A stretch of 64,000 bases of DNA from a virus (IMGVR_UViG_3300027708_000022:98043-162042); one strand, 5' to 3'; positions 1 to 64,000 are shown, numbered from the stretch's first letter. Notes: generated from the sequence alone by a model not told the origin. Made by a program: numbers and translations.

Positions 1-126
1 TGCACGGAAGAAATAGGCTAACACTAGCATACCAACAATGACTAGCACAACCTTACCAATAACTAACCATTTCTCAATTGGATCAGGAGTATGGTGACTT
101 TCTATAACTTTATATTCATCTGACAT
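1..126 (-). CDS. partial small membrane protein (runs off window; frame also open upstream to 258)
   Basis: Manual translation MSDEYKVIESHHTPDPIEKWLVIGKVVLVIVGMLVLAYFFRA..., hydrophobic stretch, GGGAAG upstream. Confidence 0.5.
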   Translation of the reverse strand, partial: MSDEYKVIESHHTPDPIEKWLVIGKVVLVIVGMLVLAYFFRA

Positions 127-238
127 ATTACTTCCCTTTAATTGTTTTAATACCTGATGGTCAATATACTTGGCTATCTCTTTTGATTTCTCAGTTAATA
201 CTCTCTCCGGTCTCATAGGCGGACAGGTATGTACTTTA

Positions 239-448
239 TTACACCGTGGGCATATCATTTATTCCCTCTATCCATGCTCGGATAATCTTACCATCATGTC
301 TAATTACTCTATTCTCTACCCACTCCATATACCCAACTTTAGGGTCATTTGAATTGCTAGGACGATATTCATGGCATTCTTTACGCTCAACTTTCAATAA
401 CTTAGGTCGGCGTAGGGTTTTCTTAATTACTCTGATTGGTCTCATCAT
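239..448 (-). CDS. hypothetical phage protein
   Basis: ORF tiles with minus-strand neighbours. Confidence 0.5.
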   Translation of the reverse strand: MMRPIRVIKKTLRRPKLLKVERKECHEYRPSNSNDPKVGYMEWVENRVIRHDGKIIRAWIEGINDMPTV

Positions 449-764
449 TTATATTCCTAATCATTTCTGCATATTCTTTTTTAAGTATACTGGCATAGGC
501 ATTGTCTAGCTCATACTTACCATACTTTTGTTCTGATAATACTCTAATAAGTAAATCTTGCTCTCTTACTCTGGATTCCAATTCTTTCAGTCGGTTCTGA
601 GCGGCCTCAGCCTTTTTGTGTGATTCATAATCTCTTTTAATATATGGGTGTAGTGATAGCATACTATTGCACAAGGTATTCTGTTCTTTGAAATGGTCAC
701 GCTGCTTCTGTAGCTTTAATATCTTTTTCTTCAGTCGGCCTATGGTTACAGATTCTTCAGTCAT
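423..764 (-). CDS. hypothetical coiled-coil protein
   Basis: 113-aa ORF, tiles with neighbours. Confidence 0.65.
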   Translation of the reverse strand: MTEESVTIGRLKKKILKLQKQRDHFKEQNTLCNSMLSLHPYIKRDYESHKKAEAAQNRLKELESRVREQDLLIRVLSEQKYGKYELDNAYASILKKEYAEMIRNINDETNQSN

Positions 765-772
765 TTCGTCAC

Positions 773-1015
773 CTAATCAAGAATGTAAACAGGTATTGCG
801 CCATACTCATCGGAGTCGCACGTTAAAAATCCGTCTAGCACATCACCCTCGCTAGTTGTGCGCCGACCAATCCACGCAACAGGATTCAACTCTTTCAACT
901 CACGGGCTGCGTCGAGTGCTACAGTGTGGCGTAATTTTGTTAAACCCATAATGCTTGTGTCGTTTGTATGATGAGCAGACTCAAGAGCATCAATAATCAG
1001 ATCAAGTTTGTTCAT
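773..1015 (-). CDS. hypothetical phage protein
   Basis: 80-aa ORF, GGAG upstream. Confidence 0.65.
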   Translation of the reverse strand: MNKLDLIIDALESAHHTNDTSIMGLTKLRHTVALDAARELKELNPVAWIGRRTTSEGDVLDGFLTCDSDEYGAIPVYILD

Positions 1016-1157
1016 TTACTATCTCCACCGGTGGTAATTGTTCTCTCTGACTCTTGATATTGTCCATTATACCTTTCACCTCACCTCTGATTGGGTTATC
1101 ATGTGGCATATAGCAATATATTCTATTCAATAGTCTTAATAGGTTGTTCGGATCCAT
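1002..1157 (-). CDS. hypothetical protein (51 aa, below ORF-track cut-off)
   Basis: Manual translation MDPNNLLRLLNRIYCYMPHDNPIRGEVK...; TGATG overlap with upstream stop. Confidence 0.55.
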   Translation of the reverse strand: MDPNNLLRLLNRIYCYMPHDNPIRGEVKGIMDNIKSQREQLPPVEIVNEQT

Positions 1158-1435
1158 CAGTCATTGTCACATATATCTTTTGAATTTTTTGTTCTATTAG
1201 CGGCTCTTGCTCTGATTGCATTTGCACAATACCAAGCACCATCTGCGCCGCTAACATCATCACCCACAAGCCCTTCTGCCTCGTCCTCGCAAACTCTAGC
1301 ACAAGCCTCACGCTCATCCTGTCTGATTAACTCAGTAAATCGTGTTAGGTTTAATGTCCCCGACATGAAACACCCCCAGTCTTCCGACCAAACGCCACCC
1401 GCTTGCACCGCTAACTCTTTTAATCGTTCGTTCAT
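1157..1435 (-). CDS. hypothetical phage protein (EREACA..C family)
   Basis: MNERLKELA...EREACARVCE...CANAIRAR, a pattern common in small phage proteins. Confidence 0.7.
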   Translation of the reverse strand: MNERLKELAVQAGGVWSEDWGCFMSGTLNLTRFTELIRQDEREACARVCEDEAEGLVGDDVSGADGAWYCANAIRARAANRTKNSKDICDND

Positions 1436-1641
1436 TTTTTATCTCTCAATTTACCAATAAACCCTAGATTCTTACCGCATTGACGGCATATCGCATCACA
1501 GGCCTGTGTCTCATTATACCCACCGTCATGCTTACACCTTGATTCTTTGTACCATTGTATAACACTAATGATTGTAATTGTGGCAATAGCTAATACTATT
1601 GCCAACACAGTCAATATATCACCAATTGTATAGATAAACAT
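1432..1641 (-). CDS. small membrane protein with Cys-rich C-terminus
   Basis: N-terminal TM, CKH...C..ICRQCG. Confidence 0.65.
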   Translation of the reverse strand: MFIYTIGDILTVLAIVLAIATITIISVIQWYKESRCKHDGGYNETQACDAICRQCGKNLGFIGKLRDKK

Positions 1642-1817
1642 TAGTATATACTCCCCTCTTGATTAGGTTCATTACTATTGGTACACTCAAGCTTATGGTC
1701 GGTGGCCTTTGGGCATCGTTTGTTCCCGCAGGTCGGACAGAGGCGCATACGCATAGTGAATGGTTTAAATGCAGTTAATGGTGTGCAAGTATGGCACCAA
1801 CATTCAAGTTGTTTCAT
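1641..1817 (-). CDS. small Cys-rich, probably Zn-binding protein (58 aa)
   Basis: Manual translation MKQLECWCHTC...LCPTCGNKRCPKATDHKLECTNSNEPNQEGSIY; fills the gap exactly. Confidence 0.65.
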   Translation of the reverse strand: MKQLECWCHTCTPLTAFKPFTMRMRLCPTCGNKRCPKATDHKLECTNSNEPNQEGSIY

Positions 1818-2077
1818 AATAAATCTCCAACGATGTTACTATATTTTTTAAGTTTCTCTAGTTTACGGGACATGGCCAGTTCTATGCCTGTCTCAGATAT
1901 AAACCCTTGTTGCTCCAATAATACCACAATGCATAGCATATCACCAATCTCCTGTTCAAGGTCTAATCGGTTATTACCATTATCACCAAACCTACGGTAT
2001 TTGGATACTGCCTGAATTACCTCGGCACATTCTTCCTGCAATATACCGAGGGTCTCCATTAATTTGTTATCACTCAT
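1814..2077 (-). CDS. MazG-like NTP pyrophosphohydrolase
   Basis: QEECAEVIQAVSK...EQEIGD (ExxE...ExxD) motif. Confidence 0.75.
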   Translation of the reverse strand: MSDNKLMETLGILQEECAEVIQAVSKYRRFGDNGNNRLDLEQEIGDMLCIVVLLEQQGFISETGIELAMSRKLEKLKKYSNIVGDLL

Positions 2078-2235
2078 TTAATATTACACACAGCCCGAAT
2101 CTCTGATGCATCAAAACCTGCCATCATACCGGCAACGGTGCATTTATATTGAGTTTGAGTATGATACGCCGCAACACCAATCATCATAGCAATAAATAAT
2201 AGGCCTGTGATACAGGCTAAAATTCCTTCTTTCAT
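2074..2235 (-). CDS. small membrane protein (53 aa)
   Basis: Manual translation MKEGILACITGLLFIAMMIGVAAY...; ATGA overlaps at both ends. Confidence 0.55.
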   Translation of the reverse strand: MKEGILACITGLLFIAMMIGVAAYHTQTQYKCTVAGMMAGFDASEIRAVCNIK

Positions 2236-2624
2236 TTTACTTCTCCATTGTTAATATCATTTTTTAAATCGTAAATCTGCCATGCACCAGCATTTTTAAG
2301 CATTATACTAGTTGGTGCAACACCCATGCCGGCATTTGGATCCATGCCATTACTATTAAAGGGTGTGGTCGGCATATGAGGCGGTAATGTCTGTGAAGCT
2401 GACGCTTTGTGTACCTTACTTTTGTGTTTGATTATCTGTATCAATTCATTGATTTGGTTGAGGTCAGGTCTATCTTTATATGACCCGAGATAGAACCCTT
2501 CAATATTTTCCACCCCACGCAATTGTATGGGATCACTCACATAAACATATTCATTCGGGTTGTATCCCATCTTATCAATATGGTGGTTATATTCATGCCG
2601 ATTACCAGCAACAACGAATTTCAT
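2232..2624 (-). CDS. hypothetical protein
   Basis: 130-aa ORF with ATGA overlaps. Confidence 0.65.
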   Translation of the reverse strand: MKFVVAGNRHEYNHHIDKMGYNPNEYVYVSDPIQLRGVENIEGFYLGSYKDRPDLNQINELIQIIKHKSKVHKASASQTLPPHMPTTPFNSNGMDPNAGMGVAPTSIMLKNAGAWQIYDLKNDINNGEVK

Positions 2625-2887
2625 TCTTTATCCTCTATGCATTTCATATATTCCCGCTGCTCAAATTTCTGCTCTTGCATGGTCTTTTCACCCCAAGCCT
2701 TGCGAGGGTTCATGCAAGCAATACAATTTTTATTACCACAACCAAACATAGAACGCTTTGCATACTTGTGTGGATTGTCTACCACATTATCATAACCATA
2801 GGCCTTGGCTATCTTTACCTTTCTTACCACTTTCTTGGACTTTTGCTGTAAACGCTCTGAATGCTTGAGTTTATCATCTGTACTCAT
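2621..2887 (-). CDS. hypothetical basic protein with CxxxxCxxC motif
   Basis: GCGNKNCIACMNPRK. Confidence 0.7.
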   Translation of the reverse strand: MSTDDKLKHSERLQQKSKKVVRKVKIAKAYGYDNVVDNPHKYAKRSMFGCGNKNCIACMNPRKAWGEKTMQEQKFEQREYMKCIEDKE

Positions 2888-3066
2888 TTCTTAATCAATC
2901 TCTCTATCATTCTTTGTGTTTTACTAACCAATTGGCCACCATGTAATTGGTAGGCTAATATTTCAATTAAATCAACTGAATTAATTTCACCATCATAATC
3001 ATCATCAAACCATTTTTGAATCTTGTATAAACCATTTTCTTGTGTAATTTTGTATCTAACATTCAT
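2884..3066 (-). CDS. hypothetical protein
   Basis: 60-aa ORF with overlaps. Confidence 0.55.
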   Translation of the reverse strand: MNVRYKITQENGLYKIQKWFDDDYDGEINSVDLIEILAYQLHGGQLVSKTQRMIERLIKK

Positions 3067-3680
3067 GATTTTAGCTCCGTAAGTTCACCTGTGTTACCAA
3101 TATCACCACGAATAAAGGTATTGAAGGCAAGGCTAGTTCTAAGGTTTTTGCCTTCTTTTTGTTCAACCATATGCTGCAGCTCAGATGGAAACATAACAAG
3201 GGCACCTGTACCGACAGGGAACCACCATGATTCTGAATTGTATAGATTCCATGTGGCTATATCAGGTTTGATTCTTTTGTATGCATCGGAACTATAGAAC
3301 ATGATCTTGTCTTTGTCCTTATTAGAATCAAGGTACAATACACCTGAGACCAGACTATTTGGGTGTGCATGGCGATGGTGGTATTCACCAGGTTTTGTGT
3401 AATTGATCCATGATTGTGTGATATATGGTTTAACCTTATCTTTCACACACATAATATTGGTATAATATTCGGTAACATATTCATCCAATACCTTTTTGAT
3501 ATTAGCCATCACAGGTTGATTCAAAATGTAAGTATCAACTGTGTTAACATTACCATTATTCTTTACAGTCTTGGATTGTTGTTGTTTAAAGAACGCCAGT
3601 TCTTCTTTAGTGTATGCTCGACCCATTTCACCAAACATAACAGGTGTCGGGAATAGGCCATGTACGATTGGTGTAATCAT
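3063..3680 (-). CDS. putative 2OG-Fe(II) oxygenase (TIGR02466-like)
   Basis: LFPTP start; SWIN...HHRHAHPNS.VSGVLY...FPS.LQH.V...RTSLAFN. Confidence 0.85.
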   Translation of the reverse strand: MITPIVHGLFPTPVMFGEMGRAYTKEELAFFKQQQSKTVKNNGNVNTVDTYILNQPVMANIKKVLDEYVTEYYTNIMCVKDKVKPYITQSWINYTKPGEYHHRHAHPNSLVSGVLYLDSNKDKDKIMFYSSDAYKRIKPDIATWNLYNSESWWFPVGTGALVMFPSELQHMVEQKEGKNLRTSLAFNTFIRGDIGNTGELTELKS

Positions 3681-3961
3681 ATAAGTTTCTCTAATCTAAG
3701 TGTTTTGACTTGATTATCGGGTAGAACAAAGGCTCTTGCTCTGAATGATGCTGTACCTGAAAGTATATCTTCAGATTTAGTAAACTCAACGAGTTTGAGC
3801 TCAATCATAGCTTCAGCTATTTTATGTGCAAGTCTTTGTTTGATTTCATTTTCGGTCATGGTTCGACCAATTGTATCATAGTCACGAAGTTCCCATTGGC
3901 AAACTAAGGCCTTGCCGATGAGGTCAAACGATTTGATTTCTATTTGAGGGAGGTTGTTCAT
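3677..3961 (-). CDS. hypothetical protein
   Basis: 94-aa ORF, AGGA upstream. Confidence 0.65.
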   Translation of the reverse strand: MNNLPQIEIKSFDLIGKALVCQWELRDYDTIGRTMTENEIKQRLAHKIAEAMIELKLVEFTKSEDILSGTASFRARAFVLPDNQVKTLRLEKLI

Positions 3962-3994
3962 AATATAGTCCTAATGTCACCAGTATATCATAGT

Positions 3995-4609
3995 CTATAA
4001 AAACTTGCGGCAAGGATGAAAGAACATTGCCACAAATTTCTTACCGTCTTTAGATGCAGCATCTAATTTGTACCCAATGTTGATTACTACCGCACGATCA
4101 ATTGTATAGAACCATTTCATCTTGTACCACCAACCAATCTGGCCTTTTGAATTGGTTACTTTCCAAAAACTAGAGTGACTAGTCTTAGTACCCCATAATT
4201 CATTGTTATCTCTTGCAACCAAATATACCATGTCGTTTGAATCATAACCAAGGCTCTGACCGAACCCATATGCAGGGTTGCGACACAACCATAATATACG
4301 ATAGGCATAACGCACCAACCAATTTGTATCATAATCATACCTGCGTAGGAATTTTATTACACCACTCTGAAGTTCATAGTCGGCATAGTACATTTCATCA
4401 GCAGGTGCATCCGGTGTACTGAACCCTTTGAATATAGGCAATAGAAAGTCTCTCTTGAGGCCTGGATGTAATGATGGGAAACCTGTAACTTCTGATTCTT
4501 CTGCCTTGTATGTAAACAAAGCGATGATAGGTGAAAATACAATTGTCACCAGATCCAATAATAATAGTGCAGGCACCTTCAGTACCCATAATAGGATAGA
4601 TAATAACAT
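3995..4609 (-). CDS. hypothetical membrane-anchored protein
   Basis: Hydrophobic N-terminus; WLCRNPAYGF motif. Confidence 0.7.
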   Translation of the reverse strand: MLLSILLWVLKVPALLLLDLVTIVFSPIIALFTYKAEESEVTGFPSLHPGLKRDFLLPIFKGFSTPDAPADEMYYADYELQSGVIKFLRRYDYDTNWLVRYAYRILWLCRNPAYGFGQSLGYDSNDMVYLVARDNNELWGTKTSHSSFWKVTNSKGQIGWWYKMKWFYTIDRAVVINIGYKLDAASKDGKKFVAMFFHPCRKFL

Positions 4610-4667
4610 TTTTTATTCCTTTTCTTGGATTATACTATTGTTCCATTACTTATAGTGGTAATGGTAC

Positions 4668-4690
4668 AAACCCACCAGAAAGGTGGGTTT
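4668..4690. terminator. probable intrinsic terminator hairpin
   Basis: AAACCCACC-agaaa-GGTGGGTTT perfect 9-bp stem in an intergenic gap; second hairpin CCATTAC/GTAATGG at 4643-4664. Confidence 0.65.
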
Positions 4691-4705
4691 ATTTGAGACA
4701 ATTGC

Positions 4706-4924
4706 CTATACTGACAATTCTTCTTGTGGATCTTTTGAGGTCACAAAATTGACATACTCTACTGCATCATCTTCCTCTGTAAAATACCGAACGATGGTCT
4801 GTCCGGTATATAATGAGGTGAACAACAATAAAATATTACAATTTCGATATACGGAAAACTTAATAGCCCACCCGTTGCGGGATACAGGGCTAAAACTTTT
4901 TGATTTAGCCTTTATTTCCAACAT
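4706..4924 (-). CDS. hypothetical protein
   Basis: ORF track 4706..4990; internal start MLEIKAK at 4924 more plausible. Confidence 0.55.
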   Translation of the reverse strand: MLEIKAKSKSFSPVSRNGWAIKFSVYRNCNILLLFTSLYTGQTIVRYFTEEDDAVEYVNFVTSKDPQEELSV

Positions 4925-5162
4925 AAGCAAATGACTTGAGTTTTCCGGTTTTGACGATTTCTTTTGCATTTTCGCTACATTCTTTAACAATATCTATTAC
5001 CTTACTGGTGTATGTAGTAAATGTAGAATTTGTAAGTTGGTCAAATGATTTGATGTTGGACACCTGAAATGCTTCAATAGTATTTAATACTGATTCAGCA
5101 TATGATTTAATTTTGGCGTCAAATTGACTGACCATTGATTGTGGGTTAAACATATTAAACAT
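4905..5162 (-). CDS. amphipathic helical protein (phasin-like?)
   Basis: 85 aa, helical amphipathic pattern, AGGA RBS; family assignment weak. Confidence 0.5.
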   Translation of the reverse strand: MFNMFNPQSMVSQFDAKIKSYAESVLNTIEAFQVSNIKSFDQLTNSTFTTYTSKVIDIVKECSENAKEIVKTGKLKSFAYVGNKG

Positions 5163-5163
5163 A

Positions 5164-5259
5164 TTATTTTCCTGTTTTAGTGTAGTATTCGATTCGTTGC
5201 AATCTGGCTTCTACGATTGCTGTAAATAGAACGGTGAAATATTTTGAAATTGTTTGCAT
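5164..5259 (-). CDS. small protein (31 aa)
   Basis: Manual translation MQTISKYFTVLFTAIVEARLQRIEYYTKTGK; AGGA RBS. Confidence 0.45.
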   Translation of the reverse strand: MQTISKYFTVLFTAIVEARLQRIEYYTKTGK

Positions 5260-5267
5260 GGCTATTC

Positions 5268-5399
5268 CTAATTAAATTTGGTTTGCGTATAGATTCTCAT
5301 TAAATTCTCAACTTCTGAAATAGTCTGAGGATTATTCTTTAGAATAAATGCCTCAAACTGACACTTTGGTTTTAAATAAGATAAAAGTTTCTTAATCAT
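5268..5399 (-). CDS. small protein (43 aa; DUF3563-like pattern)
   Basis: Manual translation MIKKLLSYLKPKCQFEAFILKNNPQTISEVENLMRIYTQTKFN; AAGGA RBS. Confidence 0.5.
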   Translation of the reverse strand: MIKKLLSYLKPKCQFEAFILKNNPQTISEVENLMRIYTQTKFN

Positions 5400-5512
5400 A
5401 AATTGTCCTTACTAAGTATTTTAATAGGTATCGTTTGTACTAATACTTTTATTTAGACAATATTATACTGCAAACGCACATTTTTTTAGGTATATTTGAA
5501 ATTAACAACTGT

Positions 5513-5520
5513 TATAAATA
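5513..5520 (+). promoter_or_regulatory. T4-type late (gp55) promoter
   Basis: Exact TATAAATA upstream of the endonuclease leader. Confidence 0.75.
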
Positions 5521-5578
5521 GGTGTAGGTCACCGAGCTGTAACTCGTACCTACTCTAACATTGTAAAGGAATGCCAGC
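5521..5578 (+). ncRNA. conserved structured leader RNA of endonuclease gene, copy 1
   Basis: GTAGGT-cac-CGAG-loop-CTCG-t-ACCTAC-tctaaCATT-7nt-AATG-ccagc-ATG; covaries with copy at 45911. Confidence 0.7.
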
Positions 5579-6205
5579 ATGAATATTTATAAATCGCCAA
5601 CACAGCGACAAATTGACAATTTCAAACCAACATTTTTATACTTAAAACGCCATAAGGATACTAAACTTTATTATTTTGGAAAAACTGCTACATCCGATCC
5701 TGTAAAATACAACGGTTCTGGTAAATATTGGAAAAACCATTTGAAAAAATATGGCAAAAATATTGAAACTGTTTGGTACCAGAAATTTTACGACATACAG
5801 AAGTTAATTGGTTTTGCTTCAGCGTTTTCAGAAATTTTTGATATATCAAATTCAGAATTGTTTGCAAATTTATGTGAAGAAAATGGTTTAGATGGTGGAG
5901 ATCCAGGTAAAGCCGCATCAAAAAAAACTAGTCTTGCTCTGAAAGGCAGAAAACAGCCTCAATCTAGTATAGATAAACGAAAGAAAACCCTTTCAGAGAA
6001 TCCTATCATTTTTACAGAAAGTCGTAAACAAAAAATATCAAAATCTTTAACTGGTAAAAAATTATCACAAAAACACATTGAAGCTATGAAACTTGGTTCA
6101 AAAACTGAAAAAAGCGTAGAATCTAGGAAACTTAATTTTGACAGAACCGGTAAAATACCTTGGAATAAAGGTATTAAAACCGGTAATAAAAACTTAATCT
6201 CCTAA
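5579..6205 (+). CDS. free-standing GIY-YIG-like homing endonuclease with NUMOD3-type repeats
   Basis: FLYLKRH...LYYFGKT...YNGSGKYW..HL; C-terminal KQKISKSLTGKKLSQKH, PWNKG; antisense to neighbours. Confidence 0.8.
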   Translation: MNIYKSPTQRQIDNFKPTFLYLKRHKDTKLYYFGKTATSDPVKYNGSGKYWKNHLKKYGKNIETVWYQKFYDIQKLIGFASAFSEIFDISNSELFANLCEENGLDGGDPGKAASKKTSLALKGRKQPQSSIDKRKKTLSENPIIFTESRKQKISKSLTGKKLSQKHIEAMKLGSKTEKSVESRKLNFDRTGKIPWNKGIKTGNKNLIS

Positions 6206-6937
6206 TTTTTCGCAAGCTATAATCCAAGATTTAACCAATGAAGATCGGCAGATATCTTCAGGAGTAAAATGAATCCTACTGAATTCAGGCATGGTTTCAG
6301 CAACCCTAAGAAAATCACCTAATCCGGAAATATCGTGTTTATTCTTAATTAGATCATTTTGTTTTGTGTCACCACAGAAAATTATCTTGGATCTGTAACC
6401 AACTCTAGTCACAATAGAAGATAACTCGTGGAATGTCATTGATTGACATTCATCAACTACTACAATAGCATCATCAAAAGTACAACCTCTAAGAAAACTT
6501 GTACTTACAAATTGAATAAAATCCTGTTCACAAAGTCTCTGGTAAGCATCTTTGCGACCAAATAGAGTTTCGCAAATTTGGTGATAAGGTTGTTCATATA
6601 AACTCATCTTATCTTCGACCGATCCTGGAGTAAATCCCATGTCTCGGCCTTGAACAGCTGACCGCACAATGATAACCTTTTTGAAAGGATTGGACTTATC
6701 CAATACTTCTTCTAAAGCTTTGTATAAAGCAATAAAAGATTTACCCACACCAGCTGATCCTGACAACATCATAAAGTAGTCTTGTCTCTTGTATGCATCA
6801 AAAAATAGTTTCTGATTCTCAGTCAATGGGTCAAATGTCTTTAGGTCATCTATCCTGATCTTCAGTTGTGTACCAGGTCGTGGTGTTGTAGGTTTAGGTT
6901 CTACAAAGGTGTCGGTTGTTTGCTGCTTTCTGGCCAT
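6194..6937 (-). CDS. phoH: PhoH-like ATPase
   Basis: GSAGVGKS, MGFTPG, FLRGCTFD, VDECQ, GDTKQND, RSSLVK; start MARKQ at 6937. Confidence 0.93.
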   Translation of the reverse strand: MARKQQTTDTFVEPKPTTPRPGTQLKIRIDDLKTFDPLTENQKLFFDAYKRQDYFMMLSGSAGVGKSFIALYKALEEVLDKSNPFKKVIIVRSAVQGRDMGFTPGSVEDKMSLYEQPYHQICETLFGRKDAYQRLCEQDFIQFVSTSFLRGCTFDDAIVVVDECQSMTFHELSSIVTRVGYRSKIIFCGDTKQNDLIKNKHDISGLGDFLRVAETMPEFSRIHFTPEDICRSSLVKSWIIACEKLGD

Positions 6938-7347
6938 TTTAGTTTTCCTAATACATGGGTTTTGTGAATCTTGCAAGTTACCCAAGAGTTATAATACTGG
7001 TCACTCAATAGGGCGTGCCTGTTAAAAATCTCAAATGTTTCTAAATAATTACATTCGGATCTAGTCTTACAAAGGTGTAGTATCTCTCTAGTAAATTTGT
7101 CCTCTCCTTCATGTTTAACTTCTGCTTGCAATTCTGTATTGCTTCCCCAATACTCTAGCCAATCACTGGCCTTCCGTACCTTTTTCTTTTTACCCTTGAT
7201 TTGACGATAACCAGCCTTAGTGAACAATTTCTTGCCCACATACCGTTTACCTGTTTGAATATTGGTGATAAGATACACATAGCCAATGTTATCGGCTATG
7301 TGTTCTTCTTTGAATTCTTCTGCTGTATTATGATAAAACCAAGTCAA
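6901..7347 (-). CDS. GIY-YIG family nuclease (Seg-like)
   Basis: GYVYLITN..TGKRYVGKK...YWGS...F.REIL. Confidence 0.8.
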   Translation of the reverse strand: MTWFYHNTAEEFKEEHIADNIGYVYLITNIQTGKRYVGKKLFTKAGYRQIKGKKKKVRKASDWLEYWGSNTELQAEVKHEGEDKFTREILHLCKTRSECNYLETFEIFNRHALLSDQYYNSWVTCKIHKTHVLGKLKWPESSKQPTPL

Positions 7348-7349
7348 TA

Positions 7350-7496
7350 TTATTCCTCGTCTTGTTCCAACTCATTCTCTAGTATATATTCTGCACAGAA
7401 GGGACAAAACTTTGGATCATCTTCACATAACAACTCATCATAATCAATTGTAAATTTAGAATCACAATTTGAACAATGGTGCTTTAAACTTTTCAT
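7350..7496 (-). CDS. small zinc-ribbon protein (48 aa)
   Basis: Manual translation: HCSNCDSKF...FCPFCAE, acidic tail. Confidence 0.65.
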   Translation of the reverse strand: MKSLKHHCSNCDSKFTIDYDELLCEDDPKFCPFCAEYILENELEQDEE

Positions 7497-7610
7497 TTAT
7501 TTACCAAAATATGATTTAATTTTTGCCTGTGCGGCTACAGCCCAAAATGGTTGCGGAAAATTCCACCCAACAAAAACACCAACTGCGGACCAAAATAGAA
7601 TTTCTAGCAT
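7497..7610 (-). CDS. small membrane protein (37 aa)
   Basis: Manual translation MLEILFWSAVGVFVGWNFPQPFWA...; AAGGAG RBS. Confidence 0.6.
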   Translation of the reverse strand: MLEILFWSAVGVFVGWNFPQPFWAVAAQAKIKSYFGK

Positions 7611-7626
7611 TTAAATCTCCTTGTTA

Positions 7627-8430
7627 TCATTTACATTTACTATGTTTTTCTTTGAGTGCTGCATCAAAATTGACAGGCCATAGTGGCAATTTTGAGTTCT
7701 TATTTGCATTGGACGGCACAGGTATTACCATACCGGCATACTTCTCAATCTCCGCAACCGTTGTTTGTACAGATGATATATTAGAACCTAATCCATTCTT
7801 ATGTGGAAATAGAAAAGCGAAAGTCTCTCCTGTTTGAGTATCTATAACAACTTTGAAAAACGCTTTAGGAACAACAACTTTATTCACACCTATGGATGGG
7901 TCTCCGTATGCATATATTGGTCCAGTCGTAATTTGTAATGTGTGATTGCGCTGCCAAGCCCATACACGAACATCAGTTTCTAATACCTTCCAAATACCAC
8001 GATTAAGGTTTGGTAATTGTGGAGACATATTGGTCATTAAAAATGATTCTAACTGAATATATTGGTCATATGATAAATCACCATCAGGAACATTATGTCC
8101 CTTATCATATCCTGTATCTGCATAGTCATCTGGTGTAGACCTTTTGTCTTTAGGTAAGGACACATCAGTAGCAAATGAATTAGTGCGTGGCCAACAACCC
8201 AACGCATTCTCAGGTTTTAGTGTGTATACTACATAAACAGGAATCTTTGCAATATTATCATATACAGTATAGTAACCGTGCCGACAAATGGATGTTGTGT
8301 CTTTCTTTTGTATCACTGGTGCACCATAAGGTACAAACTGAGCACATGATTGGACAGGCAATGGTGCCTGTTGATCCCAACCAAACGCTGAAGGTACCAC
8401 AAATAGTAATGTTAATAATAGATGTTTCAT
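7627..8430 (-). CDS. DNA/RNA non-specific endonuclease (NucA/EndoG family) with signal peptide
   Basis: GYDKGH, TNMSPQ..NLNRGIWK.LE, GPIY, VVVPKAFFKV; signal peptide MKHLLLTLLFVVPSAFG. Confidence 0.9.
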   Translation of the reverse strand: MKHLLLTLLFVVPSAFGWDQQAPLPVQSCAQFVPYGAPVIQKKDTTSICRHGYYTVYDNIAKIPVYVVYTLKPENALGCWPRTNSFATDVSLPKDKRSTPDDYADTGYDKGHNVPDGDLSYDQYIQLESFLMTNMSPQLPNLNRGIWKVLETDVRVWAWQRNHTLQITTGPIYAYGDPSIGVNKVVVPKAFFKVVIDTQTGETFAFLFPHKNGLGSNISSVQTTVAEIEKYAGMVIPVPSNANKNSKLPLWPVNFDAALKEKHSKCK

Positions 8431-8431
8431 T

Positions 8432-9442
8432 TTAATCCTTATTAGCACTACCCCACACATCATTCCATGTACCACTCAATGCACCCTTCGCATAGTCGGT
8501 AGCACGATTCTCAAAGAAATTGGTGTGAGTCGGTGCGTTAATCATTACTTCCACCCACGGTAATGGGTTGCGTTTGACTTTGAAAATGCCTTTCATGCCT
8601 AGGCCAATCAATCGTCTATCTGCTATATATCTAATATATTTCTTTACATCTTCTTTAGTGAGGTTTTCACCTTCTACAATACCAAAGGCTAGGTCAATAA
8701 ACCTATCTTCTAGTTCAACCATTTTCTCTGCAATGGCGTATATACTTGATTTCAGTTCATCATTCCAAATCTCTGGGTTCTCGTTAATATAGGTCTTAAA
8801 CAACTTCATCATGTTCTCAGCGTGCATTGTTTCATCAACAATAGACCAAGTAATGATTTGACCCATGCCCTTCATCTTACCGTGACGAGGAAAGTTTAGT
8901 AACATAATAAAGGAACTAAACAACTGCATACCCTCTGTGAATGCTGAGAACACCGCAATGTGACGAGCTGTGTTCTCTTTTGTGCCATTCTTGTCTGAAA
9001 TATCTAGAACATAATCATGTTTGTCTTTCATCTCCTGATACTGTAGAAATTCATTGTATGTGGTATCAGGCAAACCAAGTGTTTCAATCAGGTGTGAGTA
9101 TGCAGCAATATGTAATGCCTCACGAGCCGCAAAGCCCATCAACATCATACGAACCTCTGGTTGTGGGAAATATGGTAAATAGTTCTTTACATAACCACCT
9201 GCTACATCAATATCACCTTGAGTAAAGAATCGGAAGATATGTGTTAGAAATTGTTTCTCACCTTCTGTTAGTTTCTTTTTCCAATCTTTAACATCTTCAA
9301 GCATTGGTACTTCTGAGTGAATCCAATGCGACTGCTCATGTTTTAACCATGCATCATATGCCCAAGGATAGTTAAATGGCTTAAAACTATCTCTTGCATC
9401 TGTAATTTTACTTTCTATTTTCTTAATCATCTTTTTTCTCAT
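8432..9442 (-). CDS. nrdB: ribonucleotide reductase class Ia beta subunit
   Basis: REALH..AY, EGMQLFSSF, DETMH, NFFENRATDY. Confidence 0.95.
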   Translation of the reverse strand: MRKKMIKKIESKITDARDSFKPFNYPWAYDAWLKHEQSHWIHSEVPMLEDVKDWKKKLTEGEKQFLTHIFRFFTQGDIDVAGGYVKNYLPYFPQPEVRMMLMGFAAREALHIAAYSHLIETLGLPDTTYNEFLQYQEMKDKHDYVLDISDKNGTKENTARHIAVFSAFTEGMQLFSSFIMLLNFPRHGKMKGMGQIITWSIVDETMHAENMMKLFKTYINENPEIWNDELKSSIYAIAEKMVELEDRFIDLAFGIVEGENLTKEDVKKYIRYIADRRLIGLGMKGIFKVKRNPLPWVEVMINAPTHTNFFENRATDYAKGALSGTWNDVWGSANKD

Positions 9443-10058
9443 ACATTGTGGTGTTTGTATCTCCTAGTGCCCATTTAGCATCAGTCTCTACAGACCATCG
9501 CTTCGTTGCTACTCTGAAATCAGGGAGTTTTAATTCTTTGGGATTGCTACTTGGTTCCAAGATTATCATTCTATTGTTTGGTTGTGCTGCGTATTGACCA
9601 TTATCACATTTAATAAAGTTATATGACTTATGATCTTCAACATCTTCACTAAAACCAGTATCAATTATATTAAAATCAGGGTGAGCCGAATCAACTGTAA
9701 ACATATACTCACCATATCTCCAATCACCGACTTTCGTTTTAAACTTACACTTCATAGATTGCAATTGTGCCTTTTTAATTACTGTAATATCATATGACAA
9801 ACAATCCCACAATTGTAAATAATCTAAAGGCATTTCATTTTCAACTTTTTTCCAACAAAATGCATGAAGTGGTAACTTATCATACAATGCACCATATTCA
9901 TTAAGATAGGCTTCAATACGGAAGGCCTGACCTCTTAATGATTTGATTGATACCCACCAACAAGGAACTAATTCACCAAATCCTTTTTGAAAATCATAAA
10001 GAAACTCTTTACGAACAAAACATTTTACTGGTGGTAGATTTGCAATAATATGTGCCAT
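9423..10058 (-). CDS. conserved hypothetical protein between nrdA and nrdB
   Basis: MAHIIANLPP...LQLWDC...HKS...NGQYAAQPNNR. Confidence 0.75.
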   Translation of the reverse strand: MAHIIANLPPVKCFVRKEFLYDFQKGFGELVPCWWVSIKSLRGQAFRIEAYLNEYGALYDKLPLHAFCWKKVENEMPLDYLQLWDCLSYDITVIKKAQLQSMKCKFKTKVGDWRYGEYMFTVDSAHPDFNIIDTGFSEDVEDHKSYNFIKCDNGQYAAQPNNRMIILEPSSNPKELKLPDFRVATKRWSVETDAKWALGDTNTTMYEKKDD

Positions 10059-10062
10059 GTTG

Positions 10063-11853
10063 CTAGCCTTCGCAAGCAATGCAAATTTCACCGGCAGCAA
10101 TTGCTGACATATCCAATTCTTTAATAATTTCTCTTTCTATTCTTTTTGATACCTTATCAGCTTTAGCTAATTTCTCTGAGCGAGCATAGTAAAGCGTTTT
10201 TACTTTTCTTTTCCAGGCCATAAAATGAACAGCATGGAGATACTTCACATTAACATCTGGCCTAAAGAATAGATTTAACGATTGAGCTTGGTCAATATGT
10301 TGTTGGCGATCAGCAGCGTGTTCAATTACCCAAAATTGGTCAATTTCCATTGCTGTCTTGAATACAAACTTTTCATTTTCATCAAGCATCGTTAGGTGTT
10401 GTACTGAACCATCATTAGCAATGATACTAGACCATGTATCGGCCATCTGGTCATCAGTTAAATTTTTACTGCGAAGCAATGCATCAAGAAATTTATTCTT
10501 ATTCAGGTGAGAACCTGACAAAGTATCTTGACGGTAAGCATTAGCCCGATAAGGTTCAATACTAGGGCTAGTATTACCCATGATAATGGAACTGGATGCA
10601 TTTGGTGCTATCGCCATAACATGACTAAAACGAAAACCAGTGCCCACAGCGTCAGGAGCTTCACCCCGTTCTTGGCCAAGTTGAATATTAGCATCATTTA
10701 ATCCTTTTCTAATATGACTAAACATTTGATTGTTTGCGATTTTAGCCATCACACCTTCAAATGCCAAGTTTTTCTTCTGTAGGTAGGCATGGAAACCTAA
10801 TGCACCAACACCAATCGACCTCTCACGCATTGCAGAGAATTTAGCACGAGCAATACCATCATGTGCATGGTCAATGAAATACTGTAATACATTATCTAGC
10901 ATCTCAGCTATGTCTTTTAGAAACAATGGATTATCTTTCCATTCATCATAGTATTCTAGGTTGACTGATGATAAACAACACACCGCGGTGCGGTCTTTGT
11001 CAGTAGGTAGAATAATCTCGGAACAGAGGTTTGATTGCTTAATTGATAGACCAAGTTTCTTTTGAAACTCAGGCATGGCACGGTTGCTTGTGTCGATGTA
11101 ATGAATATATGGTTCACCTGTTAACATACGAGTTTCAAGTATGCGTTGCCATAATTCACGAGCAGGAATGGTATCACGCACTTCACCAGAAGCGGGGTCT
11201 TTTAGTTCCCATGTATCGTCCACATTGGCATCCAACATAGAGGCCTCAACCAATTGCATGAAGTCATCGGTGATATTAACACCGTGATGCAGGTTAAGTG
11301 TACGCATATTCTGGTCACCCGTTGGTTTACGCATCTCTAAAAACATTAGAATGTCTGGATGATTGATATCAAGGTATGCAGCATAACTACCACGGCGTGT
11401 GCGGCCTTGACGATATGCCAATGACGATGCATCATAGGTTCTAAGGTGAGGCATAACACCGGTTGATTTATCACCTGCACTACGAATGCCTACACCAATA
11501 CCAATGCCACCACCCAACATTGATAACCAGTTTACTTCCGAGAGACAATCGACCAAACCTTCTGCGCTATCATGAAGATAAGGTAAGAAGCATGATATAG
11601 GAAGGCCACGAGCACTACGCCCAAAAGAAAGAATGGGAGTAGAATAACTGAGCCAATGGTTACTGCTGTAGTCATATAATCTCTGCGAATGTTCCAAGTT
11701 TGACCCGAACGCTTTCGATACATATGCAAACCTCTCCTGTGGTGATTTTTCTTCTTCTTTCATGTACGATTCTTTCAATCGTAAAATACCTAATTCATCA
11801 AACAAACCATCACGAGAATAGTCTACCATAATACCGTTAACGATATCTTGCAT
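10063..11853 (-). CDS. nrdA: ribonucleotide reductase class Ia alpha subunit (short, no ATP cone)
   Basis: PISCF, QSNLCSEI, VCCLSS, APNASSS, KTLYY, C-terminal CIACEG. Confidence 0.95.
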   Translation of the reverse strand: MQDIVNGIMVDYSRDGLFDELGILRLKESYMKEEEKSPQERFAYVSKAFGSNLEHSQRLYDYSSNHWLSYSTPILSFGRSARGLPISCFLPYLHDSAEGLVDCLSEVNWLSMLGGGIGIGVGIRSAGDKSTGVMPHLRTYDASSLAYRQGRTRRGSYAAYLDINHPDILMFLEMRKPTGDQNMRTLNLHHGVNITDDFMQLVEASMLDANVDDTWELKDPASGEVRDTIPARELWQRILETRMLTGEPYIHYIDTSNRAMPEFQKKLGLSIKQSNLCSEIILPTDKDRTAVCCLSSVNLEYYDEWKDNPLFLKDIAEMLDNVLQYFIDHAHDGIARAKFSAMRERSIGVGALGFHAYLQKKNLAFEGVMAKIANNQMFSHIRKGLNDANIQLGQERGEAPDAVGTGFRFSHVMAIAPNASSSIIMGNTSPSIEPYRANAYRQDTLSGSHLNKNKFLDALLRSKNLTDDQMADTWSSIIANDGSVQHLTMLDENEKFVFKTAMEIDQFWVIEHAADRQQHIDQAQSLNLFFRPDVNVKYLHAVHFMAWKRKVKTLYYARSEKLAKADKVSKRIEREIIKELDMSAIAAGEICIACEG

Positions 11854-11870
11854 TAAAAACTCCGTTATTA

Positions 11871-12563
11871 TTATTTTGTTACAAACTCTGACGCCATCGG
11901 GAATACTTTGGCAATTACTTCAGCACAGGCTCTTGCGACCTGCATATGTTCTTTTTGCGTACCGTTACCTGAACGCACTTGAATAAAGTGTAGCCAACTT
12001 CTGAGAGTGCCATTAACATATAAACGACTTACTGTTAGACCTTCTGGTAATACAACACGAGCTTGTTCTTTTGCAATACCATGTGTTACTGCCCACTCAT
12101 AAGCTTTCTTTGAAGAATTGATTACGTCTTGTTGTAACCATTTCCATTGTTCTTTAAGATTTTCACCAAATAAAGTATCTTCAATCTCTACACTATTCTG
12201 ACGATTCTTTGTGTCTTGCAACCTTGCTTCTCTCAATACGAAATCCAAATCTTTGGTTGGGTCAGCATATCGTTGACTAAATTCCTGGAAGGAAAAACTT
12301 CGGTGTCTTAGTATTTGTCTAGCAATATCCCTGGTGGTGGTAACCTCTAGACACACACTCACAGTTTCCAATGGACTCCAATGAGCATTCTTTACCAAAT
12401 AATTGATAAGTTTTTCTGAGGTTTCTGTATTGAGTTGGTTACTAGGGTTTGATACACGAGCGCAGAATGCAACCAAGTCTTGCATATTTTCTAAGCCTTC
12501 ATTACGCATTTCTTCTGTTGGCTGACTATAGCTTATAATTTTCACGTTCATACTTTTTTCCAT
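11871..12563 (-). CDS. thyX: flavin-dependent thymidylate synthase
   Basis: RHRSFSFQEFSQRY signature; AKEQARVVLP. Confidence 0.95.
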   Translation of the reverse strand: MEKSMNVKIISYSQPTEEMRNEGLENMQDLVAFCARVSNPSNQLNTETSEKLINYLVKNAHWSPLETVSVCLEVTTTRDIARQILRHRSFSFQEFSQRYADPTKDLDFVLREARLQDTKNRQNSVEIEDTLFGENLKEQWKWLQQDVINSSKKAYEWAVTHGIAKEQARVVLPEGLTVSRLYVNGTLRSWLHFIQVRSGNGTQKEHMQVARACAEVIAKVFPMASEFVTK

Positions 12564-13576
12564 TGATTAAATTTTATTTGAGCTTGCAACCCTCTGAAGG
12601 TGTTACTACTTATAATACTTTCTATTTCATCCGGTGAAATACCAGACATTATCACCTCATTTATATCTTTACCTTGCAACGTATCAGGCCAAATCACAAT
12701 GTTATGTCCTAATGTAATTGCAGATTGCATCATTCTCACAATATCCTTGTTTCGGTTTTCATTGTCATAAATTAAAACCTTATTAACGGCAGAAATTTTA
12801 TCTGCTACTTGTATAAGGTTTGCATCAGCAGCTGCAAGACAGTTATTTATGAATAAACTATCTATAGGACCCTCTACAATCTTTACCGTATCATGTATAT
12901 TTAATCTATCCATACCGAATATAAGTTTATTATCACTAGTATCTGTCCGCACAGTAACATATCTCAGAGTCTTGTCCGAAGTCTCCAATGCACGGCCAGA
13001 CACAGCTACAAGACTGTTGTACTCATCATAGAACGGTATAACTAGTCGTGCATCATCAAACAATACTTTGCCGTGATCTGGTACCAAGGCATCAATAAAC
13101 TTCTTATAGTGTTGGGTGAACAATAATTTGCCATGTACACTATTGGGTATCTTTCTCTTAGTTAGGTATGTTAGGCAGAAATGACCAGTAGGCAACTTGT
13201 CACACCATTCGGCGTGTTCAAATGTTTTTTCTTTATCAACCTTATCAAATCTAGGTGATGGTACATTAAAGGTTGGTTGTTTGGCATTAGTATGACCACT
13301 ATTGCCAGACCTATATCGTTCAAGGATATATTCCTTGTATAGTGTACTATCAACGTGCTCAAGTAACTTACCTAGACTAGTGCCTAGGCCACAGTTTTTA
13401 CATGAGTAGAAGAGGTTATTGCCTTTTTTGTAGACGTAACCGCGAGCCTTGGTAAGGTTCTTGGTTGAGTCGCCACAAACAGGACAGGAAAAGTTCCAAA
13501 GGTAATCATTTTTACGTTTGAAATTACGGAGACGGTGGGACAAGAGTCCCACAAATTTTGTTTCAATATGTATCAT
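12548..13576 (-). CDS. gp61: DNA primase (T4 gp61-like)
   Basis: CPVCGDS...CKNCG zinc finger; VEGPIDSLF; YDNE; KDINE. Confidence 0.93.
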   Translation of the reverse strand: MIHIETKFVGLLSHRLRNFKRKNDYLWNFSCPVCGDSTKNLTKARGYVYKKGNNLFYSCKNCGLGTSLGKLLEHVDSTLYKEYILERYRSGNSGHTNAKQPTFNVPSPRFDKVDKEKTFEHAEWCDKLPTGHFCLTYLTKRKIPNSVHGKLLFTQHYKKFIDALVPDHGKVLFDDARLVIPFYDEYNSLVAVSGRALETSDKTLRYVTVRTDTSDNKLIFGMDRLNIHDTVKIVEGPIDSLFINNCLAAADANLIQVADKISAVNKVLIYDNENRNKDIVRMMQSAITLGHNIVIWPDTLQGKDINEVIMSGISPDEIESIISSNTFRGLQAQIKFNQWKKV

Positions 13577-13582
13577 AATATA

Positions 13583-13611
13583 AGTATAACATAAAAACTA
13601 AGGCAATGCAA
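13583..13611 (-). promoter_or_regulatory. sigma70-like promoter upstream of primase
   Basis: TTGCAT-17-TATACT with TG extension. Confidence 0.55.
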
Positions 13612-13613
13612 AC

Positions 13614-14111
13614 TTATTTTAACAATTTCTCTACAATATCTAGATGCCCAAACAACCATCCACCAATACCGATGGCACCAACAATCATCCATTTCCACTT
13701 TTCTATTTCAGCAACCCTGTCACCAATTTTGCCTTTGTCCACATCTTTCTCGACAACCTTGTTTTGATTTTCATCTTGAGGTTTATGGTTAATCAAATCA
13801 GATCGTAATGCATCAATCCTTTCGGTAATGCGATGCTCAACTTGGTCTATCCTATCATGAATTTCACGGTTGATTGTTGTAATTCTAGAATGAAGCTCTT
13901 TATAATCTTGCTTCAAATCATATTCTGCTCTCTCATGTTGCTCATGTTTATTATCATGCAAAGCGATCATCCTTATAAGGTTCATATTCATTTCTTGAAT
14001 CTTTTCGATAGATTCGGATAGCTTGTCACATAACAAGCTGGTGTGCTGAATGTCTTTGTTCAACAAACCGACTTGTAATTTGACTTCATTGAATTCTTGT
14101 TCGATAGCCAT
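13614..14111 (-). CDS. coiled-coil protein with C-terminal TM (hemolysin XhlA-like)
   Basis: Heptad pattern; EKWKWMIVGAIGIGGWLF. Confidence 0.7.
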   Translation of the reverse strand: MAIEQEFNEVKLQVGLLNKDIQHTSLLCDKLSESIEKIQEMNMNLIRMIALHDNKHEQHERAEYDLKQDYKELHSRITTINREIHDRIDQVEHRITERIDALRSDLINHKPQDENQNKVVEKDVDKGKIGDRVAEIEKWKWMIVGAIGIGGWLFGHLDIVEKLLK

Positions 14112-14183
14112 TGTTTGATTCCATGTTTCTATATACCTTTATGATTGTTATTGCCCTATAAAGGCCTTTGGTATAAGTATTCT

Positions 14184-14191
14184 TATTTATA
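14184..14191 (-). promoter_or_regulatory. T4-type late promoter
   Basis: TATAAATA on the minus strand in an intergenic gap. Confidence 0.6.
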
Positions 14192-14297
14192 TTGATCTTA
14201 CCATGGTAATCTATAGACTATCAAAAGCATACACCACCAATTATAACATCGTCAAGAGGGTTAAAGTGGTAATGTTATCAATTTATTTTAAGAATAC

Positions 14298-14552
14298 CTA
14301 CAATGGTGGTTGGTGTGCAGGTGGTTGTGTGAAATTAGAAGTTATTTGAGTATTGTTGTTTTCACTAGAACTTATATCATCCATCGTTGCAAAACCCATA
14401 TACGAACCAACCACAGCAGATACAAAGAGATAAAACGGCATTGCAATTGTACCAAGTGTGGGTGATTCAGATACTAAAATAAGTAACGGAAACACCAATC
14501 CAGCAAGCATTGATAGCCATGCCATTCTGCGCCTGTTTTTCCAACGATCCAT
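14298..14552 (-). CDS. putative holin (2 TM)
   Basis: Basic N-terminus NRRRMAW, two TM segments, directly downstream of the endolysin. Confidence 0.65.
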   Translation of the reverse strand: MDRWKNRRRMAWLSMLAGLVFPLLILVSESPTLGTIAMPFYLFVSAVVGSYMGFATMDDISSSENNNTQITSNFTQPPAHQPPL

Positions 14553-15178
14553 TACACACCTAATATTCGTAATGCGTTTTCATAATATTTCTTTCTTTCT
14601 TCAAGACCATTATAACCACCATTGATGGCTCTTGTCAATCCTACTATATCACCGATATCAGCAAATCTATTTAGATTATTAATTTTCCAGAACCAGCAGG
14701 CAGATTGTACAGCTAAATTTGGTTGTGAAACCAACTCAGGTTTAAGTAACGCTTCGTTATCTTCAGACATGGAAAAGGATGCATAGTTATCTTTACCTGT
14801 TAACTGAATTAAACCACGACCACGATATTTGTAGCCATCACCAGAAGCTTCATCACCGTTACCTAAATCAGCACGGTTACCATATGCTCTGTTTGCAATA
14901 GCCTCTTGTTTGTTAGGCATTGCAACATAACGTGCAGCCACATCAGGAGGAAATCGAGTTGGCCATAGTCTTGTCAATGTTTCAGCACGATAATTCAAAT
15001 TCTCTTCTAGTACCGTAAACTGACCAGACTCATGTGAACATTGTGCAATAAAGGCAGCAATGCGTAATGGTGTGGTTATATCGTAATTTGGCAATACCGA
15101 CAACAGAGCTTCATGCCATTGAGCAACATAGTGGTTATTTGGAATCATTTGTTGCAATTGTTCCCGTGATAAATCCAT
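14552..15178 (-). CDS. glycoside hydrolase family 19 endolysin
   Basis: AFIAQCSHES...EENLNY; GDGYKYRGRGLIQLTGKDNY; SACWFW; INGGYNGLEER. Confidence 0.92.
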   Translation of the reverse strand: MDLSREQLQQMIPNNHYVAQWHEALLSVLPNYDITTPLRIAAFIAQCSHESGQFTVLEENLNYRAETLTRLWPTRFPPDVAARYVAMPNKQEAIANRAYGNRADLGNGDEASGDGYKYRGRGLIQLTGKDNYASFSMSEDNEALLKPELVSQPNLAVQSACWFWKINNLNRFADIGDIVGLTRAINGGYNGLEERKKYYENALRILGV

Positions 15179-15179
15179 G

Positions 15180-15446
15180 TTATTTAACCAGTTCAAATAT
15201 TTGTTTTTGTTTATTATACCAATTAATCCATGACTCTGATTTTATCAAACACTCTTGATATAAACCATAATTTACAGAAACAACCCTAACAACATCGCTG
15301 AATTTTTTTGTGTTAGGATCAATTTCCATTAGATCTGGACATTTTACTTTTAAGTAACTAGGTACTTCAGGGAATTTACGCTCGACGGGTGTTGCTACAC
15401 ACCCAGTTAAAACCATAATAGATAAGACCATAAGTATTTTTTTCAT
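15180..15446 (-). CDS. putative o-spanin lipoprotein
   Basis: Lipobox LTGC after signal peptide; Pro-rich; paired Cys. Confidence 0.7.
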   Translation of the reverse strand: MKKILMVLSIMVLTGCVATPVERKFPEVPSYLKVKCPDLMEIDPNTKKFSDVVRVVSVNYGLYQECLIKSESWINWYNKQKQIFELVK

Positions 15447-15886
15447 TTCTTGTTTCTCGCAGCATCATTTAAAATTGAAATAGCTTCAGGTGGTACAACA
15501 CAAACAGAATCAAGTTTTACAATCTCTTTAAGTATTCTATCTTGTATTGCAATTTGCACATCTTTTATTTTTTGATTATTATCGTCTAACAATTTTTGTA
15601 ATTCTTTATTAGCATTGTCAGATTGTAGTTGACTAACTTTAACTTTTTCTTCTAAGACCAAAACTCTTTCTTTCCAAACCTTCTCATTATATAATGTGCC
15701 CTCAAAAAACACACCCACAACAAAAAATATCGCACAACCTATACGCAATGGTAAATTATATTGTGTGATAAATGGAATATTTTTGATGAAATAAGTGGCA
15801 ACACATCCAGCCATGCCAATTAAAACCATTAAGTGGATTAAAGATGCCCATATAGAATGAAATAAATCTGTTATGAAAAACATCAT
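15443..15886 (-). CDS. putative i-spanin
   Basis: N-terminal TMs, coiled coil, C-terminal CVVPPEAISILNDAA. Confidence 0.7.
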   Translation of the reverse strand: MMFFITDLFHSIWASLIHLMVLIGMAGCVATYFIKNIPFITQYNLPLRIGCAIFFVVGVFFEGTLYNEKVWKERVLVLEEKVKVSQLQSDNANKELQKLLDDNNQKIKDVQIAIQDRILKEIVKLDSVCVVPPEAISILNDAARNKK

Positions 15887-16062
15887 GCAACCTCCTGTGG
15901 GATTTTCCTACGAAAAAATGATTTAAAAGGTATAGGTTTCTTGCGCTTACCAACACCAGGTTCGCCTTTCGGGCCAACACCGAGGCCTGCAATTTCACCA
16001 TCACCAGTATTGTTTACAGGTATACCACCTACCATTACAACACCATCTTCTTTTAATTTCAT
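15883..16062 (-). CDS. small Gly-rich protein (59 aa)
   Basis: Manual translation MKLKEDG...PVNNTGDGEIAGLGVGPKGEPGV...; ATGA overlaps at both ends. Confidence 0.65.
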   Translation of the reverse strand: MKLKEDGVVMVGGIPVNNTGDGEIAGLGVGPKGEPGVGKRKKPIPFKSFFRRKIPQEVA

Positions 16063-16451
16063 TTGATAGTCCTTAATGCATTTGCAATACTTGTATCAAC
16101 CGGTATTTCCGATGATAGTATATCTTTACCTTTAATACTCCTCACGGTATCTGGCATACAACTTAGGAATACCAAATAGGTTTTTAATGATGAATAATCT
16201 TCTTTTGCCATCTTATAGAACAATAACCTAGTAGCAGGTTCTGGACCAAATACATTACAGAGTACAACAAGGTGATTCAATATCAGACGCTCTCTTATTT
16301 CACCAGTCTTACGGTGTCTAAAGAATAATCGTTTAAGATAATTGAATCGTTTCATGTCCTCTTTAAATTCACTCATTATACAATTAGGTTTGTCGTAAAC
16401 TTTCATTGCGTAAATCAAGATATTTTCACTACTCAAGTCATCAAAGGACAT
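16059..16451 (-). CDS. conserved T4-like phage protein
   Basis: F.EDMKRFNYLKRLF...ERLILNHL..L.NVFG. Confidence 0.75.
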   Translation of the reverse strand: MSFDDLSSENILIYAMKVYDKPNCIMSEFKEDMKRFNYLKRLFFRHRKTGEIRERLILNHLVVLCNVFGPEPATRLLFYKMAKEDYSSLKTYLVFLSCMPDTVRSIKGKDILSSEIPVDTSIANALRTIK

Positions 16452-16816
16452 TAATCTTCTTCTTCTAAACCCTCATCCTTAGATAGCATTTCTTCTACAC
16501 CAGCTTCATCTGTCAATTTAGCATAGAAATCATAATTACCATCATCGGTGAGATAATATAAAACATACAATAAAGAACCATCATGCAAATCAAAAACCGA
16601 CTCATCTCCTTCTTCTTCGATATCATAAAGCACTGGCAAGTCAAAACCATACCTATGCAACACTTTACGCATCTTATAGAAACCAATTTCAGGAGACAAT
16701 ATGATATCATCAAGTTCCATTTCCAAATCGTGATTGACAGCGCCAGCAACAACCAAATCTAAATCTGGTACTGTTACTGGCATAGCCAATTCTTTAAGAA
16801 ACTCGGTGAATTTCAT
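16451..16816 (-). CDS. acidic hypothetical protein with capsid-targeting-like N-terminus
   Basis: Start MKFTEFLKE at 16816. Confidence 0.65.
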   Translation of the reverse strand: MKFTEFLKELAMPVTVPDLDLVVAGAVNHDLEMELDDIILSPEIGFYKMRKVLHRYGFDLPVLYDIEEEGDESVFDLHDGSLLYVLYYLTDDGNYDFYAKLTDEAGVEEMLSKDEGLEEED

Positions 16817-16817
16817 A

Positions 16818-17378
16818 TTAGAATACTGGATCGCCATCGCCAGTCATTGAACCCATAGAAACTATAGTTTCAGTTGTTACACGATTAGCACGGCCACCCA
16901 TTGTTACTGTGAACACAGCATTACCTGTATTTGGTGTAGCGATTGGTGTATTTGCATATGAACCACCGCTAACAACAGTAATTGATGTAATATATCCAGC
17001 GGTATTAACGGCTACGTTTGCAACAGCAGCTGTGTTACCTGTACCACCGGCACCATTACCTTGAGTGATAGTAATAAAACTATTAACTGCAACGGCACCT
17101 GAGTTAGCTGTGATAGATACAATCGGACCAGTTCCAACTTTACGAACAACCCAACCTGCGTGCTGCGGTTTGCCAGATAATCCAGTTGCATTGGTTTGTT
17201 CTGTTGTATCTACACCAAAAATACCTAGTGCAGAGTTGGCCATGAAAGCGTTAATTCTTGTGTTCGCAAAATAGACTTGGCCATTTTGCGATACTTGTGG
17301 TGTATTGCCGCCGTAGCCAACCATTTCTGATTGCTTTGGTACATTGTTAGCAGCATCTAGGTTCCCCCATAAACTCAT
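16818..17378 (-). CDS. virion structural protein
   Basis: MSLWG..., IFGVD..E, HAGWV, GGRANRV..ETIV; G/T/N-rich. Confidence 0.7.
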   Translation of the reverse strand: MSLWGNLDAANNVPKQSEMVGYGGNTPQVSQNGQVYFANTRINAFMANSALGIFGVDTTEQTNATGLSGKPQHAGWVVRKVGTGPIVSITANSGAVAVNSFITITQGNGAGGTGNTAAVANVAVNTAGYITSITVVSGGSYANTPIATPNTGNAVFTVTMGGRANRVTTETIVSMGSMTGDGDPVF

Positions 17379-17410
17379 TTTATTTCTCCTAAAATTCTGT
17401 TATATTCTAT

Positions 17411-19360
17411 TTATGTGTTTTTTGTTATACTGGAAGTTAACTCAGGCTCTGATTGAAACTTATCATCTCCACCTGGAGTAACCTTTTGTTCTTTTTTTTT
17501 AATTGCATCTTTTTTCTTTGCATCAGCCATGGCTTCACGAACAATCTGTAATTGACGAGATTCATATACGAGAGTTTCTAGTTTCTTTGGTGTTGCCTTC
17601 AACGACAATTGTGCAGGTGTTCCAATGTCAGCAGGCATATTAGCCGTAGTTTTAGAAACTTCTTCTTTAGCTAATTTTCTAGTTGCTTTGATAATACCAT
17701 TATATCTTTTTTCAAAATGGTCACCGTATTCTTTTGTTACTCCAGGTTTACCAGATTTAGCCTCAATACCAGCATTAATACCCTTTTTACTTAAATCTCT
17801 GGCTGCAGCAGGAATATAACTTTTTAAAGTATTCTTGCTCAATTCTTCGATTGGTTCTACTTCTTCTTTCATCTCGGAGTACATATAGTCAGCTGCGGTT
17901 TGAATGTAATCAGTAGCAAGAGTAATCTTAGACTGCACCCACTCTGGCATATCTGTATCAGGCTTCAATAATTCTTTAATCATATCAGCACAACGAGTTA
18001 GCGTTGCTAATTGATTCAAAGCCATATCGCCTTCATAGCCATACTCTTGCTCATCTTTGGATTCTTTGATGTGACCATACTTCTTTTTATACCATTCAGG
18101 CATTCCATTCTTTTGACGGAAATATCTAACGGTTGCAGAATCATTGGCTTGGTCACGATATTTGTTTTCTGCGGTTGTGTTATGACTCTTCATTGCTTCA
18201 GCAGCTGCATGAGCATCTTTAGCAATATGAATCAAGGCCTCATTAGATTTTTTATGATACTCATGGCCTTCAAGTGGGTGTCTTTGTGAAGGACGGCCTT
18301 CTTGAACGAATTCTTCTTTAACTGAAGATTTTTGTGGTGTGACTGAGTGGATGTTAATGTTCTTTTTACCACGCTTCTTCAAATCACTTTCTGCATAACG
18401 TCTTGCTGAATCTTTATCCGGTGCGTGTAGTGATAAATTACCAGAAGCAATACCATTTCCACTTGAGGAATCGTGACTATATCGAACACGATGTAAAGTT
18501 CCTTTAGCAGCTTCATCAACAAGTTCTGATTCTTCCGATACAGATTTCCAACCACCACCCATTTCTTTATATTTTTTTGATGCCCAACCATTAGCATAGG
18601 CAGATGGATATACATCAAATTTAGATTTTGCTTGAGCAATTGCTCTTGACCATAACTCAGGGTTAGTTGGTTTATTTTTTTCGTCTAATTGTTTCATATT
18701 TTCATTTACCTTACTTTTAACATTGATTGGTGCGCCTTGTCTTTCGGCATTTGGATCTTGTTGCCTTTTTCTTCTCACAGCAGATGCTCTTTCTTTTTTA
18801 CTTAAAGATGCTCTTTGTGCTTGTGACATACACTTAGGTTTAGGTTCACCAGGTTCTCTTGCACAAGGACCAATTGCTTCACCCTTACTATTAATTCTTT
18901 TCCAATCGCCTTTTGGATCGGTCTTACTAAACCATTTTCGTAAATCTTCTTTGAGTTCTGCTCTTCTCTCAGCATTAGATTTACGATTTGGGCTATCTGG
19001 ATTCTTATAAGGAGTTTTTCTCATTCCTTCTTTGTCGTAATCACCTGATTTCTGTTTTGCGATTGCAGTAGCAGCAGCAATTGCAGCCGCAGCAGATTCA
19101 TTCACAGCACCGTGAATTTTACACATACCACAATCTGGACAAGTCATTTCCATAACCTCATGACTCTCGTTGTGTTTATTTTTGCCAGCACAATGAGCTT
19201 TTTGACTGAATCCTTTAGGATGTGAACAGTTAATTGAACTCTTATATTTCTGACTCCAACTTTCTTTCATGCAAGAGCCAGGAGAGAATGCTTTTTTGCC
19301 TGGCTTTGGTTTATAACCAGGCCAGCATCTTCCCTCTAAGAACTCAGACCACTTTTTCAT
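17411..19360 (-). CDS. modular putative internal head (poly)protein
   Basis: MKKWSEFLE start; basic modules separated by [LVIM]xE linkers. Confidence 0.7.
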   Translation of the reverse strand: MKKWSEFLEGRCWPGYKPKPGKKAFSPGSCMKESWSQKYKSSINCSHPKGFSQKAHCAGKNKHNESHEVMEMTCPDCGMCKIHGAVNESAAAAIAAATAIAKQKSGDYDKEGMRKTPYKNPDSPNRKSNAERRAELKEDLRKWFSKTDPKGDWKRINSKGEAIGPCAREPGEPKPKCMSQAQRASLSKKERASAVRRKRQQDPNAERQGAPINVKSKVNENMKQLDEKNKPTNPELWSRAIAQAKSKFDVYPSAYANGWASKKYKEMGGGWKSVSEESELVDEAAKGTLHRVRYSHDSSSGNGIASGNLSLHAPDKDSARRYAESDLKKRGKKNINIHSVTPQKSSVKEEFVQEGRPSQRHPLEGHEYHKKSNEALIHIAKDAHAAAEAMKSHNTTAENKYRDQANDSATVRYFRQKNGMPEWYKKKYGHIKESKDEQEYGYEGDMALNQLATLTRCADMIKELLKPDTDMPEWVQSKITLATDYIQTAADYMYSEMKEEVEPIEELSKNTLKSYIPAAARDLSKKGINAGIEAKSGKPGVTKEYGDHFEKRYNGIIKATRKLAKEEVSKTTANMPADIGTPAQLSLKATPKKLETLVYESRQLQIVREAMADAKKKDAIKKKEQKVTPGGDDKFQSEPELTSSITKNT

Positions 19361-20814
19361 TACTCGCCTTTAGCCTGTTTGGTTGCTGTTGCATACATCA
19401 CAGACTTAGCATCTTTACCGTAACGATCTTTGAAACCAGATAATCCTTTTTTCATTGATTTAACAATTTCTTCTTTCTTATCCGTTTCTGCATCAGTCAA
19501 CTTACGTTCTGTTAAATCAATCTCAGCATACTTAACACCATTCACATCATTGTAGTCAATGAATTCTACGGTTGTGTGAGTTTGTTCTTCAACTTGTTCA
19601 ACACCTTCTTTAGCTAATCTATCAACTGCTTTTTTAACTCCAGCATCTCTATTTTTGAGAGTTACTGATGCCTTTTGGTATGCTTTTTTACCTTCAGCAC
19701 CATCTGGTATGTCATTTGCTTTACGTGCTATCGAATCATACGACTTAAATGCTTTTTTGGCATATGATCCTAGTGTTTTCTTTGACAATTCATCCAACTG
19801 CTCATACTCTTCAGTCTGCATAAATTCTTCAAGTTCTTCTGGTGTGAAATCTTCCAAAGTTAACTCAATTTCTTCATTCTGAACAGCCTGAACAGCAGCC
19901 TTTGCAACTTCTGGTTGCTTCTTTGTACCAGCAGCACGTTGCTTTGCATCATCCAATTGAGCATCAAACTCAGCACTTGTTGGTTCTTCTGCTAATACTC
20001 TAAAAAGACCCTTAACACCACCTTCTGTGTAAGATTCAATCATCTCTGAGAATTTACGGCGGTGTACAACACCCTTACCTGTTTTCTCCATTTCACCTTG
20101 AGTAGTTTTCTTCTTCTCGCCTTTCTTCATATCTTGTGGTGCCTTACCATATTTCTTTTCGTATTCTGGAGTACCTGGAAACATTTCTTCAATTTCTTCT
20201 ACTTCTTCTTTTCTCATTGAAGCCATAGCTCTTTGCGCTAATGATTTAGCACGATCCATTTCTTTACCTTTTTGTACAGGCTTCTTGAAATTGCTTGGGT
20301 CATAATGTGATTTAGGTTTACCATATTCTTTATGGAAATCATTATGACTTAAATCTTTTAAGTCAGCATCTAATTGTGCCATTTTACTTTCATCTAAATC
20401 AACTTCTTCTGGTAATTTACCTTTTGGGCCATGTGTACCTAAAGCCGCTTTGATAGCTGGCTTAAGTTGCTTTGCTCTATCTTCACGGCGTTTTTTGGCA
20501 TAAGCATCAGTTTCTTTACTATTACCTGGAGTATTCATTGCTGGAATATTTTCTAGATTGGTTTGACCCGACCGAGGAAACTTATGAGGCAAGTTCATAC
20601 CTGTGCGGGCAAGCAAGGTATCAGCTTCTTCAACACTTTCAACTTCTTCTTTCTTCATTGAGCGAAGCTTCTTAAAGTCCTGAGCAGTCAATTCATCTTT
20701 TTCTGGTTCATGTACATCTAGTTTTTGTTGATTTGCGGTTAATGCTTTCTCACCCATCATAATGCGAGCAGCAGCTTCAGCAACACTTCTCAGTTTTTTA
20801 TTTTCGAATTCCAT
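19360..20814 (-). CDS. modular putative internal head/core protein
   Basis: K/E-rich, many VEE/LDE/IEE linkers; shares ELSKxTLxSY module with 17411..19360. Confidence 0.7.
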   Translation of the reverse strand: MEFENKKLRSVAEAAARIMMGEKALTANQQKLDVHEPEKDELTAQDFKKLRSMKKEEVESVEEADTLLARTGMNLPHKFPRSGQTNLENIPAMNTPGNSKETDAYAKKRREDRAKQLKPAIKAALGTHGPKGKLPEEVDLDESKMAQLDADLKDLSHNDFHKEYGKPKSHYDPSNFKKPVQKGKEMDRAKSLAQRAMASMRKEEVEEIEEMFPGTPEYEKKYGKAPQDMKKGEKKKTTQGEMEKTGKGVVHRRKFSEMIESYTEGGVKGLFRVLAEEPTSAEFDAQLDDAKQRAAGTKKQPEVAKAAVQAVQNEEIELTLEDFTPEELEEFMQTEEYEQLDELSKKTLGSYAKKAFKSYDSIARKANDIPDGAEGKKAYQKASVTLKNRDAGVKKAVDRLAKEGVEQVEEQTHTTVEFIDYNDVNGVKYAEIDLTERKLTDAETDKKEEIVKSMKKGLSGFKDRYGKDAKSVMYATATKQAKGE

Positions 20815-20830
20815 GTTTTTTCCTTTTGAA

Positions 20831-21136
20831 TTAACAATTCCATTTTCTTAGTGCTTTATTAATACGGCTATCAGGATCTCTGGCGGTTTCAGCAGATGTG
20901 AGTTTTGATTTCATGCCACCCATTCTGGCACAAAATGATTTGCGGCGATTTGCTGATTTAGAACCTGGTTTCAACTTAGAAGGTTTAGTAGTAACTGCCA
21001 TTGAAAGTTTTGAACCTGGATTATCACGGCGATATGATTCAATACCTTTACGATTCAAACCACCTGCCTCTGATTTACCTTCTTTGCGAGTCCATGCAGG
21101 AGAGGCCTCAGCAATAAAATCTCTTAGTCTTTTCAT
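20831..21136 (-). CDS. basic putative internal protein (DUF6321-like)
   Basis: MKRLRDFIAE start; GGLN.KG...NPGSKL...RRKSFCARM...W.C. Confidence 0.75.
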   Translation of the reverse strand: MKRLRDFIAEASPAWTRKEGKSEAGGLNRKGIESYRRDNPGSKLSMAVTTKPSKLKPGSKSANRRKSFCARMGGMKSKLTSAETARDPDSRINKALRKWNC

Positions 21137-23271
21137 GCTGCGTAATTCCTTTTACGGAAAGAAGTTAGGTTGATACCAACTTTCTTTAGTTCATCTTCTT
21201 TTTGGTCACCAATAGATGCCGTAGTTTCATCACCTTGTATTTCTTTAAATGGTTTCAGTTTGCCATTCTTGTCATAATTATCACCACCACCACGACCAAG
21301 ACTTTCTCCAGATTGTGCCATCGAAAGTCCTGGTTCAATACTCATATCTATAGCTTCGGTAATGGCTTTTTCTTTTTTGGCCCGGATTTGTGCGAGGGTG
21401 ATTTTGGTTTTGGACTTGGAGATTTCTTCGGTGATGGTTTCGCTTGAACCACTGGCTCTTCCACCGGTACTATTGGTATGACGTATACTGGCGCCGACAC
21501 TTCCAAAACGGTCGGTGATTGAACTTCTTTCTTCTTGAATAGACTCATTAGTTTCTTTAGCATTTGGATTTCCTTTGATTTTGATAACATAAACTTTACC
21601 CATTGGATAAACAACACCATCATGTGTATGGGCTTCTTTAGCAGCAGAACGGCGTAAAATGAATGTTCTTACTTTACCGGTTTTATCTTTCAATAGCTGA
21701 CTATAATTTGAGTTAGAATATTCATTTATTTCTTCAAATGATTCATTAAAGAAACTTTCAAATTCTTCGTTAACTTTCTTAGTCACAGGTGCTTGCACTG
21801 GTTGTAGTTTATCATGTACTGAACGGTGTGTAACTTTATTGTCTTTACCGTAGCGACCAAAACCATAATAGTCCAAACCTAGTTTACGAGCTTCTTCTGC
21901 GGCCTTTGAATCTGGATGTGGTGAGGTCTTTGCGTCTTTCTTTGATACGGTAAGACTGTCTTTCTTTTGCAATTCAGCAGAAACCCACTCTCTAGCCTGT
22001 TTGCTTTTTGGTGGTGTACTTACAAACTTTTGTATTTGTTTGTAAAGGTCCAGCATTTCTTTCTTTTTAGCCTTAACAATATCAGGGTGTGCTGAGCGCA
22101 AATCTTCTGAATTATCAAACTCAGTATAATTTTCACCAAATATTTTTGCTAAATCTGGTCTTGCATTTTGCACAGACTGCCATTTCTCTCTTCTAAGGTT
22201 CTCTGGTACTGTACGACCACCACGTTGTCCACGTTCAACATTACGCATGGATGATACATCATCTTTAGTATTAATTAAAACCATTGAAGTATCATAACCT
22301 AATTCTTCTAGGCGACCTTTGATTTTCTTAATTTTCTCTGGATCATCACCAGTACCATTGATGATAACACCATTACGACCATGCAAAGCAAGACGCTCTC
22401 TCAATTCGGTTATACTCTTTGCTCTACCACGAGTAATATCACGTTCAGTTTTTTCAGAATCAGGCATGGTTTTATTCAGACCCTGCTTGTCCATAAGATA
22501 TTCAAGTGCTTTATCTGAATTGATTTCTGTTAGACCATGACCTGAAAGTGTGTTATCAAGAATATAATCTTTACCTGAACCTGGACCACCCGCTAAGAAT
22601 ACAGCCTTAAAGATGGCCTTATCATGTACACCTTCAACCAACAATTCTTCAAATGATGCATCAACATCTTCTTTAACACCCATGTGGTGACGTACATCAT
22701 TGTACAATTCTTTTGCATGGTGTTCTGGTACATGACTAGGAACACCCTTCTTGAATTCATTGAAGTTACCACTAGAAGCGTGTGCTCGCATTTTCGAAGC
22801 AGACATACCTTCTGCACCTTCGGCATCAGGGTCTCTCTCACCTGCGGAGTGTACTTTTATGTGTTTAAAATTAAACAATGCACCTTCGTGGGTGCCATTG
22901 TATTTGTGTAACAACTTGTGATATTCTCCAGTGCGGTCTGAACCAGCAACCATGTGTAGGTGTGTCACACCTTGTTTGTGGAGTTTTGCAGCTTGTGTTA
23001 GGAAGTTTGGATGTTCTTTGTTCGATACTGTAATATTAGTTTTCGGAAAGAATCTTTTGGCGTGTTTGAATTTTGTTTCTGATGATAGAGGATTCTTCGT
23101 CTTATCCTGCGAATGCGATAAGACTACATGATGTGAAGCATTATGCTCTTTGGCAATTTCTTTTACTTTATCAACCAGTTTACCGTGACCGATTGTTGGA
23201 GGATTCATACGACCAAAGGCCAATACAGCGTGATTGTCCTTTGATTCTCTAATAAATTCTTTAAACTTCAT
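21133..23271 (-). CDS. cytidylyltransferase-family nucleotidyltransferase fused to zeta-toxin-like P-loop kinase
   Basis: FGRMNPPTIGH, VAGSDR, MSASKMR; second domain FLAGGPGSGK, INSD, RN..RG..GGRTVP. Confidence 0.85.
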   Translation of the reverse strand: MKFKEFIRESKDNHAVLAFGRMNPPTIGHGKLVDKVKEIAKEHNASHHVVLSHSQDKTKNPLSSETKFKHAKRFFPKTNITVSNKEHPNFLTQAAKLHKQGVTHLHMVAGSDRTGEYHKLLHKYNGTHEGALFNFKHIKVHSAGERDPDAEGAEGMSASKMRAHASSGNFNEFKKGVPSHVPEHHAKELYNDVRHHMGVKEDVDASFEELLVEGVHDKAIFKAVFLAGGPGSGKDYILDNTLSGHGLTEINSDKALEYLMDKQGLNKTMPDSEKTERDITRGRAKSITELRERLALHGRNGVIINGTGDDPEKIKKIKGRLEELGYDTSMVLINTKDDVSSMRNVERGQRGGRTVPENLRREKWQSVQNARPDLAKIFGENYTEFDNSEDLRSAHPDIVKAKKKEMLDLYKQIQKFVSTPPKSKQAREWVSAELQKKDSLTVSKKDAKTSPHPDSKAAEEARKLGLDYYGFGRYGKDNKVTHRSVHDKLQPVQAPVTKKVNEEFESFFNESFEEINEYSNSNYSQLLKDKTGKVRTFILRRSAAKEAHTHDGVVYPMGKVYVIKIKGNPNAKETNESIQEERSSITDRFGSVGASIRHTNSTGGRASGSSETITEEISKSKTKITLAQIRAKKEKAITEAIDMSIEPGLSMAQSGESLGRGGGDNYDKNGKLKPFKEIQGDETTASIGDQKEDELKKVGINLTSFRKRNYAA
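21348..21563 (-). CDS. candidate overprinted Lys/Pro-rich protein (71 aa) nested in an alternative frame
   Basis: AAAGGA 7 nt before ATG; MLKKLMSLFKKKEV...PKKKKPLPKL. Confidence 0.45.
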   Translation of the reverse strand: MLKKLMSLFKKKEVQSPTVLEVSAPVYVIPIVPVEEPVVQAKPSPKKSPSPKPKSPSHKSGPKKKKPLPKL

Positions 23272-23305
23272 TTTATCCGCCTCTATAGCGTTATTGTTTA
23301 TGATC

Positions 23306-23313
23306 TATTTATA
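23306..23313 (-). promoter_or_regulatory. T4-type late promoter
   Basis: TATAAATA just upstream of the ORF starting at 23271. Confidence 0.75.
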
Positions 23314-23318
23314 CAATT

Positions 23319-24098
23319 TTAAATTCTATAAACCTCAGCAGAAGTCTTAGAATTAGACCTTTTTTTAATCAAATCCAAAACAACCGGGTCATTCATTTGG
23401 TCACCATAAGGTGCAAAGAATGCTCTATCGTGCTGTTCTGAATTGACTCTAGGCTCACATAGGTAGTATATCGCCAGACTCTTACGATACACATTTTTTG
23501 GACAATCAATAGCCTCTGGCAATCCATGCCATGAGTTTTGTGTGGTATCAAACAACACAGCACGATTGAATTTATTATGGACTTTGGTTACACATTCTTT
23601 TGGCAAATTGGTATCAGGGTCATGTGACCAAAATTCAAGTCCACCACCCCATTCTTCTTTCCAATTCGGTGTCAAGTAAATAATAACATTGATTCTTCTT
23701 TCCATTCCTAATTTAGGATGTATAGAATAATCCTTGTGCATATTCAATTTACCACCACGTTGATGCATATGCCAACCACCACCATGCATACCATAATCAG
23801 CCACCAGATCATTAATACCCGTAAGTAACCTAATCTTGTGTACATATTCTGGTGTGTTCATTAAAGAAAATGCCTGATATGTGGTCTTTGGAAACAAATC
23901 CCAATTTGGTGTCAGTTTCTTATCTTCAATAGCATTCTTATACACAGACCAAATTTTTGGGTCATTGTAATCTGGAAATTCATCAGATAACTTTAGTGCT
24001 GTTTCTTCATCAAAGAAATTGTCAATTATCACATAATTAAATGGTTTAGCAGTTTTAAATTCATTGTGAAATTTTAAGTAATCAAAGTAATTAATCAT
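23319..24098 (-). CDS. 2OG-Fe(II) oxygenase (prolyl-hydroxylase-like)
   Basis: GGGWH...LNMHKD...IYL...WGGGLE...FNRAVLF..SWHG...RKSLA.YY. Confidence 0.88.
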   Translation of the reverse strand: MINYFDYLKFHNEFKTAKPFNYVIIDNFFDEETALKLSDEFPDYNDPKIWSVYKNAIEDKKLTPNWDLFPKTTYQAFSLMNTPEYVHKIRLLTGINDLVADYGMHGGGWHMHQRGGKLNMHKDYSIHPKLGMERRINVIIYLTPNWKEEWGGGLEFWSHDPDTNLPKECVTKVHNKFNRAVLFDTTQNSWHGLPEAIDCPKNVYRKSLAIYYLCEPRVNSEQHDRAFFAPYGDQMNDPVVLDLIKKRSNSKTSAEVYRI

Positions 24099-24745
24099 AA
24101 AGGGTATTTTTTGACAGTTATATTTTTATGTAATATGTTATGTAAGGAGAATAACCTTTCTACCACAAATGGAAAGTTTGGCACAAAATGGCCATTATAT
24201 TCTTTACCTTTCACATATATGTATTCGTTCAGAACCGGATCTTCTGCACATATCTTTAAACATTTATCAATAAAATTCATATAATTTGTCCAAAATTTAG
24301 AATTACCTACAAAATAATTACAAGTTGCAAACTCTTCGGCTGTGTACCTGTATTCTCCTACTCTAGTTTCAATACCAAGTTTTGGAAATAATCTGTTACA
24401 GAAATCTATCATTCCAGGACACCACACATCTCCTTGTGTCCAAATATTTGCATATTGATGTGGTAACTCTGGAAATGGGTCAATGTGATATACATCAAAT
24501 CCAGGATTCTCTAGCATCCAATTCTTAAACACCTGTGCAGGTACTCTTGTTTTGTCAAACCATAACCAAGACATAAGACCCCAATAAGCATCAGAGTCTT
24601 TGTGTTTCTCCAATAGTTTTTGCCACATTGGATATTCTCTCAAATGTGGCTGTGCGTTGATTGTATTGTCGTATGTTATGAATGCAGGATCTAAATGTGG
24701 TATTTGTTCCTGTCTATAGTATGCCTGATATATCTCTAGTTTCAT
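24095..24745 (-). CDS. glycosyltransferase-like hypothetical protein
   Basis: IYQ.YY, LRE, CNYFVG, F..ERLF; glycan-cluster context. Confidence 0.55.
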   Translation of the reverse strand: MKLEIYQAYYRQEQIPHLDPAFITYDNTINAQPHLREYPMWQKLLEKHKDSDAYWGLMSWLWFDKTRVPAQVFKNWMLENPGFDVYHIDPFPELPHQYANIWTQGDVWCPGMIDFCNRLFPKLGIETRVGEYRYTAEEFATCNYFVGNSKFWTNYMNFIDKCLKICAEDPVLNEYIYVKGKEYNGHFVPNFPFVVERLFSLHNILHKNITVKKYPL

Positions 24746-25563
24746 TTTACCATATCTTCAACTATTTGTCTGATATCATACTTAGGAATGTAACCTAATG
24801 ACTTTAACTTATCGTTTTTCATCCACATTGACTTGACCTGCACCTTCTGATGGAACATAGGGATTTCGATTGGAACTAACTTCCCATCACCACCGATCAG
24901 GTCTTTTGCATACCCAATAATATCTTTGAAAAAGATTCTCTTGCCGTTGCCTATATTGTAGATAGTATCAGTCTCACCCATTTCAATTACCAAATTGATA
25001 GCAGCTGCAACATCTTCCACATGGATGTAATCACGATAAAGGTTACCGCCATCATATACATTCACATCACGACCAGCTTTCAATTCATTAATCATATGTT
25101 GTAGGGCATTCTTCTGTGGTGATGCCTTCTTGTCTCCTTGACCCGCTACATTAGCTAATCTAAGAATTCTATATTTAATATTGAATGTTTCACAATAAGA
25201 AATTAATAATTGTTCAGCACACCGTTTGGTGATAGAATAGAAACCTGTTGGGTTACAGTATGATGTTTCTTTTGCAGGCATCTCAGTATCACCATAGACA
25301 AACCATGAGCTGATGAAGTTGAAGATAATACCTGTATCTTTACATTGCTCAAGTACCCTTATCATAGTAGTTAGATTTGTATCAATATCAACATAAGGGT
25401 CAACCTTAACATTATAATTGGTTACAGTTGAAATGAAATACACAATTTCAGTTGCATCTAAGGACACTCTGTAATCGTTTCGGCCATTTACAATCATATC
25501 ATGTTTTGTTTTAACATACTCAGACCCAACAAACCCTTTACCACCAAATACTTGTATTGTCAT
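24742..25563 (-). CDS. NAD-dependent sugar epimerase/reductase (extended SDR)
   Basis: GGKGFVG, SSWFVYG, YSITK, RDYIHVED. Confidence 0.88.
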   Translation of the reverse strand: MTIQVFGGKGFVGSEYVKTKHDMIVNGRNDYRVSLDATEIVYFISTVTNYNVKVDPYVDIDTNLTTMIRVLEQCKDTGIIFNFISSWFVYGDTEMPAKETSYCNPTGFYSITKRCAEQLLISYCETFNIKYRILRLANVAGQGDKKASPQKNALQHMINELKAGRDVNVYDGGNLYRDYIHVEDVAAAINLVIEMGETDTIYNIGNGKRIFFKDIIGYAKDLIGGDGKLVPIEIPMFHQKVQVKSMWMKNDKLKSLGYIPKYDIRQIVEDMVK

Positions 25564-25745
25564 AATGCAGCTTTTAATTTTTCAATTTCTGAACTTGACA
25601 TATAAATTTTATTAGTATAAGTTTGAACCTTATCGTCCTTTTTCACCTCACGGCGAAATACCAATTCATATGTATCTGGTATATTAGTTAATTTGTTTTT
25701 TTCCAAAATTAACTTATAATCATTTCTTTCTATAATTACGGACAT
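25560..25745 (-). CDS. hypothetical protein
   Basis: 61-aa ORF overlapping both neighbours. Confidence 0.55.
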   Translation of the reverse strand: MSVIIERNDYKLILEKNKLTNIPDTYELVFRREVKKDDKVQTYTNKIYMSSSEIEKLKAAL

Positions 25746-27016
25746 TTTTTTAATACCTCTTCGATATATTCAAAAACTTTATCATTCCAAAATGGTGGGC
25801 ATCCTAAGATAAACACATGAGACAATGCTTTGTTTGCTAGTGGATACTTATTGTAATCATCTAAATGTTTAAAACCTGGATGTAACAGAATATTACCAGC
25901 AAAATAATTGCGTGTTTGGATCTTATTAGCTTCTAAGTATGCAACTAATTTCTCTTTTTCTTGTTGTGTCTCACAAATGATTGGCACACCAAACCAAGAC
26001 GGATCAGATTGAGGTAAAGTATCTGCAATTCGAACATTCAAATATTTTTCTAACAATAGGGACAATCGAGCTTTATGTTCACGGCGTTTTGTATCAATAA
26101 AGTCCACTTTCTCCAACTGAGCAATACCAATTGCTCCTTGCATATCGAGTGGCTTTAGATTGTATCCTGCATGGGAGAAAATATACTTGTGGTCAATGAT
26201 ACCATCATATGTATCTAACCAACGGTCAAATCTATTACCACAAGTACCGCATGGCAATTGGTTATTTGAACCAACACAATAGCAATCTCTACCCCACCAG
26301 CTTAGTGAGCGCACAATGTCAATAAATTCTGGTGTATTGGATGAAACCATGCCACCCTCACCAGTTGAAATGTGGTGTGCAGGATAGAATGATGTTGACC
26401 AACAGAAGTACATATCGGTAAGAAGTTTACCATTCCATTTTGTACCCAATGAGTCACAGTTATCACCAACTAGAATCAAATTATGTCGTTCACATAATTC
26501 TCTAATAAAATCCATGTCAGGTGGATTAGCAAGAACAGGTGATACAACAATAGCCTTTGTTCTAGGTGTAATCTTTGCTTCAATTAGATTAACATCAAAG
26601 TTTAGTGTATCAAACTCAATATCAACGAATACAGGTTTAAGATTGTTCTGCATCAATGGTGCAATCGTTGTTGGGAAACCAACTGGTGATACAATCACCT
26701 CATCATTATCTTGCCATTTGAAATGCTTCTTCAATGCACCAATCATCACCAAGTTGGCTGAACTACCTGAGTTGACCATGTGTGATTGTTTTACATTATA
26801 TTTCTTTGAGAATCTAATTTGAAATTTCTCAACATTCTCGCCAGCAGAAATCCATTTGCCAGTTAGGAACGCCTTGAGAGATAACTCCATCTCCCTTTCG
26901 TCCCACAATTGACCTGAGTACATGACATAATCTTCACCGGGTTTGAAGTTGTCATAGTTCTGTAGGTACTTTGGTTTAGCCAGTTTTGCTAATTCTTTAA
27001 TTTTCTCGTCAATCAT
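25736..27016 (-). CDS. rfbH: NDP-4-keto-6-deoxyglucose 3-dehydrase (RfbH/DdhC-type, DegT family)
   Basis: VNSGSSANL; SFYPAHHISTGEGG (His at the usual Lys position); GRDCYC...CG.RF Cys cluster. Confidence 0.85.
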   Translation of the reverse strand: MIDEKIKELAKLAKPKYLQNYDNFKPGEDYVMYSGQLWDEREMELSLKAFLTGKWISAGENVEKFQIRFSKKYNVKQSHMVNSGSSANLVMIGALKKHFKWQDNDEVIVSPVGFPTTIAPLMQNNLKPVFVDIEFDTLNFDVNLIEAKITPRTKAIVVSPVLANPPDMDFIRELCERHNLILVGDNCDSLGTKWNGKLLTDMYFCWSTSFYPAHHISTGEGGMVSSNTPEFIDIVRSLSWWGRDCYCVGSNNQLPCGTCGNRFDRWLDTYDGIIDHKYIFSHAGYNLKPLDMQGAIGIAQLEKVDFIDTKRREHKARLSLLLEKYLNVRIADTLPQSDPSWFGVPIICETQQEKEKLVAYLEANKIQTRNYFAGNILLHPGFKHLDDYNKYPLANKALSHVFILGCPPFWNDKVFEYIEEVLKKCP

Positions 27017-27738
27017 TAATATCTCTCAATTTGGCCATTGCCTGCCAAAACCCCCTCACAATATAAATTATCAAATTGTACCAAGTATTCTTTCTTAATG
27101 TTACCAAAATGTGCGTGTTCAGTATCCACACCAAACTTATTGATAGTATTATATATCTGTGGTAATGTGTGTAAGTAATCATCCATTAACGATACACAGA
27201 ACGAATACATTCTTGTAATCAATAAGTGGTCACAAGAAGATTCAATTTGTTTATTTGGTGGCAACCAAGACGGAATAGATTTTTTAAATACATACTTACC
27301 ATACAAGTCATCATATGCCTTTGGATCATATCCTTCAAGTATATTTGTTCTACCTGACAATTTGAATACTCTACGAACACCAGCCATCATTTGCTGTAAT
27401 TCAGGATGAAATTTCAAAGAATTTAAAGTTTTAAACAATAACACAATTTCGGCTTGGGATTTAAGACCTGCATTTGCAAGAGACATTGAATCTTCATTAC
27501 CAAAAAGATTGATAAATTTATCAGAATATTGGCAAACACTAGCCATTGTGGCTTCGTCAACCATTCTTGATGAGGCATCTACTAATAAAATTATAGCAGA
27601 AGGTACACGTTTGCGTAAAGATTTTAATCCTAAAATTGTTTGATTCAATCTTGCTTCATCATCAATAACACCAATGCTAGTTTTTAGGGCGGAGGTTACG
27701 ATGAACAAGTCTCTATTAGGTATAATCATTTGTGCCAT
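27016..27738 (-). CDS. glycosyltransferase-like hypothetical protein
   Basis: FIVTSA, R..QT, FKLSGR; glycan-cluster context. Confidence 0.55.
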   Translation of the reverse strand: MAQMIIPNRDLFIVTSALKTSIGVIDDEARLNQTILGLKSLRKRVPSAIILLVDASSRMVDEATMASVCQYSDKFINLFGNEDSMSLANAGLKSQAEIVLLFKTLNSLKFHPELQQMMAGVRRVFKLSGRTNILEGYDPKAYDDLYGKYVFKKSIPSWLPPNKQIESSCDHLLITRMYSFCVSLMDDYLHTLPQIYNTINKFGVDTEHAHFGNIKKEYLVQFDNLYCEGVLAGNGQIERY

Positions 27739-28397
27739 TCCGTATCAGGAAACATCTTAATCGTTTTATATTCAATGTTGAATTTACTATTATACACGAA
27801 GTCAATCAATTTTACAAGTTCTATTGGTGAAATTGCCTTACTTACATCACCACATGGGTAAGGTATATCTCTATTCCATAATGGTGTATCAATACCGCCT
27901 GGATGAATACTTGTTACTTTGATTCCTCTTGGTCGCAATTCTTGGCCAAGAACACCAGCAAATCCTGTAAGTCCGTGCTTAGAAGAACAGTATGCTGATT
28001 GATTCTCCAGTTCTTCAAGACCTGCAACTGAATTAATAAAGAAGATACGACTGCCTTTTTTCATCTTCTGCAAAGCAAATTTAGTCACATACATAGCTCC
28101 TTTAAGATTGATATCAATCATATCATCAATTTCATCAATACTAGTTTGTGAAAATGGTTTCATCTTAAACACAGCTGCATTGTTAACTAGAATGTCAATA
28201 TTGCCAATCTGTTCAAAAACAACACTTAGTAAATATGGATTGGTGATATCAACCTCAAAGTGTTTATAGTTTTCAAATTGAAATATAGATTCACCACGAG
28301 CAAAACCAATTACAGTCCATCCCTTCTCAATGTAATCATGTGCGATTGCTGCACCAACACCACTGGTTGTACCAGTAATCAAAATAGTCTTATTCAT
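27726..28397 (-). CDS. short-chain dehydrogenase/reductase
   Basis: ITGTTSGVG, LVNNAA, INS, YCSSK. Confidence 0.9.
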   Translation of the reverse strand: MNKTILITGTTSGVGAAIAHDYIEKGWTVIGFARGESIFQFENYKHFEVDITNPYLLSVVFEQIGNIDILVNNAAVFKMKPFSQTSIDEIDDMIDINLKGAMYVTKFALQKMKKGSRIFFINSVAGLEELENQSAYCSSKHGLTGFAGVLGQELRPRGIKVTSIHPGGIDTPLWNRDIPYPCGDVSKAISPIELVKLIDFVYNSKFNIEYKTIKMFPDTEWHK

Positions 28398-29532
28398 AGT
28401 TAACTTCTTCAAACAAATCTGAAGCTTTCTTTATCTCTTCATCGGTTACATCATTCAGTATCATATAGTTACCAATGCCAACAGGTACAGGTAAGTATTG
28501 ATTACCGTTTCGATGTTTCATTGTATCAGATAATGATTTTTTAAGCAAGTCAAAATTACAGAAATCTTTATGAAATACAGGCAATTTTAAACTGTGTGCT
28601 GTCTTAAAGATTCTTTCTAAGGTTTCAGTATCAATATAACCACGAACATTAGCAAGACAAGAACTCAACAGGCAATCTAGCACAACAGCCTCACCATGCT
28701 GTAATGTGTCCATATTCTGCATTTCAATAATAGGACTAAATGAATGACCAAAGTCAACGCATCGGTCTAGTTTTTTCTCCCATAGATTTGGTGCTAATTC
28801 TTCAATCATGCCTGTAATGGCAGAATTGATTACTCGAACTGGTACGGCACCAAACTGGAATTTCTCGGTGATTAATTGCTCTGCGCTTGTCTCTAGCAAC
28901 TCAAACAATTCTTTGTCTTTGATTACTGCAAGTTTAAATATCTCCGCAATACCATTAACAATGTTTCTCTCATCTTGTGTAGCAATAAACTTCTTATCCA
29001 ATAATGTTGCAATTGGTGGGTAATATGCACCTATACGATTTCTACGACCAAAGTGGTTAGCCGCAACTTTAACACCAACCGAAGCATCTACAATGGCCAA
29101 TAGTGTAGTTGGCACCTTAACATAAGGAATGCCTCTACGATAGATTGAGCAACAGAAACCAACCAAGTCTAACAGAACACCACCGCCAATAACGATGATG
29201 GCTTCTCTACGCAAAACACCAACTCTTTCAAAGAAACCTAAAATCTGGTCGGTATGATACCAATCTTTGTTTTCTTCTGTGGCATCAACCACAAACAATT
29301 CTAATTCTACCTGAAATGTTTTGAAGTATGTTTCTAATTGTTCGCCATATAGTTTATATACAGTTTCATCTATGACAACCACTCTGCGATTGGACTCACC
29401 AAAACTCAACAGGTCGTGATTGTTTACATTGAATACATCACTAGAGTACTTTAATGTAAACTCAATTGGTAGTTCGGCCTTGACAGACCATGTGCGTTTG
29501 TAATTATCAAATTTCGTTAATACATTTTCCAT
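28390..29532 (-). CDS. sedoheptulose-7-phosphate cyclase, 2-epi-5-epi-valiolone synthase (EEVS) type
   Basis: DHQS fold (GGGVLLD, VPTTLLA.VDA); MIEELAPNLWE, RCVDFGHSFSP, HGEAV, KHRNG. Confidence 0.85.
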   Translation of the reverse strand: MENVLTKFDNYKRTWSVKAELPIEFTLKYSSDVFNVNNHDLLSFGESNRRVVVIDETVYKLYGEQLETYFKTFQVELELFVVDATEENKDWYHTDQILGFFERVGVLRREAIIVIGGGVLLDLVGFCCSIYRRGIPYVKVPTTLLAIVDASVGVKVAANHFGRRNRIGAYYPPIATLLDKKFIATQDERNIVNGIAEIFKLAVIKDKELFELLETSAEQLITEKFQFGAVPVRVINSAITGMIEELAPNLWEKKLDRCVDFGHSFSPIIEMQNMDTLQHGEAVVLDCLLSSCLANVRGYIDTETLERIFKTAHSLKLPVFHKDFCNFDLLKKSLSDTMKHRNGNQYLPVPVGIGNYMILNDVTDEEIKKASDLFEEVNYE

Positions 29533-30494
29533 TATTTAAAAACCTTACTCAATAAATGGCAAGCATGGACATAGAAGAACATTGCCTTCTCTGTTTCACC
29601 CGCTGCACATTTGAATGGCAACATACGAATGAATTGTGTTGCCTCTAATACATCAATTGTCTTTTTCTCCCATGGGTCAATTCTATCTTCAAATAGTTTA
29701 TTAAATACAATAAAATTATTTGGAATACTACCGTGATATCCCACCGATGGGCCAACAACTTTTACTCCTCGGTCAGTAATATAACCATAATGACTTCTTG
29801 AGCATTGTAACACCTGTGAATAATCTAAGAGGCGAGAATCAAGACAACTTTCTTCATAAGGATCAATAAACATCACTCTATCCTCTTTAAAGGAATACAT
29901 CATGTTTTCAAGAGTTGGATTACCATGGATAGTTTCTTCTGTTGTAAGATTTAGCTGACTAAAGAAGTTCTCCAGTTCTGGCATAAAGTTCTGAATGCCA
30001 TGTGTAATCTGGCCATTATATTCAAAAGAATCCAACAAACCAGATTCGTAGAAATCAGAAAACTTTTGGTACTTAAAGGCATCATATAGTTTCTGTAAAA
30101 CTTCTTCTTTGAAGTATAATGAACCTGCACCCTTAATTGGCAAATACATTTTACTATGTAGGCTATCAAATGAACACCATACAGATTCGTTTATTTTTTC
30201 TATAACATCATGTGTTATAGTATCTTCGGTCAAAATGGTTTTAATATCTCTATACCCTTCTAGGTATTCAATATCAAAATAAGCCGTTTCTTCTCTCATG
30301 CCAACACGCAAGACTTTAGGAAATAGTCCTGTTGCTTCAAATCTTTGTAGTTTCTTTAATTGAGAATACCAACGAACATAACCATATTCACGATTATCTT
30401 TTGTGCTAACAGATTTACGAATAAATTTATTAGCACCACCTTCATGTAAAGAGGTGTTACTCAAAGAGCCACCTTTCAATTTAGTAATCTTCAT
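29532..30494 (-). CDS. APH/choline-kinase-like phosphotransferase
   Basis: LKGGSLS loop; IHGNPTLENMM...FIDP (Brenner-like motif). Confidence 0.7.
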   Translation of the reverse strand: MKITKLKGGSLSNTSLHEGGANKFIRKSVSTKDNREYGYVRWYSQLKKLQRFEATGLFPKVLRVGMREETAYFDIEYLEGYRDIKTILTEDTITHDVIEKINESVWCSFDSLHSKMYLPIKGAGSLYFKEEVLQKLYDAFKYQKFSDFYESGLLDSFEYNGQITHGIQNFMPELENFFSQLNLTTEETIHGNPTLENMMYSFKEDRVMFIDPYEESCLDSRLLDYSQVLQCSRSHYGYITDRGVKVVGPSVGYHGSIPNNFIVFNKLFEDRIDPWEKKTIDVLEATQFIRMLPFKCAAGETEKAMFFYVHACHLLSKVFK

Positions 30495-31213
30495 CTTGCC
30501 TTTAAACTCTGTTTAGTGACTTCAAGACCATATTCTTGTGGACTACCAAGGACAATTGTTTCATATTCATTATTCAGTTCATTTAGACCAATAGATTCAC
30601 CATTCCTAATCATGTGGCCTAGTACATTCGCAATATACAATTCTTTACCTGTGAATCCATTTAATACTAATTCGTAATTATCTTCATATATTTCTGCATT
30701 ACGAAAACCATATAGGCCTGAACTTGCAAAAGGAGAGATAGCGCACTTCTCAACAATCTCGGTTACAATTCCATCTTTTGACCTAACATACGAATACTTT
30801 GGGTTGGTAGCAACAAATACATCAACATAAGCATGAGCCATGTAGCTTTCAATTTCTTTAAAATTTCTACCCGTAAGAATTGTATCAGCATTATGAACAA
30901 AGAATGGTTGTTTTTTGTTTTTAATTAATGAAGCACCGATGTATGCGGTGTGAGCTTGTCCATTAGTATCGCCGATATAATGGATGTTATCTTCTGTTAG
31001 TCCAAGTGGTTTAATTGTTTCAACCAACTCTTTCTTAAAATACACATCACGTTTATTGGCCAATAAAATAACCTCATCAAACTTTCCTAATTCTTTAAGA
31101 ATGTTATGAATGATTGTTTCTTCACCCCAAGGTAACAGATATTTTGGAATATCAAAACCAACATCATGGAATCTGGTGTTTAAACCAGCCATACAAATTA
31201 CTAGCGCACCCAT
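30491..31213 (-). CDS. sugar-phosphate nucleotidyltransferase
   Basis: ICMAGLNTRF...PKYLL; TNGQAHTA; HNADT; EIVEK; SSGLYGF. Confidence 0.85.
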   Translation of the reverse strand: MGALVICMAGLNTRFHDVGFDIPKYLLPWGEETIIHNILKELGKFDEVILLANKRDVYFKKELVETIKPLGLTEDNIHYIGDTNGQAHTAYIGASLIKNKKQPFFVHNADTILTGRNFKEIESYMAHAYVDVFVATNPKYSYVRSKDGIVTEIVEKCAISPFASSGLYGFRNAEIYEDNYELVLNGFTGKELYIANVLGHMIRNGESIGLNELNNEYETIVLGSPQEYGLEVTKQSLKAR

Positions 31214-31908
31214 TTTTCAAAATCCTCACGAATTAAACTATGCCATGTTCCATTATTTTCACCAGGTGGAAATGGATGATTCATATTACAGTAAACCAAA
31301 TTCTCACCAACAAAACCTTTTTCTTTCCAATTGGCACTCATCATATCTTCACACATCATCTGTACACCACTTTCATAGAATCTATCCAAGTGTGTGAATG
31401 TGTCAGCATACTTATCCATATTTTCTGAAGATGAGAATGCGAACTGGTCATTACCAAAATCACGATTAGGAACTTGCCTGCAATTTGGAATATAAAGTTT
31501 AGTGCTATCTAGTTCTGCAAATGGAATTTTAACATTGATTGCAAAATCAAAACGAGAACGAATAACCCAATCAAATTTCATATCGTATAGGATTTCAAAT
31601 TCTGATTTTAGCCAATTGCATTTCTTAATGCTATACAATTGATTCCATGTTGCACGAGCTGGTTCTTTTACTTTCCAGTTTGGTTGTGGTGGTGGAACAT
31701 TGGTGTACTTTGATAAATCATTTGTTAGTGCTGGATCTACTTGCCACGATCTAGCTTCATATTGAATTATAGCCTCATGTGTCTGTTCACTTTCCCATGT
31801 GTGAATAAACACCTCAACATCATGGTCTTTTAATAGATTCTCATAAACAAACTCATAGCCTTGTTTAAAGCTACGAGGTTGTCCTGAAAGGCATAGTGCT
31901 ATCTTCAT
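31201..31908 (-). CDS. putative glycosyltransferase (MKIALCLSGQPR family)
   Basis: SGQPR, VFIHTW, FDWVIRSRFD, NDQFAF. Confidence 0.6.
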   Translation of the reverse strand: MKIALCLSGQPRSFKQGYEFVYENLLKDHDVEVFIHTWESEQTHEAIIQYEARSWQVDPALTNDLSKYTNVPPPQPNWKVKEPARATWNQLYSIKKCNWLKSEFEILYDMKFDWVIRSRFDFAINVKIPFAELDSTKLYIPNCRQVPNRDFGNDQFAFSSSENMDKYADTFTHLDRFYESGVQMMCEDMMSANWKEKGFVGENLVYCNMNHPFPPGENNGTWHSLIREDFEKWVR

Positions 31909-32585
31909 AAATCTTTTCCAATATTTTCCTTATTATCTGTAATACCAAACTCTTTATAGGCTTCTTTCTCAAAGACCACAATACTATTGTAAAAAGAAAC
32001 ACTATTCAAACCTTTATACCTTTCAAGGGTTTGTGGCAGAATATAGTTATTACCTTGAAAGTGTTGTTGATTCATAGAGTCGGTAACCTTCTTTGCGTGT
32101 TCAAGAAAAGTTTGTGGCTCTTTGTAACCACCACCCCAATTCTGCCAATAACTTGTATGAGTATCTTCAACAGCAAAGACACCATCATCATTCAAATGTG
32201 GGAACATACAGTTTAATGTGGTAATTTGTTGGTTCATTGTGTGACCACCATCATCAATAATGATATCAAAGGTACCATACTCTTCTGCAAATTGTTTCCA
32301 GAATTCTGGTGAAGATTGGTCACCCATAATGATCTGTACATCACCATCATACTTATAATTTAAGCATTCAGGATTAACATCAACAGCAATTACCGATGTG
32401 TCTTTACCAAAGTACTTCAACCACATTTCAATTGAACCACCACCTAAAACTCCAATCTCCAGAATTCTTGGTGATTTATCAACAAACTTGTTAAGGTGTT
32501 TTTCATACACATCAAAGTAACCAGACCACTTAGTCGAACCTTTCTCTAGGTTCCAAAAGATTTCTTTCAATTTCATCTGAGCCAT
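31905..32585 (-). CDS. class I SAM-dependent (sugar O-)methyltransferase
   Basis: ILEIGVLGGGS, GDQS, FDIIIDDGGH, AVEDTHTSYW. Confidence 0.85.
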   Translation of the reverse strand: MAQMKLKEIFWNLEKGSTKWSGYFDVYEKHLNKFVDKSPRILEIGVLGGGSIEMWLKYFGKDTSVIAVDVNPECLNYKYDGDVQIIMGDQSSPEFWKQFAEEYGTFDIIIDDGGHTMNQQITTLNCMFPHLNDDGVFAVEDTHTSYWQNWGGGYKEPQTFLEHAKKVTDSMNQQHFQGNNYILPQTLERYKGLNSVSFYNSIVVFEKEAYKEFGITDNKENIGKDL

Positions 32586-33601
32586 TTATCATTCTCCAAA
32601 GACCATTGAACCATACCTTCAATTCTTTCACGCAATGAAATATTTGGCTTCCAACCTAAAGATTCCATATAAGAGCCAGACAAAGCGTAGCGTAAATCAT
32701 GGCCAGGTCTGGATGAATGAAAATCAACCATCTCATATTTTAACTCCTTACCTTGTGCTGCAGCAATTAACCTAGCTAATTCTAGGTTATCAATCTCATC
32801 GGGACCAACAATATTAAATTTAGGAATCTTAGCACCACCAAAATCAGGCACTCTTGCATAATCTTTTGGTAGATTAAGAATGAACATAAGACCGTCTGAA
32901 ACATCTTTAGCATGAACATAGTGGCGTGAACCAGCTTTTGTTTTAGTTGCATCAGAATGGATGGTTAGTGTAAGACCATCACGAGCATAACGAATGGCTT
33001 TAGGAATAAACTTCTCAGGATGCTGACGTTCACCAAATACATTCATCGTATGAGTAACAATAATTGGCATCTTGTAAGTGTTTTCAAATGCTACACACAT
33101 CTCCTCACCGGCTGCCTTTGATGCTGAGTATGGGTTAGTTGCGTTGTAACGATCACGTTCGGTGTAATCAACACCAGCTGGTGCAGGACCAAATACCTCA
33201 TCTGTACTAAAGTATACAAACTTCTCCAGATTAGGAAGTGTACGAGCAAACTGTAATAGGTTAACTGTACCAACTACGTTATCTTGTACAAACTCCATTG
33301 GGAATTCAATAGAACGGTCAACGTGTGAACCTGCTGCAAGATGTAGAACCAATTGACAATCACCAATCAAACCAGAAGTCTGTGGGTTAATCTCAGCTCT
33401 TAAATCGTGAAATACAATCTCAACACGCTTCTTGGTATCACGATCATATTTCTTCATAATATCTTCAAGGCGATTTAGATTGCCAGAGAAATCAAGTCGA
33501 TCAAGTGACACAATTGTCCAGTCAGTTTGGTCAAGGATTGTTTCAATCAAATGGTGTGCAATGAACCCTGCTCCACCGGTAATCAATACTCTTTTAGTCA
33601 T
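32573..33601 (-). CDS. rfbB: NDP-glucose 4,6-dehydratase (RfbB/RmlB-like)
   Basis: TGGAGFI, HLAAGSHVDRSI, STDEVFG, YSASK, RPGHDLRYA. Confidence 0.9.
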   Translation of the reverse strand: MTKRVLITGGAGFIAHHLIETILDQTDWTIVSLDRLDFSGNLNRLEDIMKKYDRDTKKRVEIVFHDLRAEINPQTSGLIGDCQLVLHLAAGSHVDRSIEFPMEFVQDNVVGTVNLLQFARTLPNLEKFVYFSTDEVFGPAPAGVDYTERDRYNATNPYSASKAAGEEMCVAFENTYKMPIIVTHTMNVFGERQHPEKFIPKAIRYARDGLTLTIHSDATKTKAGSRHYVHAKDVSDGLMFILNLPKDYARVPDFGGAKIPKFNIVGPDEIDNLELARLIAAAQGKELKYEMVDFHSSRPGHDLRYALSGSYMESLGWKPNISLRERIEGMVQWSLENDKWLR

Positions 33602-34436
33602 TATATGTTTCCTCTATACGTTCTTTCCATCCTGGTATCCGATCATATTGGTGAGCAATTGTAAAGACATTTCCTTTAGAAGTTGCAACTTCGCCGTTAA
33701 TCATAACAGGTGAAGGTTCTAATAGGAATGGACCGAATTGTTCTTTTTTACTTGGGTCTACCGTTGTGCCAAGTTGTGCTGCCCATCCAGATTCGGATGC
33801 CATATATGCCGATGTTGTGATATATGGATGTTGTGCAACCATAAAATTGAATGTCGATTGGTCAACAATAGGAATCGGGCGATTGATTGACATAACAAAA
33901 ATGTTTGCAGCCAAATCTCTCATACAAGTGGATCTACCAGCAAGCACACCCACATTGAAGATTACATTCTCTTTGAAAATATCATGGAAGAATGGACCAA
34001 ATGTTTCAATTAGATTTTGGTTACCCCAAGGTTCGTCTTTATAGTGCATACTCTCACTGGCAAACATCAGGTTCTTATCACCTAACCTTTCCTCAAGGAA
34101 TGTAATTGGGTTCTTTTGAAAGACAACATCCTTCACATCGGTTGTAATAACATACCGATATTCATTATTTCTTAGGTGATTGTAAATGTGGATGAATCGT
34201 TCAACGTGAACAGGTAAACTAGACTGATAAACATATCGTCTGTTTTCTTCATCCTTTTTTCCTGGCAAGATGACTTCAAAGCCAGATTGAACCAGTTTTT
34301 CGATAGTATCAAAACTGATGTTGAAGGCCACCATTGCTTTGTGACCTTCATAACCACAACGGTTAATAGAATTAACCCAATACTTTAATTTATTCCAATC
34401 GTAATTGGTACAGCATCCTATAATTAAATCTTTCAT
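33594..34436 (-). CDS. putative GT-A glycosyltransferase
   Basis: ERF...TDVKDVVFQ.NP...NVGV...DQS.FN...HQYDR. Confidence 0.7.
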   Translation of the reverse strand: MKDLIIGCCTNYDWNKLKYWVNSINRCGYEGHKAMVAFNISFDTIEKLVQSGFEVILPGKKDEENRRYVYQSSLPVHVERFIHIYNHLRNNEYRYVITTDVKDVVFQKNPITFLEERLGDKNLMFASESMHYKDEPWGNQNLIETFGPFFHDIFKENVIFNVGVLAGRSTCMRDLAANIFVMSINRPIPIVDQSTFNFMVAQHPYITTSAYMASESGWAAQLGTTVDPSKKEQFGPFLLEPSPVMINGEVATSKGNVFTIAHQYDRIPGWKERIEETYND

Positions 34437-34459
34437 TTCTCACTCACTTATAATAATGT

Positions 34460-34498
34460 TAATATATCACTCAATTATCAAAAGTGAGTGATATATTA
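34460..34498. repeat. perfect 14-bp inverted repeat upstream of the glycan operon
   Basis: TAATATATCACTCA-11nt-TGAGTGATATATTA. Confidence 0.8.
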
Positions 34499-34545
34499 TA
34501 TATAATTCAGATAATTCTTAAACGAGGCAAATTTATTAATAACAT

Positions 34546-35988
34546 TTATTTTGCGATTACATATCTACCAGAAGAAGGTGACATAGCAGATGCATACATA
34601 TAAATTTCCATTATAACATTATTTTTTTTAATTTGTAAATTTATATCTTTTTGTGTTACGTTTTCTTTAGTAATATCTTGCACTCTTCTACCTTCAGTAA
34701 AATAAGCCCTTATCAATCCTTCAAAACTGCCAACTATATGTGTAATACTTAATAATATTCTTTCATTTTGATAAGTTTCATATAGTGTTGGTTTTAAATT
34801 CATAATTGAGTTAATATTAGTCATACCAAGTTTTTTTTTATAATCAAATCTACCATTTGATTTTAGAATTTGTTCAATGTGTTCTTTTGTAGCTTCTATC
34901 TTTTTTATTTCAGCTTTTAATTGTAGGCCAGTTGTTTTTTTTCCTGTTTCTTTTTTTACCATATTTGAATACTTTGTATTCAAATTATCAATTCCAGTTT
35001 TATAATCAGTGACACCTTTGTTATAAGAAACAACTAATTTTTTAGCATAATTAGAATCAACCCGGGCCCAAAGGTCAGTAAATCCTGTTGCACTTGAACT
35101 ATTTGTTCCAGTTCCAAAACTAGTTAAAGAACCAAGCCTAGAATTTTTACCCTCAATCTCAACTTTTACTGATAAACTTACTCCTAAATTTTCACTATAA
35201 GGATCATGTCTTATTTTAATAAATGGTTTGGTTTTTGAACTACCAAAATATATTGCAATGTCTCTATCTGTTCCCTTATTTTCAGAAATATCTAGATATT
35301 TAACATTTTCTAATATTTTTTGATTTTCTTCTTCTGTAAAATTAATTCTGTAAATATCAACTTTATCTGGAGCTTTCTTTAAAGAAACTCCTAATAAATC
35401 TCCAGATTCTATTAAACCATTCATAAGTTGATTTAAATTTATAAAATTAAATCCTTGAGGTGGTTTACTAACATAGTCTTGAATTTTTTTCTCTGCATTT
35501 TTAGAAGCAAAATATATATCTGCTGGACTCCATTTATTTACATCTCCAAATAATTTGTCTTGTTTGTTTGCAATCTTAAACAGTTCTTCAATATCTTCCA
35601 TCACAGACCTACCACCTTTAGCTCCACGATAATATAAGAAATCTGTCCATCCTGGTCTTTGAATTTTCTTAAAATCTTCGTCTATTTCATCTATATCGTC
35701 AATGAGTTTTATAGCAACATTTATTGACGATTTATACCAATCAACATCTTTATTTAAAATCTTCTCTATTAATTCCAACCCAACGCCAGTAGTTTTTATT
35801 TTTGAAAATGAATCAGTTACTAATTTTTTATTGTTTGATTTAAATTCACCATATGTTGGATATCCAATTGGACGAGGTTGATAATTTAAAACTTTTTTAG
35901 CTTTTGCTGCTCCAAGAAAGTCAGCCATAGCACAAAATAGTGCTTGAGCACTTTCAAAAGCTTTTGTGTCGCTATCACTCTCTGCCAT
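34546..35988 (-). CDS. hypothetical late protein, possible PD-(D/E)xK-like nuclease
   Basis: 480 aa; KWSPADIY...GVSLKK motif; late promoter upstream. Confidence 0.6.
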   Translation of the reverse strand: MAESDSDTKAFESAQALFCAMADFLGAAKAKKVLNYQPRPIGYPTYGEFKSNNKKLVTDSFSKIKTTGVGLELIEKILNKDVDWYKSSINVAIKLIDDIDEIDEDFKKIQRPGWTDFLYYRGAKGGRSVMEDIEELFKIANKQDKLFGDVNKWSPADIYFASKNAEKKIQDYVSKPPQGFNFINLNQLMNGLIESGDLLGVSLKKAPDKVDIYRINFTEEENQKILENVKYLDISENKGTDRDIAIYFGSSKTKPFIKIRHDPYSENLGVSLSVKVEIEGKNSRLGSLTSFGTGTNSSSATGFTDLWARVDSNYAKKLVVSYNKGVTDYKTGIDNLNTKYSNMVKKETGKKTTGLQLKAEIKKIEATKEHIEQILKSNGRFDYKKKLGMTNINSIMNLKPTLYETYQNERILLSITHIVGSFEGLIRAYFTEGRRVQDITKENVTQKDINLQIKKNNVIMEIYMYASAMSPSSGRYVIAK

Positions 35989-36014
35989 ATAATACTCCTA
36001 TTAATTTATTGAAT

Positions 36015-36022
36015 TATTTATA
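36015..36022 (-). promoter_or_regulatory. T4-type late promoter
   Basis: TATAAATA followed by AGGAG RBS of the ORF starting at 35988. Confidence 0.75.
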
Positions 36023-37294
36023 CTATTCAAAAAATGATTCTAAGGTAGATTTTTCTGTCTTTGGATATTCTGAATTTCCTCTACGAAATACCCAGACTGG
36101 TTCAATAAACACACCTTTATGCTCTGCCGTATTTGGTCTTGCCATCATACGCATACCTATCTTACCAACATAAAAAGAGTCTTTAAATGACTTAAAATGA
36201 TCGACCATGTCATCACATAGATTGAGTCGTTTAGACCCCTTGGTGCGCGGTTCTATGATGTTTATCATCATGTATCCGTTGTGTTTGATTGTCTTCCAAA
36301 CAGCCTCAGTTACCTTAAAGAAGAAGTCATATTTCCATCCTTTAAACGAATCATACCTTGCCCACGATTGATTATCTACCTTATCATTATCTGTACCATA
36401 TTTCTCTGTTTCAAAATATGGCGGAGAGGTAAAGTAGAAATCAAAGGTATCAACATACAAATCCCAATTCACATCTTCGGATGGTAAGTTCCATATCTTA
36501 ACTGTTTTTAAACCAATGCATTCAAAATAATCTTTCGTTTCAATTAACTGTGGTTTTCCACCAATCATTGTTTCATAAGCTATACATTGTTTTTTATACA
36601 CCTCAAATACATCAGGATTAGGATCACAACCAACGTACAACTTAGTTCCTGGTGTTCCATAGAAACCAGCAAGCCTATCACCCCAACCACAAGATGTATC
36701 TAATACATTTATTGCATTATGTTTTTCATATAATGCCTTTGCAACTGATGGTTTGAATTGTGTTGCGGTATATACACCAAGTCTAAAGGCTTCACGAAAA
36801 GAGATTTCATTTAAATCTTTATCTTGCATAACACCTGGACGCCAAAATGTCCAATTCATCTTACTCAGCTTGTCTTTATTATTCCATATGTCTGACGGTG
36901 CGAATGATGAATTCGATCCACACTTCATTCTATTTTTTTGTTGAAAATAATCACTTACTTTGTTGAAGAAATTAGATTTATCAATAACACCCAAAGGCAT
37001 ATCTGAATATTTGTATTTGTATTCATATCTTTCTTCAACAACATCAAAGTCTTTATATTGATCGTAATGCTGTCGGTGATAAAAATTTCTGAATGAGGTT
37101 TCTATCTCATGATATTCATATTCATTTGTTGGAAAAGGAATATTGTTTCGATGCACATATTCAGCCAAAGATTGACGAATATCATCTTTATCATATTGAG
37201 CTATAAACTCAAGCCAAGCAGAATTACTGATATTAGGAATGCCACGAGCATCACAGTTATCGGCAAAGTATTTTACTATTTCTTCTTTAATCAT
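36023..37294 (-). CDS. amino-type DNA methyltransferase-like protein
   Basis: VLDTSCGWGDRL (SAM motif I) and FTSPPYF (motif IV). Confidence 0.8.
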   Translation of the reverse strand: MIKEEIVKYFADNCDARGIPNISNSAWLEFIAQYDKDDIRQSLAEYVHRNNIPFPTNEYEYHEIETSFRNFYHRQHYDQYKDFDVVEERYEYKYKYSDMPLGVIDKSNFFNKVSDYFQQKNRMKCGSNSSFAPSDIWNNKDKLSKMNWTFWRPGVMQDKDLNEISFREAFRLGVYTATQFKPSVAKALYEKHNAINVLDTSCGWGDRLAGFYGTPGTKLYVGCDPNPDVFEVYKKQCIAYETMIGGKPQLIETKDYFECIGLKTVKIWNLPSEDVNWDLYVDTFDFYFTSPPYFETEKYGTDNDKVDNQSWARYDSFKGWKYDFFFKVTEAVWKTIKHNGYMMINIIEPRTKGSKRLNLCDDMVDHFKSFKDSFYVGKIGMRMMARPNTAEHKGVFIEPVWVFRRGNSEYPKTEKSTLESFFE

Positions 37295-37890
37295 AAGGAT
37301 ATTTTATCTTCAAATTTGTAGCACTTCTTTAAAAATCTATTATACACTATCGAATCATTTTTTGCAAACAATTCTTGGTACTTTTCCATAATACACGAAA
37401 AGCTTAGTAGTCTAAGGTCTATTACTGCCTCTAGAGCATAGGCGTCAATCTCATCATAGTCGCCGTAATATTCCATATCATATTTTAATTCTTCATCAGC
37501 AACCGTGCTTCGGTATTTCCTACAAAATACCTTTCCTCTTTTACGAAATTGATAACGGTGTCTCTTCTCATGTACATAAGTCTTAAACATTTCATCAATG
37601 ATTAGTTTAGCACCACCCTCACAAATGTCAAATTGTATTTTCTTATCATCTTCGTTAAACACAATATACAATTCAATAGAGCTATCACCAAACTGTTTCA
37701 TTGGATCAAAGAAACCACCAATCGTGTAACCACTCAATGCAGCGTTAGACTCATCAATGATTCGACTAACAGGTATGTTATGTTGTTTCATCATCTTACG
37801 AGACCAATACATTATCTGCCCCATAGTTTTAGCACCAACAAACTTTGGAGCAAAGGAATGCATCTTCTTATATAGGGCTTTATACTTCAT
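37291..37890 (-). CDS. hypothetical protein with HExxH motif (metallopeptidase-like)
   Basis: VHEKRH..Q...EIDAYA. Confidence 0.65.
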   Translation of the reverse strand: MKYKALYKKMHSFAPKFVGAKTMGQIMYWSRKMMKQHNIPVSRIIDESNAALSGYTIGGFFDPMKQFGDSSIELYIVFNEDDKKIQFDICEGGAKLIIDEMFKTYVHEKRHRYQFRKRGKVFCRKYRSTVADEELKYDMEYYGDYDEIDAYALEAVIDLRLLSFSCIMEKYQELFAKNDSIVYNRFLKKCYKFEDKISL

Positions 37891-39293
37891 TATATCTTAA
37901 CACCGTCAAACTTGGAATTGAATCTACGTTCTCTGTTACCAAATGTGTTCAATGGCTTATCATCATCAGGTACACCAGTATCTACAATACCGGTCTGAGC
38001 AGATGGTTCTGCATCATACAACCGCATCTTGGATCTATCAACACCAACAACAAATCGTTTATACAGGTTTGGATCACCATAGCGATTCTTCAGTTGTTTA
38101 ACCATAATCTGATTCAACTGTTCAAGTTCTTCTGTACTAATCAAAGCAAACATAAAATCGGCCGTTGCAGGCAAACCAAATGACTCTGAAGTATCTTCTA
38201 GACCAACATCGGTGTTACTGAAACCACTACGAGTTGTTTGTGTGGCACTCACAACAGGCACAGCAAACTCTACAGCCAGACCTCTCAATTCTTCTGCAAT
38301 AGATTTAATATAGGCATATGAATTGATACTTGCACCCATCTTAATTCTACTTGAACAACAGATGTTCAGGTAATCAATAAAGATAATATCTGGTGTAAAA
38401 TTCTTCTTCAGTTTTAACTCATTCAACAAAGAACGGAAATGTCCCGCATGAGCAGAAGCTGTTGGATATTCTTTGATGATTAGTTTACCTTGTGTCTTAT
38501 CTTTCAGGACACCAAACTTACGCAGGTAATCTTCACGGGTCAATGTTTGTAATTCACTCAGGTCAACATTCAATAAGTTTGCATCAATACGTTCAGCAAT
38601 TCTTTCTTCTGCCATTTCCATCGTGATATACAATACATTCTTACCTTGACTCAAAGCCGCAGCAGAGCAATGGCACATGAACAAGGATTTACCAACACCA
38701 GTTCCAGCCAATGCGATGTTCAAGGTCTTAACTGGAAAACCACCCTTTGTAATTTTGTTGAACAAGTCAAGGTCAAATCGAATACGAGATTCAACACGGT
38801 GATAGAAATCATACCGTGAATCTGAATCGTTTAAGTAATCATGACCAACAGAGTTATCAAATGAAATGCCAAGAGCATCACTCAATAGTTTTGGGATTTC
38901 ACCTTTAGATTTCATGTGTGTCTTGTCATCTAGAATTGAAACAGATTCCATGATGGCGTTATATATGGCTTTGTCCTGGCAAAACTTTTCTGTTTGCTCT
39001 GTTAACCATTGTTGTTCACTTGGATCTTTATCATCATGTATTTCATTTAGCAAAGTAATTGCATTACGGACTTCTGGTTCTGACAAATTACTTTCGGTGA
39101 AATTGATGACTAGAGCTTCGTGTGTTGGTAGGGTTTTAAACTTGCTTGTGAAATTATATATTGCTTTAAATACATTTCTTTCCGTTAAATCCGAAAAGTA
39201 ATCTTGTTTAATGAATGGTACGACTTTACGAGCATACTCTTCACAATAAATCAGATTCTTCAGGATCGTGGTTTCCAATCTTTTCATTATCAC
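37890..39293 (-). CDS. gp41: replicative helicase (T4 gp41-like)
   Basis: AGTGVGKS, ITMEMAEE, IDYLNIC, TSESFGLPATAD, QLKNRY. Confidence 0.95.
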   Translation of the reverse strand: MIMKRLETTILKNLIYCEEYARKVVPFIKQDYFSDLTERNVFKAIYNFTSKFKTLPTHEALVINFTESNLSEPEVRNAITLLNEIHDDKDPSEQQWLTEQTEKFCQDKAIYNAIMESVSILDDKTHMKSKGEIPKLLSDALGISFDNSVGHDYLNDSDSRYDFYHRVESRIRFDLDLFNKITKGGFPVKTLNIALAGTGVGKSLFMCHCSAAALSQGKNVLYITMEMAEERIAERIDANLLNVDLSELQTLTREDYLRKFGVLKDKTQGKLIIKEYPTASAHAGHFRSLLNELKLKKNFTPDIIFIDYLNICCSSRIKMGASINSYAYIKSIAEELRGLAVEFAVPVVSATQTTRSGFSNTDVGLEDTSESFGLPATADFMFALISTEELEQLNQIMVKQLKNRYGDPNLYKRFVVGVDRSKMRLYDAEPSAQTGIVDTGVPDDDKPLNTFGNRERRFNSKFDGVKI

Positions 39294-39582
39294 CCTTAGT
39301 TAAAATTTCAGAAAGTACATCTCCCATTATTGTAACAAATCCCTCATCTTTTTGCAAGAGGTCTATGTCGTGTTTGCCTGGGTTAACTAATGTAAATCCA
39401 AACTCTAACGTGGCAAATTCACCTTGCTCTTTTACTCGGACTTTGCCATAATGGTAGACTACACCAGAATACTCACCTTTGAGTACCATAATGCCTGTAA
39501 GGTCAGAATCGGTGAAGTCTATAAATTTATAGTCCTCACCTTCCTTCGGCACTATCTTTTTCTTGCGGCCGAAATTAAACAT
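39241..39582 (-). CDS. gp40: gp40-like head assembly chaperone
   Basis: Size and T4-syntenic position between uvsX and gp41. Confidence 0.55.
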   Translation of the reverse strand: MFNFGRKKKIVPKEGEDYKFIDFTDSDLTGIMVLKGEYSGVVYHYGKVRVKEQGEFATLEFGFTLVNPGKHDIDLLQKDEGFVTIMGDVLSEILTKGDNEKIGNHDPEESDLL

Positions 39583-40676
39583 TACTCATCATCCTCTTGT
39601 AGTAATTGTGATTCAGGTTCTTCTAATTCTTCTTCATCTTGCAACAAACTACCGTATGCAATGCCGTATTTTTGCTTGATGTGTTCTTTGAATTTTTCAC
39701 TCTTCATAATTGGATTCCAAAATTCAGAAGTCTGTGTTTTGTCAAATGGCATCATTTCACCGACTTCACCAGTTTCTTGGTCAACCACAGCATAGCCAGT
39801 TGAACGACTATACTTACCAACTGAAACCATATTTGCTTCGGTTGCTAATTCTAATAGACCAGAATATTTTTGAATACCACCATCAAATGTAACTAAGAAG
39901 GGAAACTTTGACTTCTCTTTTACGAAACGAGATTTCTCAATATTGATTGTAAAATTATAACCAAGCAATTCTTTATCACCAGATGCTGATTTTTCTTGTG
40001 CTTTACCAATAATGAAAACTTGATTAGCAGAATACATACCACCAGTACCACCAGACATGACAGCCTTAGAGTACATCTCCATTGTTTGATAGGTGTGATT
40101 AACCGCAATCATTGGCAGGTCTTTTATAGTCAAGTGTGGCGTAACAATACGCCACAATGATTTCATTACACGAGCTCTTGTCATATCTGCAACAGATTTA
40201 CCATCTAGCGCATCTTCAACTTCTTTTTTGGATGCCAAATTACCAACAGAATCAATAAAAATAATAGCTTTATCACCACGCTCAATAACTTCAAGTCGTT
40301 GTGAAATATCAAACTTCAATTGTTCAAGGTGTTCGATTTGTATATGAATAACACGGCTGGTGTCGATACCATTTGTTTGAATATACTCTGGTGTAATACC
40401 AAATTCAGAATCATAGAATAGACAAACAGCATCTTTGTATTTGTCCATGTAGGCCTTAACAAGAACCAGACCTAGTAATGATTTGAAATGTCGTGATGGA
40501 CCGGCAAGAAAAGTTAAACCGGAAATAAGACCGCCTTCTGGATCAGCAGACATGGCAATATTAATAATTGGCACATCTGTTACGATTGGGTCTTTTTTGT
40601 TGAAGAATGTTGATTCACTCAATACTTCTGCCGATTTGATCGAACCGGACTTTTTTAGTTTGTCTAATAGACTCAT
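39582..40676 (-). CDS. uvsX: RecA-like recombinase
   Basis: AGPSRHFKS, FYDSEFG, IDSVGNLASKKE, MSGGTG, KSRFVKEK. Confidence 0.95.
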   Translation of the reverse strand: MSLLDKLKKSGSIKSAEVLSESTFFNKKDPIVTDVPIINIAMSADPEGGLISGLTFLAGPSRHFKSLLGLVLVKAYMDKYKDAVCLFYDSEFGITPEYIQTNGIDTSRVIHIQIEHLEQLKFDISQRLEVIERGDKAIIFIDSVGNLASKKEVEDALDGKSVADMTRARVMKSLWRIVTPHLTIKDLPMIAVNHTYQTMEMYSKAVMSGGTGGMYSANQVFIIGKAQEKSASGDKELLGYNFTINIEKSRFVKEKSKFPFLVTFDGGIQKYSGLLELATEANMVSVGKYSRSTGYAVVDQETGEVGEMMPFDKTQTSEFWNPIMKSEKFKEHIKQKYGIAYGSLLQDEEELEEPESQLLQEDDE

Positions 40677-40746
40677 TTGTTTTCCTTAATGTTGATTGTT
40701 TTAAAGAGGGTTACTATCCCTCTACTAGTATGTATAACAGTTATTA

Positions 40747-41298
40747 CTAATATGGCTTGTTGTTTTTGTGTGGAACATCAAACACAAAGGTAATTCTTGT
40801 ACAATCGCCGACATTAACTGTGCCATGCATCTTCTTATTGTTGAACCATAATAATGTTCCAGGTTCTACAATTGTTACATCGTCTCCACAATGGTATTCA
40901 TACCTTCCCTGTATTGATAGGTGATACCTATCTTTAGTTAAGTAATATGTACCTACATCAATGTGGCTATCTACTACACCACCAATCGGTAGAGACAAAT
41001 AACCGCAACGCCTAAAATTCTTAAAGTGTCTCTGTAAGAATCTAACCATTTCGGTGTGTTTATGGAATGCTGGAGTTGGTACACATATCTCTGTATCACC
41101 AACAAAATCATTCACACTTCTTACGCCACCAACAACCAGTTGCAAAACATCAGCACTTAGTTCTTGGTAGCCATAATTCAATAAAGAATCAACATTATCC
41201 ATTTTAGACTGGCTACCCCAATCTTCTGGATGTTGTTCCAATTGTTTCAACATCTTAGAGACATTGATGCCTGTTTTTATGATTCTAATATCGTTCAA
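40747..41298 (-). CDS. Asp/Asn beta-hydroxylase-family 2OG-Fe(II) oxygenase
   Basis: HID.G.YY...RYHL...WFNNKKMH...N...RI..VFD. Confidence 0.8.
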   Translation of the reverse strand: MNDIRIIKTGINVSKMLKQLEQHPEDWGSQSKMDNVDSLLNYGYQELSADVLQLVVGGVRSVNDFVGDTEICVPTPAFHKHTEMVRFLQRHFKNFRRCGYLSLPIGGVVDSHIDVGTYYLTKDRYHLSIQGRYEYHCGDDVTIVEPGTLLWFNNKKMHGTVNVGDCTRITFVFDVPHKNNKPY

Positions 41299-43826
41299 TT
41301 AAAGAAATCCTGTAGTGAACTGGTTTTTTCTGTAGTCCAACCAACACAATTTAAAATCACTTTGATTGGCTCGAGAAAGGCCTTCTCAAATTGTAAATCA
41401 TAATCAATATATTCATGCAGACCAAATTCTTTTGGCAGTCTAACAGGATATGAAATCACATTATCTTTAAATTTATTTGGTTGTCTGAGATAAGTATATT
41501 TCAACTTCTCACCTTCTTTAATGTATGGGTATTGTTTATCTAAGCCGAGAGTTTTCAAATAGTGATTGTAAAGAATTGCACCACGAACTTGAATTGGTGT
41601 GCCTTTCTTATACATCATCACTTTGTCTGAGTACTCTTTTATACCATTACATCCACGAGGGAAAGAAACTTCTTCAGGTGGTAATCCCCAAAACTCTATA
41701 CGGAAATCAGCAATGAATTTATGGATATCTTCTTCTGTTCCATTCACAACAAGAGAAATAGTCTTTTTCATCTTGTCACGGATAACCGATGGTGTTGATG
41801 ATTTAACCATTTCAAGACCCATAACTTTCAGGTGTGGTTCATTGTACTGAACGCCTTCGTTATTGTATACGTTTAAGATATACCGTTTCTTGGCAGTCCA
41901 GATACCTTTGTCAGATAGGCCTTCACGTTTCATCTGCATCTTCTGAGCATAGGCATGGACATATTCAGCCAACTCTTCGTATGATTTATCAATGAACGGT
42001 TGAATCTTATCTTCACAGATTTTATCCATGAGAGAAATAACCTTTTGTTTATCGGATGTATCTTTAATAAACTTATCAACAAGTTCGGCCATGCGGAGGT
42101 AAATTGAATCTGTATCAGAAGCAATAACATAATCAGCATCTGTATTCAATAACTTATTCATATACTGATTGATCTTAGCTTCAATCCAACGAATAGACAA
42201 TTGACCGGCACTGGTTACACCAAGAGCCAAACGTAAATCATAGAAACGAAAGTATTGTGAACCAAGAGCACCGTAGGCAGAATTTAACGATAACTTCTTT
42301 GCAAGTTGTAGGTTGTTGAATCTAGCAATACGTTTTTCAATATCATACTTCTTACTTTCATCTTTCTCATTCTCATACTCTTGTTGAGCCTTGAGCATCA
42401 TCTTCTTAAATTTCTTACGATCATCATACATTTCTTCCATCATTTTAGGTAAGAAACCTTGAACATCTGTCCGAAAGAATTGGCCATTAGGTGTTAGTGT
42501 AACACCTTTCAGTTTACTTGTATCAACACTTTTATTCAACACCTTATCAACAGAAACACCATTCATAATAATACTACGCATATCATCGGTGTAATCTGCC
42601 ACTTCGATTAGTGTTTCTGGTGAAATGTTATACTGCATCATCAGGTGTGGATAAAGACTATTCAAGTCAAAACTAGCAACCCAATTGTGCAAACCAACTT
42701 GTGGTTCTTTAACATATGCACCTTCAAATGCAGAGGACTTATCTTTAGTAACTTTAGGTGGAACAACAATGCCTTTTTCCAAAAGATAGGAATAAGTCAG
42801 GGCATCCCACATACGAGTCTGTGCAAAGATATCTTCATAGTTGGACTTTGTATCGTAGGCCAAAGTAAGACCAAGCTCAAGCAACTTCAACTTATCTTCC
42901 AAGCGGATGATAAGGTCAACGTCTTTGATGTTATACTCAATAAACTTTTGAAAATTCTCACGATATAAAGCATGAAGGTTATCATACTCATCATACGAAA
43001 GTTTACTATCACCAAGTTCTGCATTAGCAATAGTCTCAAGTTTATTATCTTCTTGTGACTTGCCATTCGGCGCATACCAACGATATAACTCCATGTAATC
43101 TAATGAAGATACACCAAGGATTTCATATACAATCTTTTCGCTGTTATTAGCAGATACCTTGCGCTCACTAATCATACCCCATGGTGATAGTTTCTTAACT
43201 TCATCTTCACCTACAATTTTAGTCAGTCGATTAACCAAATATGGAATATCAAAAAACTTTGTGTACCAACCAGTAACAACATCCGGACAATTATCTTGCC
43301 AATATTGTAGAAATGATTTACATAAGGTGTACTCATCTTTACACTTGATGTAGTTCTCTTTGCCTTTCGTTTCATATTCACCACAGCCAAACACCACCGT
43401 TTCACCTTTCAGAAAGGTGATACAGATTGCGGTAATAGGCTCAGTAGCAAGGTGCGGTTCAGGAAATCCATTCTCAGAACCAACCTCAATATCAATGACT
43501 GCAATGGAGATATCATCAATATTCCAATCAATCATATTTGGATGTTCATCAGCAATAAATGCATACTGATATCCCGTGTTGCCATAGATTTTGAAATTAG
43601 ATACTTCATCATATCTCTTAACAAAATCACGAGCCTCACGGATGGATTCAAACTTCATTGGTTCAAGATATTCACCGTTGAGAGTTTTGAATTTTGTTTC
43701 TTTCTTCGCTGGCAGAAATAGAGTGGGCGTATAGCCAATTTTCATCTTGACTCTACGCCCATCTTTGATGCCACGGTATAGAATGTTGTTGCCCACCATG
43801 GCAACATTTGTGTAATATTTAATCAT
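41295..43826 (-). CDS. gp43: family B DNA polymerase (T4 gp43-like)
   Basis: DIEV, SFDLNSLYP, K...NSAYG, SDTDS, KKRY, KSSTP. Confidence 0.97.
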   Translation of the reverse strand: MIKYYTNVAMVGNNILYRGIKDGRRVKMKIGYTPTLFLPAKKETKFKTLNGEYLEPMKFESIREARDFVKRYDEVSNFKIYGNTGYQYAFIADEHPNMIDWNIDDISIAVIDIEVGSENGFPEPHLATEPITAICITFLKGETVVFGCGEYETKGKENYIKCKDEYTLCKSFLQYWQDNCPDVVTGWYTKFFDIPYLVNRLTKIVGEDEVKKLSPWGMISERKVSANNSEKIVYEILGVSSLDYMELYRWYAPNGKSQEDNKLETIANAELGDSKLSYDEYDNLHALYRENFQKFIEYNIKDVDLIIRLEDKLKLLELGLTLAYDTKSNYEDIFAQTRMWDALTYSYLLEKGIVVPPKVTKDKSSAFEGAYVKEPQVGLHNWVASFDLNSLYPHLMMQYNISPETLIEVADYTDDMRSIIMNGVSVDKVLNKSVDTSKLKGVTLTPNGQFFRTDVQGFLPKMMEEMYDDRKKFKKMMLKAQQEYENEKDESKKYDIEKRIARFNNLQLAKKLSLNSAYGALGSQYFRFYDLRLALGVTSAGQLSIRWIEAKINQYMNKLLNTDADYVIASDTDSIYLRMAELVDKFIKDTSDKQKVISLMDKICEDKIQPFIDKSYEELAEYVHAYAQKMQMKREGLSDKGIWTAKKRYILNVYNNEGVQYNEPHLKVMGLEMVKSSTPSVIRDKMKKTISLVVNGTEEDIHKFIADFRIEFWGLPPEEVSFPRGCNGIKEYSDKVMMYKKGTPIQVRGAILYNHYLKTLGLDKQYPYIKEGEKLKYTYLRQPNKFKDNVISYPVRLPKEFGLHEYIDYDLQFEKAFLEPIKVILNCVGWTTEKTSSLQDFFN

Positions 43827-43838
43827 TCATCCATTATA

Positions 43839-44156
43839 TCAGAGTTTAGGGATGGAAGTGGCAATTTGGATTCCGCTCCCAAAGATTTTACTATATTGAT
43901 TCATTACTTCCTTAACTGGTGTCGAAATCATCAAAATGTCATCATTATAAATTTTGAATCCAGTTCTGAATTCTTCTGCATATTCCACAAAAGGAGAGAA
44001 TGCAATAGTTGTTGTTTCATTTGGACCTTGTGGCGGAACAGATACAACTTGAACTGGATATTTTATTAATGTGTAGGCAATATTATTTGCCACAGCCTGT
44101 TCAATATCACCTAGAATTGTATGATTCGTTTTGAGTGTTATTAATTTTAGTGACAT
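43839..44156 (-). CDS. conserved hypothetical protein (Sm-like fold?)
   Basis: LKLITLKTNHTILG...YSKIFGSGI. Confidence 0.7.
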   Translation of the reverse strand: MSLKLITLKTNHTILGDIEQAVANNIAYTLIKYPVQVVSVPPQGPNETTTIAFSPFVEYAEEFRTGFKIYNDDILMISTPVKEVMNQYSKIFGSGIQIATSIPKL

Positions 44157-44380
44157 TATACAGCCACCTTATATGATGCTTCATATACTGCAAGGGTAAC
44201 CCAGCGTTTTGGGAATAACATTTCACGACCACGGAAGTCATTCATGTTAAGAGTTGGGTCTTGTATCAGACCAATCAATTCAACCTTGTTGTCGAATTCA
44301 CGGAGAAATAAATCATACTTATCGGCACGTGGAAGTTTATGTTCTACAGCCATCTTTTTTGCGAGTTCACGAATGTTCAT
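44156..44380 (-). CDS. hypothetical protein
   Basis: 74-aa ORF under a sigma70-like promoter. Confidence 0.65.
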   Translation of the reverse strand: MNIRELAKKMAVEHKLPRADKYDLFLREFDNKVELIGLIQDPTLNMNDFRGREMLFPKRWVTLAVYEASYKVAV

Positions 44381-44408
44381 TTTAGGACCTTATTAACATA
44401 GAAAAATC

Positions 44409-44437
44409 ATTATAACATATTACTTGTTATCGTGCAA
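44409..44437 (-). promoter_or_regulatory. sigma70-like promoter
   Basis: TTGCAC-17-TATAAT with TG extension. Confidence 0.65.
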
Positions 44438-44440
44438 GGA

Positions 44441-44797
44441 TTATGTTACTATAAATGGGGTTAAGTTTGGAGGTTGCCAGCCTTCAGGTTTTAATACTTT
44501 ACCGTCATGGCGTTTGTTCACCTTACCTGTGGCAGAATCAATCTTACTTAGGTTAGATTTAGCAACTTCTTCCCATGCACCCTTTACATCATAGCCTTTT
44601 GCATAGCAGTAACCAAGAATAACCCAAATCATATCCATGCAGGCATCAAGCTGTTCAACTTCATCTTCTTGGTGTCTGGCTACAAGAAATTCATTATACT
44701 CTTCTTCAATTAACCTTGTATATAAATTTACACTATCAATTGTTGGTTTTTGGTTACAGGCTTCAATGAAGGTGACTACATCTTTATACATATTCAT
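44441..44797 (-). CDS. MazG/PRA-PH-like NTP pyrophosphatase
   Basis: LIEEEYNEF...EQLDACMD...SNLSK...DGKVLKPEGW. Confidence 0.85.
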   Translation of the reverse strand: MNMYKDVVTFIEACNQKPTIDSVNLYTRLIEEEYNEFLVARHQEDEVEQLDACMDMIWVILGYCYAKGYDVKGAWEEVAKSNLSKIDSATGKVNKRHDGKVLKPEGWQPPNLTPFIVT

Positions 44798-45213
44798 TCT
44801 TTAGTCCTTTCAACAATATCTTTATAACCAGACCATGATGGATGAATACCATCTGGTTGCAAACCACGAATTGGTAATACTTTATCACCATAATATGCAG
44901 CTAATTCTTTCACAATACTTTGAATCTGTTCAATTGACACACCACTACCTTTTGCTACTCCAGCAGGTAGTACCCAAAACACATTCTTAGCACCAACTCG
45001 CTGACGCATCTCAAATAATTCATCATAGGTCTTAACACCCTTATGGTCATTAGAACCTAAACTAATAATGAGTGTGTCGGCATAAAATGAACCCTTGTAC
45101 ATTTTATTAAACTGCCATGTATTGATACCACCTTTACCTTGCAATTCACAATGAGGTGCAAATATCTTGGTACCAACTGCAATACTATCACCGACAATTA
45201 AGCATTCCAACAT
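44794..45213 (-). CDS. SGNH/GDSL-like hydrolase
   Basis: GDSIA, SLGSND, DGIHP. Confidence 0.8.
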   Translation of the reverse strand: MLECLIVGDSIAVGTKIFAPHCELQGKGGINTWQFNKMYKGSFYADTLIISLGSNDHKGVKTYDELFEMRQRVGAKNVFWVLPAGVAKGSGVSIEQIQSIVKELAAYYGDKVLPIRGLQPDGIHPSWSGYKDIVERTKE

Positions 45214-45389
45214 TACTTTCTTTCCTTCAATGATAAATTTGTAACATAAACTGAACCATCTTTCATTTGATAGTCTAGTTTATCACCCACTTTCCAACCA
45301 AGTTTTTCCATAAGTTCTTCTGGCAATTCTACAATAGCGTCACCATTATTACAAATTTCTAAAACTTTACTGTTATACCTTTTTGACAT
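45213..45389 (-). CDS. AbrB/MazE-like DNA-binding protein (58 aa)
   Basis: Manual translation ...IVELPEELMEKLGWKVGDKL... Confidence 0.7.
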   Translation of the reverse strand: MSKRYNSKVLEICNNGDAIVELPEELMEKLGWKVGDKLDYQMKDGSVYVTNLSLKERK

Positions 45390-45879
45390 TGATGTTACAC
45401 TTCTCTAAGAAATCAATACCATCGGTTGAACGATAGGTATTGCGATAGTAAACGGAATTGATTCCGGCCTGGTGTATAATCTTTGCACAATCTAAACAAG
45501 GTGCATGAGTCACAAACAATGCAGCACCATCACTTGAGTTTGTGCTGCGAGCAATCTTTGCGATAGCATTTGTCTCAGCGTGCATTACGTCTGGTTTACT
45601 TTTCAATCCATAGCGGACAACACGACCAACACCATTGTGCCAACCGTTGTAAGGATATGCTGTATCCATCTCTTCTTGGGTCAAATATGGTCCAGAACCC
45701 GGATCCCATACACGATCTTCACAATCATTTGTCCATCCTGATGGCATACCATTGTAACCAATACCAATGATTGTGTTATCTTTTACAACAACACAACCAA
45801 CTTGGAGGCGTTTAGCTGAGGACAACTGAGCATAGACCTCAGCTGCCTTCATGTGTGCATCAATGAATTTCTCTTTCAT
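45373..45879 (-). CDS. cd: dCMP deaminase
   Basis: VGCVVV, GYNG, HAETNAI, PCLDC. Confidence 0.92.
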   Translation of the reverse strand: MKEKFIDAHMKAAEVYAQLSSAKRLQVGCVVVKDNTIIGIGYNGMPSGWTNDCEDRVWDPGSGPYLTQEEMDTAYPYNGWHNGVGRVVRYGLKSKPDVMHAETNAIAKIARSTNSSDGAALFVTHAPCLDCAKIIHQAGINSVYYRNTYRSTDGIDFLEKCNINVKKV

Positions 45880-45901
45880 ACTAAAACCCATTATCAAATT
45901 A

Positions 45902-45909
45902 TATAAATA
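45902..45909 (+). promoter_or_regulatory. T4-type late promoter
   Basis: Exact TATAAATA upstream of the endonuclease leader. Confidence 0.75.
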
Positions 45910-45910
45910 A

Positions 45911-45969
45911 GGTGCTAGTCACGATGCTACCAACATCTACTAGCTCTAACATTAAACAGGAATGTCAGC
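45911..45969 (+). ncRNA. conserved structured leader RNA of endonuclease gene, copy 2
   Basis: GCTAGT-cac-GATG-loop-CATC-t-ACTAGC-tctaaCATT-7nt-AATG-tcagc-ATG; covaries with copy 1. Confidence 0.7.
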
Positions 45970-46641
45970 ATGAATATATATACTCCCCGCCTAATCTACT
46001 ACGTCTATGCCTATCTCAGACCAGATGGCACACCTTACTACATCGGTAAAGGTAAAGATAACAGAGCTTGGCAAAAATCTAAAGGTCATATCCCACCTAA
46101 TGATAACACAAGAATAATAATAATAGAGGCAAACTTAACCGAACTCGGAGCTTTTGCTCTTGAACGTAGAATGATTAAATGGTATGGTCGTAAGGATATT
46201 GGTACAGGTATTTTAAGAAATAAAACTGATGGAGGAGATGGCACCAGTGGTTACAAACAAACTGCCGATCACACTAATAAGATTAGATCCGCATTAATTG
46301 GAAGACCTAGTAAATATAAAGGAATTTTAAGACCAAGAACTGGACCATCAATTTCCAAAACAAAATTTGCTGCTAATAAAAAATATTCTACAGAAGAACG
46401 AAATAATGTGAGTATAGGAACAAAATTGGCTATGAGTGATTCAACTATAAAAACTAAATGTGCTGCCCCACATATAAGAGAGTGGATAATTACACTACCA
46501 ACTGACATAGAAATAAAAATCAAAAATCTAAATCAATTTTGTAGGGATAATAATCTAAATATTGCCACGATAAAGTCTGCTGCTAGAAATGGATGGAGAA
46601 CTTCATCGGGATACAGAGTGAGAAAAGTTAAATCTCTATAA
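45970..46641 (+). CDS. free-standing GIY-YIG homing endonuclease
   Basis: YYVYAYLR...PYYIGKG..NRA...E...I..YGR....[11 protein letters not shown]; NUMOD/HTH-like C-terminus. Confidence 0.85.
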
Positions 46642-47476
46642 TCTTTGGGTAATAAGGATCATCTTCTTGAGATCCTCTTTCATGAAATACATAACCACGT
46701 GGGTTACAAACAATTCGTGTTTCACCAATCACATAATCAAATGTTTCGTGTGTATGACCATGAGTCCACAATTTGATTTGTGGATTATCCAAAATGAATT
46801 GTGATAAATCAGAACTATATCCACCATTCATCAATGTTTCATTTTGATATCTTGGGTGTGTAGAAAGCTTTGATGGTGCATGGTGACCAACAACAACAAA
46901 CTTTTGATTGTCTTTACCTCTAACAACATGGTGAATATAGTCGACCATTTTTTTATGGTCTTCCACAGCATCTTGAGGTGAAAACTTGGCCGTTCGCTCA
47001 TGGAATTGACCATCAGCATCACGAAATGAAACTTTCTTATTGCTATTTTTGACAAGACGAAAATCATTCATCATGCTACCGATAGCATTAAGTGTCATTG
47101 GATCACTTTCATTCATATCAGTCCACAAAGTTCCACCAATAAAGGTAACACCGTCAAGTGTGACCGTCTCTTTATCTAAGATGTGTAAATTTTGGAGATA
47201 ATGGAGATTGTATTTCAAATCTCTTAATGTGGTGGCAAAGTCACCATGATAGTGTTCATGGTTGCCGGTAATATAGATAACGTGCTTAAATTCACCAGAG
47301 CAATTCTTAAAGAATTCATGGATTGCCTCTGACTTGTCTCTCTGTGAACCTAATTCCAATAAGTCTTTAGCCACGCAGATATCACCTGAAAGAATCAGAA
47401 CATCAGCATTATCTTTATTGGTTAAAATTAAGCCACCAAATTCAAGGTGCAAATCGGAACAAACTGCAATTTTCAT
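46628..47476 (-). CDS. calcineurin-like metallophosphoesterase
   Basis: SDLH, GDI, GNHE, HHAP, HGHTH. Confidence 0.9.
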
Positions 47477-47530
47477 AATATATCCTCACAATACCACCAT
47501 TATATCATAGTGGTAAATCAAATGCGGCAA

Positions 47531-47698
47531 TCATCCAATGACGTTGAAGGCTGCCTTATTAACTAAAAATGTCCTTGATGGATTATCTTCTGAGTGTACC
47601 TTGATAAACACCTTATCATCAACTAATGAAGTTTCATTAATATTATGGCAATAAACGATATCGCCTGTGTAGATGTTTTTTAGTTTCGTAGGTTTCAT
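47531..47698 (-). CDS. hypothetical protein (55 aa)
   Basis: Manual translation MKPTKLKNIYTGDIVYC...; fills the gap. Confidence 0.55.
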   Translation of the reverse strand: MKPTKLKNIYTGDIVYCHNINETSLVDDKVFIKVHSEDNPSRTFLVNKAAFNVIG

Positions 47699-47712
47699 AA
47701 TAAAAATCCATA

Positions 47713-48120
47713 TTAATGCATTTGGTCAGGTTTCTTACCAATGTTGTATTTGGTAACCAATTCCCATTCATTCTTTTCTTTGAACGATATAATCTTGATT
47801 TGATGTATCGGTGCAATGTTATCAATCATAATTTGTGGGTTTACAATAGTTACTAATCCCCATTCTTCCAATAACTTTGCAATAGCGTTACGTCTTTGTA
47901 TATCATTCTCAGATATGTTCGAAGGTTTACCATCTAATAAAAATAATTCTTTAAAGTGCGTTATGAAATATTGTCCTTGTTTATGGAGAATATGACATGA
48001 TTGGTACAACACTTTTTCTTTCCGTGAAGATACACCGATTCTGGTCAATGTCTCACGAACCTTCAAAAAATCATCCTGCTCGTTGAGTGTTACCTCAACA
48101 AACTGTTTTAAATCTACCAT
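47713..48120 (-). CDS. regA: translational repressor RegA
   Basis: DDFLKVRETLTRIG, LYQSCHILHKQG.Y.I.HFKELF. Confidence 0.95.
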   Translation of the reverse strand: MVDLKQFVEVTLNEQDDFLKVRETLTRIGVSSRKEKVLYQSCHILHKQGQYFITHFKELFLLDGKPSNISENDIQRRNAIAKLLEEWGLVTIVNPQIMIDNIAPIHQIKIISFKEKNEWELVTKYNIGKKPDQMH

Positions 48121-48125
48121 GATGC

Positions 48126-48503
48126 TTATCCACCTGTATCGGTTTTCTCTTTTAATAGTTGGATTTGTTCATCACTTAGTAGGCGTAAAGCTTCAATAGC
48201 TTTGGAATCAGACAGACCGTAGGCCAGTTTAACACATTCTATATCTTCACTTTTTTCAGACTTAACCCACTTTGCGAAAGGTCTTTTCTTTGACCTAATC
48301 GTATTTAGTAGGAAATCATTTTGAAGCTTTTTATCTAGAAAGTGTCTCCGGTTCATTTCATTGGCATACATTATACAGTCGGAATGATAAGATAACGACC
48401 GATTAACAATAAAAGGTAGATACTCTTTTTCTGTTAATTCATCAACAATAATTTCTTTCTTATTCTGGAGAATGGCATTTACATAATCAAAAGGATTACT
48501 CAT
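48126..48503 (-). CDS. gp62: clamp loader small subunit
   Basis: YLPFIVNRSLS...ANEMN; synteny. Confidence 0.88.
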   Translation of the reverse strand: MSNPFDYVNAILQNKKEIIVDELTEKEYLPFIVNRSLSYHSDCIMYANEMNRRHFLDKKLQNDFLLNTIRSKKRPFAKWVKSEKSEDIECVKLAYGLSDSKAIEALRLLSDEQIQLLKEKTDTGG

Positions 48504-48784
48504 AACATTCTCACTAGACCGATTGTATCAATAGTTGTTAACAAGATGTAGTTAGCAAGCATCCCAAATGATTTCCGAGTATAACTAGCCCAAGCATACA
48601 TGGCACAACCAGCGATCCAAACAGGATACAGAGCCAGAAGAGGAGGATTTGGGACGGTAAGTGCCATGGTAATTGAACAAGCAATGCTAATAGCCCAAGC
48701 CAACAACTCAACAATAAAACGAAACCGATGAGAAGTAAAGTCATCTTTTATCCATGAAAAGGTATTTAGAATTATGGTGTTCAT
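48500..48784 (-). CDS. small multi-TM membrane protein
   Basis: Three hydrophobic segments; inserted between gp44 and gp62. Confidence 0.65.
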   Translation of the reverse strand: MNTIILNTFSWIKDDFTSHRFRFIVELLAWAISIACSITMALTVPNPPLLALYPVWIAGCAMYAWASYTRKSFGMLANYILLTTIDTIGLVRML

Positions 48785-49716
48785 TTAAACTCACACCCAA
48801 CCATGATTTCCGTAAGACAAGCCACAGTATTTATCTCAGAATCAGCTACGAATGCCTGTTTGTACTGATAATCAGCCAAAATAATTACGGCTTGTGGAAT
48901 ACTTTGTGGCTTTAAAACATCATACAGGTTATCATAGATTTTACGGAAGAATGTTGTTGCATCAATATCATTGCTAGCAACCCACTTACGAATAGCACCA
49001 AAGTCTTTGTCTTTGATGTATTTGATAATATCACCTATTGATACTTCCACTATATGTGCAAGAATGCCACTATCAATCTTACCAAACTGTGAGTACCTTT
49101 GTAACTCATTAATCACACGGCGAAAGTCTGGAAAGTGTTTCTTAACCAATTCGACAACAACCTTGTCCTCATACTCAATATTTTCACTTCGTAAAATTGA
49201 TTGAATTCTCTTAAAGAATTGAGTGGCCATCTGTGCCTTCTCATTGTTCTTTAGTGCAAAGTCAATAACTGCACAACGACTGTGCAAAGGGTCAATGATA
49301 CGATTCTTAAAGTTACAAGTGAAAATGAACGAGCAGTTACCAGCAAACTCTTCAATTGCATTACGCAAAGCAGGTTGGGTTGAATTTGGATTCAAGTAGT
49401 CAGCTTCATCAATGATGATGACCTTACGACCACCTGCAAGAGACATAGACGATGCAAAGTTTTTAATCTTCACACGAAATGTATCAATACCAGATTCATC
49501 CGAACCGTTAATGACCAGATAATCACAACCAATTTCTTCACACATGGCTTTAGCAACTGTAGTTTTACCTACACCTGCACCACCAGCTAGAAGAAGGTTG
49601 GGTATATTACTTTGCGTGACATACTCCTGAAACGGTGTTTTCAACCGTTCAGGAAGAATACAGTCAGCAATCTTTTTAGGACGGTATTTCTCCGTAAATA
49701 ATAAATGTTCCATCAT
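48781..49716 (-). CDS. gp44: clamp loader large subunit
   Basis: EKYRP, GGAGVGKT, IIDEAD, LHSRC. Confidence 0.95.
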   Translation of the reverse strand: MMEHLLFTEKYRPKKIADCILPERLKTPFQEYVTQSNIPNLLLAGGAGVGKTTVAKAMCEEIGCDYLVINGSDESGIDTFRVKIKNFASSMSLAGGRKVIIIDEADYLNPNSTQPALRNAIEEFAGNCSFIFTCNFKNRIIDPLHSRCAVIDFALKNNEKAQMATQFFKRIQSILRSENIEYEDKVVVELVKKHFPDFRRVINELQRYSQFGKIDSGILAHIVEVSIGDIIKYIKDKDFGAIRKWVASNDIDATTFFRKIYDNLYDVLKPQSIPQAVIILADYQYKQAFVADSEINTVACLTEIMVGCEFK

Positions 49717-49745
49717 TCACAAACTCCATAATATAAAATAAAAAC

Positions 49746-49946
49746 TCAGAAACCACGATTCATACTAGCAACAACATCAAGGTAAGGTTCTTCAACAGTC
49801 CATGTATTGTTACCAATGCCATAGATTGCAGTTACTTTCTCTTCTTCTTCATTTAGAATTTCAAAAACACTAATCACATGGTCAGGGTTAATGGCGATGG
49901 AATCTGTAGCATTACCCTTGAAGCTATTTGTAAAGTAGACTAGCAT
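49746..49946 (-). CDS. hypothetical protein (FlbD-like?)
   Basis: IAINPDHVISV...T.I...W.VEE. Confidence 0.55.
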   Translation of the reverse strand: MLVYFTNSFKGNATDSIAINPDHVISVFEILNEEEEKVTAIYGIGNNTWTVEEPYLDVVASMNRGF

Positions 49947-49947
49947 A

Positions 49948-50631
49948 TTAAGCCTTTGTAAAAGTAGAACCAGTCTCAGTAGAGACCCAGTACTGAAGGT
50001 TTACAGTCTTGTGTTTGAAATTTGAAATGCCTTTTGATGAGATTTGAACATCATATCCACCGGAAAGCAACTTTGCAATATGCTCTGTCTTAAAGATGAA
50101 ACGGAACTTATCACCATTACCAGCAGAAACTTCAAGTGCATCAGTGTGTGCTGAGCTATCTGCACTATCAAATGTCAACAAAGTGACTTTCTCACCATCA
50201 GATTCAACAGCAAGTTGTGGTGAACCAAGAGCACCGGCTGCATTCATAACCCATTTGAAATCTTCATCAGACAATGTGAATGAGACCTCTGGATCAGGCA
50301 TGGCCAATTCTCTATCAGGTGGTGAATTGATGGAACTTGGCTCACAGAAACGATATCGAATCTTACTGCGACCTTTGTTGCCAACAATCTTAACTTCTTT
50401 CTCTGAAAACTCAAAGGTTGGGGCATCTTTGTGTAGAGAAACAACAGACAAAAATTTGTTCAAATCATAGATACCAAACTCATTTGGAACATCTTCTTTG
50501 ATTGTAACCTGAGCAAGAATGTTCTTACCAGAAGAAATTGTCTTTAAAACATTACCTTTCTTAAAAAGGATACCTTGGTTAATCTTACCAAAGTTTTTCA
50601 ATACTTCAATTGTATCCGTAGATAACTGCAT
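49948..50631 (-). CDS. gp45: sliding clamp
   Basis: LS..T..VLKNF..IN, FGIYDLN.FL; synteny. Confidence 0.92.
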   Translation of the reverse strand: MQLSTDTIEVLKNFGKINQGILFKKGNVLKTISSGKNILAQVTIKEDVPNEFGIYDLNKFLSVVSLHKDAPTFEFSEKEVKIVGNKGRSKIRYRFCEPSSINSPPDRELAMPDPEVSFTLSDEDFKWVMNAAGALGSPQLAVESDGEKVTLLTFDSADSSAHTDALEVSAGNGDKFRFIFKTEHIAKLLSGGYDVQISSKGISNFKHKTVNLQYWVSTETGSTFTKA

Positions 50632-50660
50632 AATATACTCCATATTGTAATTGAAACACC

Positions 50661-50689
50661 ATTATACTACATCACTTTATAAATTGCAA
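50661..50689 (-). promoter_or_regulatory. sigma70-like promoter upstream of gp45
   Basis: TTGCAA-17-TATAAT. Confidence 0.65.
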
Positions 50690-51280
50690 TACTCTTTCTA
50701 CATCTTTGCCTAAGTCTTGAATCGTACCATTGTTGGTAATCGTGTAATCAAATTCACAGCCTACCCAATCCCATTCCGATTTATGGATAAGTTCATGCAA
50801 CATGAACTTGGTTCTTTCGGTATCTAATTGAATTTTTTCTAAATGTTTAAACCAATCTGGATCTACACCACGTTTGACACGAATAACGATACCACCATTG
50901 TCTTGGATGTATTTAATTTCATTTTGAAATCGAACATCAGTAACAACTACATCTTTACCTTTTGCACGGTTCAGTAACGAAATGACCCAAATATCTTTAT
51001 GAAAGACCTCACGACCTGCCTCGGTGCCCATCTTCTGTAAAGCTTCACGAGGAGTAAATTCACGGCCGAATTTTTCACTCCAATAGGAATCAGGTTCTTC
51101 ACGCCACTTTCGGCTCATCTCGGTATCTCCCTCAAGGAGTTCCCGAGACCAACCAAACATTACTGCACAAGCATCTTTAAGTGGTTTGGCGAAACTGTCT
51201 TTGATGAAACCCTTTTGTTCAAGAATATCACCGACAGTTCCCTTGCCTGATCCGATAAAACCAACCAAACCAATTATCAT
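50672..51280 (-). CDS. deoxynucleoside monophosphate kinase (T4 gp1-like)
   Basis: GFIGSGKGT, FAKPLK, R..LQ..GTE..R, DVRF.NE. Confidence 0.9.
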   Translation of the reverse strand: MIIGLVGFIGSGKGTVGDILEQKGFIKDSFAKPLKDACAVMFGWSRELLEGDTEMSRKWREEPDSYWSEKFGREFTPREALQKMGTEAGREVFHKDIWVISLLNRAKGKDVVVTDVRFQNEIKYIQDNGGIVIRVKRGVDPDWFKHLEKIQLDTERTKFMLHELIHKSEWDWVGCEFDYTITNNGTIQDLGKDVERVLQFIK

Positions 51281-52092
51281 AATTTACCAGTATACTGAGC
51301 AACAGCAGGCATATTACCGCTAAAGGCATATGAACCAATATGTTGTAGTTTCATCCATGGGCATAGGTGAATCTTACCACCAATCTTACGCCACATTTGG
51401 CAGAACATATAGTCCTCTGACAGGTACCTTTCACTACCACCGCCTGTGATAGATTCTTTGGTGTCAATTACTGTATCAAAGTAAGCATGAATGTATCGTG
51501 AACCATCAAAGTTAGCCTGACCAACATGATCTGGTTTATATTTGATAAGTGGGTATGCTTCTTGCATCATATCAAATACATGACGTTTAATCAGCATATG
51601 TCCTGTACCAATCTCCATCACTTCTAATGGGTCTGATACTTGAAATGATTGTGTGCCTTTTACTACATTGAAAACATATTCACCAACCAACTCTTGCAAT
51701 GTTCCGGGATCCATTTCAGGATGTGCTCTTGCTGCAGCAGCAATATTACCCCAATTAATAGATTTCTTGGGATATGGACCACCAACAACATCTTTATCTA
51801 GAGCTAAAAGTGCAAGAACATCTTGTGGTGAGTAATGAATATCTGAGTCGATGAATAACAAATGAGTATATCCTGAACGGAGAAACTCATCAACTAGGTA
51901 ATTACGAGCGCGGGTAATAAGTGATTCATTAAACAAAAAGGAGAATCGTGTTTCGATTCCATACTTGTTAAATGTTGTTTGTAAATCTAAACAGGACTTC
52001 ATATAAAGTCCATGTGCCATACCGCCGTACATGGGTGTGGCAATAAAAATTTTATTCTTTTTTAATTCTTCAATATTGACTTGAATTTCCAT
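51277..52092 (-). CDS. GT-A fold glycosyltransferase-like protein
   Basis: IATPMYGG, ESLITRARN, LFIDSDI, GTG.MLI.R, SEDY.FC. Confidence 0.75.
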   Translation of the reverse strand: MEIQVNIEELKKNKIFIATPMYGGMAHGLYMKSCLDLQTTFNKYGIETRFSFLFNESLITRARNYLVDEFLRSGYTHLLFIDSDIHYSPQDVLALLALDKDVVGGPYPKKSINWGNIAAAARAHPEMDPGTLQELVGEYVFNVVKGTQSFQVSDPLEVMEIGTGHMLIKRHVFDMMQEAYPLIKYKPDHVGQANFDGSRYIHAYFDTVIDTKESITGGGSERYLSEDYMFCQMWRKIGGKIHLCPWMKLQHIGSYAFSGNMPAVAQYTGKL

Positions 52093-52104
52093 AGTGTATC
52101 CATA

Positions 52105-52143
52105 AAATAAAAAAAGGAGAGATACTAATATATATCTCTCCTT
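52105..52143 (-). terminator. intrinsic terminator
   Basis: 11-bp stem AAGGAGAGATA/TATCTCTCCTT followed by a T-run on the minus strand. Confidence 0.7.
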
Positions 52144-52164
52144 GCTCAACAAAACGCCGTTAAA

Positions 52165-52437
52165 TTAGGCGAATGTTGATTCACCGCTATGACGTAATGC
52201 CATAATACCTGCGGCAACCATACGTTTAGTTGGTGTGCCGAGGCGATAGAAAGAAACTTTCTCACCATTGGTGTTGATTCGGTTGTTCAGGTAAATTGCA
52301 TGACCTTCTTTACGCAAATCATTGACAGTAGCGCTTGGGTTTTTTACACCAAACTTAGCAGCCATCTGATTGGCGGTAAGTGTGTTGTATGTGCTGTCTT
52401 TGGTCAGGTAAGAGAGGACTTTTGATTTTGCTGACAT
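52165..52437 (-). CDS. winged-HTH DNA-binding protein
   Basis: LTANQMAAKFGVKNPSATVNDLRKEG..IY...YRLG. Confidence 0.75.
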   Translation of the reverse strand: MSAKSKVLSYLTKDSTYNTLTANQMAAKFGVKNPSATVNDLRKEGHAIYLNNRINTNGEKVSFYRLGTPTKRMVAAGIMALRHSGESTFA

Positions 52438-52566
52438 TGTATAACTCCATAATTTAAAATGAATCACTTGCAAAAAAATCTTATCTGAGGTGTGATTCGA
52501 ACCTCTAGATAAGATACCATTATATCATAAAGAATACTCATGTGTGGCAGACATGAGCATCATTAC

Positions 52567-53769
52567 CTAGAAAGGAATTTCTTCTGAAGGTTTAACTTCT
52601 TCGGCAACAACCGTTTGTGCCAAAATGGATTCGGTATTTGCACCTGCATCAACTTTCGTATACAGGTCAAGGAAAGACATTTTGGTATCGTCATCAAAAC
52701 GATTCAAGCACAACTCAATGGCTTTCATTCGATTACCGAATACACCATAAGTTTTTGAAATATGCACCAAACGGCGAGTAGAAATCACTTCATCAACTCC
52801 GCCTTCTACGAAAGTTTTACGAATCACATCTGCCCAAGTAACAAGTTTCTCGGCAAATTCATCATCGGCTTTACCAAATGATGTTAATTCTTTCTTGATA
52901 ATCTTACGCTCAACGGCAACTGGAGGCCAGTCTTGTTCGTATGTATTAAGGAATCGTTCAAGGAAGGCTTCGTTAAGGACATTGGTGAACATATAACGAC
53001 CATCTTCTGAACCTTTACCTTTTGTATTTGCAGTAGCAACAATGGTAAAACCTTCAGCAGGAACCACATTCTCATTCTTCTTTTTCAACAAGAATGGTTT
53101 GCCTTCAAGTACACGCTGCAAGCAGGAAAGGTTCTGAGCACCGTAATCAATTTCATCAATACACAATACAGCACCTTGACGAGCAGCAACCGTAACCGGG
53201 CCGTCACGCCATTCCATCTGACCGTTAATCAGAATAAAGTTACCAAGTAAATCACTTTCATCGGTTTCAGGTGTCATTGAAACGCAAATAAACTTGCGAC
53301 CAACTTTGGCACAAGCTTGCTCAACAGACATTGTTTTACCATTACCTGAATGACCAGTAATGAAGATTGGATAAAATTGGTTTGATGAAATGATTTTCAA
53401 CAAGTCATCATAGTTACCAAACGGCACATAATTTTTGTATACCTTGGGAACCAGATTTTCTGTTTCAAGGTCGGTAACAATATTCGCAATACGATTACCA
53501 ACAACCGGTTGGATTTCTGTTTGTTTCGGCATCTTAATAACCTGTGCTGTCATATCAATTGTAGCTGCGGCAGGCACAGCGCTAAAATTAGGGACTCGAT
53601 ACAAACCACGACCAACTCGATTCGATTCTTCCCGTGTAAACCAAGGTGCTGAAGAAATACCAATTTCTGAGCAAATCTGTTTAATTTCAGATTTGGTTAC
53701 GGTATCTTTACCGAGGTTTGTAAGCAAAGCGAAAAACTTCTCACGGACTTCAATTTTAGTGGTACGCAT
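52567..53769 (-). CDS. MoxR/CobS-like AAA+ ATPase
   Basis: GHSGNGKT, LCIDEID, ATANTKG, AFLERF, ISTRRL. Confidence 0.9.
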   Translation of the reverse strand: MRTTKIEVREKFFALLTNLGKDTVTKSEIKQICSEIGISSAPWFTREESNRVGRGLYRVPNFSAVPAAATIDMTAQVIKMPKQTEIQPVVGNRIANIVTDLETENLVPKVYKNYVPFGNYDDLLKIISSNQFYPIFITGHSGNGKTMSVEQACAKVGRKFICVSMTPETDESDLLGNFILINGQMEWRDGPVTVAARQGAVLCIDEIDYGAQNLSCLQRVLEGKPFLLKKKNENVVPAEGFTIVATANTKGKGSEDGRYMFTNVLNEAFLERFLNTYEQDWPPVAVERKIIKKELTSFGKADDEFAEKLVTWADVIRKTFVEGGVDEVISTRRLVHISKTYGVFGNRMKAIELCLNRFDDDTKMSFLDLYTKVDAGANTESILAQTVVAEEVKPSEEIPF

Positions 53770-53798
53770 TTAAAACTCCAAATTTCACTAGAACTTCC

Positions 53799-53828
53799 AT
53801 TATACAATAAGATAGTACTGCCTGTCAA
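53799..53828 (-). promoter_or_regulatory. consensus sigma70-like promoter
   Basis: TTGACA-18-TATAAT. Confidence 0.7.
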
Positions 53829-53834
53829 GGCCTT

Positions 53835-53852
53835 TGTTGTAAAAATACAACA
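53835..53852. promoter_or_regulatory. operator-like palindrome TGTTG-N8-CAACA
   Basis: TGTTGTAAAAATACAACA just upstream of the -35 box; recurs at 56494. Confidence 0.55.
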
Positions 53853-53854
53853 GT

Positions 53855-56179
53855 CTAGGCAGCAATACCATCAATGAACCGGTTAACCATCACTCGATTA
53901 ACTTGTTTCTTTTTGTTCATTTTCATAAACGCATTTTTCAATTTACTTGCCGTAACAGCACCAGTAACCGACAATTCATCATCTTCAATACCCAATTCTG
54001 AACCACCAGGCATCATAAAGAATGCATCATAACCAGGATTGAAAGATTCAAGGAACTTTTCACTCTTCAGTTTCTTACTTAAACTCTGAACAAATTCAGA
54101 ACGGTGATATTGCCAATGTGTATACTGAAAATCTTCATTGCAAATCTGTTTAATAGTACGACCTTTTTTATCGTAGTATTTGTTTGTAATAGAGATTGCT
54201 AAATTACGACCAGTTTCAGTAATAAAGAAACCAAAAATCTTAGCACCAGTCACAGCACGGAACCAATCAAAAATTGCAACACGCAAACTATCATCAATAT
54301 TGTAATGACTTTCGTTGTAATGAAAGTCAAGTTTGATTTGCAACTTTGAATCACGGTCTTTAATGTAAATATTCTCAATACGTGCTTGAAACCGTTTTGC
54401 TTCATATGGCAATTTGTTAAAATCTGTTTTTGACACCTCACGAGATTTAGTAACAAAATCGGCAGTATCAGCATCACCGTCATGTACGATTACAAGGTTA
54501 ACCAAATCAAGGTTGTTCATTTTGCGGAATTGTTTTGTAATTGAACCAAGAGCAACCATTGCCTGAACCAAAGGAGTATTACCCATAGATTCAGTAATAG
54601 GGATACCATGGCGAGATCCAGAATTATAAGCACTACGTAGAGCAATCATATTGCGAACAGCACCATTAAATTCAGCACCACTCATTTTAGAATTGAGGTA
54701 CTCTCGCAGATAAACTGGTTGCAAGTACAAAGAACCTTCTTCATAAGTAAAACCAGATTCTGGTGCTTGGCCTTTAAAATCAAATTTGCGAGCCGTTTGT
54801 GAATCGCCGAAACCATACACGACAAATGGAATATTCACTTTACGGCAGAACATGGTAAGAACCAAAATCTGTTCAATAGAAGCACCCATATTACCACGCA
54901 TAGAACCAGAGCAATCAAGCAACAGAACCAGTCCATGTGATTTGCCTTTTGGCACTCGCATGATTTTTTTGAAAATGTTATCTTCAACTTTATACTTGTA
55001 AAGTTTACCAATATCAATATCACCTGTGTTGGACACTTTGGCCTTTGCATATGACCGAGCAGCTTTCTTCATTTCAAATTCTTTTGCAAGCAGACCAATG
55101 TACCGGTCATTTTTCAATTTGAATTCTTTTACCAATGCATTACATTCAGCAACCTTTTGTTCTCTTTTATCAAAATAAAATTCATGCAAATGCTGATGCA
55201 CAACCTTAGCTGGTGTAACAATTTTTTCCAAATCTACTTGTGGAATTTTAGTATAAACAAAGGGACGGCATTTTTCATTAACCAGTTCCACTTCTTTATT
55301 GCGAAAGGCTTCATCTGTGGTGCAAACAGGTTCAAAATCATCATCAACATTTGGCTTTGAATCTTTGACACGATTCAATACAGAACCTTGTTGGTCGCCA
55401 GATTCACCTTCACCGTTTTCACCATCACCATCTTCTTCCGATTCTTCATCAGAATCACCAGATTTGTCAGAGGATTCAGCATCGCCGTCATCCGATTCTT
55501 CACCATCTTCACCAGAAGAAGAATCATCAGAATCGTAATCTGAGGAATCCGAATCACTATCATCAAATTCAGATTCACCGTTTGGATCAGGCAAGAAAAA
55601 TTGTTGTTGTGTTTCAAATTGCTCATCTTTCGAGTAACCGAAAACAACTTCAGTAACACGAACAACATCTTCCCATGTTTCACAATCTTCCACATCATTG
55701 ACCATTTTCACTTCTTCATCGGTGAAATTGATAACAATGGTGCCAGCAGATTTGGTGTAAATGTTTAAACGGTCGATGAATGATAATTCATTAACGTCAC
55801 GGGTTTTAATACCGAAGAAGTCACGGTCTAAAAGGCTTTGGTAACCTTTGACGAAAGACTGGCGAATGCCAGGATATTTGCGTTTGATTTTCTTTTCAAT
55901 ACGGGCATCTTCAACAACATTCAAGAAGCCTTTGAAATTACGACCACGACCTGAGATAGCATCATGCCATCCTTCAGCAGGTGTATATCGTGCATGACCA
56001 ACTTCATGACCTAGCAACAGGTCGTACAAATCGCCCGACATATCTTTCCAAATAGGACAGTATAAAATACGATTCGTTGGATCAAACCTTGCCGTAGAGA
56101 TTTTATCATGTACGATAGTCAGGTTTTCGGTGGCAAGTAATTTTGCCAATTGCGATTTCGTTTCAACAGTAAATGTCAT
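53855..56179 (-). CDS. HExxH-domain plus acidic linker plus VWA protein (CobT-like partner of the AAA ATPase)
   Basis: GHEVGH, NVVEDARIE, D/E/S-rich linker, LLLDCSGSM MIDAS, GNTPL, HDGD. Confidence 0.85.
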   Translation of the reverse strand: MTFTVETKSQLAKLLATENLTIVHDKISTARFDPTNRILYCPIWKDMSGDLYDLLLGHEVGHARYTPAEGWHDAISGRGRNFKGFLNVVEDARIEKKIKRKYPGIRQSFVKGYQSLLDRDFFGIKTRDVNELSFIDRLNIYTKSAGTIVINFTDEEVKMVNDVEDCETWEDVVRVTEVVFGYSKDEQFETQQQFFLPDPNGESEFDDSDSDSSDYDSDDSSSGEDGEESDDGDAESSDKSGDSDEESEEDGDGENGEGESGDQQGSVLNRVKDSKPNVDDDFEPVCTTDEAFRNKEVELVNEKCRPFVYTKIPQVDLEKIVTPAKVVHQHLHEFYFDKREQKVAECNALVKEFKLKNDRYIGLLAKEFEMKKAARSYAKAKVSNTGDIDIGKLYKYKVEDNIFKKIMRVPKGKSHGLVLLLDCSGSMRGNMGASIEQILVLTMFCRKVNIPFVVYGFGDSQTARKFDFKGQAPESGFTYEEGSLYLQPVYLREYLNSKMSGAEFNGAVRNMIALRSAYNSGSRHGIPITESMGNTPLVQAMVALGSITKQFRKMNNLDLVNLVIVHDGDADTADFVTKSREVSKTDFNKLPYEAKRFQARIENIYIKDRDSKLQIKLDFHYNESHYNIDDSLRVAIFDWFRAVTGAKIFGFFITETGRNLAISITNKYYDKKGRTIKQICNEDFQYTHWQYHRSEFVQSLSKKLKSEKFLESFNPGYDAFFMMPGGSELGIEDDELSVTGAVTASKLKNAFMKMNKKKQVNRVMVNRFIDGIAA

Positions 56180-56207
56180 AGTACGCTTTTTCTCATTAAG
56201 AACAACC

Positions 56208-56236
56208 AGTATAACACAATCCTACTTGGATTGCAA
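56208..56236 (-). promoter_or_regulatory. sigma70-like promoter
   Basis: TTGCAA-17-TATACT with TG extension. Confidence 0.6.
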
Positions 56237-56428
56237 GGACTTTATATAGTCTGTAAGTTGTTGATTTAATTGAGGATTCTTACAGACTTCACTAAGGATA
56301 TCTTTAATACCGTGAGTCTGAAATGCATCCATAACGTCATGGATACAGGAGAAATAATGCATTTCCTGCTGTTCCAGTAATGTGTGGGAATAATCTTCTG
56401 AGGGTGCAAATTGAATTGTATCGTTCAT
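56222..56428 (-). CDS. hypothetical protein
   Basis: 68-aa ORF, AGGAG RBS, own promoter. Confidence 0.65.
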   Translation of the reverse strand: MNDTIQFAPSEDYSHTLLEQQEMHYFSCIHDVMDAFQTHGIKDILSEVCKNPQLNQQLTDYIKSLQSK

Positions 56429-56451
56429 GTATATCTCCTATCAATGCAACC

Positions 56452-56479
56452 AGTATAACACAACTGGTCACCATGTCAA
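56452..56479 (-). promoter_or_regulatory. sigma70-like promoter
   Basis: TTGACA-16-TATACT with TG extension. Confidence 0.6.
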
Positions 56480-56493
56480 GGCAATAATTGATT

Positions 56494-56511
56494 TGTTGCT
56501 TATTTACAACA
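56494..56511. promoter_or_regulatory. operator-like palindrome TGTTG-N8-CAACA
   Basis: TGTTGCTTATTTACAACA upstream of the -35 box. Confidence 0.5.
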
Positions 56512-58083
56512 CTATGGCTTATAAAATATAAAAATTGGCTCATACTTCAACCAGGTCTTATCGTTGATTTTACAAAAGTTTTTAGATTTAGGTAAACCGG
56601 TTACTGTGTCAATACGATTACCACCAGGCATTTGAGCTAATGCCATTTTCAATTTACCTTGATATTGCATTCCAAAGGAAGTTAAAAAGTCTATAGAATC
56701 TTGTTCCAATGGTAATGTTTTACCATCAAAAACAGCATCTGCAATATTCCATAAAAGATATCTATCATTACGAAGATACTCAACACAAGTTTCTAATGTT
56801 TTTCTAAGGAAACCATCTCTCCACAAATCATACTGAGAAAACTTTTTATATGATTGTTCACCATCTTCTGAATAAGCTTCTTTTGAAAAATATGGTGGTG
56901 ATGTAAAAATTATATCCAACTTTCCTTTATATTTCTGAAAAGCAGGATCTTTATGTATCTCTTCAGATCCATGTTGAAAGATTTCATAAGTATGTATTTT
57001 AGGAAACAATCCATTTGCACGATAAGTTTTCGTATTAAAGAATTCTGCAAAATCATGGTATTTTGTTTTACCATTTTCAATATTATGATCCGTATTAGGA
57101 TCAGTACCAATGTAATGAATATTTCTGCTATCATCAACAGATAAAGCACCCAACAATCTACCACCCCATCCTGCTGATGGATCATAGATATTGATTTGAT
57201 CTTGCGTCTTAAAATTTTCTGTAAATTTTTCATACAGAAATTTGGCAGTTAATGGTGGAAAGTTAACTGCACACTGACAAAATGAAATAAGAAAAGCTTT
57301 AAATCCAACAGGAAATAATTTTTGCCCTTTCTCATACAAACGAATACGAAATAATTGTGCATTTTTATGTTCAACATTTGTTTTACATTGTTCAGGTATA
57401 AAAAATGATAACAATTCATCTTTCGCAATTCGTAAGTAAGTTTGATCTTTCCATTCTTCATGAAAACCAGTATATTCTTTACCATCATTTGGTTCAAGCC
57501 AATAGTCATGTGTATCATATACTCTGGCTTTCGTTTCAAACCATTCAATGAATTCTTTTGTTGATGTAGCTTTAAAAACTAATGAATTAATCTCAATTAT
57601 ATCATTAAGTTTAATCGGTATTGAGTGATGATAAAAGGAATCTCTTTTAAAATGTCTTGAAGCATAAGTGATGAATGTATCTAATAATGAATCTTTTGCA
57701 AAGTAATCATAGATAGACTTACCCTTCTCAACATCTTTTGTGTAGTTGATTCTAGTTTTCATCATTGTAGGAAACCATTGATTAACAGCATTACCAATAT
57801 TGCTTGTATTACGAATTATATCCATTTCACCGGTAAATTCATCTTTAATAAGAAACTTATGAACAGGAAACGTAGACATTTTATTGAACTGGTCTATTAT
57901 TTGATGCTCATCATATCCAACTCTAGGTGGTTGTCCCTTTTCATCCCATAACTCAACAACAGTTTTACGAAGGCTAATAGCCCACTCTCGAAACTCGTCT
58001 TTAGTCATTTTCAAAACTTCTTCAAATTTCTTATTGCAAGTAGAATCTATTAGTTCTCTATTCTTTTCGTAAAAATATTTCAT
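56512..58083 (-). CDS. amino-type DNA methyltransferase-like protein
   Basis: IYDPSAGWGGRL, IGTDPN, FTSPPYF..E.Y. Confidence 0.8.
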   Translation of the reverse strand: MKYFYEKNRELIDSTCNKKFEEVLKMTKDEFREWAISLRKTVVELWDEKGQPPRVGYDEHQIIDQFNKMSTFPVHKFLIKDEFTGEMDIIRNTSNIGNAVNQWFPTMMKTRINYTKDVEKGKSIYDYFAKDSLLDTFITYASRHFKRDSFYHHSIPIKLNDIIEINSLVFKATSTKEFIEWFETKARVYDTHDYWLEPNDGKEYTGFHEEWKDQTYLRIAKDELLSFFIPEQCKTNVEHKNAQLFRIRLYEKGQKLFPVGFKAFLISFCQCAVNFPPLTAKFLYEKFTENFKTQDQINIYDPSAGWGGRLLGALSVDDSRNIHYIGTDPNTDHNIENGKTKYHDFAEFFNTKTYRANGLFPKIHTYEIFQHGSEEIHKDPAFQKYKGKLDIIFTSPPYFSKEAYSEDGEQSYKKFSQYDLWRDGFLRKTLETCVEYLRNDRYLLWNIADAVFDGKTLPLEQDSIDFLTSFGMQYQGKLKMALAQMPGGNRIDTVTGLPKSKNFCKINDKTWLKYEPIFIFYKP

Positions 58084-58511
58084 AATCTCTCATGTTTATA
58101 AACTACACCTGGTATACTACCACCTGACCAACTAGTAACACCTACGTTCAACATACCATTTTTTTCATAAAATGCTCTTGCTCTAGGATTCTCAGCACGG
58201 ACAGTTAACCAAACAAGTTTATGCATATTAAAAAATTCATGTATTACTTTTTTTGCATTACCTGAACCTTGTTCTAGTGTAACAATCTGTCCTATATGTG
58301 CATCACCTTTTTCAGCTATCAATTCACCAATTCGCACCTTTCTCTTATAGACACCAAACACAATAACAACACCATCATGTAGAATGACATTATTATTGGC
58401 AAGTTTTCTTTTTAGGTAATCTTGCCTGATATGAGGAAAGTAGTCCTTTTTATATGGTGCAAATATGGATTCTATCACAGATAGATCGTCAATTGTGGCA
58501 ATATTAAGCAT
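58080..58511 (-). CDS. GNAT acetyltransferase
   Basis: QGSGNA, LTVRAENPRARAFYEKNG. Confidence 0.8.
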   Translation of the reverse strand: MLNIATIDDLSVIESIFAPYKKDYFPHIRQDYLKRKLANNNVILHDGVVIVFGVYKRKVRIGELIAEKGDAHIGQIVTLEQGSGNAKKVIHEFFNMHKLVWLTVRAENPRARAFYEKNGMLNVGVTSWSGGSIPGVVYKHERL

Positions 58512-59085
58512 TTTTATTTCCAAGTCGTTTAATTTTCTTAATAAGTTTACTCTGTCTATCTCTTGCTAATTGCAACGCAACTGGCTTTGAATAAGAGGTA
58601 TACTTGATGCCATTCATGTGGTCAAGTTCGTGTTTGAAACATCGGGCAGTTAACCCTTCCATACGCATCTGTTTCAGCTGCCCATTTTCATTGATGAATT
58701 GTGCCATGATCCACTCTGGTCTTTCTACATTTAAAGTTAGTCCCGGAAATGACAAACATCCTTCCTTTTCTTTAATAAAATTAGGTGATGCATCAATGAT
58801 ACTTGGGTTAATACAAGCCCATGAATCATCTGGTGTACCCATAACAAACACCCTTTCAAAGACACCACATTGGTTAGCAGATAGACCAATACCACTATAC
58901 ATCTTCATGGTCATTCGCAGTCTCTTCGAAAGCAATGTCATGTTTGCATTAGGTAAAGGTAAATCATATTCTGGAATACGTTGATCTAACATTGGATGGT
59001 TTTCACCAAACAAGGTCAATGGCTCAACAGTAGGTTCTGCAACACCTGCTTCTATTTCGGTATTAATTGTAAAGACTTCGCTCAT
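58504..59085 (-). CDS. def: peptide deformylase
   Basis: GIGLSANQ, EGCLS, HELDH. Confidence 0.93.
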   Translation of the reverse strand: MSEVFTINTEIEAGVAEPTVEPLTLFGENHPMLDQRIPEYDLPLPNANMTLLSKRLRMTMKMYSGIGLSANQCGVFERVFVMGTPDDSWACINPSIIDASPNFIKEKEGCLSFPGLTLNVERPEWIMAQFINENGQLKQMRMEGLTARCFKHELDHMNGIKYTSYSKPVALQLARDRQSKLIKKIKRLGNKNA

Positions 59086-59279
59086 TATATTAACACCCAA
59101 TCCTCGGCAAAATTTTCTGCCGTTTGTTCGTTATCAAAAAATACAGCCTCATTATAGTTTGTTTCTGCAACATAAAGTAAAACCATATACCTACTATTAT
59201 CATTTTGTGTAACGTATACCTGACTAGTCTTGTTTTCTTTCTCGTCGGCATACTCACTCAATTTCCTAAACTCACTCAT
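59085..59279 (-). CDS. hypothetical protein
   Basis: 64-aa ORF ending AENFAEDWVL. Confidence 0.6.
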   Translation of the reverse strand: MSEFRKLSEYADEKENKTSQVYVTQNDNSRYMVLLYVAETNYNEAVFFDNEQTAENFAEDWVLI

Positions 59280-60988
59280 TTCATTATCCTTGAAAAATTC
59301 TTGACTTTCTCGAACCGGATTACTGACCTGAATTTATCTTGCAGTATATCACCCTTATGAGAAATAACAAACACATTAGTACCTTCTAACATTTGCAAAA
59401 TAGTCATTAGATACTCGGTACCATTAGCATCTAATGAAGAATCAAACACTTCATCTAAAATCAGAAGGTTAGTGTTTGCTGAATTCTTTAACTTAGCAAC
59501 TGCACGCCAGCTAAATAATAAAGCCAAATCAATCTTCTGTTTTTCACCTTCACTAAAACTAGCATATGTAAAATCATCTCTATGCCTTGATTTGATCGTT
59601 TCTTTAAATGATTCATCAAGGTTAAAATTTACAAAGAAATCAAATGATGCTAGATACTTGTTTACCAATTTATTGATGATTGGCAAATATTGTTTGATAA
59701 TCTTGGTTTTAATACCAGTATCTTTCAATAGTCCTGCTGCAGCATCATAGTAAACTTTCTCATCAATCAAGGCCTTCAATTCTTCTTTCAATGATTCTAG
59801 TTTTAATTCCAATTCTTTCAATTCACCTGAAGAATCTTCGGTGTTGGCCTTAGAAACTTTAAGCTCAGCAATCATCTTCTCAAGCTTCTTGATATACTTA
59901 TTAGTCTCTGTAATAGATGTATTGTTTGTTGCAATCTTAATTTGAAGTGCTTGTATCTTCTTCTGTACCTCAGAGATAACATTAAGTTTAGTCTGTTCTT
60001 CTAGGAGTTTTTCTTCCAACTTACCTAGTCCGTGATTACACTCACCGACCTTTAAAGATAATGAATGTAATTCCTCTTCCTTAAACCCCAAGGCAATGGT
60101 TTGCCGGCACGTGGGACAATTATCATTGCCTTGAAAGAAATTGATATCTCTTTGAAATTTGGATAAGTTGCTTTCAATCTGAGATTCAAGTTTCGTAAGT
60201 TTCTTGACTTTAGATTCTGTCTCAGTTTTAGATGCAATCGCCAATTGGTGCCGCTCGACTTCTGCCGTATAGGACTCAATCTCTCCTGATAGGGTGGATA
60301 TAATACTATTACTGCTGTTGATATCGTTGCCGTATTCAACAATCTTCTCATCATTGTTTTGTTTAAGTTCATCAATATGCTTCTTCTGTAATTCGTATTT
60401 TTGTTCACTCAACTCAATGTCGTATTTCTTTGAAGTGGTTAATTCTTTATTGTTTAGATTTTTATCTTTAAGGATGTTATTCATTGCTGAAAAGATTTGG
60501 ATGTCCAATAAATCTTCAATGATTTCTCTACGATCACCAGGTTTCAATTGCATGAATGGTGTAAATGATGCTGAACCAAGAATAACAATCTGTGTGAACG
60601 ACTTGTAGTTTAACTTCAAAATAAACTTTTCAAGGTATTCTTGGTAATCACGGACTGCGGCTTCTTGATTAATCATTACACCGTCACACCAGATTTCAAA
60701 CACAGCAGGCTTAATACCACGAACAATCTTATATGCTTTGTTGCCTGTATTAAACTCAACTTCAACGATACAATCTTTACCATTAATACTGTTCAATAAT
60801 TGAGGTTTAGTAATTGCACGAAAGGCCTTGCCAAACAAGGCGAAACACAACGCATCAAGCATCGTAGATTTACCTGAACCATTAGAACCAACAACTAGGG
60901 TATTAGGTGACTTGTCAAATTGTATTTCGGTAAAATAATTACCGGTACTTAAAAAGTTCCGCCAGCGAATTTTTCGGAATAGTATCAT
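59276..60988 (-). CDS. gp46: recombination endonuclease ATPase subunit (Rad50/SbcC-like)
   Basis: GSNGSGKS, CPTC zinc hook, FSEGE, LILDEVFD. Confidence 0.96.
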   Translation of the reverse strand: MILFRKIRWRNFLSTGNYFTEIQFDKSPNTLVVGSNGSGKSTMLDALCFALFGKAFRAITKPQLLNSINGKDCIVEVEFNTGNKAYKIVRGIKPAVFEIWCDGVMINQEAAVRDYQEYLEKFILKLNYKSFTQIVILGSASFTPFMQLKPGDRREIIEDLLDIQIFSAMNNILKDKNLNNKELTTSKKYDIELSEQKYELQKKHIDELKQNNDEKIVEYGNDINSSNSIISTLSGEIESYTAEVERHQLAIASKTETESKVKKLTKLESQIESNLSKFQRDINFFQGNDNCPTCRQTIALGFKEEELHSLSLKVGECNHGLGKLEEKLLEEQTKLNVISEVQKKIQALQIKIATNNTSITETNKYIKKLEKMIAELKVSKANTEDSSGELKELELKLESLKEELKALIDEKVYYDAAAGLLKDTGIKTKIIKQYLPIINKLVNKYLASFDFFVNFNLDESFKETIKSRHRDDFTYASFSEGEKQKIDLALLFSWRAVAKLKNSANTNLLILDEVFDSSLDANGTEYLMTILQMLEGTNVFVISHKGDILQDKFRSVIRFEKVKNFSRIMK

Positions 60989-62052
60989 TCAGTTTCCGTG
61001 TTCAAAGCTTCAACATAAAGTTCTTTCATTAAAGTCTTTAGTTTATCATTATTCACATTCAAAGTGAGGTTATCAATATACTTAGATAAGATTGTCATCG
61101 TATCTTCTGCCTGGTCTATCAACTCTTGGTCATCATCTAAGGCAACATCGGTAAAGTCCTCAACGATTGATATGTCAGCAACACCTGCCTTATACAGGTT
61201 ATCAATCACATTATCAAATAGGTAAGGGTTCTGTTTGTTCAACACCACAACCTTAACAAATGTATCTTTCAAATTGTTAAAATCATAGTTCTTCCAATGT
61301 TCAAAGTCTTGAGCACCATCATCATAGTTGAGCTTGTAGAACATACGATTTGGATTAGGTACAAATGTCAGTTCTCTTGTCTCGGTATCAAACACATGAA
61401 ACCCACGTTGGTCATTGTAATCTGCCCATGTGATTTCATATTGATTACCAAGATAGAAGATTGAACCATCGTTGGACTTGTGATGGAAATGACCAGAAAG
61501 AACCATATCGAATCTATTAAACAAACTCTTATCTAGACCTGTGTGACAGATATTTCCTCTATCCATCTCAAACCCTGCAATCTCAAAATGCCCAAATACG
61601 ATTTGTGTTTTTGTATTTTCTAAGAAATCTAACGTCTGTTCATAGTTGCTAGAATTAATCCAAGGCACAAGAGCCACTTTTATACCAGCATATTCCATTT
61701 CAACCGGATCAATAAACACATTGATGTTTTCATAACGATCAAACAACTCATGCATGGCATTAATTTCATTTGTGTTCTTGTAAGTAACATCATGATTGCC
61801 AACAATAACGTCCATGTTGATACCATCTCTCTCAAGCACATCAAAGAATCTTTTTCGCCAGGAATTCAAAGTGACAAAGTTGATATATTTTCTACGGTCA
61901 ACAACGTCACCTAAGTGGCAAATCTGTGTGATGTTATTTTCTTTCAAATAAGGAAAGAATGTACCTTCCCAAAACTTAAAGAAATATTCATTAAATCTTG
62001 GGTCATCACCTCTTGCACCGGCGTGGGTGTCATTAATAATTGCTAGCTTCAT
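60985..62052 (-). CDS. gp47: recombination endonuclease nuclease subunit (Mre11/SbcD-like)
   Basis: DTH.G, GDVVD, GNHD, SGHFH. Confidence 0.95.
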   Translation of the reverse strand: MKLAIINDTHAGARGDDPRFNEYFFKFWEGTFFPYLKENNITQICHLGDVVDRRKYINFVTLNSWRKRFFDVLERDGINMDVIVGNHDVTYKNTNEINAMHELFDRYENINVFIDPVEMEYAGIKVALVPWINSSNYEQTLDFLENTKTQIVFGHFEIAGFEMDRGNICHTGLDKSLFNRFDMVLSGHFHHKSNDGSIFYLGNQYEITWADYNDQRGFHVFDTETRELTFVPNPNRMFYKLNYDDGAQDFEHWKNYDFNNLKDTFVKVVVLNKQNPYLFDNVIDNLYKAGVADISIVEDFTDVALDDDQELIDQAEDTMTILSKYIDNLTLNVNNDKLKTLMKELYVEALNTETE

Positions 62053-62642
62053 TCTTTATCTTCTTCACCAATTTCATCGTGTATAATATCAATATCTTCA
62101 ATTAAAGGAATATCTTCCTCAATAAATTTCTCAAGACCTTTTATCTTTGCTTTCTTTTTGCTTTCTTTAGCTAACTCATATGTTTCAATAAACTCAGCAA
62201 TGTTATCATACATTTGAAATTGTTGCATCTTACCATGTGCATCTTCATACATTTCACCTTCATTGAGCAATCCAAATTGTTGTGTTGCCTTATACTTAAC
62301 ATATAACTGTTTCTTCTCTTTGGCAATCCTACGGAGAAAAGCAAAGTAAATAATTTGAGTGAAGTATGCAAAAGGATTCTTCGACTTATCGGGATCAAAA
62401 TTACGGAAGTATTGAATACAATTTTCAATACCATCACAAATCATTTCATCACGAAACGAATATGATATGAAGTTTGGATTTCGTGAAAAGTTTTCTGCAA
62501 TCTTTAAGAAACATTCGCCAATGTAATTTGGTATAGGCGGATCTTCTTTGCCATTTTCTTTAGCTATTGCACATCTATCGTGGTAATCAATTAATGATGC
62601 TAAAAAATCAGCATTGTTGACGTAATGGGTTTTCTTGCTCAT
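62049..62642 (-). CDS. gp55: late-transcription sigma factor
   Basis: HYVNN, YIGECFLKIA, EMICDGIENC, NPFAYFTQI..AFLRRI. Confidence 0.93.
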   Translation of the reverse strand: MSKKTHYVNNADFLASLIDYHDRCAIAKENGKEDPPIPNYIGECFLKIAENFSRNPNFISYSFRDEMICDGIENCIQYFRNFDPDKSKNPFAYFTQIIYFAFLRRIAKEKKQLYVKYKATQQFGLLNEGEMYEDAHGKMQQFQMYDNIAEFIETYELAKESKKKAKIKGLEKFIEEDIPLIEDIDIIHDEIGEEDKE

Positions 62643-62683
62643 AAATTTTCCAATTCACCTTTAGTATTTACTAACATAGTATC

Positions 62684-62711
62684 ATTATAACATAATTTAC
62701 ACATAAGTCAA
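62684..62711 (-). promoter_or_regulatory. sigma70-like promoter upstream of gp55
   Basis: TTGACT-16-TATAAT with TG extension. Confidence 0.55.
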
Positions 62712-62812
62712 GTTTTTTAGGTACTTATCACCATCATTGCCACATTTGTTACTTGACAAGTGATATCATGGTGGTGTTGCTTTGTTAAGTTAGATTATAA
62801 CCAGTAACCATA

Positions 62813-63217
62813 TTAGTGTAATGTTCTCTTCTTAGTACCCTGTTGATACTCCTCCAACTCTGCATATGCAGCTTCTTCTTCCTCTTCAGTAAGTTCTTCA
62901 TCATCATCTACCTCATCATCACTGGCATACATATCTTCTTCAACCTCAACCACGGTAGTATTGTAGTATTCAATGATATGTGGTTTTGGTTCAAACACAG
63001 CTAAAACATCCAATGAGAATATTCTTGCAGATGTATTCTCAACTATCTCCAATGGAATCCAAGGACTCATCATCATAACAGATTTGCCTGATGATAGTCT
63101 TTTAAATATCAATGACATTGGGTTGTTTAGAATAACCGAACTATCGCTATCATCCGAGGTATAATCAGCAATGATATCTTCACCGCTTTGTAGTCTTACA
63201 ATTTTTATATTATCCAT
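62813..63217 (-). CDS. conserved hypothetical protein (Sm-like fold, acidic tail)
   Basis: IKIVRLQSGEDIIA; ends KRTLH. Confidence 0.75.
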   Translation of the reverse strand: MDNIKIVRLQSGEDIIADYTSDDSDSSVILNNPMSLIFKRLSSGKSVMMMSPWIPLEIVENTSARIFSLDVLAVFEPKPHIIEYYNTTVVEVEEDMYASDDEVDDDEELTEEEEEAAYAELEEYQQGTKKRTLH

Positions 63218-63908
63218 TTGCCAACTTTATAGGGTAAAATTTATAGTTAAACTTCTCTTCATCATATAGCTTAACTCTTTCTATTAAGTGTTTGATTGTG
63301 TAGTTGGTAAATTTACCAATTCTAAAGTCATCAGATATATCAAACAAAACTGCTTCTTCTTTATTATCACCTAACCTCAAACCTCGCCCAATGGATTGTA
63401 AATTGCGAATCTTAGATTTAGAGGGACTTGCAAATACAATATTGTGTAGGTTTCGTATGTTGACTCCAGTTGAGAAAGTGCCATAAGAAGCCACGATAAT
63501 AGCATCTTTTTCTTTTTCAGTAATAGAACGGATAGATTCACGGACTTCAACATCGGTACCTCCGTATACAAAAAATACTTGTCTATTCTTGGTGTGTTGT
63601 TTGATTAGTGCGTGTAAATCTCTACCATGTTTTTCTACAAACTGAAATAATATAAGAGTATTACCTTTCAATGATAAAGTTAAATTCTTAATGAATTCGT
63701 TTCTAGCAGGATTCATAACTATATATTCTACTTCTTGATTGTAGTCCCAATCTTTAGCCATCTTACAAATGGTATCAGGGTATTTCAGTATCAAACATTT
63801 AATTCTAAACGCTGCCAGTTGACCCTTTTCAATCAATTCTGCCGTTGATGTGGCCTTGTAAACTGGACCAAATAGTCCTTCTAACACCAATCTATGAACA
63901 TTACTCAT
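63210..63908 (-). CDS. uvsW: UvsW helicase, C-terminal (RecA2) half only
   Basis: LVLEGLFGPV, RNEFI, ASYGTFSTGVNI.NLH, LQSIGRGLR; no motifs I-III. Confidence 0.88.
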   Translation of the reverse strand: MSNVHRLVLEGLFGPVYKATSTAELIEKGQLAAFRIKCLILKYPDTICKMAKDWDYNQEVEYIVMNPARNEFIKNLTLSLKGNTLILFQFVEKHGRDLHALIKQHTKNRQVFFVYGGTDVEVRESIRSITEKEKDAIIVASYGTFSTGVNIRNLHNIVFASPSKSKIRNLQSIGRGLRLGDNKEEAVLFDISDDFRIGKFTNYTIKHLIERVKLYDEEKFNYKFYPIKLANG

Positions 63909-64000
63909 TTTTTTCCATAATATTTTTTAACATTTGTTGTCGTCTTTTTTCTATCAATAATAAAGATTTTTCTTTACCTAAAAGTTCTTCGTATGTTTTG
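63901..64000 (-). CDS. 3' end of a homing-endonuclease-like ORF overlapping the uvsW-C start
   Basis: Reads ...KTYEELLGKEKSLLLIEKRRQQMLKNIMEKNE*; KTYEE.LG.E resembles HEG DNA-binding repeats. Confidence 0.5.
   Translation of the reverse strand, partial: KTYEELLGKEKSLLLIEKRRQQMLKNIMEKNE

Follow-up and report, generated by a model that had tools for sequence, protein, structure and literature searches.

Genomic context of the cassettes

The window analysed here comprises 64,000 nt of the 162-kb genome of an uncultured T4-like phage. The genome is ~95% complete, and its DNA polymerase shares ~50% identity with cyanomyovirus polymerases. Two plus-strand genes of the homing endonuclease type are present in the window, both headed by the same structured cassette of ~90 bp. 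The ORF of copy 1 (5579..6205, plus strand, 208 aa) encodes a putative homing endonuclease of the NUMOD3 type and begins with MNIY, while that of copy 2 (45970..46641, plus strand, 223 aa) encodes a GIY-YIG-like homing endonuclease. A third cassette, outside the window, was recovered from the plus strand with a covariance model (79 bits; G000:C1:3569-3664, equivalent to L122:1501-1596). It precedes a GIY-YIG-like ORF (MTIYSSKNRPNHFYVYAYLR...), which is convergent with a minus-strand ORF starting with MSNVHRLVLEGLFG and overlaps it by 4 nt at the latter's stop.

The minus strand carries 175 of the 186 ORFs of at least 80 aa in the genome, and all three cassettes are oriented opposite to these prevailing genes. 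Their genes account for 3 of the 11 plus-strand ORFs. This near one-way gene orientation, with the structural genes presumably among the minus-strand ORFs, is unlike that of T4. A fourth gene of the same kind, of the SegE_GIY-YIG homing endonuclease type (6901-7347, minus strand, E = 5e-33), adjoins phoH, is co-oriented with its neighbours and has no cassette.

The surroundings of copy 1 include two further features. A near-consensus sigma-70-type promoter (5613-5642, plus strand; TTGACA, 18 nt, TATACT; 11/12) lies inside the ORF. The whole cassette is enclosed by a 14-nt imperfect inverted repeat (5495-5508 and 5613-5626), and the -35 hexamer of the promoter sits in the right arm of this repeat.

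Structure of the cassette

The first-pass annotation described a structured leader shared by the two endonuclease genes, and both copies were found exactly as it had written them, from 5513 and from 45902 onwards. In each of them TATAAATA is followed, after 3-4 nt, by a two-tier hairpin (hairpin 1), a single T, a second hairpin (hairpin 2), a single C and ATGAATAT. The hairpin 2 region reads TCTAACATT, a 7-nt loop with the ribosome-binding site (RBS), AATG(C/T)CAGC and then ATGAATAT. The pattern of this 3' half matched twice in the window and in none of 100 shuffles.

In copy 1, the left box (5513..5520, plus strand) is an exact TATAAATA motif and would serve the nuclease mRNA as a T4-type late promoter. 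The minus-strand reading of this box is a U-rich tail behind hairpin 1', the minus-strand form of hairpin 1. Hairpin 1 (5524..5553) is composed of a 6-bp stem, a bulged C, an R:Y pair, a second bulged C, a 4-bp stem and a 6-nt loop, and its 11 pairs covary. Hairpin 2 (5555..5577) has eight paired positions, including an invariant A.C that reads G.U on the minus strand. Its 7-nt loop (5563-5569) holds the RBS on the plus strand and the complement of the RBS on the minus strand. The right box (5584..5591) matches TATAAATA exactly on the minus strand and is a candidate promoter of an antisense RNA. It spans the third base of codon 2, codons 3 and 4, and the first base of codon 5.

Copy 2 has the same arrangement. 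Its left box TATAAATA (45902..45909, plus strand) is followed by hairpin 1 (45914..45944; GCTAGT/ACTAGC, C-A-C opposite T, GATG/CATC, 7-nt loop) and by hairpin 2 (45946..45968), with the RBS loop at 45954-45960. The right box (45975..45982, minus strand) is imperfect and reads TATATATA on the minus strand. The right-box variant NATATATA was found in 16 of 145 copies.

That the substitutions in the stems preserve pairing was also borne out. At six of the ten stem pairs both bases are changed from one copy to the other, with pairing retained throughout: stem 1 is GTAGGT/ACCTAC in copy 1 and GCTAGT/ACTAGC in copy 2, and stem 2 is CGAG/CTCG and GATG/CATC, respectively. In the third copy, the inner stem of hairpin 2 shows compensatory changes (ATACG/CGTAT). 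Other details of the first description had to be revised. CAC/T, taken to be an invariant internal loop, is in fact C-R-C opposite Y, with two invariant bulged C residues flanking a covarying R:Y pair. The second hairpin does hold the RBS in its loop, but its stem is longer than the CATT/AATG originally assigned to it and extends over eight positions, including the invariant A.C. A pseudoknot had been suggested between GCT in the hairpin 1 loop and AGC before the AUG; since the complement occurs in 10 of 145 copies only, we rejected it.

Distribution and covariation

The exact 3'-half pattern matched more than 117 IMG/VR loci, and 81 distinct copies (alignment A1) were derived from these listed matches. 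A search with a covariance model (R1), followed by a relaxed pattern scan, added 100 model hits, among them divergent copies. In total ~150 distinct copies of the cassette were gathered, all from contigs of uncultured phages. The search of phage metagenomes proposed in the first-pass annotation was thus productive, yielding many further homologues and the third copy in this genome.

Among the 81 distinct copies, double compensatory changes were detected at 11 of the 11 pairs of hairpin 1. In this hairpin 96.9% of cells pair, compared with 30-44% when the partners are slid, and the observed covariation score was reached by none of 500 shuffles. The R:Y pair was represented by A-T in 15 copies, G-C in 48 and A.C in 18, and never by G.T. 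For hairpin 2, six of the eight pairs change on both sides in the 100 model hits, divergent copies included. The RBS always lies within the hairpin 2 loop and the AUG follows 1-4 nt further on.

The hairpin 1 loop (window positions 5537-5542 in copy 1 and 45927-45933 in copy 2) showed an unusual pattern of variation. In 58 of 145 copies the loop is one whose reverse complement occurs in other copies, the flipped pairs being TTGCAG/CTGCAA, TTGCCG/CGGCAA, TTCCCG/CGGGAA and TTGGCG/CGCCAA. This suggests frequent small inversions between the arms of the hairpin 1 stem. Loop flipping also accounts for the 'anti-Watson-Crick' covariation (T...G / C...A) of the loop-closing bases.

No Rfam family corresponds to the cassette. 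A comparison of the whole window with Rfam 15 gave no match at the gathering score, and relaxing the search to E 10 gave only two chance-level hits, far below the thresholds. No DNA match to the cassette was found among GenBank phages with megablast and blastn. In 185,579 prokaryotic genomes there was a single pattern hit (L242, NZ_CAIWNH010000253.1). This is a 1.7-kb contig of a Mucilaginibacter metagenome-assembled genome, which is probably a misbinned phage contig and is uninformative as to the host. Related endonuclease genes in the cultured cyanophage S-SRM01 possess a late promoter but a different leader (model E = 1.3), and the covariance model found nothing in Aeromonas phage 25 (NC_008208), which carries seg43(25). 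The cassette is a real, widespread and previously undescribed structured element.

Two further readings were tried and rejected. A model of the promoter plus hairpin 1 matched only the three cassettes in the whole 162-kb genome, and hairpin 1 is therefore not a general leader of late genes. A conserved small peptide encoded on the minus strand, starting from the palindromic CATG, was discarded as well, its frame being open for anything from 2 to >26 codons.

Open reading frames behind the cassette

Sequence searches of Pfam, NCBIfam and PDB named neither of the two window ORFs. The copy 1 ORF matched phrog_314 with E = 7.6e-4, which is a weak label, and its nearest atlas clusters (NUMOD3 with GIY-YIG, or SegE) serve as a lead only. 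In the copy 2 ORF, MNIY is followed by five more residues and then by a second start-like motif, IYYVYAY. This ORF shares 58% identity with the ORF of L005, which begins directly with MNIYYVYAY; from its sequence, the start of the copy 2 ORF looks as if the cassette module had been joined on. The two window proteins align with each other at a BLASTP E of 0.18 only, in agreement with the earlier remark that the element is better conserved than the ORFs.

Across the family, the ORFs behind the cassette were assigned by Pfam to GIY-YIG (L003, L014) and HNH_3 (L024, L026), or were proteins with NUMOD3 only. Among the 119 pattern matches listed, 42 cassettes were opposed to both neighbouring genes and 29 had the same orientation as both, and the junctions were tight; co-orientation with both neighbours was seen in 39 of the 145 parsed copies. 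Since it heads unrelated nuclease folds, in either orientation to the neighbours, the cassette is portable, as had been proposed from the two window copies for a module of promoter plus structure. It is the 5' end of free-standing homing endonuclease genes in a clade of uncultured T4-like phages.

Strand asymmetry of the fold

The fold had initially been read as a leader acting in the nuclease mRNA. A late-promoter-type box, the fold and the RBS are indeed present on the plus strand, but the wobble statistics and the folding energies favour the opposite strand. Leaving out the invariant A.C of hairpin 2, the non-Watson-Crick cells on the plus strand comprise 78 A.C and 13 G.U. Apart from the loop-closing pair, A.C is spread over 11 pair positions. 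By contrast, 12 of the 13 G.U cells are at the loop-closing pair, and the remaining one is found elsewhere in a single sequence. An A.C on the plus strand is a G.U on the opposite strand. Likewise, the outer pairing of hairpin 2 (CU-A / C-AG) is broken on the plus strand, whereas on the minus strand it runs through as a continuous 8-bp helix with a G.U.

Minimum free energies point the same way. They were lower on the minus strand in 140 of 145 copies, with a mean difference of 3.6 kcal/mol. For the three cassettes of this phage, folding gave -18.4 to -19.8 kcal/mol on the minus strand (z = -2.7 to -2.8) and -12 to -13.8 kcal/mol on the plus strand (z = -0.7 to -1.2), so that the plus-strand folds are no more stable than shuffles. 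The strand bias was equal in co-oriented and opposed cassettes. Being independent of the orientation of the neighbours, it is a property of the cassette itself and is not caused by read-through from neighbouring genes. Whether the conserved fold works within the nuclease mRNA is doubtful. No result obtained here favours self-cleavage or a role as RNA cofactor or protein scaffold, functions that had also been considered.

Two facing late-promoter-type boxes

The fold is flanked by two boxes of the late-promoter type that face each other. The left box, of the type N-ATAAATA, has the TAAATA core in 139 of 147 copies (95%). Its distance to hairpin 1 is fixed at either 3 or 5 nt, which defines two classes within the family. 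Of the four copies lacking the core, three (L047, L057, L094) have an A-run in its place, giving a run of U on the minus strand; L091 has CATATATA there. In this phage genome TATAAATA lies 22-72 nt upstream of eight minus-strand ORF starts, and three of its four plus-strand occurrences are the left boxes of the cassettes. Judging by this placement, the motif probably serves this phage as a promoter.

On the minus strand, the 8-mer of the right box is NATAAATA in 99 and NGTAAATA in 13 of 145 copies, variants of the kinds also found in the left box. For cyanomyoviruses, NATAAATA has been reported as the motif of late promoters (PMC2984593). Because the box lies within coding sequence, its conservation can be read codon by codon. 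In 145 copies, codon 2 is represented by 16 different codons with a T at the wobble base in 139, a constraint at the nucleotide level; ATT (113 copies) and ATA (17) prevail at codon 3, and TAT (122) and TAC (13) at codon 4. HNH-type genes whose products start with MYL or MIFI keep TATTTA in other reading frames. Conservation is weaker in the right box than in the left (~77-80% against 95% for the TAAATA core), and for the right box it is equal in co-oriented and opposed contexts. Its deviations are mostly synonymous (ATT to ATA), and a constraint on I-Y at the protein level must therefore also act.

Behind hairpin 1', the minus strand continues into a U-rich, interrupted tail, which is ACUUUUAUUUAU in the 5-nt class and ACCUAUUUAU in the 3-nt class. 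A terminator scan of the cassette consensus found no site.

A possible antisense RNA against the nuclease start

From the family, fold, strand bias and boxes observed we infer, with a probability of roughly 45%, that the cassette combines a late promoter and translation start on the plus strand with a ~65-70-nt antisense RNA from the minus strand, whose loop is complementary to the RBS. On the plus strand the cassette contributes a late-promoter-type box, the two hairpins, the RBS, the AUG and codons 1-4 (M-x-I-Y). On the other strand, the right box, lying within codons 2-4, would fire leftward and give rise to the antisense RNA. In T4, transcripts start ~6 nt after the late-promoter box. By this rule the leftward transcript would begin at the G adjoining the base of hairpin 2', which would form its 5' hairpin.

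The 7-nt loop of hairpin 2' is complementary to the RBS by construction and would thus present an exact complement of the nuclease gene's own RBS. Hairpin 1' would come next, followed by the U-rich complement of the left box, which may act as a leaky terminator. Termination there could hardly be efficient, because the start codon of an opposed neighbour lies a few nt past the cassette and polar effects would result. Pairing of the antisense RNA with the mRNA leader would cover the RBS and the AUG, and flipping of the hairpin 1 loop does not alter this sense-antisense pairing. The probable effect would be to limit nuclease expression from the strong late promoter; stabilisation of the mRNA is less likely. 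The A.C mismatches, for their part, would keep the mRNA's own fold weak enough for translation.

A broader version is slightly less probable. Throughout the clade, one exchangeable cassette would regulate all free-standing homing endonucleases, GIY-YIG and HNH alike, through the ~65-70-nt antisense RNA with its anti-RBS loop, expressed from a late promoter in the first codons of the nuclease.

Alternative explanations

The same features could belong to a purely cis-acting mRNA leader. Hairpin 1 would then shield the 5' end from 5'-end-dependent decay, hairpin 2 would present or mildly mask the RBS, and the first codons would be kept for initiation and for M-x-I-Y in the protein. Such a leader would fit the fixed spacing of the late-type box at 3 or 5 nt before the fold, and in the 5-nt class a T4-like start would coincide with the first base of hairpin 1. 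The invariable position of the RBS in the hairpin 2 loop with the AUG within 1-4 nt, and the mostly synonymous deviations in codons 3-4, are equally in keeping with it. There is also a precedent in seg43(25) of Aeromonas phage 25, where a stable hairpin lies just upstream of an unsequestered RBS (PMC2988022). However, it leaves unexplained why the mismatches on the plus strand are almost exclusively A.C, why G.U is missing from the R:Y pair, why the A.C of hairpin 2 is invariant and why the variable codon 2 keeps a T at its wobble base. The shuffle statistics of the plus-strand folds (z = -0.7 to -1.2) and the restriction of hairpin 1 to the three cassettes of this phage tell against it too, and we regard this explanation as rather unlikely.

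Another source of minus-strand RNA has to be weighed. With 175 of 186 ORFs on the minus strand and the three cassettes opposed to them, the neighbouring genes of this genome must be transcribed through the cassette, and the minus-strand fold would be made there anyway by read-through. It could work within these long transcripts as an insulator, a processing site, a stabiliser or a leaky terminator that spares the neighbours, and the right box might re-supply the neighbour's promoter. The start of the neighbour only a few nt beyond the left box is compatible with this, and endonuclease cassettes with promoters for downstream host genes have been described in T4 (PMC2988022). But 39 of the 145 parsed copies share the orientation of both neighbours, where no read-through of the minus strand takes place, and these show the same asymmetry and the same conservation of the right box. 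A role confined to read-through transcripts is accordingly improbable.

A mask of the T4 style is more improbable still. Here the left-box RNA (AUAAAUA) of transcripts from upstream would pair with UAUUUAU in codons 2-4 and close a three-way junction around the AUG, and late transcripts, starting inside, would escape. The principle is established for I-TevI, segB and mobE (PMC2988022), and the two boxes are complementary over 9 nt, exactly in copy 1 and at 89% in copy 2. Such pairing would also account for the conservation of the right box at the nucleotide level. However, a 7-bp helix made entirely of A-U pairs is weak, and the complementarity of the left and right flanks is not partner-specific (-5.44 vs -5.13 +/- 0.16 kcal/mol), their covariation reaching only ~1.9 sd. 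The right box is kept equally where no upstream plus-strand transcription is expected, and the strand asymmetry would be left unexplained.

A mask arm further upstream was also considered. Upstream arms were not enriched in the family (-11.19 observed vs -11.21 permuted), and as a general feature the arm was rejected on these equal duplex energies; it was kept for the L033 group only. In this group (L033:7287-7382 and the near-identical L039, L064, L085 and L111), ATGCTGACATT lies directly upstream of the left box and is perfectly complementary to AATGTCAGCAT, which lies at the start codon. This extra upstream arm of 11-13 nt, complementary to the AUG region, indicates that in the L033 group a T4-style mask enclosing the promoter is present as well.

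Least probable is a function of the fold at the DNA level, with the single-stranded minus strand or a cruciform taking part in the recombination, replication or spread of the cassette: DNA hairpins, too, tolerate G.T better than any other mismatch, the strand asymmetry cannot separate RNA from DNA, the loop flip-flop (58/145) reveals DNA-level events at the palindrome, and a module with a sharp 5' boundary is exchanged between unrelated ORFs, but no protein that recognises hairpin DNA (HUH transposase, integrase) is encoded alongside the ordinary GIY-YIG and HNH homing endonucleases, no matching 3'-end element exists because neighbours overlap the ORF stop, and an RBS in the loop with flanking promoter boxes indicates a logic at the RNA level.

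Comparison with known systems

The antisense reading resembles known cases of cis-antisense control. In systems of the SymR/SymE and Sok/hok type, a backward promoter in the first codons or the leader of a harmful gene yields a short structured RNA complementary to the RBS and the start codon. The cassette differs from them in having no homology, in residing in a lytic phage and in targeting a homing endonuclease instead of a toxin, and its transcript is a predicted one.

Among phages, control by a late promoter and a hairpin at the RBS has been described for I-TevI, I-TevII, I-TevIII, segB and mobE of Aeh1 (PMC2988022). The cassette resembles these T-even systems in its late promoter right before the ORF, in the conserved RNA structure at the translation start and in the presumed purpose of restricting the expression of a selfish nuclease. 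Unlike in the T-even masks, the promoter of the cassette precedes two hairpins, of which hairpin 1 is clear of the RBS. The RBS lies in the 7-nt loop of hairpin 2 with the AUG outside, without stable pairing of either; general upstream arms are absent, and the fold is better on the opposite strand. Another parallel is seg43(25), in which a hairpin just upstream of the RBS was left without an explained function (PMC2988022). There, as in the cassette, the hairpin is immediately 5' of the RBS of a free-standing GIY-YIG gene and does not sequester it. Unlike the copies described here, it is not a member of the family, as it gave no covariance-model match.

In fractured genes of marine metagenomes, Dassa et al. 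(2009) described free-standing GIY-YIG and Vsr-like endonucleases preceded by hairpins together with TATAAATA (PMC2677866). The loci have two conserved and mutually complementary motifs, and the authors read the hairpins as mobE-type RBS masks on the mRNA (PMC2677866). The likeness to the cassette consists in metagenomic, phage-type loci with hairpins in the 5' UTRs of different endonuclease families and with a T4 late-promoter motif (PMC2677866).

For antisense control itself, the nearest case is CfrI of the T4-like cyanophage S-PM2, an antisense RNA overlapping a homing endonuclease gene, with which it is jointly expressed (Millard et al. 2010, as summarised in PMC2984593). According to that summary CfrI is ~225 nt long, extends into psbA and was detected experimentally (PMC2984593), whereas the RNA proposed for the cassette would be ~65-70 nt long and confined to the leader.

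In T4-like phages the principal mobile elements are homing endonucleases, and their toleration by the phage has been explained only in part. In the explanation known so far, a hairpin in the mRNA conceals the RBS until late in infection. The cassette is a different answer to this problem; it is very widespread, passes between unrelated nuclease genes, covaries strongly and has no counterpart in Rfam, and its fold points to the strand opposite the gene. It is a variation on the known late-promoter control of homing endonucleases, for which an antisense mechanism is plausible. If the antisense RNA exists, it would constitute a new RNA family and, after CfrI, the second documented antisense control of a phage homing endonuclease. 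Its effect would be that of a general brake, under which selfish nucleases could use strong late promoters and yet do the phage no harm. The cassette can also be used as a marker for such genes in metagenomes.

Cassettes without an intact nuclease gene

Intact cassettes were also found before truncated ORFs, of 28 aa in L059 and 41 aa in L118, and in L159 before an ORF with a stop after 8 codons. These instances imply that the cassette may outlive its nuclease gene. At a further locus (L220:1127-1223, plus strand, 36.9 bits), a late-type box and a typical hairpin 1, without hairpin 2, precede a short unrelated ORF.
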